Part shown: in pieces, positions 1-64,000 of the stretch
Numbering within the stretch: the stretch's first letter is position 1
Layout: the number at the start of each line of letters is the position of its first letter
From: Phycisphaerae bacterium
GTDB lineage: Bacteria > Planctomycetota > Phycisphaerae > UBA1845 > Fen-1342
Length of the DNA: 64,000 bases
Direction: 5' to 3'
Assembly: GCA_963675745.2 (NCBI GenBank)
Contig: CAXXWX010000026.1
Location: forward strand, 192,001-256,000
The notes under the pieces: model-generated
Told to the model about the DNA's origin: nothing
What the model saw: only the letters and a program-made list of their open reading frames with translations
Database searches by the model: none
Position numbers and translations under genes: made by a program

Positions 1-608
1 TGAACTACGCGTACTGCAACTCGGTGCAGGCCAGCCGGCAGGCGATCGAGCACCTCCTGCAACTCGGACACCAACGCATCGCGATCGCCCACAACACCAT
101 CCTTGACACCGATCATCGTGATCGAATCGCAGCTTACGAAGAGGTGCTTACCCGCTCCGGTATCGGGATCGATCCGGAGTTGATCGTGCCCATCAGCGCC
201 GAGATCGGCGGTGGTGCGGCGGCGTTCAACCGCCTGGTATCGCTGCGCGAGCCCCCCACCGCGCTGTTTTTGACCGACCCGCAGTTGACGCTCGGCGTGC
301 TCCGCCGCGCCTTGGAAGTAAACGTGCGTATCCCCAACGAGCTTTCGATCGTGGGCGTGGATGACGAGCGTCTGCGAAAGACCACCCACCCGGTCTACAC
401 CGCGGTCTGCCAGAACGCCGCCGAGCTTGGCAATCAGGCCGGCCGTTGGCTCTGTCGCCAGTTGGCGCAAGGTTTCCGGCGTAATGGCAATTCGGGGAAA
501 CTGCGTTCCGAACTGGATGCGTTTCTGGAGATCAACCAGACCACCGCACCGCCGCCGGACCGGGCGGTGCGTATGACACCCAGCGGGCAACGGATCCAGG
601 CTGAATAG
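1..608 (+). CDS. LacI-family transcriptional regulator, C-terminal ligand-binding domain (5' partial)
   Basis: Motifs [33 protein letters not shown]; the frame is open to the window edge. Confidence 0.88.
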
Positions 609-631
609 GCACGCCCCAAGGGACTCGGGCT

Positions 632-1459
632 ATGCAGGCATATTCCACCTCGAACAACGCAGTGCAGCGGCCGGCCAGTCGTCAGACGGCGTTCACGCTG
701 ATTGAGCTGCTCGTTGTCGTGGCGATCATTGCGTTATTGATCTCCATTCTGCTGCCGTCGCTGGCGCACGCGCGCCGGCAAGCCATGCGCGTACTGTGCC
801 AATCGAATCTCCGGCAGCAGAACATGGCCACGCTGCTTTACATCAACGACAATGACGAGCGCTACCCAATCGCCAAGAACTTCTTCTGGGAACGATACTT
901 TTACAATGACCTCACATTCGCCAACTACACCCAGGATGCGCTGATTCCATACCTGGGCGGCGTGCGCGGACAGGATGTGCCCGTCGACCCGGTTGATTAC
1001 AACATCATCGCGTTCTCAAAGGTCTTTCGCTGTCCGTCGGTCGAACGTCGTCCAGCCACGCCCAACACCACCGATCCGAACGGCGTCAGTTGGATCAAGA
1101 GCCCCGCGGCCAACCACTATCGCTACAACACCCACAAGGCAGTCGTTCATCCGCGCCCGCCGCGCAAGCCGCTGGGGCGTGCCGTGGGGCAGGTCGCTTC
1201 GCCGGCTATCGCGATCCTGTCGTACGACATTGTTTTCCCGCAGTGGTCACTCAAGGACATTCCGCACGGCACCGAGGGCCGACGGCAAATCAACGTGGCG
1301 TACGCCGACGGGCACGTAGCGCCGATGACGGGCGAGGAGTACTTCGAGCTCAGCCCGCATTCGAACGAGCCGGACTACACGGATGAAGGGCGCAATCTGT
1401 TCATCGCCAACGGCTGGGACAAGGTCTACGACGATCCAAACGAGTTATCGCAGGAGTAG
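632..1459 (+). CDS. Prepilin-type N-terminal cleavage/methylation domain protein (DUF1559-like, H-X9-DG C-terminus)
   Basis: [36 protein letters not shown]-terminal H...NVAYADGHV. Confidence 0.92.
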
Positions 1460-1464
1460 CCCGA

Positions 1465-3897
1465 GTGCCGGGAACTGGAGGCAGGCAGGGAGTTTGCTGG
1501 CGCGTTGGTATCGCGCTGCTGGTGCAGACTGCGCTGCTTGCCGCGGCCGTGGCCGAACCGCTGCCTCACCTGCGCGTGTCGGGCTCCAGGCTGGTCGATG
1601 ACCAGGACCGCCCTATCGTTCTCAAGGGCTGCAACCTGGGTAACTGGCTGCTGCTTGAACCGTGGATGCTCGGCGTGAGCAACCAGTTCGCCGATCAACA
1701 CGAGATCATCAAAGCGTTCGAGGACCGCTTCGGGCAGAACCGGGCAGAGGCTCTTCTCGACACATACCGCCGCAACTGGATTACGCCGCGCGAGCTCGAA
1801 CTCGTTCGTCACTTTCAGTTCAACGTCGTGCGCGTACCGTTCCACCACCGACTGCTCGCCGATGAATCAACGCCAGTTGAGCTGCGCGACGACGCGTTTG
1901 AGTGGCTCGATCGCGCTGTGGATATGGCTGAGGCGGCGGGCGTGTACGTCATTCTCGATATGCACGGCGCGCCCGGCGGGCAAAGCGTCGACATGACCAC
2001 CGGCCGCAAAGGGCGGAACCGCCTGTGGAATGATGCGGGGTGCCAGCGCCGGACGGCCTGGTTGTGGCAGCGTATCGCCGAGCGCTATCGCGACCGCGAC
2101 GCCGTCATAGCCTACGACCTGCTGAACGAGCCGTGGCACGACTACCGCACGGATGTCCGTGGCCCGCTGCTGAAGCTCGTGAGCAAGCTGTATGACTCGA
2201 TTCGCGAAGTCGATCCGGAAACGCTGATCTTCGCGCCCGGCACGCTACAGGGCATTCGTTTTTACGGCGATCCGCGCGCGCACGGCTGGACGAATGTCGG
2301 GCTAACCGAGCACCACTACCCCGGCCTGTTCGGCCAGGGCGCGCCGACGCTCGCGGCACACGCGAACTACCTCACCACCTTGACGCCGGCCCGCGCCGCG
2401 TACCTCAACACGCTCAACGTGCCCTTCCTCGTCGGCGAATTCAACGTGGTGTTCGACACCGCCGCGCAACCCGAAATGATGCGGCGTTACTACGACGAGT
2501 TCGCCGGATACAACTGGCTCGCAACGATGTGGTCGCTGCGGATCGTTCGGCCCGAAGGTGGTGTCGGCGAGAACAACTGGTACCTGGCAACGAACGCAGA
2601 GCCGTTTGCGCTACCCGACTTCAAGACCGCAAGCTTTGACGAGATTGAGGCGGCGTTTGAACGGCTTGGCACGCAGGAGCTGGCCGTTGATGAGCCACTG
2701 CGTCTCGCGTTGACGCAGGCGACTCCACCGGACCTTCCCATCGCGCTGGGGGACACGGCTAACCGGAAAATCCTCGACAGCGCGCCGAAGGGGTGGCGCG
2801 CGGTCGACGTCGGCGGCGCGGCGCCGGGCGGGGGCCACTACGATGAAGAGGACCGCGCCATCCTCTTCGGGCGTGGCGGTGATTTGTGGGGCGCGCACGA
2901 CGAATTCCGTTTCCTCGCGCACGCCGCCACGGATGATGCCAAACTCGTCACGTGGTTGACCGAGTTGCAAGCCCCGCACCGGCACGCCAAGGCCGGACTC
3001 ATGTTGCGCGCCGGTCTTGATGCCGATGACGCGCATGTGCTGATCCACGGATTCGCCGACGGCCGGGTCGTACTGGCGTGGCGTCCGGAGAAAGGGGCCG
3101 CGACACAGGAACGCGTGCTGGCAATCACCGGATTCCCGATGGGGCTCGACATCGAACGCAACGACGGCCACATCCGTGTCCGATTCGCCGATGTCGATGG
3201 TCAATGGTGCGAAACAAGCGCCCCGGAAATCCCTGCTTTGCGCAGCGGCGGACAGATTGGCATGGTCGTGTGCGGCCATGACGAGCATGCCTATGCCCGC
3301 GCGACGTTTGTTGGCCGGGGCCGCGTCGCCCACGACCGCCCTGACGGAAAACATGAGAACCTGCTCCGCAACGCGTCGTTCGAACGGTGCGCGGCCGAGA
3401 CAACCGATTTGCCGGCTGATTGGCAGCGTTGGGGCGCTTGGTTCAACCGCGAGGATAGTTGGACGCCGCGCCGTGACGGCGAGTGCGTGCTTGCGTATCA
3501 CCACTGGCGGCTTGAGCGGGCCGACAGTGCGGGAATTTACCAGGAGGTGGTCGGGATCGCGCCGGGCGTCTCGACCACTTTCTCTGTCTTCGCCAATCGC
3601 GACGAACCCCGAGAGGACATGCACGGTCCGGCGAGTGTCGAACTACGGATCGAGAGCACATTGAACGGACGGATGGTCCATGTTGCCTCGCAAACGTACG
3701 CCGCCGCACAAATCGCGACCGGCGACAAGTGGAGCAAGCTGACTGTTGACGGTGCCGTGCCGAGCGACTCGGCGCGCGTCTTGCTGATTGTGAGTGCCAG
3801 TAAGGAAACCCCGCGTGATGCCGCGTTGAAGTTTGACGCCGCCGCGCTGCGAACTGTGGAGAACGCCCCCGGGCTGGTGCGCGCCGGGTCTGACTGA
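1465..3897 (+). CDS. Secreted GH5 glycoside hydrolase with a central lectin-like domain and a C-terminal CBM-like domain
   Basis: Signal peptide; GCNLGNWLLLEPWM, LDMHGAPGGQ, YDLLNEP (acid/base), VGEFN (nucleophile); DLWG..DEFRF/AKAGLMLR module; ENLLRNASFE module. Confidence 0.88.
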   Translation: MPGTGGRQGVCWRVGIALLVQTALLAAAVAEPLPHLRVSGSRLVDDQDRPIVLKGCNLGNWLLLEPWMLGVSNQFADQHEIIKAFEDRFGQNRAEALLDTYRRNWITPRELELVRHFQFNVVRVPFHHRLLADESTPVELRDDAFEWLDRAVDMAEAAGVYVILDMHGAPGGQSVDMTTGRKGRNRLWNDAGCQRRTAWLWQRIAERYRDRDAVIAYDLLNEPWHDYRTDVRGPLLKLVSKLYDSIREVDPETLIFAPGTLQGIRFYGDPRAHGWTNVGLTEHHYPGLFGQGAPTLAAHANYLTTLTPARAAYLNTLNVPFLVGEFNVVFDTAAQPEMMRRYYDEFAGYNWLATMWSLRIVRPEGGVGENNWYLATNAEPFALPDFKTASFDEIEAAFERLGTQELAVDEPLRLALTQATPPDLPIALGDTANRKILDSAPKGWRAVDVGGAAPGGGHYDEEDRAILFGRGGDLWGAHDEFRFLAHAATDDAKLVTWLTELQAPHRHAKAGLMLRAGLDADDAHVLIHGFADGRVVLAWRPEKGAATQERVLAITGFPMGLDIERNDGHIRVRFADVDGQWCETSAPEIPALRSGGQIGMVVCGHDEHAYARATFVGRGRVAHDRPDGKHENLLRNASFERCAAETTDLPADWQRWGAWFNREDSWTPRRDGECVLAYHHWRLERADSAGIYQEVVGIAPGVSTTFSVFANRDEPREDMHGPASVELRIESTLNGRMVHVASQTYAAAQIATGDKWSKLTVDGAVPSDSARVLLIVSASKETPRDAALKFDAAALRTVENAPGLVRAGSD

Positions 3898-3920
3898 ACC
3901 CTGTATAAGGAGGAAAGAGC

Positions 3921-4541
3921 ATGAGGAGATTGTTGCTGATTGGGTTGTTATGTGTGGCGGTTAGTCCAGCATCCGCAAACCTGCTGGTCAACGGCGGTTT
4001 CGAGGACGGCGACACCGGCCCGATCAATGGCGATGGCGTACCGCCAAGCTGGTTCGCATGGGGCCCCGAGAGCGGCTGGCATCACAACGACGCCGGCAAG
4101 GTCATTGATACCAAGGCCGTGAAGTTCTGGTGGGATGACGTAGGCCTCTGGCAGGATGTCGCCGTCGTCGGTGGCACCGAGTACGACTTCAGCGTGATGG
4201 CGTTCAATTCCACCGATGATCTACTCACCGGCTGGAACGGGCTGCTGAGAGCCGAGTTTTACGACAGCACGGTCGGCACCGATCCGGGCGACGTGCTCTC
4301 ATCGGTGCAACTTGACCGTTACTACTCGGCGACCGATCCGGTGGACGCGTGGGTCGAGATCAGCGGGCCTGCAACCGCGCCCCCGACCGCCGACATCGGC
4401 CGCATCATCATCCAGATCGCCGACTGGCAGTCATCGGGTGTAGGTGGTTCGCTGAATTTCGACAACGCGTCGATTACGCCGGAGCCAACGTCGGCGCTGG
4501 CGCTGCTGAGCCTTGCACTATTGGCACTGCGCCGCCGGTAG
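3921..4541 (+). CDS. PEP-CTERM sorting-domain protein with a CBM-like beta-sandwich
   Basis: SD AAGGAGG; signal peptide; NLLVNGGFE; C-terminal TPEPTSALALLSLALLALRRR. Confidence 0.9.
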   Translation: MRRLLLIGLLCVAVSPASANLLVNGGFEDGDTGPINGDGVPPSWFAWGPESGWHHNDAGKVIDTKAVKFWWDDVGLWQDVAVVGGTEYDFSVMAFNSTDDLLTGWNGLLRAEFYDSTVGTDPGDVLSSVQLDRYYSATDPVDAWVEISGPATAPPTADIGRIIIQIADWQSSGVGGSLNFDNASITPEPTSALALLSLALLALRRR

Positions 4542-4676
4542 TCCGGCCGCGTTGTCGCGACCGAGTGAGTGGAGGTTGGGCCGCGCGTTCCGCTCGCGGG
4601 AGCGGGTGCGTCAGGGCAGTTGTGGGCTGAATTCGCCGCCGGTCGTGTCGGGGCGAGAGTGTTTTGGAGAGCGAGA

Positions 4677-6926
4677 ATGCGCAAGTTTGGACAGCTTCTG
4701 GTGGTGGCCGCGTTGTTGGGCACGTTCGCGAGTGCCGGCCACGCCGTCGATAACCTGTTGGTTAATCCCGGCTTCGCCGACACCGATCCGAACGTCCCCG
4801 GCTATGGTGACGGTTGGGGGATGTTTGGCGCGGCCGACTTCAACGATTTCTTCGGAAACCCGCACGCGAGCTTTTACGGCGATACCGCGGGTAATACCGG
4901 CGGCGTGTTTCAGGTGGGTCTCACCGGCGGTGCCGGCGCGACCTATCAATTCACCCTGGCGAACACGCGTATCGAGGCGAACTGGGATGCCGACCTGTAT
5001 TTCGGACTCGAATACTACGCGGCTGACGACACCACCAAGCTCGGCGAAACGCTGGTGCTCGCGGACACCGCGACACGCGTCGCGCAGGCACGCGTCGATG
5101 GAAACGTCTTCGCGATGGCGGGCACGGCGGTCACAGGGACAGCGTTCGTACGGCCCATTGTCAGATTCGACAATGTGAATACGGGCTACTCCAGCGAACC
5201 GTCCGCCAACACCTTCTTGTTCAATACCTTCCTGAATGTCGCGCCCTTGCCGGGACAGAACTACCTCAAGAACCCGGGGTTCGATGACCTGGACGGCGAC
5301 GCGGCGTTCGGCGACTACTGGTCCGCCTATGGCGCCGCGGGGTTTAACGAGTTTTTCGGGCCAAACAACCCGCACGCGAGCCTGTTCGCCGACACAATCG
5401 GTAACTTCGGCGGCGTATACCAGCAGGGGATTCTCGGAGTGGCCGGCGCGACCTATCAACTCTCACTTAGCAATGTGCGCGTCGAGGCCGACTTCGACGG
5501 TGACCTCTTCTTCGGGCTCGAGTATTACGGCGATGATGACTACACCAAGCTCGGCGAGGACATTGTCGCCATCGATACCGTCCTCACCGGGGATGGCCTG
5601 GCGTATACGATGCTTGGCACCGCTGTCACAGGTACCGTGTACGTCCGCCCGGTGGTCTTCTTTGACAATGTGCAGACCACCGGCACACAGCGCGGCGTGT
5701 TCATTTTCGACGCCACGCTGACCGAACCGGCGCCGGGCTTTAACCTGCTGCGCAACCCCGGCTTCCTTGATACCGATTCCAATGGTGAGTTCGGTGATCA
5801 TTGGGGCTCATTCGGCGCGACGGGCTTCCACGACTACTGGGGCGGCAACCCGCACGCGAGCCTGTTCGGCGATTGGTTCGACAATATCGGCGCTGTATTC
5901 CAACTCGGGCTGCCGGCGCTGCCCGGCGAGGCCTATGAGTTCGATCTGCTCGACACACGGATCGAGGAGAACTGGGATGCGGACCTGTACGCCGGCATCG
6001 AGTTCTACGCCGCCGACAACGCAACCAAGATCAGCGAGACCTTGGTGTTGCTGGACACGGCGGCTCGGCTGGCTCTGGGCCTGACCGATGGCAACGTCTT
6101 CAGCATGCAGGCCACGGCGCCCGCCGGCGCGAAGTATGCCCGGCCGATCATACGCTTCGACAATGTGAATCAGGACTACTTCGGCGATGTCGAGCAGACC
6201 AACTCGTTCACCTTCAACACGTTCATGGGCCTGGCCCCGCTGCCCGACGAAGAGCACATCAAGAACCCCGGCTTCAACGACGCCGATGGCGATGGTGGTT
6301 TTGGCGACTACTGGGGCAAGTTCGGCGCCGTCGACTTCAACGAGTTCTTCGGATCGGGCAATCCCCACGCCAGTTTCTTTGCCGACACGATCGGCAACAC
6401 GGGCTTTGTCTATCAACCGTCGATCCTCGCCATCAGCGACGCGCAGTACGAGTTCCAACTGCTCGACGTACGCATCGAGGCCAACTTCGACGCGGACCTG
6501 TACTTCGGTCTGGAGTACTACGGCGATGACAATTTCGTGAAGATCGGTGAGACCGTCGAACTAATCGATACAAGCATCACCGGCGACGGCTTGTCTTACA
6601 GCCTGTACAGCACCGCCCCGCCGACCGCGGCCTACGTCCGGCCGATTATCTTCTACGACAATGTGGGGACCACCGGCGGTGAGCAGAGAAACGCTTTCGT
6701 CTTCGCCACATCGCTGACCGAAGCGGCCGGCCTCGTCGGCGATCTGAACTGCGACGGCATAGTGAACAACGGCGATATCGACCCGTTCGTGCTGGCCTTG
6801 AACGACCCCGGCGCCTACGCCGCCGCCTACCCGGATTGCGATATCAATCTGGGAGATATCAACGACGACGGAAACGTGAATAACGGCGATATCGACCCGT
6901 TTGTGGGGCTGCTGACATCGCCGTGA
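4677..6926 (+). CDS. Secreted protein with four ~160-aa CBM-like repeats and a C-terminal dockerin-like domain
   Basis: ATG 4677 after GGAGA; signal peptide; four N..NPGF.D...W..FGA...NPHAS repeats; GDLNCDG...GDINDDG C-terminus. Confidence 0.85.
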   Translation: MRKFGQLLVVAALLGTFASAGHAVDNLLVNPGFADTDPNVPGYGDGWGMFGAADFNDFFGNPHASFYGDTAGNTGGVFQVGLTGGAGATYQFTLANTRIEANWDADLYFGLEYYAADDTTKLGETLVLADTATRVAQARVDGNVFAMAGTAVTGTAFVRPIVRFDNVNTGYSSEPSANTFLFNTFLNVAPLPGQNYLKNPGFDDLDGDAAFGDYWSAYGAAGFNEFFGPNNPHASLFADTIGNFGGVYQQGILGVAGATYQLSLSNVRVEADFDGDLFFGLEYYGDDDYTKLGEDIVAIDTVLTGDGLAYTMLGTAVTGTVYVRPVVFFDNVQTTGTQRGVFIFDATLTEPAPGFNLLRNPGFLDTDSNGEFGDHWGSFGATGFHDYWGGNPHASLFGDWFDNIGAVFQLGLPALPGEAYEFDLLDTRIEENWDADLYAGIEFYAADNATKISETLVLLDTAARLALGLTDGNVFSMQATAPAGAKYARPIIRFDNVNQDYFGDVEQTNSFTFNTFMGLAPLPDEEHIKNPGFNDADGDGGFGDYWGKFGAVDFNEFFGSGNPHASFFADTIGNTGFVYQPSILAISDAQYEFQLLDVRIEANFDADLYFGLEYYGDDNFVKIGETVELIDTSITGDGLSYSLYSTAPPTAAYVRPIIFYDNVGTTGGEQRNAFVFATSLTEAAGLVGDLNCDGIVNNGDIDPFVLALNDPGAYAAAYPDCDINLGDINDDGNVNNGDIDPFVGLLTSP

Positions 6927-7054
6927 GGATGAAGACCAGCGCGGCGGCGCACAATTCGTGACGCGCCGACGCCGGTCGCACTGTACAATGCGCTTGGTCG
7001 GTCACAACCAGGCCGGCCAGGCGCATCTGACTATGCGTATCCTGATGTGAGCAA

Positions 7055-8854
7055 GTGAACGTGATGAATCGAGCTGGCCAATCGGCGTGGATGTTGTGCG
7101 TGGCGTTCCTGATCGCGCCAGCGGCCGCCGCTGATACGGTCGACGTTTGGCTCACACGGGGCGACCAGGTCAGCTTGCTTGAACAGCGGCCCGCACTCGC
7201 CTGGCAATCCGGTGACGGTACCCACAGCACCAAAATCCACGTCGATCCAAACGTCACCTATCAGACCATCGACGGCTTCGGCGCATCCGTGACCGACTCG
7301 TCGGCATGGCTGATTCAATATGAATTGAACTCCGCCCAGCGCAATGCGCTGATGGACGCGCTGTTCGCGCGCGACACCGGCATCGGCATCAGCTTTCTCC
7401 GTGTGCCCATGGGCGCGTCTGACTTCGCACTCAGCGCGTATACCTACGACGACATGCCGGCCGGTCAGACTGACCCCACGCTGGCCAATTTCTCGATCTC
7501 CCACGACGAAACCTACATCATCCCGACGCTGCTCGATGCGGCCGGCCGTACCGACGAGCTGAAGATCATCGCGTCGCCGTGGAGCCCACCGGCGTGGATG
7601 AAGAACACGCAAAGCCTGTGGGGTGGCTCGCTGGAGTCGCAGTACTACGCCCCCTACGCGCAGTATTTCGTGCGGTTCGTCGAGGGCTATCAGGCCGCCG
7701 GCGTACCGATCTACGCCGTCACCCCGCAGAACGAGCCGCTGAACGACACCACGTCGATGCCGGCGGCCACGATGCAGACCTATCAGCAGAGCGCATTCGT
7801 CGGCGACCATCTGGGACCGGCGTTTGCGACGGCTGCCATCAGCACAAAGATCATCGCCTTTGACCACAACTGGTCCGATTGGAATTACCCGGTGGTTGTG
7901 CTCAACGACGCCGAGGCCGGGCCGTTTATCGCCGGCGCGGCGTTTCACGGCTATGCCGGCGACGTGTCGCAGCAGTCGACGTTTCACACGTTTCATCCGG
8001 ACGCCGAGGTCCACTTCACGGAAATCACCGGCGGCGACTGGGCCACGAACTTTGCCGACAATCTCATGTGGGGGCTGCGCAACATCATCATCGGCGCGAC
8101 GCGCAACTGGTCGCGCAGCGCGCTCTTCTGGAACATCGCCCTGGATCAGAATCACGGCCCGCGCATCGGCGGTTGTTCCGACTGCCGCGGCGTTGTCACA
8201 ATAGACACCGGCAGCGGTGATGTGACATACGAGGTCGAGTATTACATCATCGGGCACGCCAGCAAGTTCGTGCGGCCGGGCGCGGTGCGGATCGACTCGG
8301 ATTCGCTGACGGACACCGTCGAGACGGCCGCTTTTGTGAATGTCGATGGCTCGAAGGTGCTGATCGCGGTCAACCCGCAGTCGAGCTCGCGCTGGTTCGA
8401 TGTCGTGGTCAACGACCAGTCCTTCGCCTATCGCTTGACCGGCAAGTCCGTCGCCACGTTCGTCTGGGGTGTGATCGTTCCGGGCGATTTCGACTCCGAC
8501 GGGAGCGCCGATTTCGACGATGTGGATGACGGGAGTCAGGGCAACGCCAACAGCCTGTTCGATTATCTCGGCCAGGCGCCGCCGGCACCTGTCCACGATC
8601 TCGACCCAAACGGCGCGTCGGCCGGGTTGATCGACACGGCGGATCTGACGGCGTTGGTCGAGGGGATCATCGGATCGGTGCTCGGCGACCTGACGCGCGA
8701 CTACGTAGCCGACTTCGCCGACTTCCAACTCCTCGCGCCCAACATGGGCACCGCCGGCGGCTATTTCGCGGGCGACCTGAACGCCTCACTGGCAATCGAC
8801 ATCACCGACTACGCATTGATGCAAACAAGAGTCGGCACCGGAACTCGTCGATAG
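7055..8854 (+). CDS. Secreted GH30 glycoside hydrolase (glucosylceramidase/beta-1,6-glucanase-like) with a dockerin-like C-terminus
   Basis: YQTIDGFGAS, RVPMGASDF, ASPWSPPAWMK, TPQNEP, HFTEITG, GHASKFVRPGAVRI; GDFDSDG/GDLN C-terminal motifs. Confidence 0.92.
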   Translation: MNVMNRAGQSAWMLCVAFLIAPAAAADTVDVWLTRGDQVSLLEQRPALAWQSGDGTHSTKIHVDPNVTYQTIDGFGASVTDSSAWLIQYELNSAQRNALMDALFARDTGIGISFLRVPMGASDFALSAYTYDDMPAGQTDPTLANFSISHDETYIIPTLLDAAGRTDELKIIASPWSPPAWMKNTQSLWGGSLESQYYAPYAQYFVRFVEGYQAAGVPIYAVTPQNEPLNDTTSMPAATMQTYQQSAFVGDHLGPAFATAAISTKIIAFDHNWSDWNYPVVVLNDAEAGPFIAGAAFHGYAGDVSQQSTFHTFHPDAEVHFTEITGGDWATNFADNLMWGLRNIIIGATRNWSRSALFWNIALDQNHGPRIGGCSDCRGVVTIDTGSGDVTYEVEYYIIGHASKFVRPGAVRIDSDSLTDTVETAAFVNVDGSKVLIAVNPQSSSRWFDVVVNDQSFAYRLTGKSVATFVWGVIVPGDFDSDGSADFDDVDDGSQGNANSLFDYLGQAPPAPVHDLDPNGASAGLIDTADLTALVEGIIGSVLGDLTRDYVADFADFQLLAPNMGTAGGYFAGDLNASLAIDITDYALMQTRVGTGTRR

Positions 8855-8982
8855 CCACAGCTCGCTTTCCTGCGTGCAGGAACCGGTACCGTGAACACCG
8901 TGGCCTGTCAGAATCACACGTCGTTCAGGCCGAGCGCGGGAACTAATAGTCGTAACAAGTGCCGAGCCTACCGCTGATCAGC

Positions 8983-9942
8983 TCAGCAGATGTGTTGCCG
9001 ATCCACTGCTGAAAGCGGCCCGAGCTCAGACGCAGCGCCGTTATCGAGAACCTGCTCCGGCGTCTTCGCACCTGGTATGACTGTCTGGCACGCGGGGTGT
9101 GTCAGGCAGAAACGCAGGCTGACCTGCGACATCGTCTCGTCAGGATGCGCGTCGAATAGCGGCTGGTGGGCTTCGAGCCGCGTGAGGTAGTCGTCCAGTT
9201 TCTCTGCCGACAGATTCATGCGGCGGTGGTCGTCCGGCCCAAACGTACTCTGGCGCGTGAACTTGCCGGTGAGCAGACCAAAGAGCAACGGAATGCGGAC
9301 GATCACGCCGATGCCGTACTCAACGGCCTTGGGGAAGAGGACATCTTCGGCAGCGCGCTCCAGCAGGTTGTAGCGGACCTGGATGCAGTCGAGCAGGTCG
9401 TGGTGCGCATCGAGCTGTTCGGCTTGTTCGGTTTCCCTGAACGACTGGATGCTCAGGCCGATGTGCAGGATCTTGCCCTGCCGCCTGAGCTTCTCCAGCG
9501 CCGCCCAGGGCTCATCGCGGCGCAGGAGTTCGGTGTCGGGACTGTGCAGTTGGAGAATGTCGAGTGCCTCGACTTGCAGACGCCGAAGACTCTGCTCAGC
9601 GGCAAAGACGAGGTACTTTGCGTCGTAATTCGGACGGATCGGACCGTAGCCGGCGTCGTCTTTGTCATCTGCGTTGTAAAAATCGTTGCCTGCCTTCGTG
9701 GCGATGATCACGTCGCGTTTGCCGCGTTCCTTCAATACTCCGGCGATCAACTCCTCGGAATGCCCGAAGCCGTACACATCGGCGGTGTCCAGCAGCGTAA
9801 CGCCCTGGTCGAGAGCGGTGTGCAGCGCGCGGCGCGAGACATCGTCGTCAGTCGGCCCCCAATTGGCGCCGCCAATGGCCCAGGCACCAAAACCGACGGT
9901 GGAGACCATGGGACCACGATTGCCGAGTTGCTTGTTTTGCAT
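8983..9942 (-). CDS. Aldo/keto reductase
   Basis: VGFGAWAIGG, LDTADVYGFGHSEE, IATKAG, SLRRLQ..LDILQLH, VIPGAK. Confidence 0.93.
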   Translation of the reverse strand: MQNKQLGNRGPMVSTVGFGAWAIGGANWGPTDDDVSRRALHTALDQGVTLLDTADVYGFGHSEELIAGVLKERGKRDVIIATKAGNDFYNADDKDDAGYGPIRPNYDAKYLVFAAEQSLRRLQVEALDILQLHSPDTELLRRDEPWAALEKLRRQGKILHIGLSIQSFRETEQAEQLDAHHDLLDCIQVRYNLLERAAEDVLFPKAVEYGIGVIVRIPLLFGLLTGKFTRQSTFGPDDHRRMNLSAEKLDDYLTRLEAHQPLFDAHPDETMSQVSLRFCLTHPACQTVIPGAKTPEQVLDNGAASELGPLSAVDRQHIC

Positions 9943-10013
9943 GGCGTTTCTCCTCGCCGGTGATTGCTCGGAAGCGCTCTGCGTGGCCTGCCACTGTCCA
10001 AGACCAGCGGCAC

Positions 10014-12837
10014 TCAGTCTCTCTTTGCGACGTCCGGAGCCGGAAGCACGGTGAACGATCCGCTCGCGCTGTGATCACCACATGTGACGGTCGCCGTGTA
10101 TTCGCCCGCCGGCACGAAACGAACCTGGCCGAGATCGCTGTCCGGATGACCCATGCGCTCGTGCTCATCGGCCTGCAAGTCCCAGATCACGCGGTTCAAA
10201 CCGGGGCGGCCGGCGCCCGTGAGCGTGCGCACCGTGCGCCCGGTGGAGTTCTCAATCGTCACGGACACGTCGTCATCGACTCGATCGCGGAGCCAGTACG
10301 TGATATAGGCGCCCATCGGCGGGTTTGACGCCGTGAACATCTGGTCGCCCCACAGCCCTTCATACGGCAGATACTGCCGGGGTCGCGCGTCGAGGATTCG
10401 GAACAGGTGCAGTTTGGCGTCAAGCACGTCCGGCGTAAGCTCCGACAGCGGCGAAGCGTCGTCGAGCACATAGATCGAGCGTCCGTGCGTGCCGACCACA
10501 AGGTCGCGCTCGCGCGGGTGCTGGAGAGAGATCGTCAACGGCGACGGTCGGCAGCGACTCACCATTCAGCTTTGTCCAATGGCCGCCGCGGTCGATCGAA
10601 ACGTACGCCGCCTGCTCCGTGCCGCAGTAGAGCACGTTCGGATTGGCGCGGTCCTCGCGAATGACCTTGACCGGCCAGCCGTCACGCAAATCGCCGGCGA
10701 CCGAGCGCCAGGTTGTGCCGCCATCCACCGTGACCAGCGCGCGCGGCTTGAAATCATCGCTGCGGTGGCCGTCGATGGAGACATAGGCGGTCTGCCGGTC
10801 GTGATGCGACGGTTCGATCCGCGAGATGTACAGACCGCCGGCTTCCGGCGGCGTCACGTCGCGCCATGTCCCGCCGCCATCCTCCGTAACATGGATCAGG
10901 CCATCATCGGTGCCGGCCCACAGCAGCCCCTTTACGAGCGGCGACTCAGCCAGCGCGACCACTGTGCCATAGGTCTCGGCGTCGGACCCGACGGTCGTGA
11001 TCTTGTCGACCTCCGCGCGCGACAGGTCGTCGCTGATCCGCTCCCAGCGATCACCGCGTTCACTAAGCCTGAACACGTGGTTCCCGCCGAGATAGAGCAC
11101 GGTCGGGTCGTGCGGCGAGACAAAGAAGGGGCTGTTCCAGTTGAAGCGGAAGCGCGGCTGGCCTTCTTTCGGGGCCGGCTTGATACGCTTGCGCTGGCCG
11201 GTGTCGAGATGCACGCGCACCAGCTCGCCGCCCTGCGATTCCGCGTAGACGATATGCGGGTCAACCGGATCAAACGCGACGTGAAAGCCGTCGCCATCAT
11301 TGATGAAAGACCAGTCGCGGTTGGTGATGCCGATGCCCTCGGTGCTGATCGTGTCGCCGCCGGACTGCCAGATCGTCTCGCTGGGCCCGATCCAGCTTCC
11401 GTTGTCCTGGAGCCCGCCGCCGATGCGGTACGGGTCGGTCATGTCGATGGCGATGTTGTAGAACTCGCCGACCGCCAGATGGTTGAGATAGTCCCACGTA
11501 GACCCGCGATCGTGCGAGATATAGATGCCGCCGTCGGTGCCCATCAGCAGGTGGTCGCTGTCGTCCGGGTCGATCACAAACGCGTGCATGTCCACGTGCG
11601 GCTTGCGGGCGGTACGGCGGAAGTTGCGGCCCCCGTCATCCGAGACGTACAGCGTCCAGCCGAGCAGGTAGATACGCTGGTCATCGCTTGGATCAACGCG
11701 GACCCGCGAGAAATAGAACGCGCGCGGGTTGAGGTCGCCCATCCGCGTCCAACTCTCACCGCGATCCTCGCTGCGGAACACGCCGCCCGACGTGCTGTAG
11801 CTATCGAACGTACCGGGGCCCCAGCCGCCATGGTCTGACTCAACGACGGCGTAGACGATCCGCGGATCAGTGGCGTAAATGTCAAGGCCGATGCGACCTG
11901 TCTGTGGCGGGAGGCCGTTGGTCAGCTTGGTCCAGTTCGCGCCGGCGTCGGTCGAGCGGTAAATGCCCCCCTCCTGCCCACCACTTTGAAAGCTGTAGGC
12001 GCTCCGTCGGCGGGTGTACATGCCGGCGTAAACGGTGTCGGGGTCCTTCGGATCGACAATCACGTCGCACGCGCCCGTGTTCTCGTTGACGTACAGCACC
12101 CGCTGCCACGACGCGCCCGCGTCGGTGGTCTTGTAGACGCCCCGTTCTTCGTTCGCGCCCCACAAGTGGCCCAGGGCGGCGACATAGCACGTGTCAGGGT
12201 CGCGCGGATCAACCGCCAGGCGCGGGATGTCGTGCGTATCGGCCAAGCCGAGGTGTGTGAACGAAGCGCCGCCGTCGGTCGAGCGATACGCGCCGTGCCC
12301 CCACGAGGAGCTATTGCGCCCATTGCCCTCGCCGGTGCCGACCCAGACGATCTTGGCGCGGCCACGATCCGCATCGGGCTGTTCGGTGTTTTCGTCAGCC
12401 TGCTCCTGCGCCCAACCGGGCCAGTCCGGCGGCGCGTCAGCCACCACCACAGACCCGATGGAGGCGGTTTCGTAATTGTCAAAGACTGGCGCAAAGGTCG
12501 TGCCGGCGTTGATAGTCTTGAACAGCCCGCCGGTGGCGAACCCGACGTAAAACGCCTTCGGGTTACCCGGCGCCAGGGCGATGTCGGCCACGCGTCCGCT
12601 CATATTCGCCGGGCCGACGCTGCGCCATGAGAGGGCCTTCAAGTCATCCTCGCGCAGCGCTCGGCGCGCGGGCTGCGGATCAGGCTCCGACACATGGGCC
12701 ACCGCGACCGGGCCCGGCTCCGCCGTCGGCGCATCAACAACCACCTGTCCGGCCGCCGCAGCGCGGGGCGCGCCGCATCCCGCCACGGCACAGAGCAGCA
12801 AACCCTGAGTCAAGTATTTGCGAACCGTAGGCAACAT
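10014..12837 (-). pseudogene. BNR/VPS10-type beta-propeller glycosyl hydrolase-like protein split by a frameshift near 10524-10531 (real or sequencing error)
   Basis: ORF 10420-12837 (WRSVGPANMSGRV, many S/TxDxGxxW repeats) reads ...LPTVAVDDL; the expected continuation QHPRERDLVVGTHGRS is in the frame of ORF 10014-10565. Confidence 0.8.
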
Positions 12838-12985
12838 GGTGAATCTCCCGGTCGGCCGGTCCTGGCTAAATGTCGGCGTCGTGAGTTCACACGCTACGCC
12901 AACGCGACCACGCTCGCAAGCACCCGCCAGTGACGGACGCGCCGAATAGCGATACCGCTGATCGCCTTGCCCGGGCTGCCCTTAT

Positions 12986-15016
12986 TCAACGCTCCTCCGC
13001 CGCCTGTTTCAACAGCCGCTGGTGGAAGGCGTGCATCTGGCGGAAGCGATGCAATAAGTGTTGTCCCGTGTGATTAAGATCCGCCTTGTACGGATCATCG
13101 GCAAACCGATTGCGATTCCAATCCGCCTCAAGCCACTCGATGGCCTGGACACAGCCGCTATCCAGTTCCCGCAGGAGCGTTTGATTCAATCTCCCATCAC
13201 GCCGCACTTCAGCACTGGCCATGAAGTGCTGGAGCGTATACGCAAGAATGTCGGCCGAGTGCTCGATCGCATCCCAGGCAACGCGATTACGTTTGATGTC
13301 GGCCCGGATGCGCTCGAACCGGCCACGAACGTGCTCGAGCGCGGACAGGTGCCGCAGTGCCGCCGCTCCCAGGGCCCCGCCGGCCTCTTCCTGCGCGGCG
13401 GCCAACGTCTCATCGTCGATCCAGCAGCTTGTTTTGAACTGCTTCAGCGGCCAATCGATCCGACATAGCTCCTGCCAGGCGCCGGCCAACTCAGCTCCTT
13501 GCGCCGAGTCGAACTGCTCACGCGCAAAGCCGCGGTAGAACGCCGCCTCGTCCCAGTTGCTGCCCGCCCAGGCATAGGCGGCTGCGTAGGCGATTCCCGG
13601 CCACAGCACGTCACTCATGTAGCGCGTGGGGATCCAGATCGTCGTGTTCACGCCGCGCGCGTCATGTACTCGCGCGATATCGGCGAAGCGACGGATGTTC
13701 TCGTAGCGGGCTTCCGAAGGCAGGATCATGTGCGGATAGCACATCAGCGCCGGACAGGCGACGACCTCGAAGCCCAATTGCTTGAAGTAGATCAGTGAGT
13801 CCTCCGACACATTCGGCCCGTAGTGCCAGTCATAGATCACCACCCCGGTTCGAGGGAGGCGTTCCGCAATCCGGCGGTGCTGCAAGAGCATGTCACCCCA
13901 AAGCGCCGTGCGGCGATCGTGGCCCGCTGCGAGGTCGCGACAGCGCAACACGTGCTTCAGAAACCAGTCCGCGTGTGAGATTCCCGGGAACCTGGCTTCA
14001 CAGCGCGCGCAGGCCGTCATGTCCACCTCATCGCAGCCGATGTGCAACTCGGGATACGGGAACGAGTCCGCCGCGCGGGCGTACATCTTCTTCAGGTACT
14101 CATAGGTCTTCGCGCTCGCGGGGCACAGGACATTCGTGTACCCGGGCTGATCCGTACCGGTCCAGCTTCCGGCGGGCTTGTTCTCTGTAGTCTGATGCAG
14201 GATGTCCCGGGCTTCCGGATGCCGCAGAAACACGCGCGCGTGTCCGAGAGATTCAATCTCCGGGATCAGCTCGATGTGATGACGCCTGGCGAGCAGGACC
14301 AGGGGGCGGAGTTGCTCGACGCGCCATGCCTGGGGATGTAACAGCGCGCCGTACTCTTCATTGTAGAGGCACACATTCTGGTCATCCGTCAGGTGCATGT
14401 GTAGCCGGTTTATCTTGCGGCGACCGCAGAAGCGGATCAGCCGCTCGTAGTAGTCGGCGTTCTCGTTGGCCCGGGCCGGGTCAACCATGATTCCCCGGTA
14501 CGCCAGGTCGGGCCAGTCGATGATCTCCCCACAGGGCAGATCTCCGTCTTTGTCGATGAACTGGCGCAGTGTCTGAATGCCGTAGAACACGCCGGCAGGC
14601 GTCCGACCCTGGATGAGCACGCCGCTCGCGCTGATCCGGATTCGATAGCCTTGGTCCTGGATGCTGCTCGCATATGCCGACGCGCTGTGAGGGAACTCGA
14701 CAGTCGCCATATCGAGCTGGATCGTAGGTCCATCATCCCCGACGAGGACCTGATGCTGATCGAGACACTCCCTCAAGATCCCTGCTTCATTGGCAAGCTC
14801 CGCGCGGGCCGGCCCGATGGCTACGCGATCGACGCGCACGTGGCCTGTGTCGGGCCGCCACTGCTTCACAAACGGCACCGCCGCCGAATCACCCGCAGCG
14901 GCAGCAAACCCTGTGAGAGCGAAAACCAGAGTGAGCCCCCACACGTGTATAAGCGAAGCCGTAGCGGACACGATTTCTCCGTGTAAATCAAACCTGCTGC
15001 TCATGTCACGTGCCAT
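12986..15016 (-). CDS. GH20 beta-N-acetylhexosaminidase-family protein
   Basis: GVFYGIQTLRQ, IDWPDLAYRGIMVD, HMHLTDDQ, PEIESLGH, HIGCDEV catalytic DE. Confidence 0.88.
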   Translation of the reverse strand: MARDMSSRFDLHGEIVSATASLIHVWGLTLVFALTGFAAAAGDSAAVPFVKQWRPDTGHVRVDRVAIGPARAELANEAGILRECLDQHQVLVGDDGPTIQLDMATVEFPHSASAYASSIQDQGYRIRISASGVLIQGRTPAGVFYGIQTLRQFIDKDGDLPCGEIIDWPDLAYRGIMVDPARANENADYYERLIRFCGRRKINRLHMHLTDDQNVCLYNEEYGALLHPQAWRVEQLRPLVLLARRHHIELIPEIESLGHARVFLRHPEARDILHQTTENKPAGSWTGTDQPGYTNVLCPASAKTYEYLKKMYARAADSFPYPELHIGCDEVDMTACARCEARFPGISHADWFLKHVLRCRDLAAGHDRRTALWGDMLLQHRRIAERLPRTGVVIYDWHYGPNVSEDSLIYFKQLGFEVVACPALMCYPHMILPSEARYENIRRFADIARVHDARGVNTTIWIPTRYMSDVLWPGIAYAAAYAWAGSNWDEAAFYRGFAREQFDSAQGAELAGAWQELCRIDWPLKQFKTSCWIDDETLAAAQEEAGGALGAAALRHLSALEHVRGRFERIRADIKRNRVAWDAIEHSADILAYTLQHFMASAEVRRDGRLNQTLLRELDSGCVQAIEWLEADWNRNRFADDPYKADLNHTGQHLLHRFRQMHAFHQRLLKQAAEER

Positions 15017-15115
15017 GCAACAACATCACGCCACACTGCGCAGCGCGTGTCAAGCCGTTGGCAGGTCGCGACCACCGTGCGCGCCCCTTCACGCGCAGCC
15101 GCGTGCAGCGCGTGA

Positions 15116-16087
15116 CTATTCGCTTCCCGAGACCGCCTGGTGCCCGGCCGCGTTGATCTGTGTTCGGCGAACGCTCTCGCCCAGGTTGGCGGCCGGCCTG
15201 CGCGGCACCGGGCCTGGTTTCGTCGGGTGCATGTATAGCTCAAACCAGTGCTCGGCGTACATCCGTACGACATCCAACGGCAGGTTATGGCCGAAGCCCT
15301 CGTAGATCACGAGCCGCAGCCGCTCGGTGTCGCCGGCGTAATACGGCCGGGCGGCGTCAACAAACGCCCGTGCTGTCGCCGGGTCCACGATCGTGTCCTG
15401 CCCGCCACTGACCATGAGCACCGCCGTCGGATACAGCGTATCAACGTGCAGGATCGGGTCGCACTCGCGCAGCAGCGCGTCGGTCTCGGGCCAAAGGGTG
15501 AGCGTTTGGCCTTGCCACAGCCCGTTCGTGTGCCATGTATCGAACCACTGCCGATAGGCGCCGCTGCTTACAAACGCCACAATCGCGGCCAATCGAGGTT
15601 CGCGCGTCGCCACGGCCAGCCCGGGAATCCCCGTCGATGAGCTGCCCAGCCAGCCGATCTTCTCCGGGTGAACGTCGCCCCGCGCGATCAGATAGTCAAT
15701 CACGCGACCGGCGTCGGTCGGCGCCCGCGCGCCGCTGAGCGTGTATCCGTGCGCGAAGCGCTGGTCGAAGAAGAGCCATTGCGGGCGCCGCTGTGGGTCT
15801 GGGTCGGGAGGGTGCTGCACGGTAAACGCCACAAGCATGTAGCCGCGCGCCGCCAGCCCGGTGCTCCACGCGGGCAGCTCCACCGGGTCCAACGTGCCGA
15901 GCATCAGGATCGCCGGATGCCGTTCGACAACGCCCGGCACGAATGCAAGGTTCAGCGTCGCAGCCGGTCCGCCCTCATTGAGCGTGACTCGCTCAAAATG
16001 CACTCGGTTCTGTGCCGCGCAGCCAAGCACGCAGACAACGCACGCGAGCGCAGTTGCCAGTCGAGTCAAGGATCCCATCCAGCGCAT
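15116..16087 (-). CDS. Alpha/beta-hydrolase (dienelactone hydrolase/peptidase S9-like), possible lipoprotein
   Basis: DYLIARGDVHPEKIGWLGSSSTG nucleophile elbow, GGQD, YEGFGH. Confidence 0.78.
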   Translation of the reverse strand: MRWMGSLTRLATALACVVCVLGCAAQNRVHFERVTLNEGGPAATLNLAFVPGVVERHPAILMLGTLDPVELPAWSTGLAARGYMLVAFTVQHPPDPDPQRRPQWLFFDQRFAHGYTLSGARAPTDAGRVIDYLIARGDVHPEKIGWLGSSSTGIPGLAVATREPRLAAIVAFVSSGAYRQWFDTWHTNGLWQGQTLTLWPETDALLRECDPILHVDTLYPTAVLMVSGGQDTIVDPATARAFVDAARPYYAGDTERLRLVIYEGFGHNLPLDVVRMYAEHWFELYMHPTKPGPVPRRPAANLGESVRRTQINAAGHQAVSGSE

Positions 16088-16444
16088 GCCTCCCTGCGGC
16101 AGAGCTCCACGATGTCACGCTCCCCAGCCAACACCGTACCCGGGCGCACCTGCAGGCTCAACCTGGTTCACGCCGGACCGGCACTGCGGATCGTCCTCGG
16201 GATGCGGCGCTGTGATCACGCCGCACGCCATCGCGTGCAGCGTTTGGCCGTCAACCGATCCCGGTGTGGATCGCATACCTCGGCAATGCGGATTAGAATC
16301 AGGTCAAAGACGCGTCCGCAACATCCCGTTAGCTGAGCGCTTCCTGATCGCGTACTGCGCGAAGCTGGCGGGAATCGAGAGCTCTTGATGGATTCGCTGC
16401 CGCCGGTCATGGTGGCGCGCCGCGCGGCGAGTGGAGACGACCGG

Positions 16445-18730
16445 ATGATAAGAACACGCGCCGTACTCGCTCTGTGGGTCATGGCCCTTGTTGCCTGGCC
16501 ACCGCCCCGGCCGGCATCAGGGCAGGAGCACTCCGGGCAACCGGTCGAACCAGCACCGACATCCCAGCCTGCGCTGCGCGAGAGCATCGCCGCGCAACGC
16601 GCCGAACTCGCCAACGAACTGACCGCCGCCCGGCGCAACCTGGAGAGTGCCACAGCGCCGGAGGACGCGACACCCCCGGAACATCTCACGAAGGAAGTGT
16701 CCCTGCTCGAAACGATCGATCTGCTCTACGGTCAGCAGGATGCGCAGGTACAACATTTCGAAGAGTCGCAGACGTCGCGCGCCCAGTTGGAAGCGGATCT
16801 GGCCACGCTTAGAGCCACCGGGCCGTCCGAGGAGCGGGCCGACTCCTTCCTGTTGCTGGAATCCGTACGCAGCGAGCTGAACGCCCACATCGACCGGGGC
16901 GCTAAGCTCAACGCGGCACGCGAGGCCACCCATAAGAGCCTGGAAAACGCCCGCGCGCAGCATGCGGAACGGGAGCGGGCCAGACGGCAGGCCAAGGAAG
17001 CACTCGCGGCAGCGACTGACGAGGCCGACATCCCCGGTTTGTCCGTGGCTCTGAGGCTGGCGGAACTCGAAAGCCGGCTCGCCGCCGAAACGATCGTGCT
17101 GCGCACGTTGGAGCAACGCAACCAGGACATCAGCGAGGCGATCTATGAACTGCGTCTCACGTTCCTGACGGAGAAAGTAGCCTGGATAGAGAGCCGGGCG
17201 CGCTTCACTCAGGATGATCTCGATGAACAGCTCGAGAAGATCGCCCGGGATGACTTCGCCCTGCGACGTCAGCTCAAGGAGGCGGAATCTGATCTGGATA
17301 CCGCCGCCCGCAAACTCGCCGACGCGCGCCAAAGGCGTGACAGTGCCGCGGAAACCGATCAGGCCCTGGTCGAAGAGGTCGAAGCCGCGCGGCTCGAACG
17401 CGAAGCCCACCAGCTTCACGTGATGCTCCTTCAGGCGCGCCTCCAGCGACTCGTGTGGGTAAAGCAGGTCTGGACACGTCGTTTCCGCACGTTCAACGGC
17501 CAGGCCACCGGCGAAGAGCTGAAGTTGTGGGACGCCGAGACGCGCGACGCACGTAATCAGCTCGAGACAGAGAGCAACCTGCAAGCCGAGGAGGCCGCCG
17601 AGGCGCGCAAATCACTCGTGACCTTGCAGGAAAAGCTGTCATCGGCGGAAGAGGCCGGCCCCGGCGTACGCCGCTGGCTGCGAGAGCAGGCTCGGCAGGT
17701 GCAGGTACGCATCAACGTCTGCGAGTCAAGCATTGCCAGCATTGAGACAGCGCGGCGTCTGGGCGACAAGCTGCTGGCCGAAATCGGCGCCGAAACAACA
17801 ACCACCGGCTTCGCGGCGCGGCTTGCGCGGATGCGGGAAGCCCTGCTCGGCATGTGGCGCTACGAACTGATTTCCATCGAAGATCGTCCGATCACCGTGA
17901 GCAAGATCGTCATCGGGATCCTGCTGCTGGTCATTGGCGTGACCGTGGCGCGACTGTTGACCAGGATTCTGGGACGGCGACTGCTGCCGCGGGTAGGGCT
18001 TACCGAAGGCGCCGCCGCGGCAATCCAATCGCTCCTGTTCTACCTGCTGGTGTTGAGCCTGGCCCTGTTGGCGCTGCGCATCGTCAACGTCCCCCTTACC
18101 GCGTTTACCATCGCTGGCGGGGCGATCGCGATCGGCGTTGGCTTCGGCAGTCAGAACGTGATGAACAACTTCATCAGCGGGTTGATCATGCTGGTGGAAC
18201 GCCCCATTCGCGTCGGCGATCTGATCGAGGTCGAGAACCTGCTCGGGTCAGTTGAGCACATCGGACCGCGTAGCACACGCGTCCGCAGTGCCGACAACGT
18301 CGACATCATCGTGCCCAACAGCTCGTTTCTCGAACACAACGTGGTCAATTGGACGCTCTCTGATGACCGCTACCGGGCCCACGTGGTCATCGGGCTGGCC
18401 TACGGATCGCCGACGCGCAGTGCCGCCAAGCTGATCCGCCGGGCGGTCGAGGAACACGGCAAAGTGCTCAAGACACCCAAGCCGATCGTCCTGTTCACAG
18501 ATTTCGGTGACAACGCGCTCATATTCGAGGCGCACTTCTGGCTGCGCATGCGGCGCCTGATGGATCGCAGAACGATAGAGAGCGACATCCGCTACCGCAT
18601 CGACGCCCTGTTTCGTGAAGCGGGGATTGTGATCGCGTTTCCGCAGCGCGACGTGCATTTCAATGCCGTCAGACCCGTGGAGGTGCGCCTGTTGTCCGAG
18701 CAGCCAGCCTCCGAGCCGGACAAAACTTGA
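16445..18730 (+). CDS. Mechanosensitive ion channel, MscS/MscK-like, with a long N-terminal coiled coil
   Basis: GAIAIGVGFGSQNVMNNFISGLIMLVERPIRVGD, IVPNS, IAFPQRDVH; ATG 16445 after GGAGA. Confidence 0.92.
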   Translation: MIRTRAVLALWVMALVAWPPPRPASGQEHSGQPVEPAPTSQPALRESIAAQRAELANELTAARRNLESATAPEDATPPEHLTKEVSLLETIDLLYGQQDAQVQHFEESQTSRAQLEADLATLRATGPSEERADSFLLLESVRSELNAHIDRGAKLNAAREATHKSLENARAQHAERERARRQAKEALAAATDEADIPGLSVALRLAELESRLAAETIVLRTLEQRNQDISEAIYELRLTFLTEKVAWIESRARFTQDDLDEQLEKIARDDFALRRQLKEAESDLDTAARKLADARQRRDSAAETDQALVEEVEAARLEREAHQLHVMLLQARLQRLVWVKQVWTRRFRTFNGQATGEELKLWDAETRDARNQLETESNLQAEEAAEARKSLVTLQEKLSSAEEAGPGVRRWLREQARQVQVRINVCESSIASIETARRLGDKLLAEIGAETTTTGFAARLARMREALLGMWRYELISIEDRPITVSKIVIGILLLVIGVTVARLLTRILGRRLLPRVGLTEGAAAAIQSLLFYLLVLSLALLALRIVNVPLTAFTIAGGAIAIGVGFGSQNVMNNFISGLIMLVERPIRVGDLIEVENLLGSVEHIGPRSTRVRSADNVDIIVPNSSFLEHNVVNWTLSDDRYRAHVVIGLAYGSPTRSAAKLIRRAVEEHGKVLKTPKPIVLFTDFGDNALIFEAHFWLRMRRLMDRRTIESDIRYRIDALFREAGIVIAFPQRDVHFNAVRPVEVRLLSEQPASEPDKT

Positions 18731-18836
18731 TTGTCAATCGGCGGACCAGCTCCGCGAAACGCGTAAGATAGGCGGCGCGCGATAAGCACAGAGTTCTCGG
18801 TTCGGACGCACGTCCAAGCCACAGGTGGGAGACGGA

Positions 18837-21461
18837 ATGATGAGAGGCATGACCTATGCATTTCTGGTGCTGACCGCGGCTATCCTGCCCCAGGGCGACG
18901 CCGGCGCCGACTCCAAGCAGCCGCCACCCCGGATCATCTGTATACGCGGTGGTCAGGTCATTGATGGAACTGGTGGCCCGCGGCGCGCGGCGGACGTATT
19001 GATCGAAGGGGACCGCATCGTGGCCATCGGCGAGATCGACGCCGAGCGCGCCGCCGGCGCGCGGGTCATCGACGCCCGCGGAATGGTCGTTACGCCGGGG
19101 TTCATCGACGCGCATTCGCACGGCGACCCGCTCAAGACGCCTGAACTGGAAAACTTTCTGGCCATGGGCGTCACGACGATCTGCATCGGTCAGGATGGCG
19201 AAAGCCCCGAGAAACTCGCCGAGTGGATGCGGGCTGTCGAGCAGGCACACCCCGGCACGAATATCGCCACGTTCGTGGGCCACGGCACAATCCGGAACCT
19301 CGCCGGCGTGGGGTTGAAACGCGATCCCTCGAAGCAGCAGATATCGCGCATGCGGGAGCTGGTGCGCGAGGCCATGGGCCTCGGGTGTCTCGGGCTGACC
19401 TCAGGATTGGAATACCAGCCGGGCTCGTTCGCGGACCTCAACGAGCTGATTGCGCTTGCGCGCCCGGTGGCGCAGGCGGGCGGCCTGGTAATGAGCCACA
19501 TGCGCAGCGAAGATGATGACGTCATCGAAGAGGCGCTCGCCGAGCTGCTCACGCAGTGCCGCGAGGCCGGGTGTCCGGCGCACGTTTCCCACATCAAGGT
19601 GACCTACGGACATGGCGCGCAGCGCGCGGAAAAGGTCCTCGCGCAGATGGAAGCGGCCCGCGCCGGCGGTAACCGTGTAACCGCCGACATCTATCCCTAC
19701 CTGGCCAGCTATACCGGCATCGGCATCGTCTTCCCCGATTGGGCGAAGCCGCCACACGACTACGCCGAAGTTGTCCGAACGCGGCGCGCCGACTTGGCAG
19801 AATACCTGCGCAAACGCGTGACCTTGCGCAACGGGCCCGAAGCGACACTCTTCGGGACGGCACCCTGGACCGGCAAGACACTGGCCGAGGTGGCGGCGGA
19901 GCTCAACAAGCCCTTTGAAGACGTGCTGATCGACGATATGGGGCCAGACGGAGCGCAGGCAGCCTACTTCGTAATGGACGCGGATTTGCAGGAGCGTCTT
20001 CTGACCGACCCGCATGTGATGATCTCGTCGGACGGCAGCTCGACGTCACGGCACCCGCGCGGCCACGGGGCCTTCGCGCGCGTCATTCGCAAATACGTCG
20101 TCGAGCGCAAGCTGCTCTCGCTTGAAGAGGCTGTCCGCAAGATGACCGACCTGCCGGCGCAAACCACCGGTCTGGCGTGGGGCAAACGTGGTCGCCTGGC
20201 TCCCGGTTATGCCGCCGATGTGCTGGTGTTCGACCCCGAAGCAGTCGCCGACAACGCGACGTACGCCGATCCGCACGTACTCGCGGGCGGATTCGCGTGG
20301 GTGATCGTGAACGGCCAGGTCGCGCGCGAACAGGATCGCGCGCTGGGGAGTCGCGCGGGGCGCATGTTACGGCGACAGGACACGGCTATTGGCAGGAAGG
20401 TCGACGAGCTCCTGCGAGATTTCGACCGGCCGAACGTGCCCGGGGCCAGCGTCGCCGTCGTGAAGGATGGCGCACTCGTCTTCGTCAAGAGCTACGGACT
20501 GGAACGCATCGAGACAGGCAAGCTCGCGACGCCGTTCACCAACTATCGCATTGCCTCGATGACCAAGCAGTTCACCGCGATGTGCATAATGATGCTGCAC
20601 GACCGCGGACTGCTGGACTATGACGAGCCCATCGCGCGGTTCTTCCCCAAACTGCCCGTCGAGGCCGGTCGCATCACGATTCGCCAGTTGCTGGGTCACA
20701 CGTCGGGGCTGGTGGACTACGAGGACATAATTCCTGAAGACCGCACCGACCAGCTCAACGACCGCGATGTACTGCGGCTGCTGGAAAGGCAAAGCGCCAC
20801 GTACTTCGCGCCCGGAACGCAATACCGCTACAGCAACGGCGGTTACGCCCTGTTGGCACTGATCGTCGAGCAAGTGTCGGGCACCGGTTTCGCCACGTTT
20901 CTGCGGGAGAACATTTTCGTCCCGCTCGGGATGCGCGAAACCGTCGCCTACGAGAAAGGCGTATCCACCGTCAATCGACGGGGATGGGGCTACCGGGAGA
21001 CCGCCGAGGGATTCGTGGATGCCGACCAGAGCCTGACGAGCGCCGTGCTCGGAGACGGCGGCATCTACACCTCGGTGCTGGACTACTGCAAGTGGGACGC
21101 GGCCCTGTATGGCACGTGGCTGGTGGGACACGAATCACTGGCCCAGGCGTTCACGACGGGAGCCCTGGCCGATGGAACGCCCACGGGTTACGGCTTTGGC
21201 TGGCGTATCGAGCAACGTGGCGCAACGCGCGTGGTGCATCACGACGGCGGCACCTGCGGGTTCAACAGTGCGGTTCGACGTGCGCCGGATCAGCGACTGA
21301 CGGTGGTGGTGCTGACAAACCGGGCCGGCAAGCACGCCCGCCAAATCGCCGACGAGCTGCTGAACTGGCTGCTGACCGATGCGGCGAAGGGTAGCGAGTC
21401 ACCCACGACGCCCGCCAATGACGCGGCCCCCGCCGAGTCTTCGCCCGATCACTCCCCCTGA
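18837..21461 (+). CDS. Secreted fusion of N-acyl-D-amino-acid deacylase (amidohydrolase) and a beta-lactamase-family serine hydrolase
   Basis: N-half PGFIDAHSH, SHMRSE, HVSHIK, SSDG, HPRGHGAF; C-half ASMTKQF (SxxK), YSN, HHDGG. Confidence 0.88.
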   Translation: MMRGMTYAFLVLTAAILPQGDAGADSKQPPPRIICIRGGQVIDGTGGPRRAADVLIEGDRIVAIGEIDAERAAGARVIDARGMVVTPGFIDAHSHGDPLKTPELENFLAMGVTTICIGQDGESPEKLAEWMRAVEQAHPGTNIATFVGHGTIRNLAGVGLKRDPSKQQISRMRELVREAMGLGCLGLTSGLEYQPGSFADLNELIALARPVAQAGGLVMSHMRSEDDDVIEEALAELLTQCREAGCPAHVSHIKVTYGHGAQRAEKVLAQMEAARAGGNRVTADIYPYLASYTGIGIVFPDWAKPPHDYAEVVRTRRADLAEYLRKRVTLRNGPEATLFGTAPWTGKTLAEVAAELNKPFEDVLIDDMGPDGAQAAYFVMDADLQERLLTDPHVMISSDGSSTSRHPRGHGAFARVIRKYVVERKLLSLEEAVRKMTDLPAQTTGLAWGKRGRLAPGYAADVLVFDPEAVADNATYADPHVLAGGFAWVIVNGQVAREQDRALGSRAGRMLRRQDTAIGRKVDELLRDFDRPNVPGASVAVVKDGALVFVKSYGLERIETGKLATPFTNYRIASMTKQFTAMCIMMLHDRGLLDYDEPIARFFPKLPVEAGRITIRQLLGHTSGLVDYEDIIPEDRTDQLNDRDVLRLLERQSATYFAPGTQYRYSNGGYALLALIVEQVSGTGFATFLRENIFVPLGMRETVAYEKGVSTVNRRGWGYRETAEGFVDADQSLTSAVLGDGGIYTSVLDYCKWDAALYGTWLVGHESLAQAFTTGALADGTPTGYGFGWRIEQRGATRVVHHDGGTCGFNSAVRRAPDQRLTVVVLTNRAGKHARQIADELLNWLLTDAAKGSESPTTPANDAAPAESSPDHSP

Positions 21462-22639
21462 GCGCTCGCGGCCGCCATCCGGTCCAACTCCTCCAGTTTC
21501 AGCCGCACACTCACGATGTACGGCGGCTCGCCCTCGTCCCAATGCCCGTATGTGGTCGTCACGATCGCGCCGTCCGGCAGAATCACCACGCCCGGATAGG
21601 CACAATCCCAGCGGTGCTTGTTATCCATCAGCCGCACGCGATACTGGCCTTCGCGGCCCTTGATGATGTCTTCATAAGTCCCCACCCAGGCAACCCAGTC
21701 GCCCTGGGTCGGGCTCTCCAGCGTCGTATCACGAAACGATATGAACAGGCGGCCGTCCGGCGCGTACACCGCGGTGTGCCGGTCACCGGTCAACGCCCCC
21801 GGCAATTCGCGCGGCTTGCTCCACGTCTGCGCCTCGTCGCTGGAGAACATCACGTGCGAGTTCCGCTTGCGCCGGTTTTCACGCAGCAGAATCGCAAGCT
21901 GCTTTCCGTCGGGCGAGCGAATCATGCCCGGCTCACACAGATGCACGTCACTGCCACGCCAGATCGACCGCGGCGCGCTCCACGTAAGCCCGCCGTCAGT
22001 TGAGCGCGTCTGGTAGATATCAAATGCCTCGCCGCGCTTACCGTCCTTCGCGAAGAATCGCCCGTCATCGTGGAACAGCGCAACGTAGTCGCCGTTCTTC
22101 ATGCGTTCGAGACACCCCATCACGACGATTCCGCCCCAGTCGCCGGCTGGCTCGAGCGGCGACCATGTCGCGCCATCGTCCTCCGAAGTGGCCATCCGCG
22201 CCGGATACAGACCCGACCAGAGAATCAGCCTCCGCTTACCAGTCTGCGGATCGATCACGCGATGGATCGTCGGCACCTCCTGGCTGCCGGCCCAGTTCTT
22301 TGGCGTCGGGAGCCGCTTGCTCCACGTTCGCCCACCGTCGTCGCTGCGCTTCATCACGATCGCGCCGCGCCCGTGCCCCTTGGGATAAACCGCAATGATC
22401 GTCTTGCCATCTTCCAACAGGACGGTCGTTGGATGCCCGAGGTACTGCCCGGCTTCGCGATCGACGACGGTCTGGCGGTGCTTCTGGTCGGCCATATCCA
22501 GCAATGGAATGCTGTATCCGCGCGGCGGCGTATCCTGGGCCGCTGCGCCCATCGGCAGCAGCACCAACAAACCGAGCAGCGCAATCACACGTGCTGTAAC
22601 GGACATATTCGCCTCCAGATCAGCTATGCGGAGATTCAA
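21449..22639 (-). CDS. Exo-alpha-sialidase-like BNR-repeat protein
   Basis: Repeated SxDxGxTW Asp-boxes, LCEP, DCAYP; signal peptide; start may be ~22606. Confidence 0.8.
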   Translation of the reverse strand: MNLRIADLEANMSVTARVIALLGLLVLLPMGAAAQDTPPRGYSIPLLDMADQKHRQTVVDREAGQYLGHPTTVLLEDGKTIIAVYPKGHGRGAIVMKRSDDGGRTWSKRLPTPKNWAGSQEVPTIHRVIDPQTGKRRLILWSGLYPARMATSEDDGATWSPLEPAGDWGGIVVMGCLERMKNGDYVALFHDDGRFFAKDGKRGEAFDIYQTRSTDGGLTWSAPRSIWRGSDVHLCEPGMIRSPDGKQLAILLRENRRKRNSHVMFSSDEAQTWSKPRELPGALTGDRHTAVYAPDGRLFISFRDTTLESPTQGDWVAWVGTYEDIIKGREGQYRVRLMDNKHRWDCAYPGVVILPDGAIVTTTYGHWDEGEPPYIVSVRLKLEELDRMAAASAQGE

Positions 22640-22705
22640 ATCGCAGCGCCGCCACGCACCAAGGCCGCGCTGGCCTGGCGCCGGCCGCGGCGCGCGCCTT
22701 GTTCC

Positions 22706-25700
22706 TCACGGTTGCCAGGGCGCCGAGAAACTGTACTTACCGGCGGCGAGCCGGCACACGAGTCCATCGGGATCGCTGTCTAGCACCTCCACGCCAACTG
22801 AATCGGCCAGCGGCTTACCGTTCTCTGACACGTCGGCGGGACCGCTCGTGGGAAGGTGCAGGGTGGCACTCGTGTTGGCCGGGACTGTAATATCAACATT
22901 TATCCGCGAGCCTTCGATACGCCATGCGCAGGCGATGCGTCCGTTAATCGAGTGGTACTCGCCGCGCGCCCAAGTGAGGCCGCCGCCGGGGATTGGCTGG
23001 ATCACGAATTGCTTGTACGCGGGCACGCCGGCGTCGGGATTGATGCCGATGATCGTCCGCATCATCCACTCGCCCACCGAGCCCAACGCGTAATGCGCAA
23101 ACGAGTTCATACCGGGGTTCTGAAAACCGCGGCCCTCAACATAGCCGTCCCAGCGTTCCCAGATGGTCGTGGCGCCGTGATCGATCGCATAGCCCCAGGA
23201 TGGCATCGTACGATTGGCAATCAGCCGATACGCCTCCTCGTTGTAGCCATTGCGCGTCAGCTCGTTCATCAGGCAAATCGTGCTGTGAAAACCGGTCGAG
23301 ATGTTCCCGTCGTACCGCGCGAAGCAATCAACCATGCGCCGGGCGGCTGCCGCGCGCTGCTGCTGCGGCAACAACCCGAAGTGCAGTGCAATCGCGTAGC
23401 CGGCCTGAGTGTCGCCGGCAATGCGCCCGTCGGCGTCAACATAGGCCTGGTTGAACGCTTCACGAATCCGGGCGGCGAGCGCGGCGTATCGCTCGGCATC
23501 GTCGCTGCGGCCGATGACGCGCGCCATTTTCGCGACAATCTCGGTCGAGCGCGCAAAGAAAGCCGTCGCAAACACCTCCTTGGGCATCTCGGCCCCGCGC
23601 TCGGGCCATCCCGCCAGCTTGAGCGTGTCCGCGTTCAACCAATCGCCGTAGTCGTTGTTTCGCTGGTTCGTCCAGAGCAGGTCCGGATTGGCCGCGTGTA
23701 TCCAGTCGACCCACCGCCGTGCGGCGTCGAAATGCTCTTCGAGCATGCGCGTATCGCCGTAATTGACGTACACGCACCAGGGTACAAACACACCCGCGTC
23801 GCCCCAGGCCGGTACGCCGGAGAAGCGCCGCGCGGGGTCGTACGGATGCGGCGCGAAGTCGGGGAAGCGGCCATCAGCGGTCTGGGCGTCGCGCAGATCG
23901 CGCAGCCACTTGGCCAGGAACGCCCCCATGTCCATGTTAAAGCAGGCGGTCTGGCAAAAGGCCAGAATGTCACCGGTCCAACCGAGACGCTCGTCGCGCT
24001 GCGGACAATCAGTCGGCACGCTGGTCATGTTGGCCCGTTGCGTCCAGAGGATGTTCTCCCAGAGCCGGTTGAGCATGGGATCCGAACACTCAAACCGGCT
24101 GACCTCGCGCGGCGCCGACTGAACCACGCGGCCGGTCAGCGTCTCGAGCGTTGGCGGCTGGGATAAGCCGGTGATCTCCACGTAGCGGAATCCGTGATAC
24201 GTGAACTGCGGCTCGAACATCTCCAACGCGTCGCCCGCGAGAGTGAAGCGGTCGGTCTGAGCTGCACTGCGCAGGTTGTCGGTGTAAATCGTACCGTCGG
24301 AGTTGAGCACCTCGGCGTGGCGCAGCGTCACGGTGTCGCCGGCCTCGCCGCGCAGGCGCAAACGGCACCAGCCAACCATGTTCTGGCCCAGGTCGAATAC
24401 ATAACAGCCGGGTTGCGGCGCGTTGATCGCGATCGGCGTGATATCGCGCGTGACGCGAATCGGCTCGTTGGGCTGAGCGACGAGCGCACCCGGCGGCGCG
24501 TCAAACGTGCCGGCGGGTTTCCACTCACGGTCATCAAACTCGGGCGTGTCCCAGCCGGGCAGCCGGCGGCGCGCATCGATCATCTCTCCATCGAGCAGAT
24601 CCGCACTTCTCAGCGGCCCCTCGGTCGTGTACTTCCACGACTCATCGCTCACTATCACCGCGCGCCGGCCATCAGCGTATTCAACTTCAAGCTGCATCAG
24701 GAACCGCGGCTGGCGGCCGTAGATGCCGCGCGGCGCACCATCCGGCACGATGCCCGCCAGGCCGATCCGGCCGGCGTACCAGCCGTCGGCCAGTTGAACC
24801 GCGATCGCGTTGGCGCCGATGCGCACCTGCTCGGTGACGTCGTAGGTCTGGTACTGGATACGCTTGTGATAGTCTGTCCACTCGGGCGCGAGCACGCGGG
24901 CGCTGACGCGCTGCCCGTTGAGGCGCAGCCCGTACAACCCCAGCGAGGTCGCATACAGCGTGGCACGGGCAATCGGCGAACCCGCTTCAACTTGAAAAGT
25001 CTTGCGCAGCAACGGCGGGACCAACGGCTCCGTACCGGTCGGACCGTGAGAGGCCAGATCGCCGTCGACCAGGCGGCGCGTCGACCAGCCGCTTGTCTCG
25101 ACACTATCCGAGGCGGACACGACCGTGTTCAGCGCGACGTTCCTGCCGCCGGCCAGCACCTGCATCTCGGCCAGCGCGAAGCCATACTCTCCCTCCCCCC
25201 GCGCGCACAGGCGCGTGACCATCAGGCGCACAAAACGAGCCGGCGTTTGCGGAAATGTGAACGAAACCGCCTCGGCCCCGGGGTTTGGCAGATCGGCTGA
25301 CGACTGATCGACGACAACCATCGCGTCCTGAAAACCGGCGTCATCCGCCGTCTCGATCCGGAAACGCACGGGGAAGAGAAAACCCGGCACGTCGCTCCGC
25401 CAGTTGTACGGCCGTGCTGGAAACAGCTTGACGGCGTCTATCGTCGCAGTCTCACCCAAATCGATGGCGACCCATTTCGAATCCGCCGCCGAGTCGGCAA
25501 GCTGCGTGTGGAAGCCGTTGTGCACCGCACCGAACGGGGCCGCGGGTGAAGCATCGCCGATCCACTGCGCCTGCCAGTCGGCCTCATCGAGCAGCCCCAT
25601 CGTCCAACAGGCGGGCGCGCTCCATGGCGAAGGCTGTCCGTCAGCGTCCCAGACGCGCACTTTCCACCAGACCCGCACACGCGAGCGCAGCGGCCGGCCG

Positions 25701-26053
25701 GCGAAGGCGATCTGAATGGACTCGTTCGACGCGACTTTGCCCGTGTCCCACAGATCGCCCGAGTCCGCGGCGAGCTGCGCCGCATCATTGGAGACCAGAA
25801 TCTGGTAGGCGGTCTGCTCCGCACCGCGGCGTGAGTCCACCATCTCCCACGACAAGCGCGGCTGCGCCTGATCGATGCCCAGCGGATCCACGAGATATTC
25901 GCAGCGCAGGTTCGTCGGCGCGCCCAGGCCCACCGGTGCGGGTGATGGCTGGTCACCGGCCACCGGTGTCAATCCGAACAAGGCCAGAATCGCAACCGCC
26001 ATCATGCCGTTCCTCCACTGCTCGATGGACATTGAATAAGGCCAAGGCCACAC
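22706..26053 (-). CDS. Alpha-L-rhamnosidase (GH78) with an inserted F5/8-type (discoidin-like) module
   Basis: LRCEYLVDPLGID, DLGQNMVGW, FTYHGFRYV, PTDCPQRDERLGWTGD, ATTIWERW, MNSFAHY; start probably slightly downstream of 26053. Confidence 0.92.
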   Translation of the reverse strand: MWPWPYSMSIEQWRNGMMAVAILALFGLTPVAGDQPSPAPVGLGAPTNLRCEYLVDPLGIDQAQPRLSWEMVDSRRGAEQTAYQILVSNDAAQLAADSGDLWDTGKVASNESIQIAFAGRPLRSRVRVWWKVRVWDADGQPSPWSAPACWTMGLLDEADWQAQWIGDASPAAPFGAVHNGFHTQLADSAADSKWVAIDLGETATIDAVKLFPARPYNWRSDVPGFLFPVRFRIETADDAGFQDAMVVVDQSSADLPNPGAEAVSFTFPQTPARFVRLMVTRLCARGEGEYGFALAEMQVLAGGRNVALNTVVSASDSVETSGWSTRRLVDGDLASHGPTGTEPLVPPLLRKTFQVEAGSPIARATLYATSLGLYGLRLNGQRVSARVLAPEWTDYHKRIQYQTYDVTEQVRIGANAIAVQLADGWYAGRIGLAGIVPDGAPRGIYGRQPRFLMQLEVEYADGRRAVIVSDESWKYTTEGPLRSADLLDGEMIDARRRLPGWDTPEFDDREWKPAGTFDAPPGALVAQPNEPIRVTRDITPIAINAPQPGCYVFDLGQNMVGWCRLRLRGEAGDTVTLRHAEVLNSDGTIYTDNLRSAAQTDRFTLAGDALEMFEPQFTYHGFRYVEITGLSQPPTLETLTGRVVQSAPREVSRFECSDPMLNRLWENILWTQRANMTSVPTDCPQRDERLGWTGDILAFCQTACFNMDMGAFLAKWLRDLRDAQTADGRFPDFAPHPYDPARRFSGVPAWGDAGVFVPWCVYVNYGDTRMLEEHFDAARRWVDWIHAANPDLLWTNQRNNDYGDWLNADTLKLAGWPERGAEMPKEVFATAFFARSTEIVAKMARVIGRSDDAERYAALAARIREAFNQAYVDADGRIAGDTQAGYAIALHFGLLPQQQRAAAARRMVDCFARYDGNISTGFHSTICLMNELTRNGYNEEAYRLIANRTMPSWGYAIDHGATTIWERWDGYVEGRGFQNPGMNSFAHYALGSVGEWMMRTIIGINPDAGVPAYKQFVIQPIPGGGLTWARGEYHSINGRIACAWRIEGSRINVDITVPANTSATLHLPTSGPADVSENGKPLADSVGVEVLDSDPDGLVCRLAAGKYSFSAPWQP

Positions 26054-26066
26054 CCACGACGTACGC

Positions 26067-27461
26067 GTGGCGATGTTAGCAAACCGCCAGAGACGCTATG
26101 ATGCGTCCACGATGAACCGAACGCCAGACATGCCGCCGAGTTTCCGCCCGTCGCTCCGTCGTCGCAACGTCGGGCGCTGGCTCTATCTGCTCACTCTGAC
26201 CGCGGCGGCGCACACGGCGTGTACGCCCATAATACCTGCGCCCAATCCGCCGCTCGCCAATGATGAGGAGGCCGTTCGTCTCGCCGCCGAGCAGCTCGCC
26301 GCCGCCCTCGAACCCGGCCCGCCATATATGTACCGCGAGACCAGCTTTCACACCGGGCAAGCGCGCACCGGCGAGAGTCTCCACACCGAACTGGAACGCG
26401 TCTGGACGTTCAGCGGCGTAAACGTCGGCATTCACAGCGCTAGCAAATCGAGCCCAATCGCGGATGAGCAGCGCGTCTACGTCGGCGCCGACAGCGGCCA
26501 CCTGTACGCCCTCGACAAGTTCACCGGCGAACTGCTCTGGCAGTGGACGGCGCGCCCCAGCGGCAACGGCATTCACGCCACCCCCGCAGTGGACGAATCG
26601 CGCGTGTACATCGCAAACTACAGCGGCTGGCTGTCCGCTCTCGACAAGATAACCGGTGAACTTGTCTGGGAAACCGATCTCGGCGACTCGATCGGCGCCT
26701 CGCCGGTGATCGTGGGCGATCGGATCTACGCGGGCGTTGAAACGCGCCAGCCCAACGGTTACCTAGCCATCGTCGATCGGGCCGGCGGCGCGCAGCTCCG
26801 AACCTCCGCCAGATTCGGCGATCATACGCACTGCACGCCGACCGTCGATCCACAACTGGGGCGTGTGTACCTCGGTTCCAACCACGGGCAGTTTCACTGC
26901 CTCGACGCCGATGACGCCCGCGAACTGTGGCGTTTCACCGTGCGTGGCGCCGCGCTCGACTTCCCCGACAGCCTGTCCCGGCCATCGATTCACGGCCAGA
27001 TCAAATCGACCGCCGCCCTCGTCGAACAGCGCGTGCTGTTTACGTCCTGGGACGATCGCCTTTACTGCCTCGACGCCGGCAATGGGGCGGAACTCTGGAG
27101 CTTCCTGGCTGGCAGTCGCTGCATGTCCAGCCCGGCGGTCGATCCCGTGCAGCGCCGCGTGTATTTCGGCAGCCACGACGCGCGGATCTACGCCATCGAC
27201 TTTGACACCGGCGAGCACGTGTGGGACTTCGTCGCCGCGGCCCGGGTGTACTCGTCACCGGTGATCGTGCCGCGAACGGACGGCGCGGGGAACGTGATTG
27301 TCATCGGATCATCGGACGCGCACGCCTACATGCTCGACGGCGACACAGGCGAATCGCTCTGGCAAGCCCGCCTGGACGGGGCCATAACCAGCGTCCCGCT
27401 CGTCAGCGACCACCGCCTCTACATCGCCACCGACGGCGGCGACCTGGTGTGCTGGGAATAA
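26067..27461 (+). CDS. PQQ-binding-like beta-propeller repeat protein (BamB-like), probable lipoprotein
   Basis: Repeated SSP..V...VY.G..DG.LYALD..TGE..W blades; start uncertain. Confidence 0.85.
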   Translation: MAMLANRQRRYDASTMNRTPDMPPSFRPSLRRRNVGRWLYLLTLTAAAHTACTPIIPAPNPPLANDEEAVRLAAEQLAAALEPGPPYMYRETSFHTGQARTGESLHTELERVWTFSGVNVGIHSASKSSPIADEQRVYVGADSGHLYALDKFTGELLWQWTARPSGNGIHATPAVDESRVYIANYSGWLSALDKITGELVWETDLGDSIGASPVIVGDRIYAGVETRQPNGYLAIVDRAGGAQLRTSARFGDHTHCTPTVDPQLGRVYLGSNHGQFHCLDADDARELWRFTVRGAALDFPDSLSRPSIHGQIKSTAALVEQRVLFTSWDDRLYCLDAGNGAELWSFLAGSRCMSSPAVDPVQRRVYFGSHDARIYAIDFDTGEHVWDFVAAARVYSSPVIVPRTDGAGNVIVIGSSDAHAYMLDGDTGESLWQARLDGAITSVPLVSDHRLYIATDGGDLVCWE

Positions 27462-27524
27462 CCATCGACGTGAGGCCCACAGCGCGCGCGAGTGCGGCAT
27501 GGCAGCGCACGTCAGTAATTCGGC

Positions 27525-27644
27525 TCAGCCGTGCTTCTTGGCCTCCTTTTTCTCCCTCTTCGCCTTGCGCTTCTCTGCCTGAGTACGCTTGGCCACTTTC
27601 TGTTGCTCCTTCCTGCCCTTGTCCCTTTTCCCCTTGTCACCCAT
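27525..27644 (-). CDS. 39-aa Lys/Arg-rich small protein
   Basis: SD AAGGAGA just upstream of ATG 27644; MGDKGKRDKGRKEQQKVAKRTQAEKRKAKREKKEAKKHG. Confidence 0.7.
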   Translation of the reverse strand: MGDKGKRDKGRKEQQKVAKRTQAEKRKAKREKKEAKKHG

Positions 27645-27936
27645 TTGCGTTTCTCCTTGCCAGAAAACAACCTGCGCCGGAAATCGCGCAGGAACTGTGT
27701 TCCGAAAATCAATCTCCGACCATTGTAGCCGCCCAACCTCTGGAACGCCCCACTCCCGAAGACGAGTCTGAATCGAGTAATTGGCGCCTCGACGCAAGTG
27801 CGGCGGAGGACGCCGTTGTGTCAAGTGAGTAAAATCGGTAAGCCGCCAACGGTCTGCCGACCGTCAGGCAGGCGCCTCTGTAACCGTTCTGTTCCGCACG
27901 GCGAGGATCAATGCGAACAGGCCGGGCCGGGGCGAC

Positions 27937-29871
27937 GTGTGGAAGTTGGCCGATTCCAACGATTCGGGAGCCAGTCTCATGCGATCACGATCTGATGAAC
28001 TGCTGGCGCGCATCCAAATGCCCGCGGGCGCCGAGGACATCCTCCAGCACAACGCTGCGCGCACAATCGCCGTTCCCCGCGATCGTGCCGAGCTGATCGA
28101 GCTGTCACTTGGCGGAGCGCAGGATCGCTTCGAGGTGTCATACGACGTGCCGGGGCGCGATCCGGTGGTGGAAGCGGAAGTGTCACGCGCGCGAAACGGC
28201 GTGGCGGTCAATATGCCGGAGGCCTACATGCGGCGGCGCGACCCCGACTGCATGGTCGTCGCCGATGACGAGCCGTCGGACAAACCGCGCTTCGCCGACC
28301 GCTTCGACACACCCTTCGCGAATTGGCGCACCGAGATCTTCGCCTGGCTGGCCCAGCAGTCGCTCATCGTGCTGCCCTTCCGCGCCGGCCGACGCGAATC
28401 GAACTACGATGCGCTGCTGATCGCGCCGGCAAACGCCGCCTTCTTCGCAACCTCGCTGGCGGACCTGCAAGGCATGCTCACTCCCGACGAGTTGCCCGCC
28501 ACATTCGCGCCGCGCGCCGTCATCTATGTCGCCCCCCCATTCCGCCACACGCACTGCGACGGTAAGCAGGTGGTCATCCACCACCGCCTGGCGGACGTAC
28601 ACGAGGTGTTCGCTCTCAACCTGTACCCCGGCCCCAGCGCGAAGAAAGGCGTGTATGGCGTGCTGTTGGCGATCGGCGCCAAAGAAGGCTGGATCACCGC
28701 CCACGCCTCCACCGTCCAGGTCATCACGCCCTATGACCACGTCACCACCATCATGCACGAAGGGGCCAGCGGCGGCGGCAAGAGCGAGATGCTCGAATAC
28801 GCACACCGCGAGCGCGACGGGCGGCTGCTGCTGGGTCACAATCTGATCACCGACGAGGAAGTCTTCCTGGCGCTGCCGCGCGGCTGCGAGCTGCGCCCGG
28901 TGACCGACGACATGACCTCCTGCCATCCAAGCATCCAGAACAACAGCGGACGCCTGGTCGTGGCCGACGCCGAGGACGGTTGGTTCCTGCGCATCAATCA
29001 CATCGACGGCTATGGCGTCGGCCCGCATCTGGAGAAGCTCTGCGTGCAGCCGCCTGAGCCGCTGATCTTCCTTAACCTGTACGCCGTACCGCGGGCAACC
29101 TGCCTGATCTGGGAACACACCGAAGACGCCCCGGGCGTCCCCTGCTCCAATCCCCGCGTCATTCTGCCCCGCCGGGTCGTGCCCGGCATCGTCAACGACC
29201 CCGTCGAGGTGGACGTGCGCAGCTTTGGCATACGCACGCCGCCGTACTCGGCCGACAGTCCGTCATACGGCATCGTGGGCATGCTGCACGTATTGCCACC
29301 GGCGCTGGCCTGGATCTGGCGGCTCGTCGCGCCCCGGGGCTATGCCAATCCGAGCATCACCGACTCGGCCGGGTTAAGTAGCGAAGGTGTCGGTTCCTAC
29401 TGGCCGTTTGCCACCGGCCGCCAGGTCCACCAGGCGAACCTGCTGCTGAATCAGATTCGCGCGACACCCAAGACGCGTTTCGTGTTGATCCCCAACCAGC
29501 ACATCGGGTGCTGGCATGTCGGGTTTATGCCGGAGTGGATCGGGCGCGAGTACATCGCCCGGCGGAGCGGCGCCCGCTTCCGTCCCGATCAGGTAACGCC
29601 GGCCCGCTGCCCGCTGCTGGGCCACACGCTGACCTCCATGCTGGTCGAGGGCATACAGATCAACCCGTGGTTCCTACAGGTGGAACTCCAACCCGAAGTC
29701 GGCACCAGCGGCTACGACGCTGGTGCGCGCGTACTCGCCGAGTTCTTTCGCCGCGAATTGGCCCCGTATCTGGAAGAGACAGACCTGGACCCGCTCGGCC
29801 GGCGGATCATCGAATGCTGCCAAGACGGCGGGACGGTCGAGGATTACATCGCGCTGCTCGGCGTGGACTGA
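27937..29871 (+). CDS. DUF4914-family protein (PEP-carboxykinase-like P-loop)
   Basis: EAYMRRRDPDCMV, NLYPGPSAKKGVYG, HEGASGGGKSEM, SEGVGSYWPFATG; start may be 27979. Confidence 0.8.
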   Translation: MWKLADSNDSGASLMRSRSDELLARIQMPAGAEDILQHNAARTIAVPRDRAELIELSLGGAQDRFEVSYDVPGRDPVVEAEVSRARNGVAVNMPEAYMRRRDPDCMVVADDEPSDKPRFADRFDTPFANWRTEIFAWLAQQSLIVLPFRAGRRESNYDALLIAPANAAFFATSLADLQGMLTPDELPATFAPRAVIYVAPPFRHTHCDGKQVVIHHRLADVHEVFALNLYPGPSAKKGVYGVLLAIGAKEGWITAHASTVQVITPYDHVTTIMHEGASGGGKSEMLEYAHRERDGRLLLGHNLITDEEVFLALPRGCELRPVTDDMTSCHPSIQNNSGRLVVADAEDGWFLRINHIDGYGVGPHLEKLCVQPPEPLIFLNLYAVPRATCLIWEHTEDAPGVPCSNPRVILPRRVVPGIVNDPVEVDVRSFGIRTPPYSADSPSYGIVGMLHVLPPALAWIWRLVAPRGYANPSITDSAGLSSEGVGSYWPFATGRQVHQANLLLNQIRATPKTRFVLIPNQHIGCWHVGFMPEWIGREYIARRSGARFRPDQVTPARCPLLGHTLTSMLVEGIQINPWFLQVELQPEVGTSGYDAGARVLAEFFRRELAPYLEETDLDPLGRRIIECCQDGGTVEDYIALLGVD

Positions 29872-29975
29872 AAAGCGCGGCCAGGATGGGGTCTGCGACC
29901 GGTCGGCCGGGTGCCACGCGCCCGAGTCGATGACGTTCAGGAGAACACCGACCACCGACCCCCTGGTGCGGACAC

Positions 29976-30003
29976 AAAAAAGGCCGGGCTGTAACACCCG
30001 GCC
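29976..30003 (-). terminator. Rho-independent terminator downstream of rpsG
   Basis: Minus strand GGCCGGG-TGTTACAG-CCCGGCC-TTTTTT, ~20 nt after the rpsG stop. Confidence 0.85.
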
Positions 30004-30024
30004 AAAGCGTCGATTGAGTTCTTC

Positions 30025-30510
30025 TTAGCGCCTGCTCCAGGCGAAATGCGCAAAGGCCTTGTTTGCGTCGGCCATGCGGTGGACGTTGTCGCGCGTCTGC
30101 ATCGCGGTCCCCTCGCGTTTGAACGCCGCGAGAATCTCATCGGCCAGCCGGTTCGCCATCGGACGGCCGCCCTTGGCGCGGATAGCTTGCAGGATCCAGC
30201 GGATGGCGAGCGACTGACGCCGCTTTGGATTCACCTGGATCGGCACCTGGTAGTTGGCACCACCGACACGACGCGAACGCACCTCAATTGCCGGCTTGAC
30301 ATTCTCGAGGGCCGTCTCGAAAACCTCGATCGGCGGCGTGTCGCTGATCTTCTTGCCGACCAAGTCCAGCGCGTCATAGAAAACCCGCTTAGCCACCGAC
30401 TTCTTGCCGTCCAACATCAGGCAGTTCATGAACTTGGCGGCCAGCTTGCTGCCGTACCGCTCGTCCGGCTGGAGCTGCTTGGCCGATGCTGTAAAGCGCT
30501 TATACGCCAT
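30025..30510 (-). CDS. rpsG: 30S ribosomal protein S7
   Basis: [35 protein letters not shown]. Confidence 0.98.
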
Positions 30511-30536
30511 GTGTCACCCACAAATGCGTGTCTTGG

Positions 30537-30926
30537 TTACTTCTTCCGTTTGACCCCATACTTACTGCGCCCGCGGTTGCGGCCTTTGCCTTCTTTGTCG
30601 GTGCTGACCGCCGCGGTATCCAGCGCGCCGCGCACGATATGGTAGCGGACACCCGGCAAGTCGCGCACACGCCCACCACGCACGAGCACAATCGAGTGCT
30701 CCTGCAGGTTGTGGTCTACGCCGGGAATATAGGCGGTGACCTCGCGGCCGTTGGTCAGTCGCACACGAGCGACCTTTCGCAGTGCCGAGTTGGGCTTCTT
30801 GGGCGTCTGGGTCTTGACCAGCAGGCAAACGCCGCGACGCTGCGGACACTGGTCCAGATCGCGCACCTTGGACTTGGCAATTACCCGCCGTCGCGACCTG
30901 CGTACCAATTGGTTGATTGTCGGCAT
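30537..30926 (-). CDS. rpsL: 30S ribosomal protein S12
   Basis: [44 protein letters not shown]. Confidence 0.98.
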
Positions 30927-30997
30927 AAGTCCTCTCACTCGGACACCAGCCGGCCACACCGCGCTGCTGTCTCCCTGAACCAATCGCAAGACGGGCC

Positions 30998-31026
30998 AGT
31001 ATAAGCGGCTCCCCGATGGATGCCAA
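30998..31026 (-). promoter_or_regulatory. Putative sigma70 promoter of rpsL
   Basis: Minus strand TTGGCA-N17-TATACT. Confidence 0.6.
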
Positions 31027-31139
31027 GTCCACCAGAGTACAAAAATGGCCCTGGCGAAGCGCGCGGCCGCTGGACCGTCGGTGGGGCCGCCGGGCGCGCC
31101 TGACCGGCAGAGACTTGGTCGAGAAGGGCGATATCCCGC

Positions 31140-31568
31140 TCAGTGAACGAGGTTCGGGAGCGTTATCCACCCATTGCCGTACTGCCTGGGGATTTCAACG
31201 GCTTCCCGCGCCGGCCGAACGCGACCAAGCCCGATGAGAACGCCGTAGCGGCAGCGTAGCCGCTCTTCCCAATACTCGGCGGAGGCGCAGATCTGGCCCC
31301 CGTGGATCGTTCGAATGAAATCGACGCGTTCGGGGGTCAGCTCGTCGTACTGGCGTACGTACTGCGCGCGGCAACTTCCGATAATGCCGCCGCCGGCAAG
31401 CTTGAAGTGGATCAGTTGACCAGTCCCGATCAGGCCGTACGGCGCCCGCCGTGTCTGCGAAAACCGGGATTCTATGGTCTTTGACCCGTCGAGCAGCCGC
31501 TCGGCGGTCTGTGGGTCAACAATCGCAATGTGCTCGATCACGATCACAATCTCCACACGCGCAGGCAA
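31140..31568 (-). CDS. ASCH/PUA-like domain protein
   Basis: HIAIV...LLDGSKTIESRF (GxKxxExR-type motif). Confidence 0.75.
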   Translation of the reverse strand: MPARVEIVIVIEHIAIVDPQTAERLLDGSKTIESRFSQTRRAPYGLIGTGQLIHFKLAGGGIIGSCRAQYVRQYDELTPERVDFIRTIHGGQICASAEYWEERLRCRYGVLIGLGRVRPAREAVEIPRQYGNGWITLPNLVH

Positions 31569-31644
31569 CCGGTGGCCGCGTGTCGAGATGAATATCGTCT
31601 GGCTCGGCTGGGGCAGATACCCGTGAGTTGTGGCGTCGGCGTGA

Positions 31645-32085
31645 TCAGCTGCCGTGGTTGACCTTCAGCATCCAGATTTCACTGCCCTCAGCACTGAAGG
31701 CCACCTTGGTCATATATGACTGCATCAACATCAGACCACGCCCGCTCGGACGCTCGAGATTTTCCTCGGCCGTCGGATCAGGGATTTCGTCGGGAACAAA
31801 CCCCCCACCCTCGTCGCGCACCATCACCACCGTTCGCTCGGCGTCAACGTAATAGCGAACCGTGATCCGCTTGCTCGGGTCATTGCGGTTACCGTGCTTG
31901 ACCGCGTTGGTCAGCGCTTCTTCGAGCGACAGCTTGATGGCGAATATCGTGTCCGCGTCGTAACCATGGCTGACCACGGCCGCCAGAATACGCTCCTCCG
32001 GCTCCTTCGCCCGCCGCAGGTCGTTGGGTACGACCACTTCGGTCAAAACCGCCTCGTCAACACCGAAGTCTTTGGGCAACACCAT
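31645..32085 (-). CDS. Anti-sigma factor / Ser-Thr kinase, RsbW-like (HATPase_c)
   Basis: LEEALTNAVKHGN, RDEGGGF, SGRGLMLM. Confidence 0.9.
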   Translation of the reverse strand: MVLPKDFGVDEAVLTEVVVPNDLRRAKEPEERILAAVVSHGYDADTIFAIKLSLEEALTNAVKHGNRNDPSKRITVRYYVDAERTVVMVRDEGGGFVPDEIPDPTAEENLERPSGRGLMLMQSYMTKVAFSAEGSEIWMLKVNHGS

Positions 32086-32136
32086 CGCTCGACCATGACG
32101 CGAAAGCCCGTGTGACCCTCAGCCCGCGCTGGTCGC

Positions 32137-32502
32137 TCAGGCTTCGCCGAATTCCGTCAGCGCCTGCGCCTGAGTGTCGTGGATGTCGAAGACGCGGTTC
32201 AAGCGCGTGATCTTGAAGACCTCGAAGATCTGGCGGTTGATGTCGGAAAGCCGCAGGGCCCCGCTCTGCTCTTTCACCTTCTTATTGAGGTTTATGAGCA
32301 TGCCGAGGGCGGCGCTTGAAAGGTGGTCGACGTTCTGGAAATTGAGCAGCATGCGAATGCCCGGCTCCGCCGCGACGATGCGCTGCAATTCGTCGCCGAT
32401 TTCCTGAATCGACAACTCCTCAAGGATCTTGCGGTCTGCGAATTCGACGAGCGCGACACCGCCTGTACGTTTCACTTTCAGGTGGGTTGACGGCTGATCC
32501 AT
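32137..32502 (-). CDS. STAS-domain anti-sigma factor antagonist
   Basis: LLNFQNVDHLSSAALGML, IFEVFKITRLN. Confidence 0.92.
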   Translation of the reverse strand: MDQPSTHLKVKRTGGVALVEFADRKILEELSIQEIGDELQRIVAAEPGIRMLLNFQNVDHLSSAALGMLINLNKKVKEQSGALRLSDINRQIFEVFKITRLNRVFDIHDTQAQALTEFGEA

Positions 32503-32587
32503 GGGTGGTGAGGCCTCCTGCTCGACGCCCAGGCCCTCGTCATCAAGGTGGCCTGCCGCACGGCGGTTCGGAACACAATAACACCGT

Positions 32588-32616
32588 ATTCTTTATCGCA
32601 TAGTGGCGGATGTCAA
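32588..32616 (-). promoter_or_regulatory. Putative sigma70 promoter of the STAS/anti-sigma operon
   Basis: Minus strand TTGACA-N17-AAGAAT. Confidence 0.45.
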
Positions 32617-32718
32617 CTCGGCTGGGAGCTTCGCGCGACGACTTCAGGCGGGACCCGCAGGCCCCCGGGTCGCGGTGGCGTGCCACAACGCTGACGGACT
32701 GCCCGGGAGGCTGCGATT

Positions 32719-33018
32719 GTGAACGCTCAATCCGCCCTCAGCCGATCCGGCGATCGCCAGGACGATAGCTCCAAAACGGCATTGGGCACGCCCCGCCAAA
32801 GACGGCCCCGGCCCGCTTTTTCGCACGACGGCTTTGGCACAATCATGACCACTTGGTACACTTTGGGGCTGATCGGGGGATGGTATGATACACGCGCCGT
32901 GCTGATCAGGCGCGGGCGGGTACTGCGCTCCGGCGGGTTGCCGCCGGGCGCTTGCGATTTGGCGGCAATCCGCAGACCCTGGTTCGGCCCATCCGCGTGT
33001 TTGGTGTGGCCCGGTTGA
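32719..33018 (+). CDS. Possible small hypothetical protein upstream of the bta genes
   Basis: Fills the intergenic gap and is co-oriented with the methyltransferase; no motif recognised. Confidence 0.25.
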   Translation: MNAQSALSRSGDRQDDSSKTALGTPRQRRPRPAFSHDGFGTIMTTWYTLGLIGGWYDTRAVLIRRGRVLRSGGLPPGACDLAAIRRPWFGPSACLVWPG

Positions 33019-33051
33019 ATCGTGGTCAATCAGCCACGGGAGATGTGAGCT

Positions 33052-33666
33052 TTGGAGCACACGGCGGTTCAGCGCTTTTACCGTTATCACGCATACATTT
33101 ATGATCTGACGCGCTGGACCATTCTGCACGGTCGCCGTCGGGCGGTCGAAAAGCTGTGCCTCCGGCCCGATGGAGACGTGCTCGAAATCGGCTGCGGCAC
33201 CGGCCTGAACTTCGATCACCTCCAGAACCGGCTCGATCCCGGCCGGGGACATCTTGTTGGACTCGACTTCTCACAGGATATGCTCATCCGCGCGCAGCGA
33301 CGCATCGACGCGCGGGGTTGGGGAAATGTGGAGCTGGTCCAGGCCGACGCCGCCCAGATGGACCTTGGCCGGCAGTTCGACGCCATACTGTTCGCCTACG
33401 CCCTGACGATGATCCCGGATTGGGAGGGAGCCCTGAAACGCGCCGCCCAACATGTCAAGCCGGGCGGCCGCGTGGTCGTGCTCGACTTCTGCACATTCGA
33501 TGGCTGGGGACCGCTGGCACCGGTCATGCGAACCTGGTTGCGGCTTAGCCACGTGTTGACCCGCCGCCCATACGTTGACGGCATGCGCAAGGTCTTCGGC
33601 GAGGTGCAGGTCGATCGCTGGCTTGGGGGTTATAACTTCACCGCTGTCGGACGGAGAGTCGACTGA
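33052..33666 (+). CDS. Class I SAM-dependent methyltransferase, BtaB-like
   Basis: YRYHAYIYDLTRW...GR, VLEIGCGTG, FAYALTMIPDW; stop/start overlap (TGATG) with the DUF3419 gene. Confidence 0.85.
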   Translation: MEHTAVQRFYRYHAYIYDLTRWTILHGRRRAVEKLCLRPDGDVLEIGCGTGLNFDHLQNRLDPGRGHLVGLDFSQDMLIRAQRRIDARGWGNVELVQADAAQMDLGRQFDAILFAYALTMIPDWEGALKRAAQHVKPGGRVVVLDFCTFDGWGPLAPVMRTWLRLSHVLTRRPYVDGMRKVFGEVQVDRWLGGYNFTAVGRRVD

Positions 33667-34928
33667 TGGTCTCTGTGATTGACATGCCGACCCCCAGCCC
33701 GCCGCGCAAAGGCCTCCTGAACCGTCTGGTGTTCCGCGGCGAATCGTCGTGGGATGCCCTGCTCGAGCGCGCCATCTTCAACGGCATCGTGTTCAACATG
33801 TCCTGGGAAGATCCGGAGATGGACCGCCGGGCGCTGCGCACCGGGCCCGGAGACACGGTGATCTCGATCAGCTCGGCGGGCTGCAATCCGCTGAACTTTC
33901 TGTGCCAGAGCCCCGATCGGCTGCTCACCATCGATGGCAACCCGGCACAGAACGCCGTTGTCGAGCTGAAACTGGCCGGCATCCAGGCTCTTGATCATGG
34001 GACCTTCTTCGATATCTTCGCCGCCCGCAATCCCGCGGTTGCCAGCAAGGTCTATCGACCGCGGCTCCGGCCGCTGCTGTCGCCGCGCTCGTGCGAATTC
34101 TGGGACAAGAAGCTGTGGATGGCTCATCGCGGGTTGTACGAATTCGGCAAGATGGGCATGGCCGCGCGCATCGTGCGGTTTCTGTTCCCGCTGCTCGGCA
34201 TCAGCCGGTACCACATCGATCGGTTCTTTGAATCGACAACACTCGCGGAGCAACGCGCCCGCTATGCCCGGCACGTCGCCCCGCACCTCTGGGGACCGGT
34301 GGTCGAGCGGCTCTGCAAATCACGCTGGTTCATGTACCTCTGTGGCGTCCATCCCCGCCAACTCGACCTGATCGACGAACGCCATGGGATTTATGAGTAC
34401 ATCAAAGAGCGCATCGAATACGCCCTCACCCAGGTGCCGATCCACGACAACTACTTTCTGAGTGTTACGGCGACGGGCCGATTTCGCGGCAACCATGTGC
34501 CGCCCTACCTGCTCGCCGAGAACTTCCCGATACTGCGCCGCAACCTCGATCGCGTCACCGTCATCAATGGCCTGCTCGGCCCGTATCTCGATACGCTGCC
34601 GGCGGGTTCGATCAACAAGTTCAACCTGCTCGACATATTCGACTGGATGACCCCGGAGCTGTTTGAGAGCACACTGAAAAGCGTGCTTCGCGCCGCGGCC
34701 CCCGGCGCGCGTCTGATCTATCGCTCGGGCAGCTACGAATTGCCCCCGCCGAAATCGATCCAGCGGCATCTCGTCGAACACGCCGAACTCTCGCGTGAGC
34801 TGCTGGCGATCGACCGCTCGGCGACATATGGCAGCTTCTACGTATTCTCCGTGAAAACCGACGGCTTCAACGGCCAGCGACAAACCACCCCCAGCACCGC
34901 AAACGCCGAGACCCCCGCGGCCGTCTAG
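33666..34928 (+). CDS. DUF3419 protein, BtaA-like SAM:diacylglycerol 3-amino-3-carboxypropyltransferase
   Basis: SWEDPEMD, ISSAGCN, IDGNPAQ...ELKLA, DNYF, PPYL, LLDIFDWM, DRSATYGSF. Confidence 0.88.
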   Translation: MVSVIDMPTPSPPRKGLLNRLVFRGESSWDALLERAIFNGIVFNMSWEDPEMDRRALRTGPGDTVISISSAGCNPLNFLCQSPDRLLTIDGNPAQNAVVELKLAGIQALDHGTFFDIFAARNPAVASKVYRPRLRPLLSPRSCEFWDKKLWMAHRGLYEFGKMGMAARIVRFLFPLLGISRYHIDRFFESTTLAEQRARYARHVAPHLWGPVVERLCKSRWFMYLCGVHPRQLDLIDERHGIYEYIKERIEYALTQVPIHDNYFLSVTATGRFRGNHVPPYLLAENFPILRRNLDRVTVINGLLGPYLDTLPAGSINKFNLLDIFDWMTPELFESTLKSVLRAAAPGARLIYRSGSYELPPPKSIQRHLVEHAELSRELLAIDRSATYGSFYVFSVKTDGFNGQRQTTPSTANAETPAAV

Positions 34929-34945
34929 GCAGCTTCAATCCAACT

Positions 34946-35046
34946 GTGGCGTCGGGCCTCTGCGCCCGACGAGGCCTGTAGCGCCCGACGAGGCCTGTAG
35001 CGCCCGACGAGGCCTGTAGCGGCCTGCGCCTCGCAGGCCGTCGGCG
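34946..35046. repeat. REP-like palindrome plus three tandem 19-bp repeats plus a second REP
   Basis: GCGCCCGACGAGGCCTGTA x3 (34962-35018); CGGCCTGCGCCTCGCAGGCCGTCGGCG recurs at ~43059-43086. Confidence 0.8.
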
Positions 35047-35073
35047 CGCGAGCGTGCATCCTACGGCCGGCCG

Positions 35074-37164
35074 CTACGCCGCATCGATAAATCGCAGCTT
35101 CTCCCCAAACACGCGCTTCAACGCGGCGAGCAGGCGGCGATGCTCCGGCCGCTGAAGTGCCGGGTCTTCCGCCACGATTCCAAAAGCATCCTGACGGGCC
35201 TGCTCGACAATCGCGAAATCCTCGACCAGGTTCGCCACACGCAATTCAGGCAACCCGTGTTGGCGCGCGCCGAGCATTTCGCCGGGACCGCGCTGGCGCA
35301 GATCAGCTTCTGCGACGCGAAACCCGTCGGTCGTGTCAACCAGCACTTTCAGACGCTCGTCAGCGCGCTTGCCGTCGCCATACGCGATCAGGATGCACTC
35401 GCTATCCGCTTGGCCGCGTCCCACGCGCCCGCGCAGTTGGTGCAGTTGCGAGAGCCCGAAGCGGTCGGCGTGCTCGACAACCATGATCGTCGCGTTGGGA
35501 ACATCGATGCCAACCTCGACGACCGTGGTGGCGATGACCGCGCTGAGTCGCCCGTCGGCAAACGCGCCGGTCACGGCCTGCTTTTCTTCCGATGACATGG
35601 CACCGTGCAGCAACCCAAGTTCGAGACCACGCCAGGGGCCGGAGACCAGCCGCTGATACTCCGCGTTCACGGACGTGAGCTGGCGCGACTGGTCACCAAC
35701 CGCGTCGGTAGCCTCTGCTCCGATGGCCGGACAGACGACGAACGCCTGTTCACCCGCCACGAGCCGCCGGCGCAAATCGGTCATCACCGCGAGCCAATCG
35801 CGTTCACCCGCGACGCGTGTCCTGATCTTGCCGCGCCCGGGCGGCGCGCTGTCAATGACGGAAACGTCCAGATCGCCGAATACGGTCATGGCCAGCGTAC
35901 GTGGTATCGGCGTGGCGGTCATGACCAGGTAATGCGGCATTACCCCCTTGGTCCGCGCATCCGCGCGCTGGGCGACACCGAACTTGTGCTGTTCGTCGAT
36001 GACAACCAACCCCAGGTCGTTAAAGGCCACGTCCGGCTGAAGGAGCGCGTGCGTTCCGACCACCAGCTCGACCGCGCCGGACGCCAGCGCCTGCAGCGCG
36101 CTTTCCCGATCCTGCCTGCCAAGTCCGCCACGCAGCAACAACCGGCGCACACGACTGCCGGCCAGGTAGCGCTCGATATTGGCGAAGTGCTGCTGTGCCA
36201 GGACTTCAGTCGGAGCCATTATCGCCGCCTGATGTCCATTCGCGATCGCCATCAGGCACGCGTACAGCGCGACGACGGTCTTACCGCTCCCGACGTCGCC
36301 TTGCAGGAGCCGGCCCATCGGACGCCCGCTCATCAGGTCACGGGCAATCTCGCGCAAAGCACGATCCTGCGCCTCCGTCAGCGCAAAGGGAAAACGGGCC
36401 CGGATACGTTGGTCTATTTCCGGCGTCAGGGCCAGCTTGTGGCCACGGTGACGACCGAGCAGGTGCTGCCGGCGGAGCGCGACCGCCAACTCCATCAACA
36501 GCAGCTCCTCGTAGGCCAGGCGCGCGTGGGCACGGGCATGCGCCTCCACGCTGCCGGGCAGATGCACCTCGCGCAGGGCATCCGCACGCGTGGGCAGGCT
36601 GCGCTTGATGCGCAATGCCGACGGCAGCACTTCCGCTACCGGCAACCGCGGTTGTTCGAGCAGGGTCAGCACGGCCTTGCGGATGACCGCAGACGTCAGC
36701 CGTTCGGTGCCCCGATATACACCAATCTGCTTTGGCCCGCTCTGTGTCGGCGGCAAGTCCTTGTCGGACGCAAAGACCTGCACGCGCGGGTGGACGATTT
36801 CCAGCCGATCGCGATACTCCTGTGCCTTGCCCGTTGCGACCACAAACGCGCCGACGTAGATTCCCTGCCCACGGTAGCGCTGGTTAAACCAGCGCAACCA
36901 GCACATCCCGGTTCCATCGGTGACCTCGGCGGAGAACGTCGGCCAGCGGCCGCGCACGCGGCGAACCTCGCCACGAATTGTGGCGACCATGTCTGGCGCG
37001 AGATCAGCAATCTCAATCTCCCCCTGCTCGGATTCATAGCGAAACGGAAGGTGTTCAAGCAGATCGCCGACCGTGTGCAGGTTCACTTGCGCAAACCAGC
37101 CCGCGCGCGCCGGCCCAACGCCGCGAAGATACTGGATCGGACTGTCGGCTTCGAGCTCTCTCAT
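35074..37164 (-). CDS. recG: ATP-dependent DNA helicase RecG
   Basis: LRGVGP, RLAYEE, LQGDVGSGKT, DEQHKFG, MTATPIPRT, LSQLHQLRGRVGRG, DLRQRGPGE. Confidence 0.96.
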   Translation of the reverse strand: MRELEADSPIQYLRGVGPARAGWFAQVNLHTVGDLLEHLPFRYESEQGEIEIADLAPDMVATIRGEVRRVRGRWPTFSAEVTDGTGMCWLRWFNQRYRGQGIYVGAFVVATGKAQEYRDRLEIVHPRVQVFASDKDLPPTQSGPKQIGVYRGTERLTSAVIRKAVLTLLEQPRLPVAEVLPSALRIKRSLPTRADALREVHLPGSVEAHARAHARLAYEELLLMELAVALRRQHLLGRHRGHKLALTPEIDQRIRARFPFALTEAQDRALREIARDLMSGRPMGRLLQGDVGSGKTVVALYACLMAIANGHQAAIMAPTEVLAQQHFANIERYLAGSRVRRLLLRGGLGRQDRESALQALASGAVELVVGTHALLQPDVAFNDLGLVVIDEQHKFGVAQRADARTKGVMPHYLVMTATPIPRTLAMTVFGDLDVSVIDSAPPGRGKIRTRVAGERDWLAVMTDLRRRLVAGEQAFVVCPAIGAEATDAVGDQSRQLTSVNAEYQRLVSGPWRGLELGLLHGAMSSEEKQAVTGAFADGRLSAVIATTVVEVGIDVPNATIMVVEHADRFGLSQLHQLRGRVGRGQADSECILIAYGDGKRADERLKVLVDTTDGFRVAEADLRQRGPGEMLGARQHGLPELRVANLVEDFAIVEQARQDAFGIVAEDPALQRPEHRRLLAALKRVFGEKLRFIDAA

Positions 37165-37300
37165 CTGATGCGACACTCTCGAGCCGTCGCCACCGGCGCC
37201 CACAGAGCGGCGTAACGCTGACGCGCGTCAAGAGGCAGATGCCAGAGTCCAGTTCTCAGGAAAGGGCCACAGCCAAACCGGCCGGCACCCGCCGCCCCCC

Positions 37301-37328
37301 GTTCCTGTTCCCTGTTCCCTGTTCCCTG
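37301..37328. repeat. Heptamer tandem repeat (GTTCCCT)n
   Basis: gttcct-gttccct x3; related arrays at 40941-41020 and 44763-44794. Confidence 0.7.
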
Positions 37329-37382
37329 CCTCTCCTGAACTCCGACCTTCGCTGTAGCGCCCAGACGTCACCGGGCACGGCG

Positions 37383-37829
37383 TCACGGAACAATCAGCTT
37401 CATGCCGATGGAGAGCTTGTCCGGGTTGCTCAACCGACCTCGATTGGCTTCGTAAATGTCGCGCCACCTCGATTGGTCGCCGTAGTATTCGCGCGCGAGC
37501 CCGTACAGCGAGTCACCTTTGCGAACGACATGGGTTCGAGCGACGTTGACGTGCTCGGTGGGTCGCAGCACCTCGTCGTGGGATGTGTCGACGGTAACGC
37601 GCTCACGCGGCGCCGGCTGGGGCGGCACCGTGTACACCGGCTCGGGAGCCGGTTCCGGGGCGCGTTGTTCAGCCACATATTCCGGGGGCGCTTCGCGCTC
37701 GGCGGCTTCCATAGCTTCCAGCGGAACGAACGGTTCAGCCTGGCGTGCCTCATACTTCTCGTTAGGGTTCTGGCAGCCCGGCATCACGCAAATCGCCAAG
37801 CCCAGCATGATCGGCACATATCGGCGCAT
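37383..37829 (-). CDS. LysM-domain lipoprotein
   Basis: Lipobox-like MPGC; HVVRKGDSLYGLAREYYG...IYEAN...LSIGMKLIVP. Confidence 0.9.
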   Translation of the reverse strand: MRRYVPIMLGLAICVMPGCQNPNEKYEARQAEPFVPLEAMEAAEREAPPEYVAEQRAPEPAPEPVYTVPPQPAPRERVTVDTSHDEVLRPTEHVNVARTHVVRKGDSLYGLAREYYGDQSRWRDIYEANRGRLSNPDKLSIGMKLIVP

Positions 37830-38180
37830 TTCATCACTCCTGTCCGCGGCCCCGCGAGTCTCACCGTGATCGTCCTATCAAACCCGAACCGCCGCCGATT
37901 GTAAAGCCGGGCGAATACCCGCGAGTTCGCGGCGCCGGCTGAGATCGACCTACACACTGCAAGCGCCATGTCGCCCGGTGTTCAGACCGGCTCATCTCGC
38001 GCCGAAGCCGCACGGGCACGCCGCCGTAGTTACGGCCGCAGGGGCCACACGCAAAGCGACAAAAGCTTACATCGGGCACATCGCATCGCGACGTGCGGCG
38101 CAATAGAATCGCCAAGAGGAAACCTTGCGCGGGTTTCACACGTACACGTCGAATTCGCGACCCAGACTGGAGGATAGCGG

Positions 38181-40925
38181 ATGCGCAGAAGTACACTGAT
38201 CTGGATTGTCACCCCCCTGACTGCCGTCGTCGGGCTCACCCTGGCGACCGCATGGGCGGCCCCCCCCGGCGACGCGGTCGCCGCCCCCGGTGCCCCACAT
38301 GCGGGCAAGGACGTCAAGGCCGACAAGGAGCCACCCAAGCGCTTCAAAGATGTCGGCGATGTCACCGAAGATATGGAGTCGATCGACGGGCTGTTCACCC
38401 TCTACCGCTACAAGCGTTCGGACAAAAACCGCGATCCCGAGGCCCTGCTCGCCAAGATCCCCGCCAAGCTGCTCGACGAGGATCTCCTGTTTGCCACCAG
38501 CCTCTCCAGTGGCGGCCCGTACACGGGCTACATGTGGAATGACTACCTGATCCGCTGGGAGGTTGTCGGCAAGTACCTCAAGCTGGTCACCCCCGATGTG
38601 CGCTACGTGCAGGATCAGGATGAACCGATCAGCGACGTTATCAAACGCACTCATACGCCACGCTATATCGCCGCGGTCCCCATCGAAGCCATGACTTCCG
38701 GCGGTGACGTCGTAATCGACCTGAACGCGCTGCTGAAGAGCAACATCGCCGACGTGTCCTTCCTGGGCGGCAATGTGCGTTCCGATCTGTCAACGTGGTC
38801 AAAGGTGAAGAACTTCCCCGACAACATTCTCCTGGAGGCACAGCTCGCCCTCCAGCACGGCAGCGGCGGGTCCACTGTCGGCGTGTCATATGCCTTCCGC
38901 CGACTGCCCAAGCTCGGCAGTTTCAAGCCGCGCACGGCGGATTCGCGCGTGGGTTATTTCCTGACGGCGCGCATGGACTGGAGCAAACCGACCAACGAAC
39001 GCGACACATTTGATCGCTACATCAACCGCTGGAAGCTGGAGAAGCGTGACGCCGAGCTCGAGCTTTCACCGCCCAAAGAGCCGATCGTCTTCATCATCGA
39101 GGACACGGTGCCGGTCAAGTGGCGCCGCTGGGTCCGCGAGGGCATCGAGGATTGGAACAGGGCGTTTGAGAAGATCGGCTTCGACCAGGCGATCGTTGTC
39201 CACCAGCAGACCAAGGACAACGAATACAGCAACTACGACCCCGAGGACGCCCGCTACAACTTCTTCCGCTGGATCGTCTCGGGCCGCGCTTTTGCGATGG
39301 GGCCGTCACGGGTCGATCCCCGCACCGGCCAGGTGCTGGATGCCGACATCATCTTCGATGACTCGATGGTCCGCGGTTGGATGCAGGATTTCGACATGTT
39401 TGCGCCGTCGGCGATGACCGCCTTCTACGGCCCCGGCTTTGCCGACTGGCTCGATGAGCAAGCCGACGTCGTCCCCGATTTTCTGAAAAGCGCCATCGAG
39501 CACGAGCGCGCCACCGCCCCGCCCGACCAGCTACTCTGGGATCGCGTCAATGCGCACATGCACGAACAGGGCCGCTGCACCTGCGGGTTTGCTGCGGGGA
39601 TGATGCAGCAGGTCGCCTTCGGGCGGCAGGCGCTGATCGCCACCGGCCTCGGAGACAAGAAGATCCCCGAGCGGTTCATCGGTGAGGTCATCAAGCACAT
39701 CGTCACCCACGAAGTCGGCCACACGCTCGGCCTGCGCCACAATTTCAAGGGCTCGAGTTGGCTGTCGCTGGAAGAAATTCGACGACGACGCCTCGAAACC
39801 GATGAGCCCACGACGGCGTCGGTAATGGACTACACGCCGGTGATGTTCTTCGCCGATGACGAGATGGAGAAAGTGCGGCACTTTACCTCACCCCAGCTCG
39901 GCCCGTACGACCACTGGGCGATTGAGTATGGCTACGCGGTGGCCAAGGGCGGCAAGGATGACGAGCTGCTCAAGGAAATCACGAGCCGCTGCGCCGAGCG
40001 CGCGTTGCAATACAACACCGACGAGGACACCTCGTGGGTCTACTCGCCCGACCCGCTCACCAACCGCTGGGATCACAGCGCCGACCCGATGGACTGGGCG
40101 CGCAGCCGGGTCGAACTGGCTGACAAGCTGCTGGCCAATATCGAGGAGTGGGCTCTCCAGGACGGTGAACCCTACCACCATCTAACGCGCGCCTTCATCG
40201 TGCTGGCCTGGGAGCGTTCGAGCTACTTCCAATATGTCGGACGCCTGATCGGCGGCCAGTATTTCCACCGCTACGTCAAGGGCGACCCCGACGCCCAGCC
40301 ACCCCTCGTGCTTGTCGATCCGCAGTTGCAGCGCGACGCGTTGAACTACCTGGGCGAGACGATATTCAACGAGGCGTTTTTCGACTTTGACCCTGATCTG
40401 CTCAACAAGTTGCCGACTTCACGCTGGCAGCACTGGGGCAACCGCGTCGAGTCGCGCATCGACTTTCCGATTCACGATCGGCTGCGCTGGATGCAGCTTT
40501 TCGCACTGCTGAACATCACCGCCCCACCGGTCTTGCAGCGTATCTACGATGCGGAGCTGAAGTCGGACGCGGATGACAAGTTCACGACGGTGGAGTTGCT
40601 CCAGACCTTACGTGATCAGATCTGGGTACAGCTCGACAAGGTCAAGGGGCCGTACACGGACGCGCAGCCGTTCCTGAGTTCGATCGCGCGCAACCTGCAA
40701 CGCGAGCATCTAAACATCATGCTTTTGCAGGCGCAGGCGCGGCCGCACACCACGATGTCGGCGGATATCCAGTCATTGATCCGCTATTCGTTGTTCGAGT
40801 TGAGTGAAAGAATCGGCGCTGTGCTCGACGGCAACACGAAGATTGACTTTGCTTCGCGGGCCCACCTCGTGGAGTGCAAGTCACGCATCGACCGCACGCT
40901 GGAAGCAAAATTCGACGCGCGGTAG
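38181..40925 (+). CDS. Secreted zinc-dependent metalloprotease (DUF5117/DUF4953-type)
   Basis: ADSRVGYF, GIEDWNRAFEKIGF, DPRTGQVLDADI, HEVGHTLGLRHNF, SVMDY, GPYDHWAIEYGY. Confidence 0.9.
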   Translation: MRRSTLIWIVTPLTAVVGLTLATAWAAPPGDAVAAPGAPHAGKDVKADKEPPKRFKDVGDVTEDMESIDGLFTLYRYKRSDKNRDPEALLAKIPAKLLDEDLLFATSLSSGGPYTGYMWNDYLIRWEVVGKYLKLVTPDVRYVQDQDEPISDVIKRTHTPRYIAAVPIEAMTSGGDVVIDLNALLKSNIADVSFLGGNVRSDLSTWSKVKNFPDNILLEAQLALQHGSGGSTVGVSYAFRRLPKLGSFKPRTADSRVGYFLTARMDWSKPTNERDTFDRYINRWKLEKRDAELELSPPKEPIVFIIEDTVPVKWRRWVREGIEDWNRAFEKIGFDQAIVVHQQTKDNEYSNYDPEDARYNFFRWIVSGRAFAMGPSRVDPRTGQVLDADIIFDDSMVRGWMQDFDMFAPSAMTAFYGPGFADWLDEQADVVPDFLKSAIEHERATAPPDQLLWDRVNAHMHEQGRCTCGFAAGMMQQVAFGRQALIATGLGDKKIPERFIGEVIKHIVTHEVGHTLGLRHNFKGSSWLSLEEIRRRRLETDEPTTASVMDYTPVMFFADDEMEKVRHFTSPQLGPYDHWAIEYGYAVAKGGKDDELLKEITSRCAERALQYNTDEDTSWVYSPDPLTNRWDHSADPMDWARSRVELADKLLANIEEWALQDGEPYHHLTRAFIVLAWERSSYFQYVGRLIGGQYFHRYVKGDPDAQPPLVLVDPQLQRDALNYLGETIFNEAFFDFDPDLLNKLPTSRWQHWGNRVESRIDFPIHDRLRWMQLFALLNITAPPVLQRIYDAELKSDADDKFTTVELLQTLRDQIWVQLDKVKGPYTDAQPFLSSIARNLQREHLNIMLLQAQARPHTTMSADIQSLIRYSLFELSERIGAVLDGNTKIDFASRAHLVECKSRIDRTLEAKFDAR

Positions 40926-40940
40926 CAGTGGTGTGATGCA

Positions 40941-41020
40941 GGGATTAAGGGAATGAGGGAATGAGGGATTAAGGCCAGTACTGGCCATCCCTCTGTTCCC
41001 CGTTCCCCGTTCCCTCAATC
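40941..41020. repeat. Heptamer-based imperfect hairpin between convergent genes
   Basis: GGGAATG-type repeats, central palindrome GGCCAGTACTGGCC, then TTCCCCG-type repeats. Confidence 0.6.
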
Positions 41021-42145
41021 CGCAAACCCATAGAAAAACTCCCGTCGCAAGCCGCGCTCGGCCGGCGTCTCACCTGCCAATACGCCACGCAGGTCATCCA
41101 GCACGCGCGGGCTACGGCTGTAGTAAACGTGTCCAACCGGCCCCCGGTCCTGGCTGGTGGCATTGATCACATCGATGCGGCTGGTCAACAGATCCAAATC
41201 CACCTGCCGCAGCGATCCCTGCCCGAGCCGCGAGTACAGGTGCAGCCGTTGCGTGCCACCCAGCGCCCAGTCCGCCGATGAAACGTAAATCGTCACCCGC
41301 CGCGCTGCGGTGGCCATGTGCCGCGCGTAATCGCGCTCGAAAATCTGCGCATCCATGTCAGCCGCCGCGAGGATAATCTGGTCGAAGACGGCACCATCGC
41401 CGCCATCACCCGCCACCGGTGAGGATGCGCCGGCGCGGCGCGCCAGATAGTCCTTCACGGCGCGCGTCAGAACACGCGTGCCCATGCTGTGAGCCATCAG
41501 GTGGATATGTTCTGCGCCCGATTCGTTCACCAGCTCATCGAGAAACTGGGCCAGGTAATACGCCGACCATTCCGCGTTGGTCGTATCAACCAGGTAGCTG
41601 AGCAACCAGCCGCGTGAGGGCCAGCTATACAATACCGCGGGCCCATCGAACCGGATGTCATGGGCAATCTGCGCCGTACGTCGCGCCGCGTTCTCAAACG
41701 TCATCGCAAAGCCGTGTACAAACACAAAGACCTCACGACGCCGAGACTGGGCCACGGACGCGCGCAAGGATTGAAAGAACTCGCTGTGTTCTTGTGGGGC
41801 GCTCACATCGACCAGCGCCACGTGCCGCGTGGGTTCGTGCGGCGAGCCGACAAGCGGCGCTTCAAGGCGCCCCCGGCAGTGCCCCGGCGGGATGCTCACC
41901 TGGCCTGACCCGAGTTTGAGCGAATCAGAGCGATCATTGCCAAACAGCTCGGTCAGCAGTTCGGACTTGGTCTGGTTGCGGTCAGTCGCGTAATACACAC
42001 GGATCAGGGCATAGGCATCCGCGTGCAACTCGCCGAGGGCCGGCGTGGCGCGCGGCTCGCAGTGAATACGCGGGTAATCCGCACAGCCGGCGACAAACAC
42101 CGCCAGCAACAACACAAGCGCCACACGGCTGTTGCGTAACCTCAT
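41015..42145 (-). CDS. Alpha/beta-hydrolase, DUF900 family, lipoprotein
   Basis: VAGC lipobox, YYATDR, FVHGF, YSWPS, AHSMG, ILAAAD. Confidence 0.88.
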   Translation of the reverse strand: MRLRNSRVALVLLLAVFVAGCADYPRIHCEPRATPALGELHADAYALIRVYYATDRNQTKSELLTELFGNDRSDSLKLGSGQVSIPPGHCRGRLEAPLVGSPHEPTRHVALVDVSAPQEHSEFFQSLRASVAQSRRREVFVFVHGFAMTFENAARRTAQIAHDIRFDGPAVLYSWPSRGWLLSYLVDTTNAEWSAYYLAQFLDELVNESGAEHIHLMAHSMGTRVLTRAVKDYLARRAGASSPVAGDGGDGAVFDQIILAAADMDAQIFERDYARHMATAARRVTIYVSSADWALGGTQRLHLYSRLGQGSLRQVDLDLLTSRIDVINATSQDRGPVGHVYYSRSPRVLDDLRGVLAGETPAERGLRREFFYGFAD

Positions 42146-42269
42146 TGACACCCCTGATTTTGCCGGCCGCACTGTCGTCGCCGCCGAGTGCGCGTGTCGG
42201 CCTCAGAACCACTCATGCCGGACCTCGTCGGGCACCGAGACCCGACGCCATACTTGCTGCAAGTCGGCC

Positions 42270-42722
42270 CTAGCACGCGATCGGCGCAACGATCGGCTCG
42301 GCCACTATCTCCCAGTCCTCACGGCGCAGCTTGATTGACTCGGTGTGCGTGCCACACTGCATGATCAGGTATTCGTCTTCCTCGAGTTGTGAATCCATCA
42401 CGGTGCGCATGTCGAACAAATATCCCACCGGCGGCTCGGCTCCCAACTCACAGTCGGGAAACAGGTCCGCCATCTCCTCTTCCGTCGCCAGCCTGACGCT
42501 GGGCTCGTTCAGCACCTCGGCCACGCGCGACAGCTCAACGTGCCGCGGCGCGGGTACCACGCACATGGCAAACCCCTGCATACCTCTGACGATCACCGGC
42601 TTGGCGATCATGTAACCGGTGACATGCTCAGCATCCGCCAGTCCCTGCGATGTGTACGTCACGCCGTGCGTATGCTTCTCGTAACCAATGCCCCGCTGTT
42701 GCAGCAGTTCCTCGAGTTTCAT
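42270..42722 (-). CDS. YbaK/EbsC (aminoacyl-tRNA editing-like) family protein
   Basis: IAKPVIV, LATEEEMADLFPDCELGAEPPVG, GTHTESI. Confidence 0.88.
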   Translation of the reverse strand: MKLEELLQQRGIGYEKHTHGVTYTSQGLADAEHVTGYMIAKPVIVRGMQGFAMCVVPAPRHVELSRVAEVLNEPSVRLATEEEMADLFPDCELGAEPPVGYLFDMRTVMDSQLEEDEYLIMQCGTHTESIKLRREDWEIVAEPIVAPIAC

Positions 42723-43054
42723 GACACAAGCTCCTGTCAGCAGCCGCTGGTGGCCCTGTCCCACGATACCAACGAGATCACGCAAAACCCGACGCCAGAC
42801 GGCGACACACCACCTGGCCGCACTTCCATTGGGGTCTACCCCACGAACTGGGGCGCTGGTTGGCAGTATCTGTCACTCATCGGTTGCAACCGGCGCCGCA
42901 GGTGTTGCGGGATAGCCACCTGTAAGTATGGCCGCGTTTTTCCGTTCCTGCACGTTAACAGGTGGAAAATCGCCGTTTATCGAAGTGCCGGTAAGTATCG
43001 CCGTCCACCGGGGAGTGCCGGCTGACGATCGGGCCCGCAGCGGCAAACACCCAC

Positions 43055-43086
43055 GTAACGGCCTGCGCCTCGCAGGCCGTCGGCGT
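43055..43086. repeat. REP-like palindrome, copy of the element at ~35015-35046
   Basis: GTAACGGCCTGCGCCTCGCAGGCCGTCGGCG. Confidence 0.7.
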
Positions 43087-43200
43087 TGAACAGCGTCTCC
43101 CGTGTTCGGCGGCCGGCGGGCCGCCGGCCGTTACATTGCCGCTCGCGTGGGTAGCTTCCGCGAGCGCCGCGGATCAGCAGCGCAGCGTGCGAGAGCCGCT

Positions 43201-44514
43201 TTATCTGAGGTATTCGTTCAACGCGCTTTCCAGCATTTCCTGACGCCCGCTGGCGATCTCCGGCTCACCGTTGGCCAGCGTGTACGCCTCGAGCGCCTCG
43301 AACCCCATCTCGCCGGCCTCGATCTTCGCGCCCAGCGCGTCATCCCAGCCGGCATAGCGTTCCTTCACGATCCGCTCGAAGTAACCGTCCTCTATCATCC
43401 GCGCGGCAATCTTCAATCCGCGAGCAAACGCGTCCATGCCGCCGATGTGAGCATGGAAAAGGTCGAGCGGGTCAATCGACTGCCGCCGCAGCTTGGCATC
43501 GAAGTTCAGCCCGCCGGTCGTGAAACCCCCGCCGCGCAGAATCGTGTACATGGCGAGCGTCGTGTCGTAGATATTGGTGGGGAACTGATCCGTATCCCAG
43601 CCCAACAGCAGATCGCCGCGGTTGGCATCAACCGACCCGAGCAGGTCATTCGCCACGCAGTATTGCAGCTCGTGAATAAACGAGTGGCCGGCGAGCGTGG
43701 CGTGATTGGCCTCGATGTTCAGCTTGAAGTGATCGGCCAGCCCGTATCTTTGCAGAAACGCGTGGCAATTGCCGGCGTCATAATCGTATTGGTGCTTGGT
43801 CGGCTCCTTGGGCTTCGGTTCGATGTAGAGCTGGCCCGGGAAGCCGATCGCCTGCTTGTGTGCAACTGCCAGGTGCATGAAACGGCCCAGATTGTCAAGC
43901 TCGCGCTTCAGGTCGGTGTTGAGCAGCGTGTCGTAGCCCTCGCGACCGCCCCAAAACACATAGCCCGCGCCACCCAGCTCGTGGGTAACTTCCAGCGCCT
44001 TCTTCACCTGGCTGGCCGCATAGGCAAACACGGCCGGAGAGGGGTTCGTGGCGGCGCCGGCCATGAACCGCCGGTGCGAGAACATGTTGGTCGTGCCCCA
44101 CAGCAGCCTGATGCCGGTATCGTCCTGGAGCTTCTTGGCCAGCGCGACGATTGTGTCCAAACGCCGGTTGGTCTCCGCCAGATTGTCCGCCTCAGGGGCG
44201 ATGTCACGGTCGTGAAAGCACCAGAACCCGACGCCCAGCTTTGTGAAGAACTCGAAGGCCGCCGCCAACGTCTGCTCGGCGATCTTCATCTCATCGCCGC
44301 CGGCGTTGTAGTTGCGGATAAAAGTGCCGGGCCCGAACGGGTCGCCGCCGAGACCCTTGAACGTGTGCCAATAGCACACCGCGAAACGCAGGTGCTCGGC
44401 CATGGATTTGCCGGCAATCCGCTCGTCGGCGTTGTAATGCTTGAACGCCAGCGGCTCTTGCGATTCCGGCCCCTCATACTTGATTCTGCCGACGCCGGGA
44501 AAATACTCAGTCAC
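43201..44514 (-). CDS. xylA: Xylose isomerase (class II)
   Basis: [47 protein letters not shown] start after GGAGG. Confidence 0.96.
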
Positions 44515-44627
44515 CGTGACACCTCCGATCCGCAAGCCGACTCCGCGCGCTGTCCGATACGCGAGAGTCCGAGCAGCATCAATCCGTAAACACAGCCTCG
44601 CAAGTGCAAGCCGCGTAGCACGTCATT

Positions 44628-44650
44628 GTGGCACAGGTTCGTAACCTGTC
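44628..44650. repeat. REP-like palindrome of the ACAGGTT/AACCTGT family
   Basis: GTGGC-ACAGGTT-CGT-AACCTGT; related perfect palindrome at 55743-55760. Confidence 0.55.
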
Positions 44651-44803
44651 ACTCCCACCATTCAAAACTGGTGCCGCATTGCCGCCAACGATCTCGCGCT
44701 CACTCTCTCTGCTGCGGCCACAAGACGAGATCACCGGCGCCGGTGAACGCGCCGCACCGATCTCCCTGTTCCCAGTTCCCCGTTCCCTGTTCCCTTCTCG
44801 CCC

Positions 44804-45529
44804 CTACGGCATCCCCGCCGTCATATCCATCACGGTCACGCCTTCCGGAGCTTCAAACTTGAAACGCTCCGGCTTGATCGCGACGTCCACCTTGATATTC
44901 GTGTGGGTCATGGTTGTCATCGGCTTGCCGTCGGGCGTGTTCATCACCATCTTCAGCATCATCCCACCCGTCTTGGCGAAGCACATGGTCATCTTGCCCA
45001 TCGCCGCGGGGTTCTTGGGTGTGCCCTCGATCACATATGCGTCGTGTCCGTCGATCGTCTCGTCGGCGAGCAGCTTCAGGTCATAGTCCTTTTTCATCTG
45101 CTCGAACATGCCCTTGTTGACCATCTGCTGGTTCTTGGGATCGAGCTTGGTCTTCATTGCGGTCTTGGTGCCGGACTCCTCGGTCAACACATAGGAGTGT
45201 TCGCCGTCGGTGATCATCAGCGACTGTGACTCTTTCTTCTGCTCCGTGCCGCCCATGTTCATGTCGGTGGTAGTCTTGTGCTCCATGCGCGACAACATTT
45301 TGCCGCCCTGACGCATGACTTCCATCGTGCCCTTCACCGACATCTTCATGCTCATGGCTTCGTTCTTGATGTTCGTCTCTGACGACACGTCGGCGGTATA
45401 CGACTTCACCTTCTCAGCTTCCGCAATAATCTTCGCGGACACGTCGTCGACGGCATCGGCCTGCGCCGGCAACACTGTCATCGCCAGCAACACAATCGTC
45501 CCAAGCACACACTGCGTGATCTTCATCAT
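44804..45529 (-). CDS. LolA-like periplasmic carrier/sorting protein
   Basis: SD AAGGAG; signal peptide; ETIDGHDAYVIEGTP; C-terminal FKFEAPEGVTVMD. Confidence 0.72.
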   Translation of the reverse strand: MMKITQCVLGTIVLLAMTVLPAQADAVDDVSAKIIAEAEKVKSYTADVSSETNIKNEAMSMKMSVKGTMEVMRQGGKMLSRMEHKTTTDMNMGGTEQKKESQSLMITDGEHSYVLTEESGTKTAMKTKLDPKNQQMVNKGMFEQMKKDYDLKLLADETIDGHDAYVIEGTPKNPAAMGKMTMCFAKTGGMMLKMVMNTPDGKPMTTMTHTNIKVDVAIKPERFKFEAPEGVTVMDMTAGMP

Positions 45530-45647
45530 CTCGATATCTCCTTTGGTTTTTGAACGCACGATCGCCATTCGCTCGACCCGCGCACATTGTAGGCGCTGGC
45601 ATCAGCCCCGTTAAGCCACGCAGCGCTAGGTGTTTGTGCCGAGAAAC

Positions 45648-46919
45648 TCAGACGTGTTTCAGCGTGTGACCCATCTTCTGACGCTTGGTCTCGAGGTAGC
45701 GGCGGTTGTGCTCATTTGGGGGGAACTCGAGCGCGAGCTGCTCCACAACCTCCAGGCCGTAAACCTCCAGCCGGCGGACTTTCTTGGGGTTGTTGGTCAA
45801 TACGCGCAGCTTCGATACGCCCAGGTCCAGCAGTATCTGGGCCCCGATGCCGTAGTCGCGCCGGTCAGGCGGCAAGCCCAGGGCCACGTTGGCTTCGACC
45901 GTGTCAAGGCCCCCGTCCTGCAAACGGTAGGCGTGCAGCTTGTTGAGCAAGCCAATCCCACGCCCCTCCTGGCGCAGATATACAATCACGCCACGGCCTT
46001 CCTGCGCAATCATCTCCATCGCGGCAGTGAGCTGCTGGCCGCAGTCACACCGTAGCGACCCAAACACGTCGCCGGTGAGACACTCGGAATGAACGCGCAC
46101 CAGAACCGGCTCATCGGTGCTCGCGACGTTGCCGGCTTCGTCAACGGCGCCCACGCCACCACGGCAAAAGGCCACGTGCGTCGCATGATCGGCCGGCGAG
46201 CGATAGGCGATCAGCTCCCAGGCGCCGAACTCGTTGATCAACGGAATCGTCTCGACGCGTTCGACCAGCCGTTCGCGCCGGATGCGATGCTCGATCAGTT
46301 CGGCGACGGTACACATCTTCAGCCCGTGTTTGCGCGAAAACTCGGTGAGCTGCGGCACGCGAGCCATGCTGCCATCTGGGTTGAGAATCTCGATCAGCGC
46401 GGCTCCCGGCATCAGGCCGGCCAACCGGCAGAGATCGACCGAGCCTTCGGTCTGCCCCGATCGGACAAGCACACCCCCCTCGCGCGCGATCAACGGATTA
46501 ACGTGGCCGGGACGCACGAAGTCCGCCGGAACGGCCTCCTCGGCGACGGTGTGCCGGATGGTCGTGGCCCGGTCGGATGACGACACGCCCGTGGTTACGC
46601 CCAGGCGCGGGGCGGCGTCGATTGTCACGGTGAAGGCGGTCCCCAGGCGCGTCGTGTTCACCGGCACCTGGGGGTGGAGATTCAAGCGGTCGCAGCGTGC
46701 CCCGCTGAGCGCCACGCACAACGTGCCGCGGCCTTCGCGGAGCATGAAGTTGACTTTCTCCGGCGTGATCTGCTGGGCGGCGCAGACAAGGTCGCCCTCA
46801 TTCTCGCGATCCTCGTCATCGACCAGGATGATCAGGTTGCCGCGGCGCAGCTCCTCCAGGGCCTCTTCTATCGTGCAGAAAACGCCCTCGCGCTTACGGT
46901 CGTCCGAATGTGCACACAT
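45648..46919 (-). CDS. ribBA: Bifunctional DHBP synthase / GTP cyclohydrolase II
   Basis: DDEDRENEGDL, RPGHV, RVHSECLTGDVFGSLRCDCG, QEGRGIGL, LTNNPKK. Confidence 0.96.
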   Translation of the reverse strand: MCAHSDDRKREGVFCTIEEALEELRRGNLIILVDDEDRENEGDLVCAAQQITPEKVNFMLREGRGTLCVALSGARCDRLNLHPQVPVNTTRLGTAFTVTIDAAPRLGVTTGVSSSDRATTIRHTVAEEAVPADFVRPGHVNPLIAREGGVLVRSGQTEGSVDLCRLAGLMPGAALIEILNPDGSMARVPQLTEFSRKHGLKMCTVAELIEHRIRRERLVERVETIPLINEFGAWELIAYRSPADHATHVAFCRGGVGAVDEAGNVASTDEPVLVRVHSECLTGDVFGSLRCDCGQQLTAAMEMIAQEGRGVIVYLRQEGRGIGLLNKLHAYRLQDGGLDTVEANVALGLPPDRRDYGIGAQILLDLGVSKLRVLTNNPKKVRRLEVYGLEVVEQLALEFPPNEHNRRYLETKRQKMGHTLKHV

Positions 46920-47127
46920 ATTCGAATAGCTCCCAGCTTACGAGCGGGTCTCTTGCGCCAAACGTCGATTCTAGCGGTTCCCGTCAGCCATGCACAGCCG
47001 CACGCGGCTGGATTGGCGCTGGTGCCGGACCGCATACGCGGGCGAGCCGGCCGCCATGGGGCATGCAATGATGGGCGTATTCGATTACCATCAAGGCAGT
47101 GGGTTCTGTCCTGTGGAGTTCTGCGTC

Positions 47128-47457
47128 ATGGCTGCTTTGCCCGATACGGCGACGAGGCCGGCCACCCACCACCGGCCACGTCAGACACCACGCTATAACG
47201 TCGTGCTGCTCGACGACAACGAGCACACCTACGCCTACGTCATCGGGATGCTCCAGTGCCTGTTTCACTTCACCCGCGAAAACGCTTATCGTATGGCCTG
47301 TGAGGTCGACACCGTCGGGCGCGTGGTCCTGATGACGACCGTGCTGGAGCAAGCCGAATTCAAGCGTGACCAGATCCACGCGTTCGGCGCTGACTGGCGC
47401 ATCGTGACCTCGCAGGGTTCGATGAGCGCGGTCATCGAGCCGGCTCCCGGTGCGTGA
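47128..47457 (+). CDS. clpS: ATP-dependent Clp protease adaptor ClpS
   Basis: PRYNVVLLDDNEHTYAYVI..L..LF, EVDTVGR, SMSAVIEP. Confidence 0.88.
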   Translation: MAALPDTATRPATHHRPRQTPRYNVVLLDDNEHTYAYVIGMLQCLFHFTRENAYRMACEVDTVGRVVLMTTVLEQAEFKRDQIHAFGADWRIVTSQGSMSAVIEPAPGA

Positions 47458-47585
47458 CAGCGGTTCCGCGTGCTAATCGCCAACGACGTTGCTTGATGTG
47501 GCGGCGGAGTCTCGCCCCCGATTGAGACCGGGTGCCACGTGCCCGTTGGCGGACGGGCCGCCGAATTCGGGTGGAGGTGTGCTGG

Positions 47586-50009
47586 ATGTCCATCCCGCGA
47601 GTGGCGCGGACTGTGAACCTGGGACTGTTGCTGGGGCTGGCACTCACGGTCCCGTGCGTGGACGCGCGCGTACCGTCGCGCACCACCGGTCAATGGTTGC
47701 TCGATCTGGCCCGCGATCAGGGCCTGCGGGCGCGCACCGCGCCGACCGAGGCCGATCTGCTTTACATCGAAACTCTGCTGCGCGCCGCCATCCGCGTGCA
47801 ACCCGATCTGTTCGAAGCTCACTATCTGCGTTTTGAATTGGCCGAGCTGCGCGGCGACCATGAGATCGCGCGCCAGGAGCTGGAGCGCCTGTTCCTGCTT
47901 GACCCGGGCCACGACGGTGTCGCAGCGCGGCACATGCGCATGGGCCTGGCCGGCCAGCAGACCACCGAAAGACGCGAGCGGTTTCTGTTGGGCATCATTG
48001 GCGATACGGCGCAGTCAGCGCATACCAAGGCGCTGGCGTGCGTGCATTTGGCGGATATTGCCGCCAGACGCTTTGAAAGCGAGCGCGTCGAGGAATGGCT
48101 GTCGCGCGCCACGGAGCTCGAGCCCGACAGCCCGGACGCCGCCATGAGCCGCTTCGAATCGCTCGCCGAGACCGCCACCCCCGAGCAACGTGCCGCGACG
48201 GCCTTGGCGTTGCTGCGACTGAACCCACTGCACGTTGAAGCTGCCTGGGAAGTCGGATTGGTTTGTGATCGGGCGGGGCTCGTCGATGCGGCCGGCGAGT
48301 TCTTCACATACGCGCTCGAGGTGTTTCGGGCCGGCAACCCCCGCGCACAGGTCCCCAGCGGCAACCTGCTCGATCTGGCCCACAACCTCATCGCCCGCGG
48401 GCTTATCGAAGATGCGACCGGTGCCATCCAACAGGCCGTCGCCGCTGACCCCGAGCGCGTGGAGGCCGCCCTGCTGTTGCACTGGCTGTTTACCAAGCAG
48501 AATCGTGTCGAGGCGGCGTCGGCATTGCGCGAGACGCTCAGCACCCGCTTTGCCAAACTGCACGATCCAACGCGTTGGCCGATCAATGAGGTGGCCCAGG
48601 CCGCCTGGTACTACTGCCACCTCGACCCCCAACCCCACCGCGCCCTGGCCCTGGCTGAGGCGGCGGCCACCCGCGCTCCGCGCGACCCGTTCGTGCAACG
48701 CGTACTCGGTTGGGCCCAGGCAGCCAATCTCGACGCGCCCGCCGCACTGACCACACTCGAACCCCTGTCCGGTGATGACCCCTACGCGGCGTACCAGGTA
48801 GTGAAGCTGCTGCGCGCGGCCGGCGAGGAGAGCCGGGCCGAAGCCGTGCTCCGGGAGTATGACGGCCGGCGTATCATTGGCCCGGCGTTGGATCTTCTAA
48901 ACGAGCTTCGGTTTGGTGCCACCACGACAATGCCCACGACGGCGCCAACGACGCTGCCCACCACACAGGCGACGACCGCGCCTTCACCCTCGCCTGAAGA
49001 GGTACCGACGACGGCGCCTGCATCTCCATCGGCAGCCGCGCTTAACAAGCTGCTGGCACGCTTCGACCGCAATGTACTCGAGTTTCACCGCAATCCATCT
49101 CGTTTTCTCCAGGCCGCCGTGCGCATCGATCCCCCCAGTTTGCGCCCGGGTGAGCCGTGGTGGGTCGAGATTGCCCTGAAGAACCGCGCGACCTTTCCAA
49201 TCACGCTGGGGCCCGACTGGGCTGTCAACCCGGTCTTTGTCCTCTCCTTCAAAGTCGAGGGTGATCGGCAGCGCGAATATCCGGATCTGCTCACTGTAAC
49301 GCTCGAGCGCAAGGCGGTGCTCAAACCGGGAGAGTCGATGCGCCTACGGCAGACCATCGACATTGGTCCGCTGCGCAGGATCGCTCGCTACACGCCGCAA
49401 CAATTGCAGAACTTCACCGTAAGCGCGATGCTGGCACCAATACGGACGCCGGACGGCCGCTGGCAGCCGGACGTGGGCGGCCAGGTGCTGAAGCCGGCGT
49501 ATTTCAATCGCCGGCCGCAGCCCACGAGTGTTGATGCTTTGAACGCCATCTTCGGCGCGCTGTCGGATACCGACAACCCATCACGTTTTCGAGCGGTTGC
49601 GGTAGTCGCCGAATTGCTCGGCGAGCGTCAGCGTGCCGCGCGCGGCAAGTTAAACTACACCCCCGAGCGCATCCCCTTTGCTCGCATGCGTCGCATGTTG
49701 ATCGGCGCGCTTCAGTCGGAATCATGGGAGTTGCGCGCCCGATCGCTGGATGCGTTGCACGTAATGGGGCTCGACGCCCAACTGCTCCATGTGGCGGAAG
49801 AGAACCTCAGTCATGAGCACTGGCTGGTGCGCTTGATGGCGATGCGGCTGCTTGCCCGACAGGGGGCGGGCTTTTCGAACGGCGCCGCCAAACTGGTCGC
49901 CGATGATGAGGATGAGCTCGTCCGGGATCTGGCACGCAGCTATCTTGCGCGGTGGCGTGAAGCGGCGCCCGCTGACAAAGAACCCGGTGCCACAACACCG
50001 CAGCCGTAA
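47586..50009 (+). CDS. Secreted TPR/HEAT-repeat protein of unknown function
   Basis: Signal peptide; TPR-like helices; Thr/Pro linker; beta-rich domain; C-terminal HEAT-like repeats (WELRARSL, WLVRLMA). Confidence 0.7.
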   Translation: MSIPRVARTVNLGLLLGLALTVPCVDARVPSRTTGQWLLDLARDQGLRARTAPTEADLLYIETLLRAAIRVQPDLFEAHYLRFELAELRGDHEIARQELERLFLLDPGHDGVAARHMRMGLAGQQTTERRERFLLGIIGDTAQSAHTKALACVHLADIAARRFESERVEEWLSRATELEPDSPDAAMSRFESLAETATPEQRAATALALLRLNPLHVEAAWEVGLVCDRAGLVDAAGEFFTYALEVFRAGNPRAQVPSGNLLDLAHNLIARGLIEDATGAIQQAVAADPERVEAALLLHWLFTKQNRVEAASALRETLSTRFAKLHDPTRWPINEVAQAAWYYCHLDPQPHRALALAEAAATRAPRDPFVQRVLGWAQAANLDAPAALTTLEPLSGDDPYAAYQVVKLLRAAGEESRAEAVLREYDGRRIIGPALDLLNELRFGATTTMPTTAPTTLPTTQATTAPSPSPEEVPTTAPASPSAAALNKLLARFDRNVLEFHRNPSRFLQAAVRIDPPSLRPGEPWWVEIALKNRATFPITLGPDWAVNPVFVLSFKVEGDRQREYPDLLTVTLERKAVLKPGESMRLRQTIDIGPLRRIARYTPQQLQNFTVSAMLAPIRTPDGRWQPDVGGQVLKPAYFNRRPQPTSVDALNAIFGALSDTDNPSRFRAVAVVAELLGERQRAARGKLNYTPERIPFARMRRMLIGALQSESWELRARSLDALHVMGLDAQLLHVAEENLSHEHWLVRLMAMRLLARQGAGFSNGAAKLVADDEDELVRDLARSYLARWREAAPADKEPGATTPQP

Positions 50010-50167
50010 CTCCCGGGTCGGGTCTCCGCCGGGCGCGATTCAAGCGAGGCCGTCGAACATCCGATAAAACATGCAGGCGAAACCACTGCGCCCGCTGAGC
50101 CTGGTTGGTTGGCGTTTCGTCACGCTCGGTGGTAAAAAGACGCATTCGCGCGCGGCCGCGTTCAACA

Positions 50168-50257
50168 CGCGGGTGCCATGCCGACGGCCGTTCGCGTCGG
50201 CATGTACTTCGGCGCGGGTGCCATGCCGACGGCCGTTCGCGTCGGCATGCTCTTCGG
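50168..50257. repeat. Tandem REP-like doublet (45-bp period)
   Basis: CGCGGGTGC-CATGCCGACG-GCCGTTCG-CGTCGGCATG at 50168 and 50213. Confidence 0.85.
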
Positions 50258-50317
50258 CCAACGGGAACGTCGGCCGCTACGAAAACTGGACAGCCATTTG
50301 AACGCCGGGAGTTGCCT

Positions 50318-51313
50318 GTGTTTTGCACGTTGAGAAGAGTCGGGGCTGGCACGATGCTCGCACTGTTGCTGCTGGCTGTCGGCGGTTGCCAGATGATGGC
50401 CAAGAGCCACATCAAGCGCGGCGAGCAAGCCGCCGCGATGGCTGACATGGGCGCCGCGTTGGCCGAGTACCAGCGCGCCGTCGAGGCCGACCCGTTCTAT
50501 GCTCCTGGACACCGGCGTCTCGCGTCCGCATATCGACAGGTCGGCCGCCTCGATGAAGCCGCCGAGTCGCTCCAACAGGCGGTGGAGCTCGAACCAAACC
50601 ACCAGGATTGGGTGCTCGAACTAGGCGAGATCTACCGGCTGCTGAACAAGATGACGCAGGCGATCAGGGCATACGTGCTCGCGTGCGAGTTGGATCCCAA
50701 GAGCTTCGACGCCCATTTCCGCCTTGCGGCCTGCTATCACCAGGCGGGCGATCTGGACCTGGCCATAGACGGCTACCAGAAAGCACTGGCCCTGGAAAGC
50801 GACCACGCCCTGGCCTGGAGTAATCTGGGCGCCGTGTTCGATCACCAGAAGCGTTACTACGAAGCCATCAACGCCTACAAGCACTCGCTGGAGTGCAATG
50901 ACTCACAGCCGATCGTGCTGGTAAACCTGGCCACGGTGTACCTCAATCAGCAGCGCTGGCTGACCGCGCAGCGCGCCCTGCAAGCGGCCATCCGCCTTGA
51001 CCCGGACATCTCGGTCGCCCACGAGCGCATGGGTTACTGCCATTGGCGCTTGGAGTCGTACGAAGAGGCCGCCGAGCGCTATCAGCGGGCGATTGATCTG
51101 GATGCCAAGAACGCCGCGGCGTATGCCGGCCTGGGCGTCGTCCGCATGACGCAATTCCTGGATGCTCCCGGCAAGTTCGGCTATCGCGACGAAGCGATCG
51201 AGGCCTGGCACACCAGCCTGGAGCTGAATCCCAATCAGCCCAAGCTGCGCCCGTTGCTGGAGAAGTACCGCGTCAAAACCAGTGAACCGGTCCTATCAAT
51301 CGACGGCGGCTGA
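50318..51313 (+). CDS. TPR-repeat lipoprotein
   Basis: LAVGGC lipobox; multiple TPRs (AWSNLG, AIRLDP, AYAGLG); the upstream part of the ORF-track call is only translated REP sequence. Confidence 0.88.
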   Translation: MFCTLRRVGAGTMLALLLLAVGGCQMMAKSHIKRGEQAAAMADMGAALAEYQRAVEADPFYAPGHRRLASAYRQVGRLDEAAESLQQAVELEPNHQDWVLELGEIYRLLNKMTQAIRAYVLACELDPKSFDAHFRLAACYHQAGDLDLAIDGYQKALALESDHALAWSNLGAVFDHQKRYYEAINAYKHSLECNDSQPIVLVNLATVYLNQQRWLTAQRALQAAIRLDPDISVAHERMGYCHWRLESYEEAAERYQRAIDLDAKNAAAYAGLGVVRMTQFLDAPGKFGYRDEAIEAWHTSLELNPNQPKLRPLLEKYRVKTSEPVLSIDGG

Positions 51314-51463
51314 CCGCAGCGAAGTAGCGTGCCACGGCTCTGTGAGCAGTGTTTCTTGACGCGGGCACCGCCGAAAAAAGCACGCCTCGCAGACGGCAAC
51401 TCGGTGCGACAAGGCGCCCCATGCGCAGGGCCCGTGACACAACCGGCGGATGGTAGCGGTGCC

Positions 51464-51645
51464 GTCCCGCAGGGACGCAATGAACTTAGCCCAGTACGAA
51501 GTGCTGGGGCAATCGTGGCCACGTGAAGACCCAGTCCCACCGGGACGGCTGAGCTTTCAGTCGTCCCGTACGGGACTTGGCGGCCGGGTGCGCGATCCAG
51601 ACCCAGCACTGCGTGCTGGGCTATGTTCAGATGCCCCTACGGGGC
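51464..51645. mobile_element. ~180-bp REPIN/MITE-like nested inverted-repeat element
   Basis: Outer arms TGAAC.TAGCCCAGTACG.AGTGCTGGG / CCCAGCACT.CGTGCTGGGCTA.GTTCA; inner arms GGGACGGCTGA/TCAGTCGTCCC; four GYCCCNNNGGGRC palindromes. Confidence 0.65.
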
Positions 51646-51888
51646 GAACAACTCGAAAACCACCGGCGCGGAATTCCCGCCGCAAGTGTCACGGCCCCCC
51701 GTGCGCATCGCGCGAAACACCACGCTGGACACAGCAACCACCCAATTGCTATCCTGCGAATAGCAACATCAACGCGGCTCATCTGAGCCGCCGGACGCTG
51801 CGATACTCACCCGCCGTTGACATTTCGCTTCCGTAGCGGCGGGCAGCGCGTAGCATGCGGATCAAGCAGCGACAAGGGAGGACGGGCG

Positions 51889-54003
51889 ATGAAGCATCTA
51901 TCTTTGGTTGTCGGTTTGATCGTCTACACCGCAACGGCATGGGCGGACACGGTCCTGGTAGAACCGGTCGGTCAAATCGGCGGATTGAGCTTATCCGTCG
52001 CAGCCTCGGGCGATATTGCCTGCGTGGGGACCGGACCACGCCTGACGATTCTGGATGTGTCGGATCGGTCCAACCCGAGATTTCTGGGACAGTCTGGCAT
52101 ACTGCCACGAGTAGTGTCAGGCGTAGTCATCTCGGGTGATCACGCATATGTAACCGATGGGTCCGCGAACATCACGGTGATAAACATCGCGAACCCAGAC
52201 TCCCCCTTCCAGGAAATCGCGTACGAGACCAACCTTAGGCTGATTGACAATCTGGTGGTCTACGGCAATTACGCGTACGTGGTGGGTATCTCGGGCGGTA
52301 TCTCAGGCGGCGTTCAGGTGGTCGACATCTCGGTGCCGGCCAATCCGTTGTCGGTGAGTGAATACCCCACGAGTGGGAGGGCTTGGGACGTGGCGGTTTC
52401 CGGAAACTACGCTTACGTTGCAGACTCGGAAGATGGTCTCGTAGTACTCGACATCTCGAACCCGGCCGCACCGGTCCAAGTAAGCACGTATAATACGGGC
52501 GCGTCTGCCCACGGCGTTGCGATCTCGGGTGATTACGCTTATGTAGTAACGGACGAAGGCCTTCAGATCGTCAACATCGCGGACCCAAACGCCCCGAACG
52601 GCGCCGGTGTATATCCTACGACGACTGTCCATGCCACAACGATTTTGGGCGACTATGCCTACCTCGCGCGCTACCACTCCGGCCTCCAGGTTGTCAATAT
52701 CCAGGATCCGAACGATCCCCGCTGGGTGAGCGACTACGACACGAACGGAAGGGCCGTCGATGTCAGTGTTTCAGGCGACTACGCATATGTCGCAGATGCG
52801 GAAGACGGTCTTCTGGTGCTCGATATCTCGGACCCGGCCGCACCCGACCCGGAGGGCGCGTACGACCAGAGCGGCGAACCCATGGACGTAGCGGTCTCGG
52901 GCAACTATGCCTACGTGACGGATTTCCATGCCGGCCTCTTTGTAATCAACATTTCCGATCCGAACGTACCGGTACTGGAAGCCGCGCATGATACGGCCGG
53001 CGATTTCGCTTGGGGCGTCGCGGTATCGGGTGACTATGCCTACGTAGCGGTTCACGACGCTGGTCTTGAGATAATCGACGCCTCGTTTCCACCTGCCCCC
53101 GAGTGGGCCAGTACGTGTGACACGAGTGGGTCGGCCAGCAGCATAGCGGTCTCGGGCGACTACGCCTTTGTCGCGGATGGCCAAGGCGGCTTTCAGGTAT
53201 GCAATGTCTCCGACCCTGCCGCACCGCACCTGGGAAGTACGCTGCCTACGAGCGGTTATGCCCGTGGCGTCGCGATCTTCGATGACTACGCCTACGTGGC
53301 GGATGGCGACGCTGGCCTTCAGGTAATCGACATTTGGGATCCGAACAATCCGGGCTGGGCGGGTGACTACAACACGAGTGGGCAGGCCTACGCTGTAGCG
53401 ATCTCGGGTGACCACGCCTACCTCGCGGACGGCACCGCCGGCCTTCAGGTGATCAACATCTCGGCCCCGTCCAATCCGGCTTGGGAGGGTGAATGCATCA
53501 CGACCGGAGACGCCCGTGGTGTGGCCGTCTTAGGCGACTACGCCTACGTGGCGGATGCGGGGGCCGGTTTGCACGTGATTGATGTTGCCGATCCGAGCGC
53601 ACCGTCTCGAAAGGGTGGATACGACACGAGCGGGTACGCCTACGGCGTAGCGGTCTCGGGCGACTACGCCTACGTCGGCGATGGGGATGGCGGCCTTGTC
53701 ATTCTGCACGTAACCCCCGACTGCAACGAAAACGGCGTCGCCGACAGCGACGAGATTACCGCCGGTACGAGTATGGACCTCAACGGAAACGGCATCCCCG
53801 ACGAGTGTGAGGCGCTCGGCGATATGAACTGCGATGGCTGGGCCAACAACGGCGACATCGACGCGTTTGTCTTCGCCATGTCGTATCCCGAGCAGTACCC
53901 CGGTGAGTATCCCGATTGCGACATCATGAACGGCGACGTCAACGGTGACGGGTGGGTCAATAACGGCGATATCGACGCGTTTGTGGAGCTGCTCACGCGG
54001 TGA
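51889..54003 (+). CDS. Secreted LVIVD-repeat beta-propeller protein with a C-terminal dockerin-like domain
   Basis: SD GGAGG; ~13 V.VSGDYAYVADG..GL.VIDISDP..P repeats; DCN.NG..D..E; GDMNCDG...GDVNGDG. Confidence 0.9.
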   Translation: MKHLSLVVGLIVYTATAWADTVLVEPVGQIGGLSLSVAASGDIACVGTGPRLTILDVSDRSNPRFLGQSGILPRVVSGVVISGDHAYVTDGSANITVINIANPDSPFQEIAYETNLRLIDNLVVYGNYAYVVGISGGISGGVQVVDISVPANPLSVSEYPTSGRAWDVAVSGNYAYVADSEDGLVVLDISNPAAPVQVSTYNTGASAHGVAISGDYAYVVTDEGLQIVNIADPNAPNGAGVYPTTTVHATTILGDYAYLARYHSGLQVVNIQDPNDPRWVSDYDTNGRAVDVSVSGDYAYVADAEDGLLVLDISDPAAPDPEGAYDQSGEPMDVAVSGNYAYVTDFHAGLFVINISDPNVPVLEAAHDTAGDFAWGVAVSGDYAYVAVHDAGLEIIDASFPPAPEWASTCDTSGSASSIAVSGDYAFVADGQGGFQVCNVSDPAAPHLGSTLPTSGYARGVAIFDDYAYVADGDAGLQVIDIWDPNNPGWAGDYNTSGQAYAVAISGDHAYLADGTAGLQVINISAPSNPAWEGECITTGDARGVAVLGDYAYVADAGAGLHVIDVADPSAPSRKGGYDTSGYAYGVAVSGDYAYVGDGDGGLVILHVTPDCNENGVADSDEITAGTSMDLNGNGIPDECEALGDMNCDGWANNGDIDAFVFAMSYPEQYPGEYPDCDIMNGDVNGDGWVNNGDIDAFVELLTR

Positions 54004-54086
54004 GCAGGTGCGGCGAGCCGCACGCTACGGAGCCGTGGCACACACTTGTTTGAACTGGCGACGCGCAGCCGCGTATTAACCTGCAT

Positions 54087-55232
54087 ATGAGCGGCTTGAA
54101 TATTATGGCCGGCGCTGCGGCCGTCTTGGTGGCAGCCGTCGCGGCCGTGGTGTGGACATTGAGCTTACGGGGTGGCCCGGCGCGGCTGACAATCACGCGC
54201 TTGGGCTTCACCGCAATTACAACCGGCGGAACAGCGGCCATTACCTGCCTCCTGCTGGCGCTGCTCGTCGCCGGCGCTGGTGGGCGCGGCTGGGCGCTGC
54301 GCGTCGTGTTCTGGTCGCTCATGCTGGCCCCCGCCGTTGTCGGCGTCTGCGTACTGGTCCAGGCCCTGCGTCGATCGCGTGGTTTTGCGCGCGGCTTTGC
54401 CATCACGGGGGCGCTGCTCGGACTGCTGGCCCTCCCCATCGGACTCTACGCCACGCTCATCGAGCCCTATTGGCTGGATGTCAGGAGAGTTGACGTACCC
54501 ATCGCCGGTTGGCCGCCCGACGCGCCGCCCATCCGCGTCGCCGTCCTGGCCGACATCCAGACCGATCAGGTCGGCCCGTACGAGCGCGGCTGGATCGCCG
54601 CGACGCTGGCCGAGAAACCCGACCTCATCATCATGCCCGGCGACTTTTTCCATTGCTGGGGTACGTTGTTCGCCGATCGCCGTCCCGAGTTTGTCGCGCT
54701 GCTGCGGCAACTCGAAGCACCGCTGGGAGTCTATGCCTGTCGCGGCAACATCGATCCCCCGGAGCGCACTCAGCAGTTGTTCCGCGAGACCGGCATCAGA
54801 CTCCTGCGTGACGATGTGTGCGTCGTAAACGCCCCCGGCGTGCGATTGGCGGTGGGCGGGTCCGACTACCGTTACTGGAACAGCAGCGATCCGCCCTTCC
54901 TGCACCAAATGCGCGACGTCGATGCCGATGCCCGCCTGTTAATGTCCCATAAGCCCGACGCCGTGCTGGGCGCACGTTCCGGCGACATGGTGGATCTGAT
55001 CGTTTCGGGACACACGCACGGGGGCCAGGTCGTGATTCCCGGGTTCGGCCCGCCGTTCACAGCGTCGCGTGTACCGCGTGCCGTGGCCGCGGGCGGTGTA
55101 CACCAGGTCGAGGGACAACAGATCTACGTCAGCCGGGGGATCGGCATGGAGCGCATCGGCGTGCCGCCACTGAGGTTCTTCTGCCGCCCGGAACTGACGA
55201 TCCTGACGCTGCGCCCGCCGGCGGGGCACTGA
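54087..55232 (+). CDS. Membrane-anchored metallophosphoesterase (YkuE-like)
   Basis: 3 TM helices; LADIQ, PGDF, GNID, SHKPD, SGHTHGGQ, YVSRGIG, RPE. Confidence 0.9.
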   Translation: MSGLNIMAGAAAVLVAAVAAVVWTLSLRGGPARLTITRLGFTAITTGGTAAITCLLLALLVAGAGGRGWALRVVFWSLMLAPAVVGVCVLVQALRRSRGFARGFAITGALLGLLALPIGLYATLIEPYWLDVRRVDVPIAGWPPDAPPIRVAVLADIQTDQVGPYERGWIAATLAEKPDLIIMPGDFFHCWGTLFADRRPEFVALLRQLEAPLGVYACRGNIDPPERTQQLFRETGIRLLRDDVCVVNAPGVRLAVGGSDYRYWNSSDPPFLHQMRDVDADARLLMSHKPDAVLGARSGDMVDLIVSGHTHGGQVVIPGFGPPFTASRVPRAVAAGGVHQVEGQQIYVSRGIGMERIGVPPLRFFCRPELTILTLRPPAGH

Positions 55233-55384
55233 AACGGGCGGTGTTTGGGGGGACTCCCGCTTGCGCATATTGCATGCTTCATTGGAGGTCCACTCTTTCG
55301 TATCAGGAGTAATCGGACGTGGCCGGAAGACAGATCGCATGCACGCCTATCGCCCGGCCTGTGATCACAGCGCAGACAAACGCG

Positions 55385-55711
55385 ATGCCCCCCACACCGC
55401 GCCCGGCGTACCCGATCGAGCCGCCACGCGCGCAACTGGACGGGCTGTCCGTCGCTTCGGCCGTGTGCGGCTTTACGGCGATCATCCCGGTGATCTCTCA
55501 AGTCGCGGGGCTCGCGCTGGGTATCGCGGGGTTGCTGCGGATCAGACGTGCGCGCCGCGCGGGACGCGTGTTAACCGGCCGCGGGTGGGCGTGGGCCGGC
55601 ATCGTCAGCAGCACGTGCATGTTGTTTGTCTGGCTCATTGTCGTCACGCTGTTGACCATCATCGCCGGCGCATTCCTGCAAATCGGCAACGCGCTGCCGA
55701 TGACCGGCTGA
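55385..55711 (+). CDS. DUF4190-domain membrane protein
   Basis: GLSVASAVCG, LALGIAGL.RI, GRGWAWAGI. Confidence 0.75.
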   Translation: MPPTPRPAYPIEPPRAQLDGLSVASAVCGFTAIIPVISQVAGLALGIAGLLRIRRARRAGRVLTGRGWAWAGIVSSTCMLFVWLIVVTLLTIIAGAFLQIGNALPMTG

Positions 55712-55742
55712 ACACCCAAGCACCGGCGTCACTCCTCATCCC

Positions 55743-55760
55743 GACAGGTTGCAACCTGTC
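55743..55760. repeat. Perfect 18-bp palindrome (REP-like)
   Basis: GACAGGTTGCAACCTGTC. Confidence 0.6.
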
Positions 55761-56033
55761 ACAATCAGCAATCAGCTTGACACGGCACCAAACTCGTGGA
55801 AGAGTTCTATAAGAGGTGAGTGCGGTGTGAGCGCATAGGCTATCATCGATTCTCATCATCAAGATACATCATCACCTCCACCCACCTGCCTCCCGACAAA
55901 AAACGCCGCAGACAACCCGCAAACGGCTGACGCCGCGCGCTCGTGCCGTGGCGACGGTCGTCAGGTGGCGGCTGTACGCCGCACGCGGCCACCGCTGCGC
56001 CCGGCGCACACCCGCAGCACAGGAGGACTGCTG

Positions 56034-57689
56034 ATGAACCCGCCACGCCGGTCATGGTGCGCACGCGGTTTTTCGTGGTGGCTGCGGCGTAACCCAATGT
56101 ATCTGCTCAGTGCCGGCTGCATGGCGGTCGGCGCACGCCTCTATCTGGTGAGCCCCTCGGCACGCGCCGGCGACCTCGGCCTGATACTGCTGACGATGGG
56201 CGCGCTGCAACTATACGAGTGGCTGGTGCTGGCAATCCTCGTCGCCCTGCGCCGTTTTCGGCGTTCCCCGGAAGACGCGCCCTCGCTCATGCTGGTCGTG
56301 GCTGTGTTCTGGACCGGACCGCTGGCGGCGACCGCCGAAATGGGAGCGCGCGATGCACATCAGGGCTTGATTTTCTCGATCGCCGTCGGGCTGTTTGCAC
56401 TGCTCGAGCTCCTCCTGACACCGCGCGCCCTGACACTGCGCTTCAGCGCGGCCGTCCGCTTCCAGGCGCTGGCGGCCGTTGCCCTGCTGGTCGTCACGCC
56501 ACGCGTGCTCCACGTATACGACGACAGCGGCACAAACGAGCTGTTCCTGTACAGCGTGTGGTGGTGCCTGGCCGCGCTGGCCCTGTTTGCAATCGCGAGC
56601 CTGCGCGCGTCAGCTCGCCACACAGACGGCCACGTGGAGCCGCTCTTCAGTCTGCTGCTGGTCGCCGCGGTTGTAACGCATCTGTACGGCATGAACTACG
56701 CGTTCCTGGGCCATGCGCGCCTGTTTTACGTCGCACCACTGCTGATCGCGTTGTCGGCGGTCGCGTGCGAGTACCTCGGGCAGCGCGGCACACAACCCGC
56801 ATGGCGACATTGCGTCGTAGTCTTGCTGCCGGTTGCCGCGATCGCCGTTTCCTGCCAGCACTTTCACGCGGACTTCCCGGTCAGAGCGATACCGTTCTGG
56901 CTGCGCGACCCGCTGTCAACCGCGCTCATCGGCGCCGCGCTCGCGTGGTGGTTCGGCGCGCAGCGCCTGCGGTCTATCACGCTTGCTCACCTGGGCAGCG
57001 GCGCGCTGGTTGTGGGCCTGCTGCGCGCGACCGGCCGGCTGGTGCCCCAACCGGGGTCCCCGGTTGTAACACCGCTGCCGGGATTGGATGTGCGCGCGGC
57101 CCTCGCCCTGCTGCTTGGCGTCTTGACTGCGTACTTGCTGGTGACCGCTATCCTACGACGCTCACGCGCGGAAGCGCTGCTGGGCCTGATTGCGCTCCAG
57201 CCGGCCATCGGCGCACACTTCTGGGGGCATGAACATCTGCTGTTGGCCCTCGGACTGGTTGGATCGTGGAGCATCCTGCTCGGCCAACATCTGCAATCGC
57301 GCCGACCACGCGCGGCGGCGCTGCTGACTTCGATTGCACTGATGCTGGCAATCTCGTGGATCCACGACCACGACGAGACCGTCTGCTGGCAGGTGCGCGC
57401 CAACATGGCGGCGCTGGTCATGACGCTTTTTGCGGTTGGACATATCTGGCCGGCCACGCGCTACCGCAGCGTCGCCGGCGGCGTTGTGGCCGCCAACGGA
57501 CTCCACGCGACGGCGCGAATCATCGCCGGCGGGCCGCAGCCGGTTGCAACGCTCGTGATTGTGGCGGCGTTTGCCCTGTTGCTCGCGGGGGCCGCGATCA
57601 GTTGGTGTAAACGAGCGCTGCTGGCGCTGACGCACGCGCCCGGCACAACTGAGCCGACGCGTCCACCAACAGCGGACTGCGAGCCATGA
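56034..57689 (+). CDS. Polytopic membrane protein of unknown function
   Basis: SD AGGAGG; NPMYLLSAGCM; many hydrophobic segments. Confidence 0.75.
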   Translation: MNPPRRSWCARGFSWWLRRNPMYLLSAGCMAVGARLYLVSPSARAGDLGLILLTMGALQLYEWLVLAILVALRRFRRSPEDAPSLMLVVAVFWTGPLAATAEMGARDAHQGLIFSIAVGLFALLELLLTPRALTLRFSAAVRFQALAAVALLVVTPRVLHVYDDSGTNELFLYSVWWCLAALALFAIASLRASARHTDGHVEPLFSLLLVAAVVTHLYGMNYAFLGHARLFYVAPLLIALSAVACEYLGQRGTQPAWRHCVVVLLPVAAIAVSCQHFHADFPVRAIPFWLRDPLSTALIGAALAWWFGAQRLRSITLAHLGSGALVVGLLRATGRLVPQPGSPVVTPLPGLDVRAALALLLGVLTAYLLVTAILRRSRAEALLGLIALQPAIGAHFWGHEHLLLALGLVGSWSILLGQHLQSRRPRAAALLTSIALMLAISWIHDHDETVCWQVRANMAALVMTLFAVGHIWPATRYRSVAGGVVAANGLHATARIIAGGPQPVATLVIVAAFALLLAGAAISWCKRALLALTHAPGTTEPTRPPTADCEP

Positions 57690-57692
57690 TGG

Positions 57693-58205
57693 TCAGCACG
57701 ATTGGCGCAGGTTCAGCAGAAGCTCAACCTCGCCCAGCGGCATATCGAGCGCCTGCGCGATCTGGATTGGTGAGCGCCCGTCATCCGCCAGGCTGCGCAC
57801 CTGCTGGAACTGCTCGGTGTCCGGCACGGTGAATGACGTGTCCTCATCAGCAGCTTGTTGCCCGGGTTCGGCAACAGCGCCGCCGCTCGCGAGCGAGCGC
57901 AGCTTGTTGATGCGCTGGTCGGCGTCGCGGATAAGACACTCCAGCTTGGCCGACTTGGTGTCCAGTTGCGCATTCAGACGCCGCGTGAACTCCTCCAGTC
58001 CGATCATGAGCGTGTCCATCGAGTTACGGACCTCGCGCTCTTCACGCACCTGCTCGAGCATACGCCGCGCCGGATCACCCCGCTGCCGCGCATCGCGGCG
58101 TCCGCGCCGAACGGTCCACAGCCCGATCGCGGCGGCGACAATGACCATGAGAGCCGGAACAAATGAGCTACCCGACCATCCCTCTGCCAAGTGCAGCATC
58201 AGCAC
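57693..58205 (-). CDS. Membrane-anchored coiled-coil protein with a C-terminal HTH-like motif
   Basis: One TM segment; LDTKSAKLECLIRDADQRI; LADDGRSPIQIAQALDMPLGEVELLLNL. Confidence 0.75.
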   Translation of the reverse strand: MLMLHLAEGWSGSSFVPALMVIVAAAIGLWTVRRGRRDARQRGDPARRMLEQVREEREVRNSMDTLMIGLEEFTRRLNAQLDTKSAKLECLIRDADQRINKLRSLASGGAVAEPGQQAADEDTSFTVPDTEQFQQVRSLADDGRSPIQIAQALDMPLGEVELLLNLRQSC

Positions 58206-58253
58206 GCGCCTCGACCAGGCCGCTCGACCCGGCGGTGGTCGAACAGCGGTGAC

Positions 58254-59441
58254 CTATGACTTGTCCAGCCGGCGCCAGGCGGCCAGCGCGGTCTGCTGGA
58301 CTTCGCTCAGCGTTACGCCATGCGCTCGGGCCTGTGCCGCGCAGTCCTCGTACTCGGGCCAGGCCTTGGTCGTATCCTCGCCGCGGCACGCAACCTTGAC
58401 ATGCACCGTCCCATATGGGGTTTCGACCGCGACACGCCTGCGACTGAGCTTTGTGCGGCGACTCTCCCGCCGACGGACGCCCAATGTCGGCGTATGCGCA
58501 AATATGGCGCTCTCGAGCACCGCCACATCGGCCTGGCGACACAGCACGGTCAGCAACTGTCCGGGCCGACCCTTCTTCATGATTATCGGCACGATGAATG
58601 CATCGAGTGCACCAGCTTCGAAAACCTGCTCCAGCGCGAATGCTAGCGCCTGCCCGGTCGCGTCGTCGACCTGGGCCTCCAGGACCGTGACGACATCCTG
58701 CTCGCAGGCATCGTCGGCCGCCGGGATGCCGAGTATCACGCGCAGGATGTTCGCCCGCGTATCGCCCTCACGCGTGCCCGCGCCGTAGCCAACCCGATCA
58801 ATTGTGATCGGAGGCGGGGCCGTGAAGTCGGTGGCGAGCGTGGTGAGGATCGCGGCGCCGGTAGGCGTGGTCAGTTCACCCGGTTCATCACACGCTGCCA
58901 GCGGCACGCCGCGGAGCAGCTCCGCGGTCGCCGGCGCCGGGACGGGCATCACACCATGCTCACACGTCAGCGTGCCGGAACCGACCGGGATCGGCGAACA
59001 CAGAACGTGCGCGACTTCCAGCGCGTGCAAACCGGCGCACGCGCCGACAATGTCGACGATCGCGTCGGCGGCGCCCACCTCGTGGAAGTGGATCCGCTCG
59101 ACTGTGGTGCCGTGTACCACCGCCTCGGCTTCGGCCAGCCGCCGGAATATGAGCGTGGCCCGCTCGGACACCCAGCCGGGCAGCTCCGCGCCGGCGATCA
59201 TCTCAAGAATCTGCGGAAGGTGGCGATGGTGCCGCCGGGCCTGATCGCCGATCTCGACTCGCGCGCGCAGCGCGGCGATGCCGTGTCGCTTGACCCGCTC
59301 AGTCTCCAGCGAAACCCCTTCGAGCCCGAGCCGCGCGACCGTGTCGCGCAAAACTTCGATCGGGCAGCCGGCATCAACCAACGCCGCCAGGATCATATCC
59401 CCCGCCGCCCCACTGAAGCAGTCAAAGTATATGCACCGCAC
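58254..59441 (-). CDS. larC: Nickel pincer cofactor biosynthesis protein LarC
   Basis: YFDCFSGAAGDM, HFHEVGAADAIVD, PVPAPAT, ELTTPTGAA, MKKGRPG, PEYEDC. Confidence 0.94.
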   Translation of the reverse strand: MRCIYFDCFSGAAGDMILAALVDAGCPIEVLRDTVARLGLEGVSLETERVKRHGIAALRARVEIGDQARRHHRHLPQILEMIAGAELPGWVSERATLIFRRLAEAEAVVHGTTVERIHFHEVGAADAIVDIVGACAGLHALEVAHVLCSPIPVGSGTLTCEHGVMPVPAPATAELLRGVPLAACDEPGELTTPTGAAILTTLATDFTAPPPITIDRVGYGAGTREGDTRANILRVILGIPAADDACEQDVVTVLEAQVDDATGQALAFALEQVFEAGALDAFIVPIIMKKGRPGQLLTVLCRQADVAVLESAIFAHTPTLGVRRRESRRTKLSRRRVAVETPYGTVHVKVACRGEDTTKAWPEYEDCAAQARAHGVTLSEVQQTALAAWRRLDKS

Positions 59442-59495
59442 GTGTCATCCTCCGGGTTACCCCCTCGGCGAAGATTGTAGGGCAAAGAGGGAGAT

Positions 59496-59576
59496 GTCAG
59501 AAGTAAGAAACGCGCTGGCGCAAGCAAACCGCCACTCGATCGCGCGTTTCTTACTTCTGACTTCTGACTTGTGACT
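59496..59576. repeat. 20-bp perfect inverted repeat with ACTTCTG heptamers
   Basis: GTCAGAAGTAAGAAACGCGC (59496-59515) / GCGCGTTTCTTACTTCTGAC (59542-59561). Confidence 0.8.
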
Positions 59577-60459
59577 TCCCGTCTACAGCTCGAATCATCG
59601 CCTGCGTGCCCTTCTCACCACCGCCGGGCTCTGCCTCGACGGCGCGGAAGAGCTCTTGTGCGAGCGTGGTGCCGCGCAGCGTCAGGCCGGCTCGCTGAGC
59701 AGCCTCCTGGACTATGCGGAGGTCCTTCTGGATGAGCTTGATCATGAAGGCCGGTGCGAGATCGTCGGCGGCGATCTTGGGGCCGAGATTGCTCCAGGCC
59801 CACGAGCCCCCCGCACCCCCGGCCAGTGTTCTGAGCGTGACGTCGGCGTCGAGGCCATTGCGCTTGGCGAGCGTCAGGGCCTCGCAGACACCGATCATAT
59901 TGGCGGCGCAGAGAATCTGGTTGCAGGCCTTGAGCATCTGGCCGCTGCCGCTGGGGCCGACGTGCACCACGTGCTTACCAAGCAGCGTCAGCAGTGGCAG
60001 AACGCGCTCGAAGGCGGCCTTGTCACCGCCAACCATGATGGTCAGTGTCGCGTTGCGCGCCCCGACGTCGCCGCCGGTAACCGGGGCGTCGAGCAGTGTT
60101 ACGCCGCCCTCCGCCAATCGGCTGGCGAGTTCGCGTGTGCGCTGCGGGCTGATGGTGCTGAAGTCAACGACGCAGGCACCGCCCGCCAACGTCGCGGCCG
60201 CCCCGTTAGCACCGTACAGGACGGCTTCAACATCGGGGGTGTCGGTCACGTTGGTGAACAGAACGCGGCACCGACTGCCCACGTCGGCGGGACTTTCACA
60301 CCACGTAGCACCGGCGTCGATAAGTCCGTTGGCTTTCGTTTTGGTGCGGTTATAGACGAACAGCGAGTGCCCGGCGCGAAGCAGGTGCTCCGCCATGGGA
60401 GCCCCCATGATGCCGGTGCCGATGAAGCCGATCGACCAAGTTGCCTTTGACATGGACAA
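59551..60459 (-). CDS. NAD(P)-dependent oxidoreductase, 3-hydroxyisobutyrate dehydrogenase family
   Basis: IGFIGTGIMG, YNRT, LDAPVTGG, LTIMVGG, KACNQ, KDL. Confidence 0.93.
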   Translation of the reverse strand: MSMSKATWSIGFIGTGIMGAPMAEHLLRAGHSLFVYNRTKTKANGLIDAGATWCESPADVGSRCRVLFTNVTDTPDVEAVLYGANGAAATLAGGACVVDFSTISPQRTRELASRLAEGGVTLLDAPVTGGDVGARNATLTIMVGGDKAAFERVLPLLTLLGKHVVHVGPSGSGQMLKACNQILCAANMIGVCEALTLAKRNGLDADVTLRTLAGGAGGSWAWSNLGPKIAADDLAPAFMIKLIQKDLRIVQEAAQRAGLTLRGTTLAQELFRAVEAEPGGGEKGTQAMIRAVDGKSQVRSQK

Positions 60460-60578
60460 TCACCGTGACGCGGGATGTCATCGCCCGGACGCCAAAGGCC
60501 ACGAGCGGGACAACACCATCGCACACCGATCGGCGCAATCCGGCGCGCTTCTTAGCTTCCCACTTCGTCCATCCGGCG

Positions 60579-61220
60579 TCATTCGGCCGGCGGAGGCTCT
60601 GCCGAACCCTCAGGCGCCCGGGCCGGGACAGGTTCCTTGACTGGCGCCGTCGCGCTGGTCTCAGCTTTGGCGGCGGCGGCCTCACCCGCCTCTTCCGGTT
60701 CCACAGCCACATCGTCGAACGCATTCGGCACCGGCGTCAGAACCGTCACCATGTGGCGGCCGTCCATGCTCGGGTGCCGCTCGATTTTGACCTTCTCGCC
60801 GAACTCGCTGAGGATGCTTCTGAAAATCTCAAATGCAATCTCGCGATGGAAACGCTCGCGGCCGCGAAACTGCATCGTGAACTGCACCTTGTGGCCCTGC
60901 TTGAAGAATTTGATCGCCCGATTGAGCTTGATCTTGCGATCATTGGTATCCGTCTTCGGCCGCAGACGGACCTCCTTGAGCTGCTGCTCGTGGTGCTTCT
61001 TCTGGTTCTTCTTCTGGCGGTACTTCCATTTGCCGTAGTCCATGATACGGCAGACCGGGGGGCGCGCGCTTGGCGCGACCTCAACGAGGTCCATCCCGGC
61101 TTCACGAGCACGCCGCATCGCCTCGAACGTCTCGACGATGCCGATTTGCTCGTCATTGGCACCGATGAGCCGCACTGGTGATAGACGGATCTGCTCGTTG
61201 GTACGGAGATTCTGGTTGAT
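60579..61220 (-). CDS. infC: Translation initiation factor IF-3, probable ATC start
   Basis: NEQIR, DLVEVAP, PPVCRIMDYGK, LKEVRLRP, FRGRE; SD-like GGAAGGTGA 5 nt before ATC 61220. Confidence 0.95.
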   Translation of the reverse strand: MNQNLRTNEQIRLSPVRLIGANDEQIGIVETFEAMRRAREAGMDLVEVAPSARPPVCRIMDYGKWKYRQKKNQKKHHEQQLKEVRLRPKTDTNDRKIKLNRAIKFFKQGHKVQFTMQFRGRERFHREIAFEIFRSILSEFGEKVKIERHPSMDGRHMVTVLTPVPNAFDDVAVEPEEAGEAAAAKAETSATAPVKEPVPARAPEGSAEPPPAE

Positions 61221-61239
61221 GGGCGTCACCTTCCTTTCG

Positions 61240-63408
61240 TCACGACAGAGTGGCAACCTCCTCGTCGACGGGCGCACTCTCAACACCACGCCGCGAGATC
61301 TCCAACGCACACGCGTGCAAAAAGTCGACCAGTTTCGCCGAACCGAGCTGCTTGCCCTCGCGCGTACGGACGTTTACACAATTTTCGGCGGCTTCCTGTT
61401 CCCCCAGCACGAGAATATAGGGCACCTTTTCCATGGTCGCGCGCCGAATCTTCGCCCCGATGCGATCGCTGCTGTCGTCCAGTTCGACACGCAGACCGGC
61501 CGCCTGACAGGCTGCAAAGACCTTGTTCGCGTATTCCTGCGACTTCTCGCTCACCGAGCAGACAACAACCTGTACCGGGGCCAGCCACATCGGAAACGCG
61601 CCGGCAAAATGCTCTATCAGAATGCCCACGAAACGCTCAAAGCTGCCCAGCGGCGCGCGGTGTACCATGATGGGTCGATGCTCGGCGTTGTCGTCGCCGA
61701 TGTAAGTCAACCCGAAGCGCTCCGGTAGATTGTAGTCGACCTGAATGGTGCCAAGCTGCCACTCGCGCTCCAGACAGTCCTTGACGATGAAATCTATCTT
61801 GGGGCCGTAGAAGGCCGCCTCGCCTTGCTCCTCGGTGTAGTGCAGACCGGCCTGACGCACGATGGCCCGCAGCGCGTCTTCGGCCTTGGCCCAGTTGGCA
61901 TCGCTGCCGATGTACTTCTCGCCGCCCGCCCCGCGCAGCCCGACGCGCACCCGGTAATCATCCAACTGCACCATCTTGAGCACGTGTTGCGCCATCTCGA
62001 CACAGCCGCGGATTTCGTCGGCGAGCTGATCAGCCGTGCAGAAGATGTGAGCGTCGTCCTGCGTAAAGCCGCGCACGCGGGTCAAGCCGTGTACCTCGCC
62101 GGACTGCTCAAAACGGTACACATGGCCGAATTCGGCCAGGCGCACCGGCAGGTCGCGGTAACTCCGCTTTTCGGACGCATAGATGCGTACGTGGTGCGGG
62201 CAGTTCATCGGCCGCAACAGATACCCATCCTCGGCTTGCAGCCAGGTGCGAATCCGTTTGAGCCGCTCCTCAACCGGAGCATTCGCCGGATAGCCGGCAT
62301 CCTTGAGATACTCGTGCTGCTCGGCCAGTTCATGAAACAACGCCAGCTCTTTGTCTGAAGCGGTCTCGCCGCCGGCCTCCAGCGCCACCTCCCACAATTC
62401 GTTGAGCCGCTCGGCGCGCTTCGACTCAAACAACGGCGGATATTGGCTGTCCTTGTAATAGGGGTAGTGGCCGCTGGTGCGATAGAGATCAAGCTTGCCA
62501 ATCTGTGGCGTATAGACCGGCTGGTAGCCGCGGCGCAAGAGCTCGCCGCGGATTTCCTCTTCGAGCGCGTGACGCAAAACGGCGCCACGTGGCTTCCAGA
62601 GCGCCAGCCCCGGGCCGACGGTCGAATCGAGCACAAAGAGGCCCAGTTCCTGGCCAATCTTGCGATGATCGCGCTTCTTCGCCTCTTCGAGTTTCCGCAG
62701 ATACTCGTTGAGCGCCTTCTTGTCGGGCCAGGTGGTGCCGTACACGCGCTGGAGCATCTGCCGGCCGGCGTCGCCGTGCCAATAGGCGCCGGCGACACTC
62801 ATGACCTTGAACGCCCCCACGTGTTTGGTGGTTGGCACATGCGGACCGCGACAGAGATCCTCGAAACACCCGCTGTTCGGTTCGCCGGTCACGTAAAAGC
62901 TGAGCACGTCGCCATCGGCGCGTTCAGCATTGTCGATCTTGTATTCGTTGCCTTCAGCGCGCAGCTTGGGCATGGCCTCATCGCGGCGCATCTCGTAGCG
63001 CGTAAACGGGCGGGCCTCCTTCACGATCTCCTTCATCTTGGCTTCGATGCGTTTGAAGTCGTCCGGCGTCAGGCTGTGTTCGAGATCGATGTCGTAGTAG
63101 AACCCGTTCTCGACCGGCGGGCCGTAGACAAGCTTGGCTTCGGGCCACAGCGCGCAGATGGCCTCGGCCATCACGTGGGCGCAGCTATGCCTGGCGACCT
63201 CGAGCCCTTCCTCGTCGCTGAGCGTCAGAGCGCGAAACTCGACCTCGGGTTCGGTGATCAGGTCGCCCATTTCCACTAGCCGACCGTTGGCCTTGGCCGC
63301 CACGGTCTGGCGCGCCAGCCCCTCGCTGATCGTGCCGACCACGTCGCGCGCGGCCACGCCGTTGTCAAACTTCAGCGACTTACCATCGGGGAGATGAATC
63401 TTTACCAT
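61240..63408 (-). CDS. thrS: Threonine--tRNA ligase
   Basis: TGS domain, RHSCAH, DLCRGPHV, RDHRKIG, RPMNCPHH, GLTRVRGFTQDDAH, AFYGPKID, HRAPLGSFERF. Confidence 0.98.
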   Translation of the reverse strand: MVKIHLPDGKSLKFDNGVAARDVVGTISEGLARQTVAAKANGRLVEMGDLITEPEVEFRALTLSDEEGLEVARHSCAHVMAEAICALWPEAKLVYGPPVENGFYYDIDLEHSLTPDDFKRIEAKMKEIVKEARPFTRYEMRRDEAMPKLRAEGNEYKIDNAERADGDVLSFYVTGEPNSGCFEDLCRGPHVPTTKHVGAFKVMSVAGAYWHGDAGRQMLQRVYGTTWPDKKALNEYLRKLEEAKKRDHRKIGQELGLFVLDSTVGPGLALWKPRGAVLRHALEEEIRGELLRRGYQPVYTPQIGKLDLYRTSGHYPYYKDSQYPPLFESKRAERLNELWEVALEAGGETASDKELALFHELAEQHEYLKDAGYPANAPVEERLKRIRTWLQAEDGYLLRPMNCPHHVRIYASEKRSYRDLPVRLAEFGHVYRFEQSGEVHGLTRVRGFTQDDAHIFCTADQLADEIRGCVEMAQHVLKMVQLDDYRVRVGLRGAGGEKYIGSDANWAKAEDALRAIVRQAGLHYTEEQGEAAFYGPKIDFIVKDCLEREWQLGTIQVDYNLPERFGLTYIGDDNAEHRPIMVHRAPLGSFERFVGILIEHFAGAFPMWLAPVQVVVCSVSEKSQEYANKVFAACQAAGLRVELDDSSDRIGAKIRRATMEKVPYILVLGEQEAAENCVNVRTREGKQLGSAKLVDFLHACALEISRRGVESAPVDEEVATLS

Positions 63409-63412
63409 GCTT

Positions 63413-63446
63413 GGCTGTTCCTCATGAGAGCAACGAGGCCCCAGCC
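63413..63446 (-). promoter_or_regulatory. Hairpin sequestering the thrS Shine-Dalgarno
   Basis: Minus strand GGCTG-GGG-CCTCGT-TGCTCTC-ATGAGG-AA-CAGCC; SD GAGG lies in the stem. Confidence 0.55.
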
Positions 63447-63549
63447 GCCGGCACTTGATTCGATGTGATGGTCGGTGGAAACGCGAAACACGCTGGAACC
63501 TCGATGATCAACTGCATAGACACACTGCCGCCCGTGGCGGGCCTCCGAC

Positions 63550-63582
63550 TCATGCTGGTGTTGTCTGTGTCAGTCGCATCAT
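63550..63582 (-). CDS. Putative thrS leader peptide MMRLTQTTPA
   Basis: SD GAAGGA 5 nt before ATG; three ACA Thr codons within four codons. Confidence 0.6.
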   Translation of the reverse strand: MMRLTQTTPA

Positions 63583-63631
63583 CTGATTCCTTCTGCTGCC
63601 GAGCGTCCCGGACAGGACGCGCTCACCGTTA

Positions 63632-63660
63632 ATAATGAGCCCATTTCGGGGGTAAGTCAA
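63632..63660 (-). promoter_or_regulatory. Putative sigma70 promoter of the thrS leader
   Basis: Minus strand TTGACT-N17-CATTAT. Confidence 0.6.
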
Positions 63661-63754
63661 CCCGAACCCGTACTGGCGGCACACTAATTATCGGCAGCCA
63701 ATGCACACCAACCTAACCGCAGGTCCTGCCCGACGTGTTGAGTATATCAGCGTA

Positions 63755-63860
63755 CAGAGGTCAGAGGTCAGAGGTCAGCTCTCAGCCTGAGGCTGGCCGC
63801 CGACGGCGCACAGCCGTTTCTGTGATGTTCCTGATCACTGAAAACTGAACACTGAAAACT
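63755..63860. repeat. Oppositely oriented heptamer arrays
   Basis: (CAGAGGT)x3 at 63755-63778 and CTGATCA-CTGAAAA-CTGAACA-CTGAAAA at 63831-63860. Confidence 0.65.
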
Positions 63861-63909
63861 ACCCCCCCCGCCACCAGCCCGACCCGCGACGCCATGGGCA
63901 ACCGCCCGC

Positions 63910-64000
63910 TCAGACGCCGCTGATGGTATCTCCCTGCTGGTGCATGGACTGATGCGAATACGCCGTTGCCACGAGGGCCGCCAGCAACGCGGGCACAAGC
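63910..64000 (-). CDS. Possible 3' end of a membrane protein gene (partial)
   Basis: Minus frame LVPALLAALVATAYSHQSMHQQGDTISGV* open to the window edge. Confidence 0.35.
   Translation of the reverse strand, partial: LVPALLAALVATAYSHQSMHQQGDTISGV

Follow-up and report, generated by a model that had tools for sequence, protein, structure and literature searches.

A predicted threonine-sensing leader peptide and a conserved chain of overlapping small ORFs ahead of thrS in one family of Phycisphaerae

The established controls of thrS are autoregulation, as in Escherichia coli, and T-boxes. The thrS gene of the Phycisphaerae genome considered here raises the question of another kind of control, as it is preceded by a short ORF with three threonine codons, which a first-pass annotation had proposed to be the sensor of a leader-peptide attenuator acting on thrS and perhaps infC. 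The window, the whole 64,000-nucleotide stretch analysed, lies on contig C26 of a 5.2 Mb genome (G000; 63.5% GC, 91% complete), and within it thrS is found between murC/murB/ddl-like genes upstream, recognized by eye from their translations, and infC downstream. Leaders were obtained from 68 of the 72 genomes of the window's own family (f1), representing 40 genera; those left out are G001 and G089 (5' part absent), G076 (contig edge), and G088 (no match). Locus L086 was also left out of the leader set, and 20 metagenome loci, several of which belong to other families, stand outside all counts. Families f6 and f3 are sister families of f1, and relative positions take the A of the thrS ATG (63408) as 0. 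The genes and the upstream part of the leader are as follows:

61240..63408, minus strand: thrS, threonyl-tRNA synthetase, 722 aa (TIGR00418, E 4.7e-201)
60579..61220, minus strand: infC (IF3; TIGR00168), start probably a non-canonical ATC at 61220
63632..63660, minus strand: predicted sigma70-type promoter, TTGACT at 63660-63655 and CATTAT at 63637-63632, spacer 17 nt
63603..63620, minus strand: hairpin at the predicted mRNA 5' end, in both MFE and centroid structures
63587..63594, minus strand: Shine-Dalgarno (SD)-like sequence of uORF1, AGAAGGAA
63550..63582, minus strand: uORF1, candidate Thr sensor, MMRLTQTTPA then stop, with 3 ACA codons, conserved in f1 and the sister families

The promoter, the 5' hairpin, the SD, and the 10-codon ORF all lie where they had first been placed. 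A TTGAC is present 160–295 nt ahead of thrS in 39 of the 40 genera, against 12% of random windows, and the family average pair map has a hairpin near -205 to -190. The ATC or ATT start of infC, with a strong SD ahead of it, is seen in most of the 22 relatives printed (L002–L030); the infC of E. coli likewise has a non-AUG start codon. In locus L002 (G025) thrS has seemingly lost its ATG through deletion of 1 nt, and a GTG in frame lies immediately ahead of it; this would be either a true change or an assembly error. After the upstream membrane-protein gene, the minus strand at 63873-63750 carries two copies of TTTTCAGTG and three of CTCTGAC, and words similar to these short repeats are found in the leader of G230.

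A rule blind to amino acid content, taking any ATG ORF of 4–14 codons that ends at -160 to -120, finds an ORF in 46 of the 68 f1 genomes and in 26 of the 40 genera, where shuffled sequences give a mean of 5.95. With Thr required within the last 4 codons, 41 of the 68 genomes and 23 of the 40 genera retain one, against a mean of 1.3 and a maximum of 4 genera in 100 shuffles. A comparison of upstream regions, of the kind proposed as a check, thus recovers the Thr-rich uORF in relatives. The expectation that ACA would be uncommon is borne out, as the genome as a whole uses it for 10.5% of its 63,561 Thr codons and thrS genes use it for 3.9%; in the blind-rule ORFs, 35 of the 51 Thr codons are ACA. 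The window genome has one tRNA-Thr(UGU) gene. In many relatives the last Thr codon adjoins the stop. A wider rule calls a leader ORF in 53 of the 68 genomes, Thr-containing in 48, and detects no Thr leader in 20 of the 68, about a third of the family. Sequence conservation therefore identifies uORF1 as a probable Thr sensor of the thrS leader, present more often than by chance. The folding stability of the leader as a whole shows no excess over shuffles (z -1.07). The short-ORF listing for this genome shows no obvious cognate leader at pheS, nor at two class I synthetases and three further ones of class II.

Two further ORFs, absent from the first-pass annotation, connect uORF1 to thrS:

63422..63553, minus strand: uORF2, 43 codons, with an in-frame internal ATG at 63517
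63402..63425, minus strand: uORF3, MRNSQAW then stop, its stop overlapping the thrS start by 7 nt

The start of uORF2 overlaps the stop of uORF1 as ATGA, and the stop of uORF2 overlaps the start of uORF3 in the same way. There is no NCBIfam match to uORF2. Across the family an ATG at -17 or -20 is present in 59 of the 68 genomes (37 of the 40 genera), and in all 59 it meets an out-of-frame stop by +6, which is so for only 393 of 835 ordinary genes of the window genome. Where codon 2 of thrS is Val and the +6 stop is required, that codon is GTG or GTA in 37 out of 37. The codons GTC and GTT, which make no stop, account for 53% of the Val codons within thrS, yet they occur as codon 2 in five cases from three genera, all in genomes where a stop at 0, -3, or -4 already ends an ORF from upstream. 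Further upstream, 36 of the 39 ATGs between -70 and -21 are in the frame of the -16 stop (20 of 23 when one is taken per genus); such in-frame internal ATGs are at -64, -61, -58, -55, -46, and -40, and their ORFs are open in 35 of 35.

The family was divided into subgroup I, which includes the window genome and has no separate internal start, and subgroup II, which has one. Of 22 subgroup I genomes, 21 have the direct relay from uORF1 intact, against 11 of the 24 genomes of subgroup II (p 0.0003 by Fisher's test, the genomes being non-independent through kinship), or 16 of 16 against 5 of 12 genera. The frame of uORF1 is fixed in 19 of the 22 subgroup I genomes and split 9/9/6 in subgroup II. 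When spacers were resampled, 10.6 of 16 were expected against 15 observed, a value reached in 0 of 500 runs. When genera are counted, the uORF2 frame is not significantly more open as such (22 versus 19 and 20 of 30). Real start codons track open frames (37 of 39 versus 5 of 14). A -1 frameshift into uORF2 at a hungry codon was considered as well and set aside, given this tracking and the absence of a slippery motif on inspection.

The -17 ATG has been lost in G002, G003, G011, G014, G061, G092, and the metagenome locus L077; in genomes without it, the upstream ORF ends at -4 to +6 instead, as judged by eye. By these comparisons, the frames, starts, and stops of the relay are under selection, with compensating changes, while the peptides are not conserved. 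The ThrRS tree, made quickly, excluded 13 of the 68 f1 genomes as too short, had rows of mixed lengths, and split rows of the same genus, and for these reasons was not used to count events.

Other causes might be proposed for the -17 ATG. Pairing of CAUG with the CAUG of the thrS start cannot be the sole one, because ATGs persist where the pairing does not and the stop would go unexplained. In the 20 genomes in which codon 2 of thrS does not start with G, the flanking pair is kept in 2 and the -15:-1 pair in 12, and the -17 ATGs remain; pairing with the thrS start codon may be a contributing cause of ATG conservation. An altered anti-SD as the cause of the conserved ATGAGG is rejected, the 16S end, and with it the anti-SD of this genome, being canonical.

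Short overlaps of this kind couple translation in the systems presented in PMC10666635 and PMC13285730, and the stop/start overlaps of the relay fit the range of -8 to +10 nt for termination-reinitiation taken from the former. The overlapping mini-ORFs thus appear, from their arrangement, to form a chain that would hand ribosomes to a locked thrS start. That the relay acts positively is suggested by its overlaps, which are of the canonical -4/-1 type, and by its retention where no Thr leader is detectable (e.g., G026, G029, G067, G094, G095).

Some loci keep the relay with a uORF1 that has no Thr codon: L088 (G080), L079 and L080 (G094, G095), and L016 (G015, where the copy is frameshifted), with peptides such as MARRIES and MHEVAQ, each then a stop. 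It is possible that the sensed amino acid has been lost or has changed at these loci. In others the sensor and relay are fused into one longer Thr-rich ORF running to the -14, +6, or -19 stop (L026 in G021, L027 in G011, L031 in G035, L102 in G083).

Control of another type can be weighed at this point, in which the small ORFs would be incidental and thrS would be governed by a T-box or by ThrRS autorepression at a tRNA-mimic operator, as in E. coli. A CUCGUU lies near the SD in the lock region of the window genome, as such an operator might have. Across the family, hairpin loops show no enrichment in anticodon-like triplets (15 of 40, against 11 in shuffles), and neither an operator nor a T-box would account for the Thr/ACA leader and the selection on frames. 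An Rfam search of the leader returned nothing at E up to 10 except a chance miRNA match, and the T-box consensus is absent. This explanation is very improbable.

Folding places the following elements between uORF1 and thrS:

63495..63590, minus strand: H1, a long hairpin whose 5' arm is uORF1 and whose 3' arm is at about 63528-63495, with 22 expected bp in the free fold
63536..63545, minus strand: post-stop strand GAGGCCCGCC, base of an alternative long stem, paired with 63446-63435 in the stalled MFE structure
63435..63446, minus strand: strand ahead of the thrS SD, GGCTGGGGCCTC
63413..63446, minus strand: lock hairpin, predicted by folding, over the uORF3 start and the thrS SD GAGG

The lock hairpin had been proposed to bury GAGG, and in the free fold the unpaired probability of GAGG is indeed 0.00. 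In most f1 genera a CCAUG:CAUGG lock core covers the SD and the start; in the window genome a longer anti-SD stem replaces it. RNAalifold on a MAFFT alignment recovers only this 8-bp core, with a covariation term of 0, so that, the sequence being invariant, the core is unproven by covariation. The thrS start costs more to open than those of 60 sampled genes (median 11.7 versus 8.8 kcal/mol), and its GAGG, at -15, is in the tail of the distribution, a position shared by 23 of 486 GAGG sites, the mode being -11.

The pairing of uORF1 in H1 is also additional to what had been described. H1 and the long stem were compared across the family by testing cognate against noncognate duplexes. For 12 subgroup II genera, this brings out both the antidiagonal of the long stem, from the post-stop strand to -54 to -10, and the competing H1; for 16 subgroup I genera it brings out mainly H1, and weakly. 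The covarying helices that had been predicted, including the pairing of the post-stop and pre-SD strands, are therefore found in subgroup II, while in the window genome the latter pairing is partial and depends on the footprint masked. With 30 nt masked upstream, the helix between 63545-63536 and 63446-63435 has 8.0 bp when the ribosome is at Thr5, 7.5 at Thr7, 2.8 at Thr8, and 0 at the stop; with 15 nt masked it mostly fails, at 5.8, 0.4, 0, and 0 bp. The pairing z-score of the post-stop strand averages -0.73 (below -2 in 10 of 53) and is +0.3 in the window genome. In the alignment of subgroup I (A2, by eye), a purine-rich SD-like word is seen in the Arg-Gly codons of uORF1, 8–11 nt ahead of the overlapping uORF2 start and buried in H1.

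In constrained folds of several genera, the base of the long stem displaces the outer lock. In a longer folding window, 17 of 48 f1 leaders show a drop of over 1 kcal in the opening cost of thrS on stalling, and 2 show a rise; in a shorter one it falls in 14 and rises in 5 of 24 in subgroup II, against 5 and 4 of 17 in subgroup I. For the window genome the shorter folding window gives 14.5 kcal/mol free, 8.5 stalled, and 9.0 at the stop, and the longer gives 13.0 versus 12.6, almost unchanged, so that the effect of stalling there depends on the folding window. It had been claimed that a ribosome stalled on the Thr codons frees the SD while one at the stop keeps it closed. The fall in cost on stalling in the shorter folding window agrees with the first half in part, as GAGG is then only 0.22–0.23 unpaired, with lock opening still costing about 10 kcal/mol; the second half is replaced by a contrast between an occupied and a released leader.

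At the internal start of subgroup II the effect of stalling runs the other way, closing 12 and opening 5 of 24. This would be expected if the relay were repressive, in the manner of ATF4 or of RBS occlusion. Ribosomes that finish uORF1 would then be led on to uORF3, and its start and second codon, the rare AGG, would hold them over the thrS SD and reset the open stem. A stall would cut the relay and free de novo initiation at thrS. In subgroup I the relay can run only after completion of uORF1, the uORF2 stop overlaps the SD, and AGG makes up 2% of the Arg codons in thrS genes, all of which would suit such a role. Both B. subtilis rtpLP and ATF4 are precedents. Close upstream RBSs are described as occluding in S. 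meliloti in PMC13285730, where overlaps of up to 13 nt were nevertheless positive. The stop that lies no more than 7 nt from the thrS ATG in 59 of 59, often as TGATG or ATGA, is a coupling arrangement, and the chain is kept in genomes without a sensor, where constant repression would be costly. A repressive relay is therefore improbable.

The direction of control can be judged from the sister families, in which 35 of the 36 genomes sampled have enough upstream DNA. A Thr ORF is called in all 35 by a permissive rule, under which two calls are doubtful, and most are clear MTRTTA-like peptides. In 34 of the 35 the Thr uORF forms the 5' arm of a long hairpin, which vanishes when the uORF is masked in the fold, and at least five U are found within 10 nt after this hairpin in 20 of 34 f6/f3 leaders, against 2 of 41 in f1. 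In L112, L129, L134, and L141 the whole attenuator is one hairpin, with the uORF inside a U-tailed terminator of about 60–90 nt. We infer that no separate antiterminator would be needed in f6/f3, as a stalled ribosome would block the terminator directly, and low Thr-tRNA would thus give readthrough. Stalling is therefore expected to turn thrS on, which is the sign that had first been assigned. In f1, H1 is built in the same manner, minus the U-tract; that no U-tract terminator is visible in the leader of the window was also correctly noted, no stretch of 8 nt having more than 4 T. By this comparison the hairpin persists in f1 without its U-tract, and the locked start and the series of mini-ORFs have been added; an ORF chain of the relay kind is patchy in f6/f3. 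In a sample from across the class, 4 of 40 leaders have at least 2 Thr in the last five codons. Thr-run leaders ahead of thrS are seen in other orders (e.g., MLNTTTQTTTTC and MSQAHTTTTTC, each then a stop) at L182 (G206), L183 (G175), L165 (G171), and L172 (G230).

The opposite sign would apply if the relay were the only feed to thrS, with stalling cutting it. A shortage of Thr-tRNA would then lower thrS-infC, in place of a stringent response. All of the selection at the coding level fits this at face value, and no RelA/SpoT domain was found in the window genome (G000, 91% complete). It would, against this, place an essential enzyme under positive feedback, the design of the sister families implies the opposite sign, and the known controls of synthetases respond to low charged tRNA by derepression. 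We consider a reversed sign most unlikely.

The loss of the U-tract also raises the possibility of termination by Rho. A Rho match is present in 71 of the 72 f1 genomes, above the cut-off in 60. Most f1 genomes have two Rho-like genes, one full and a second below the TIGR00767 cut-off that is without about the first 45 model positions; in G000 these are at C15:376117-377355 and C26:802471-803553. The skew of C over G before the SD is +0.23, positive in 32 of the 40 genera, versus -0.03. With Rho present, and with the thrS start of subgroup I showing no switch, the purely translational output that had been proposed is unproven.

Rho might even make the decision alone, with the same sign but purely in transcription, having taken over from the intrinsic terminator of the sister families. 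Release would then form H1 and expose the C-rich strand to Rho, stalling would hide that strand in the long stem, the lock would be constitutive, and the relay would be the sole route to thrS translation. This would explain why H1, a U-tailed terminator in the sister families, has no U-tract in f1, why subgroup I has no switch at the thrS start, and why the spacing of the thrS SD is poor, and it agrees with the C skew in 32 of 40 genera and the presence of Rho; uORF-Rho precedents (mgtL, corL, speFL) are given in PMC12360218. Pairing with the G-rich post-stop strand would, however, explain the richness in C equally well. In the window genome, the -65 to -18 region has no C skew (0.03) and the pairing partner of the post-stop strand is the anti-SD itself, while translation of uORF2 across the strand would shield it from Rho. 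Control by Rho alone is a possible alternative, though an unlikely one.

The best explanation of the locus, to which a probability of roughly 45% can be given, is a ribosome-sensed Thr attenuator without a terminator, together with a positive ribosome relay. When Thr-tRNA is plentiful, ribosomes would complete uORF1 and most would be released, upon which H1 would refold, the post-stop strand would be tied up, and the thrS start would stay locked; the untranslated C-rich RNA could then be subject to polarity through Rho, of the kind known from toiL-topAI of E. coli, and Rho may in this way amplify control by the lock. A minority would reinitiate through the ATGA and TGATG overlaps and melt the lock, which would sustain a basal level of ThrRS. 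Under a shortage of Thr-tRNA, mainly of the species that reads ACA, a ribosome would stall on uORF1 and H1 could not form. The post-stop and pre-SD strands would then pair in the long stem, the lock would be loosened and the C-rich strand concealed, and output of thrS and perhaps infC would rise. The sensor, H1, the locked start, and the ORF chain come from sequence and comparison, and the behaviour of ribosomes and the changes in output would follow from them. As the relay runs solely after completion of uORF1, it would run when Thr-tRNA is plentiful; with overlaps of the positive type, a relay kept without a sensor, and stalling turning thrS on, basal loading of a locked essential gene is a role that fits.

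A bolder reading, which we regard as speculative, makes the relay itself the regulatory step, in a circuit where bacterial ribosomes reinitiate along several uORFs much as at GCN4 and ATF4. Ribosomes that have proved the supply of Thr-tRNA would pass through the two mini-ORFs and then block the thrS start, which is similarly doubtful, or, less likely still, would be the sole feed of thrS. It is an equally tentative suggestion that, within a single planctomycete order, such a circuit took the place of an attenuator with an intrinsic terminator. If the relay does carry regulation, it would be a bacterial counterpart of eukaryotic uORF-reinitiation control.

On the preferred reading of an attenuator with basal relay, amino-acid-sensing leader control would be documented in planctomycetes, with one sensor having two outputs in a single order, a one-hairpin terminator in some families and a terminator-less locked start with an ORF chain in another. 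The conservation of frames, starts, and stops without that of peptides is missed by normal annotation and could be a general signature of ribosome relays in leaders. The Thr sensor alone is a modest extension of what is known; the selected relay and the change from a terminator to none are the surprising parts. An attenuation survey by Lopatovskaya (2010) reportedly lists thrS. The sections of PMC2965389 seen contain no match to thrS. In the literature searched, mostly main texts of open-access papers, there is no report of Thr-leader control in planctomycetes, nor of a sensor-initiated chain of overlapping bacterial uORFs, and the f1 ORFs could be among those in the leader-gene tables of PMC4833913.

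Classical transcription attenuators such as thrL and pheM-pheST have terminal cognate codons and competing hairpins and are derepressed on stalling. They are based on a terminator, unlike f1 (2 of 41 leaders, and none in the window genome), and differ from the f6/f3 leaders, which do have a terminator, in that the 5' arm of the latter is the uORF itself. The claim of novelty is weakened, as a leaderless 18-aa thrL with internal Thr and no U-tract is already in print upstream of thrS in S. lividans (PMC8079986). This resembles f1 in being a short Thr leader ahead of thrS without a U-tract, but the part of that paper seen describes neither a switch nor an ORF relay, and the f1 leader is SD-led, with C-terminal Thr and a bias to ACA. 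The polycysteine sORF attenuators of mycobacteria (bioRxiv 10.1101/834739), for which polarity is discussed, are closer in principle, being uORFs that sense charged tRNA with control by an occupied versus a released leader over a structure at the SD; their sensor codons pair directly with the SD region, where f1 has H1, the long stem, the lock, and two ORFs. In E. coli toiL-topAI (PMC12121999) the RBS is locked and a stall in the uORF opens it, while repression is amplified through termination by Rho within the gene; what is sensed is antibiotics rather than an amino acid, and no relay is described in the text available. The uORF attenuators of the Rho type, mgtL, corL, and speFL (PMC12360218), are derepressed on stalling, as the f1 leader is proposed to be. 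In coupled uORFs and termination-reinitiation overlaps (PMC13285730, PMC10666635, PMC4833913, and Salmonella mgtQ in PMC8092293), a small overlapping or RBS-melting ORF promotes translation. Those systems, in the portions of the papers seen, have single uORFs, whereas f1 has a conserved chain of two or three steps that leads from an amino-acid sensor.
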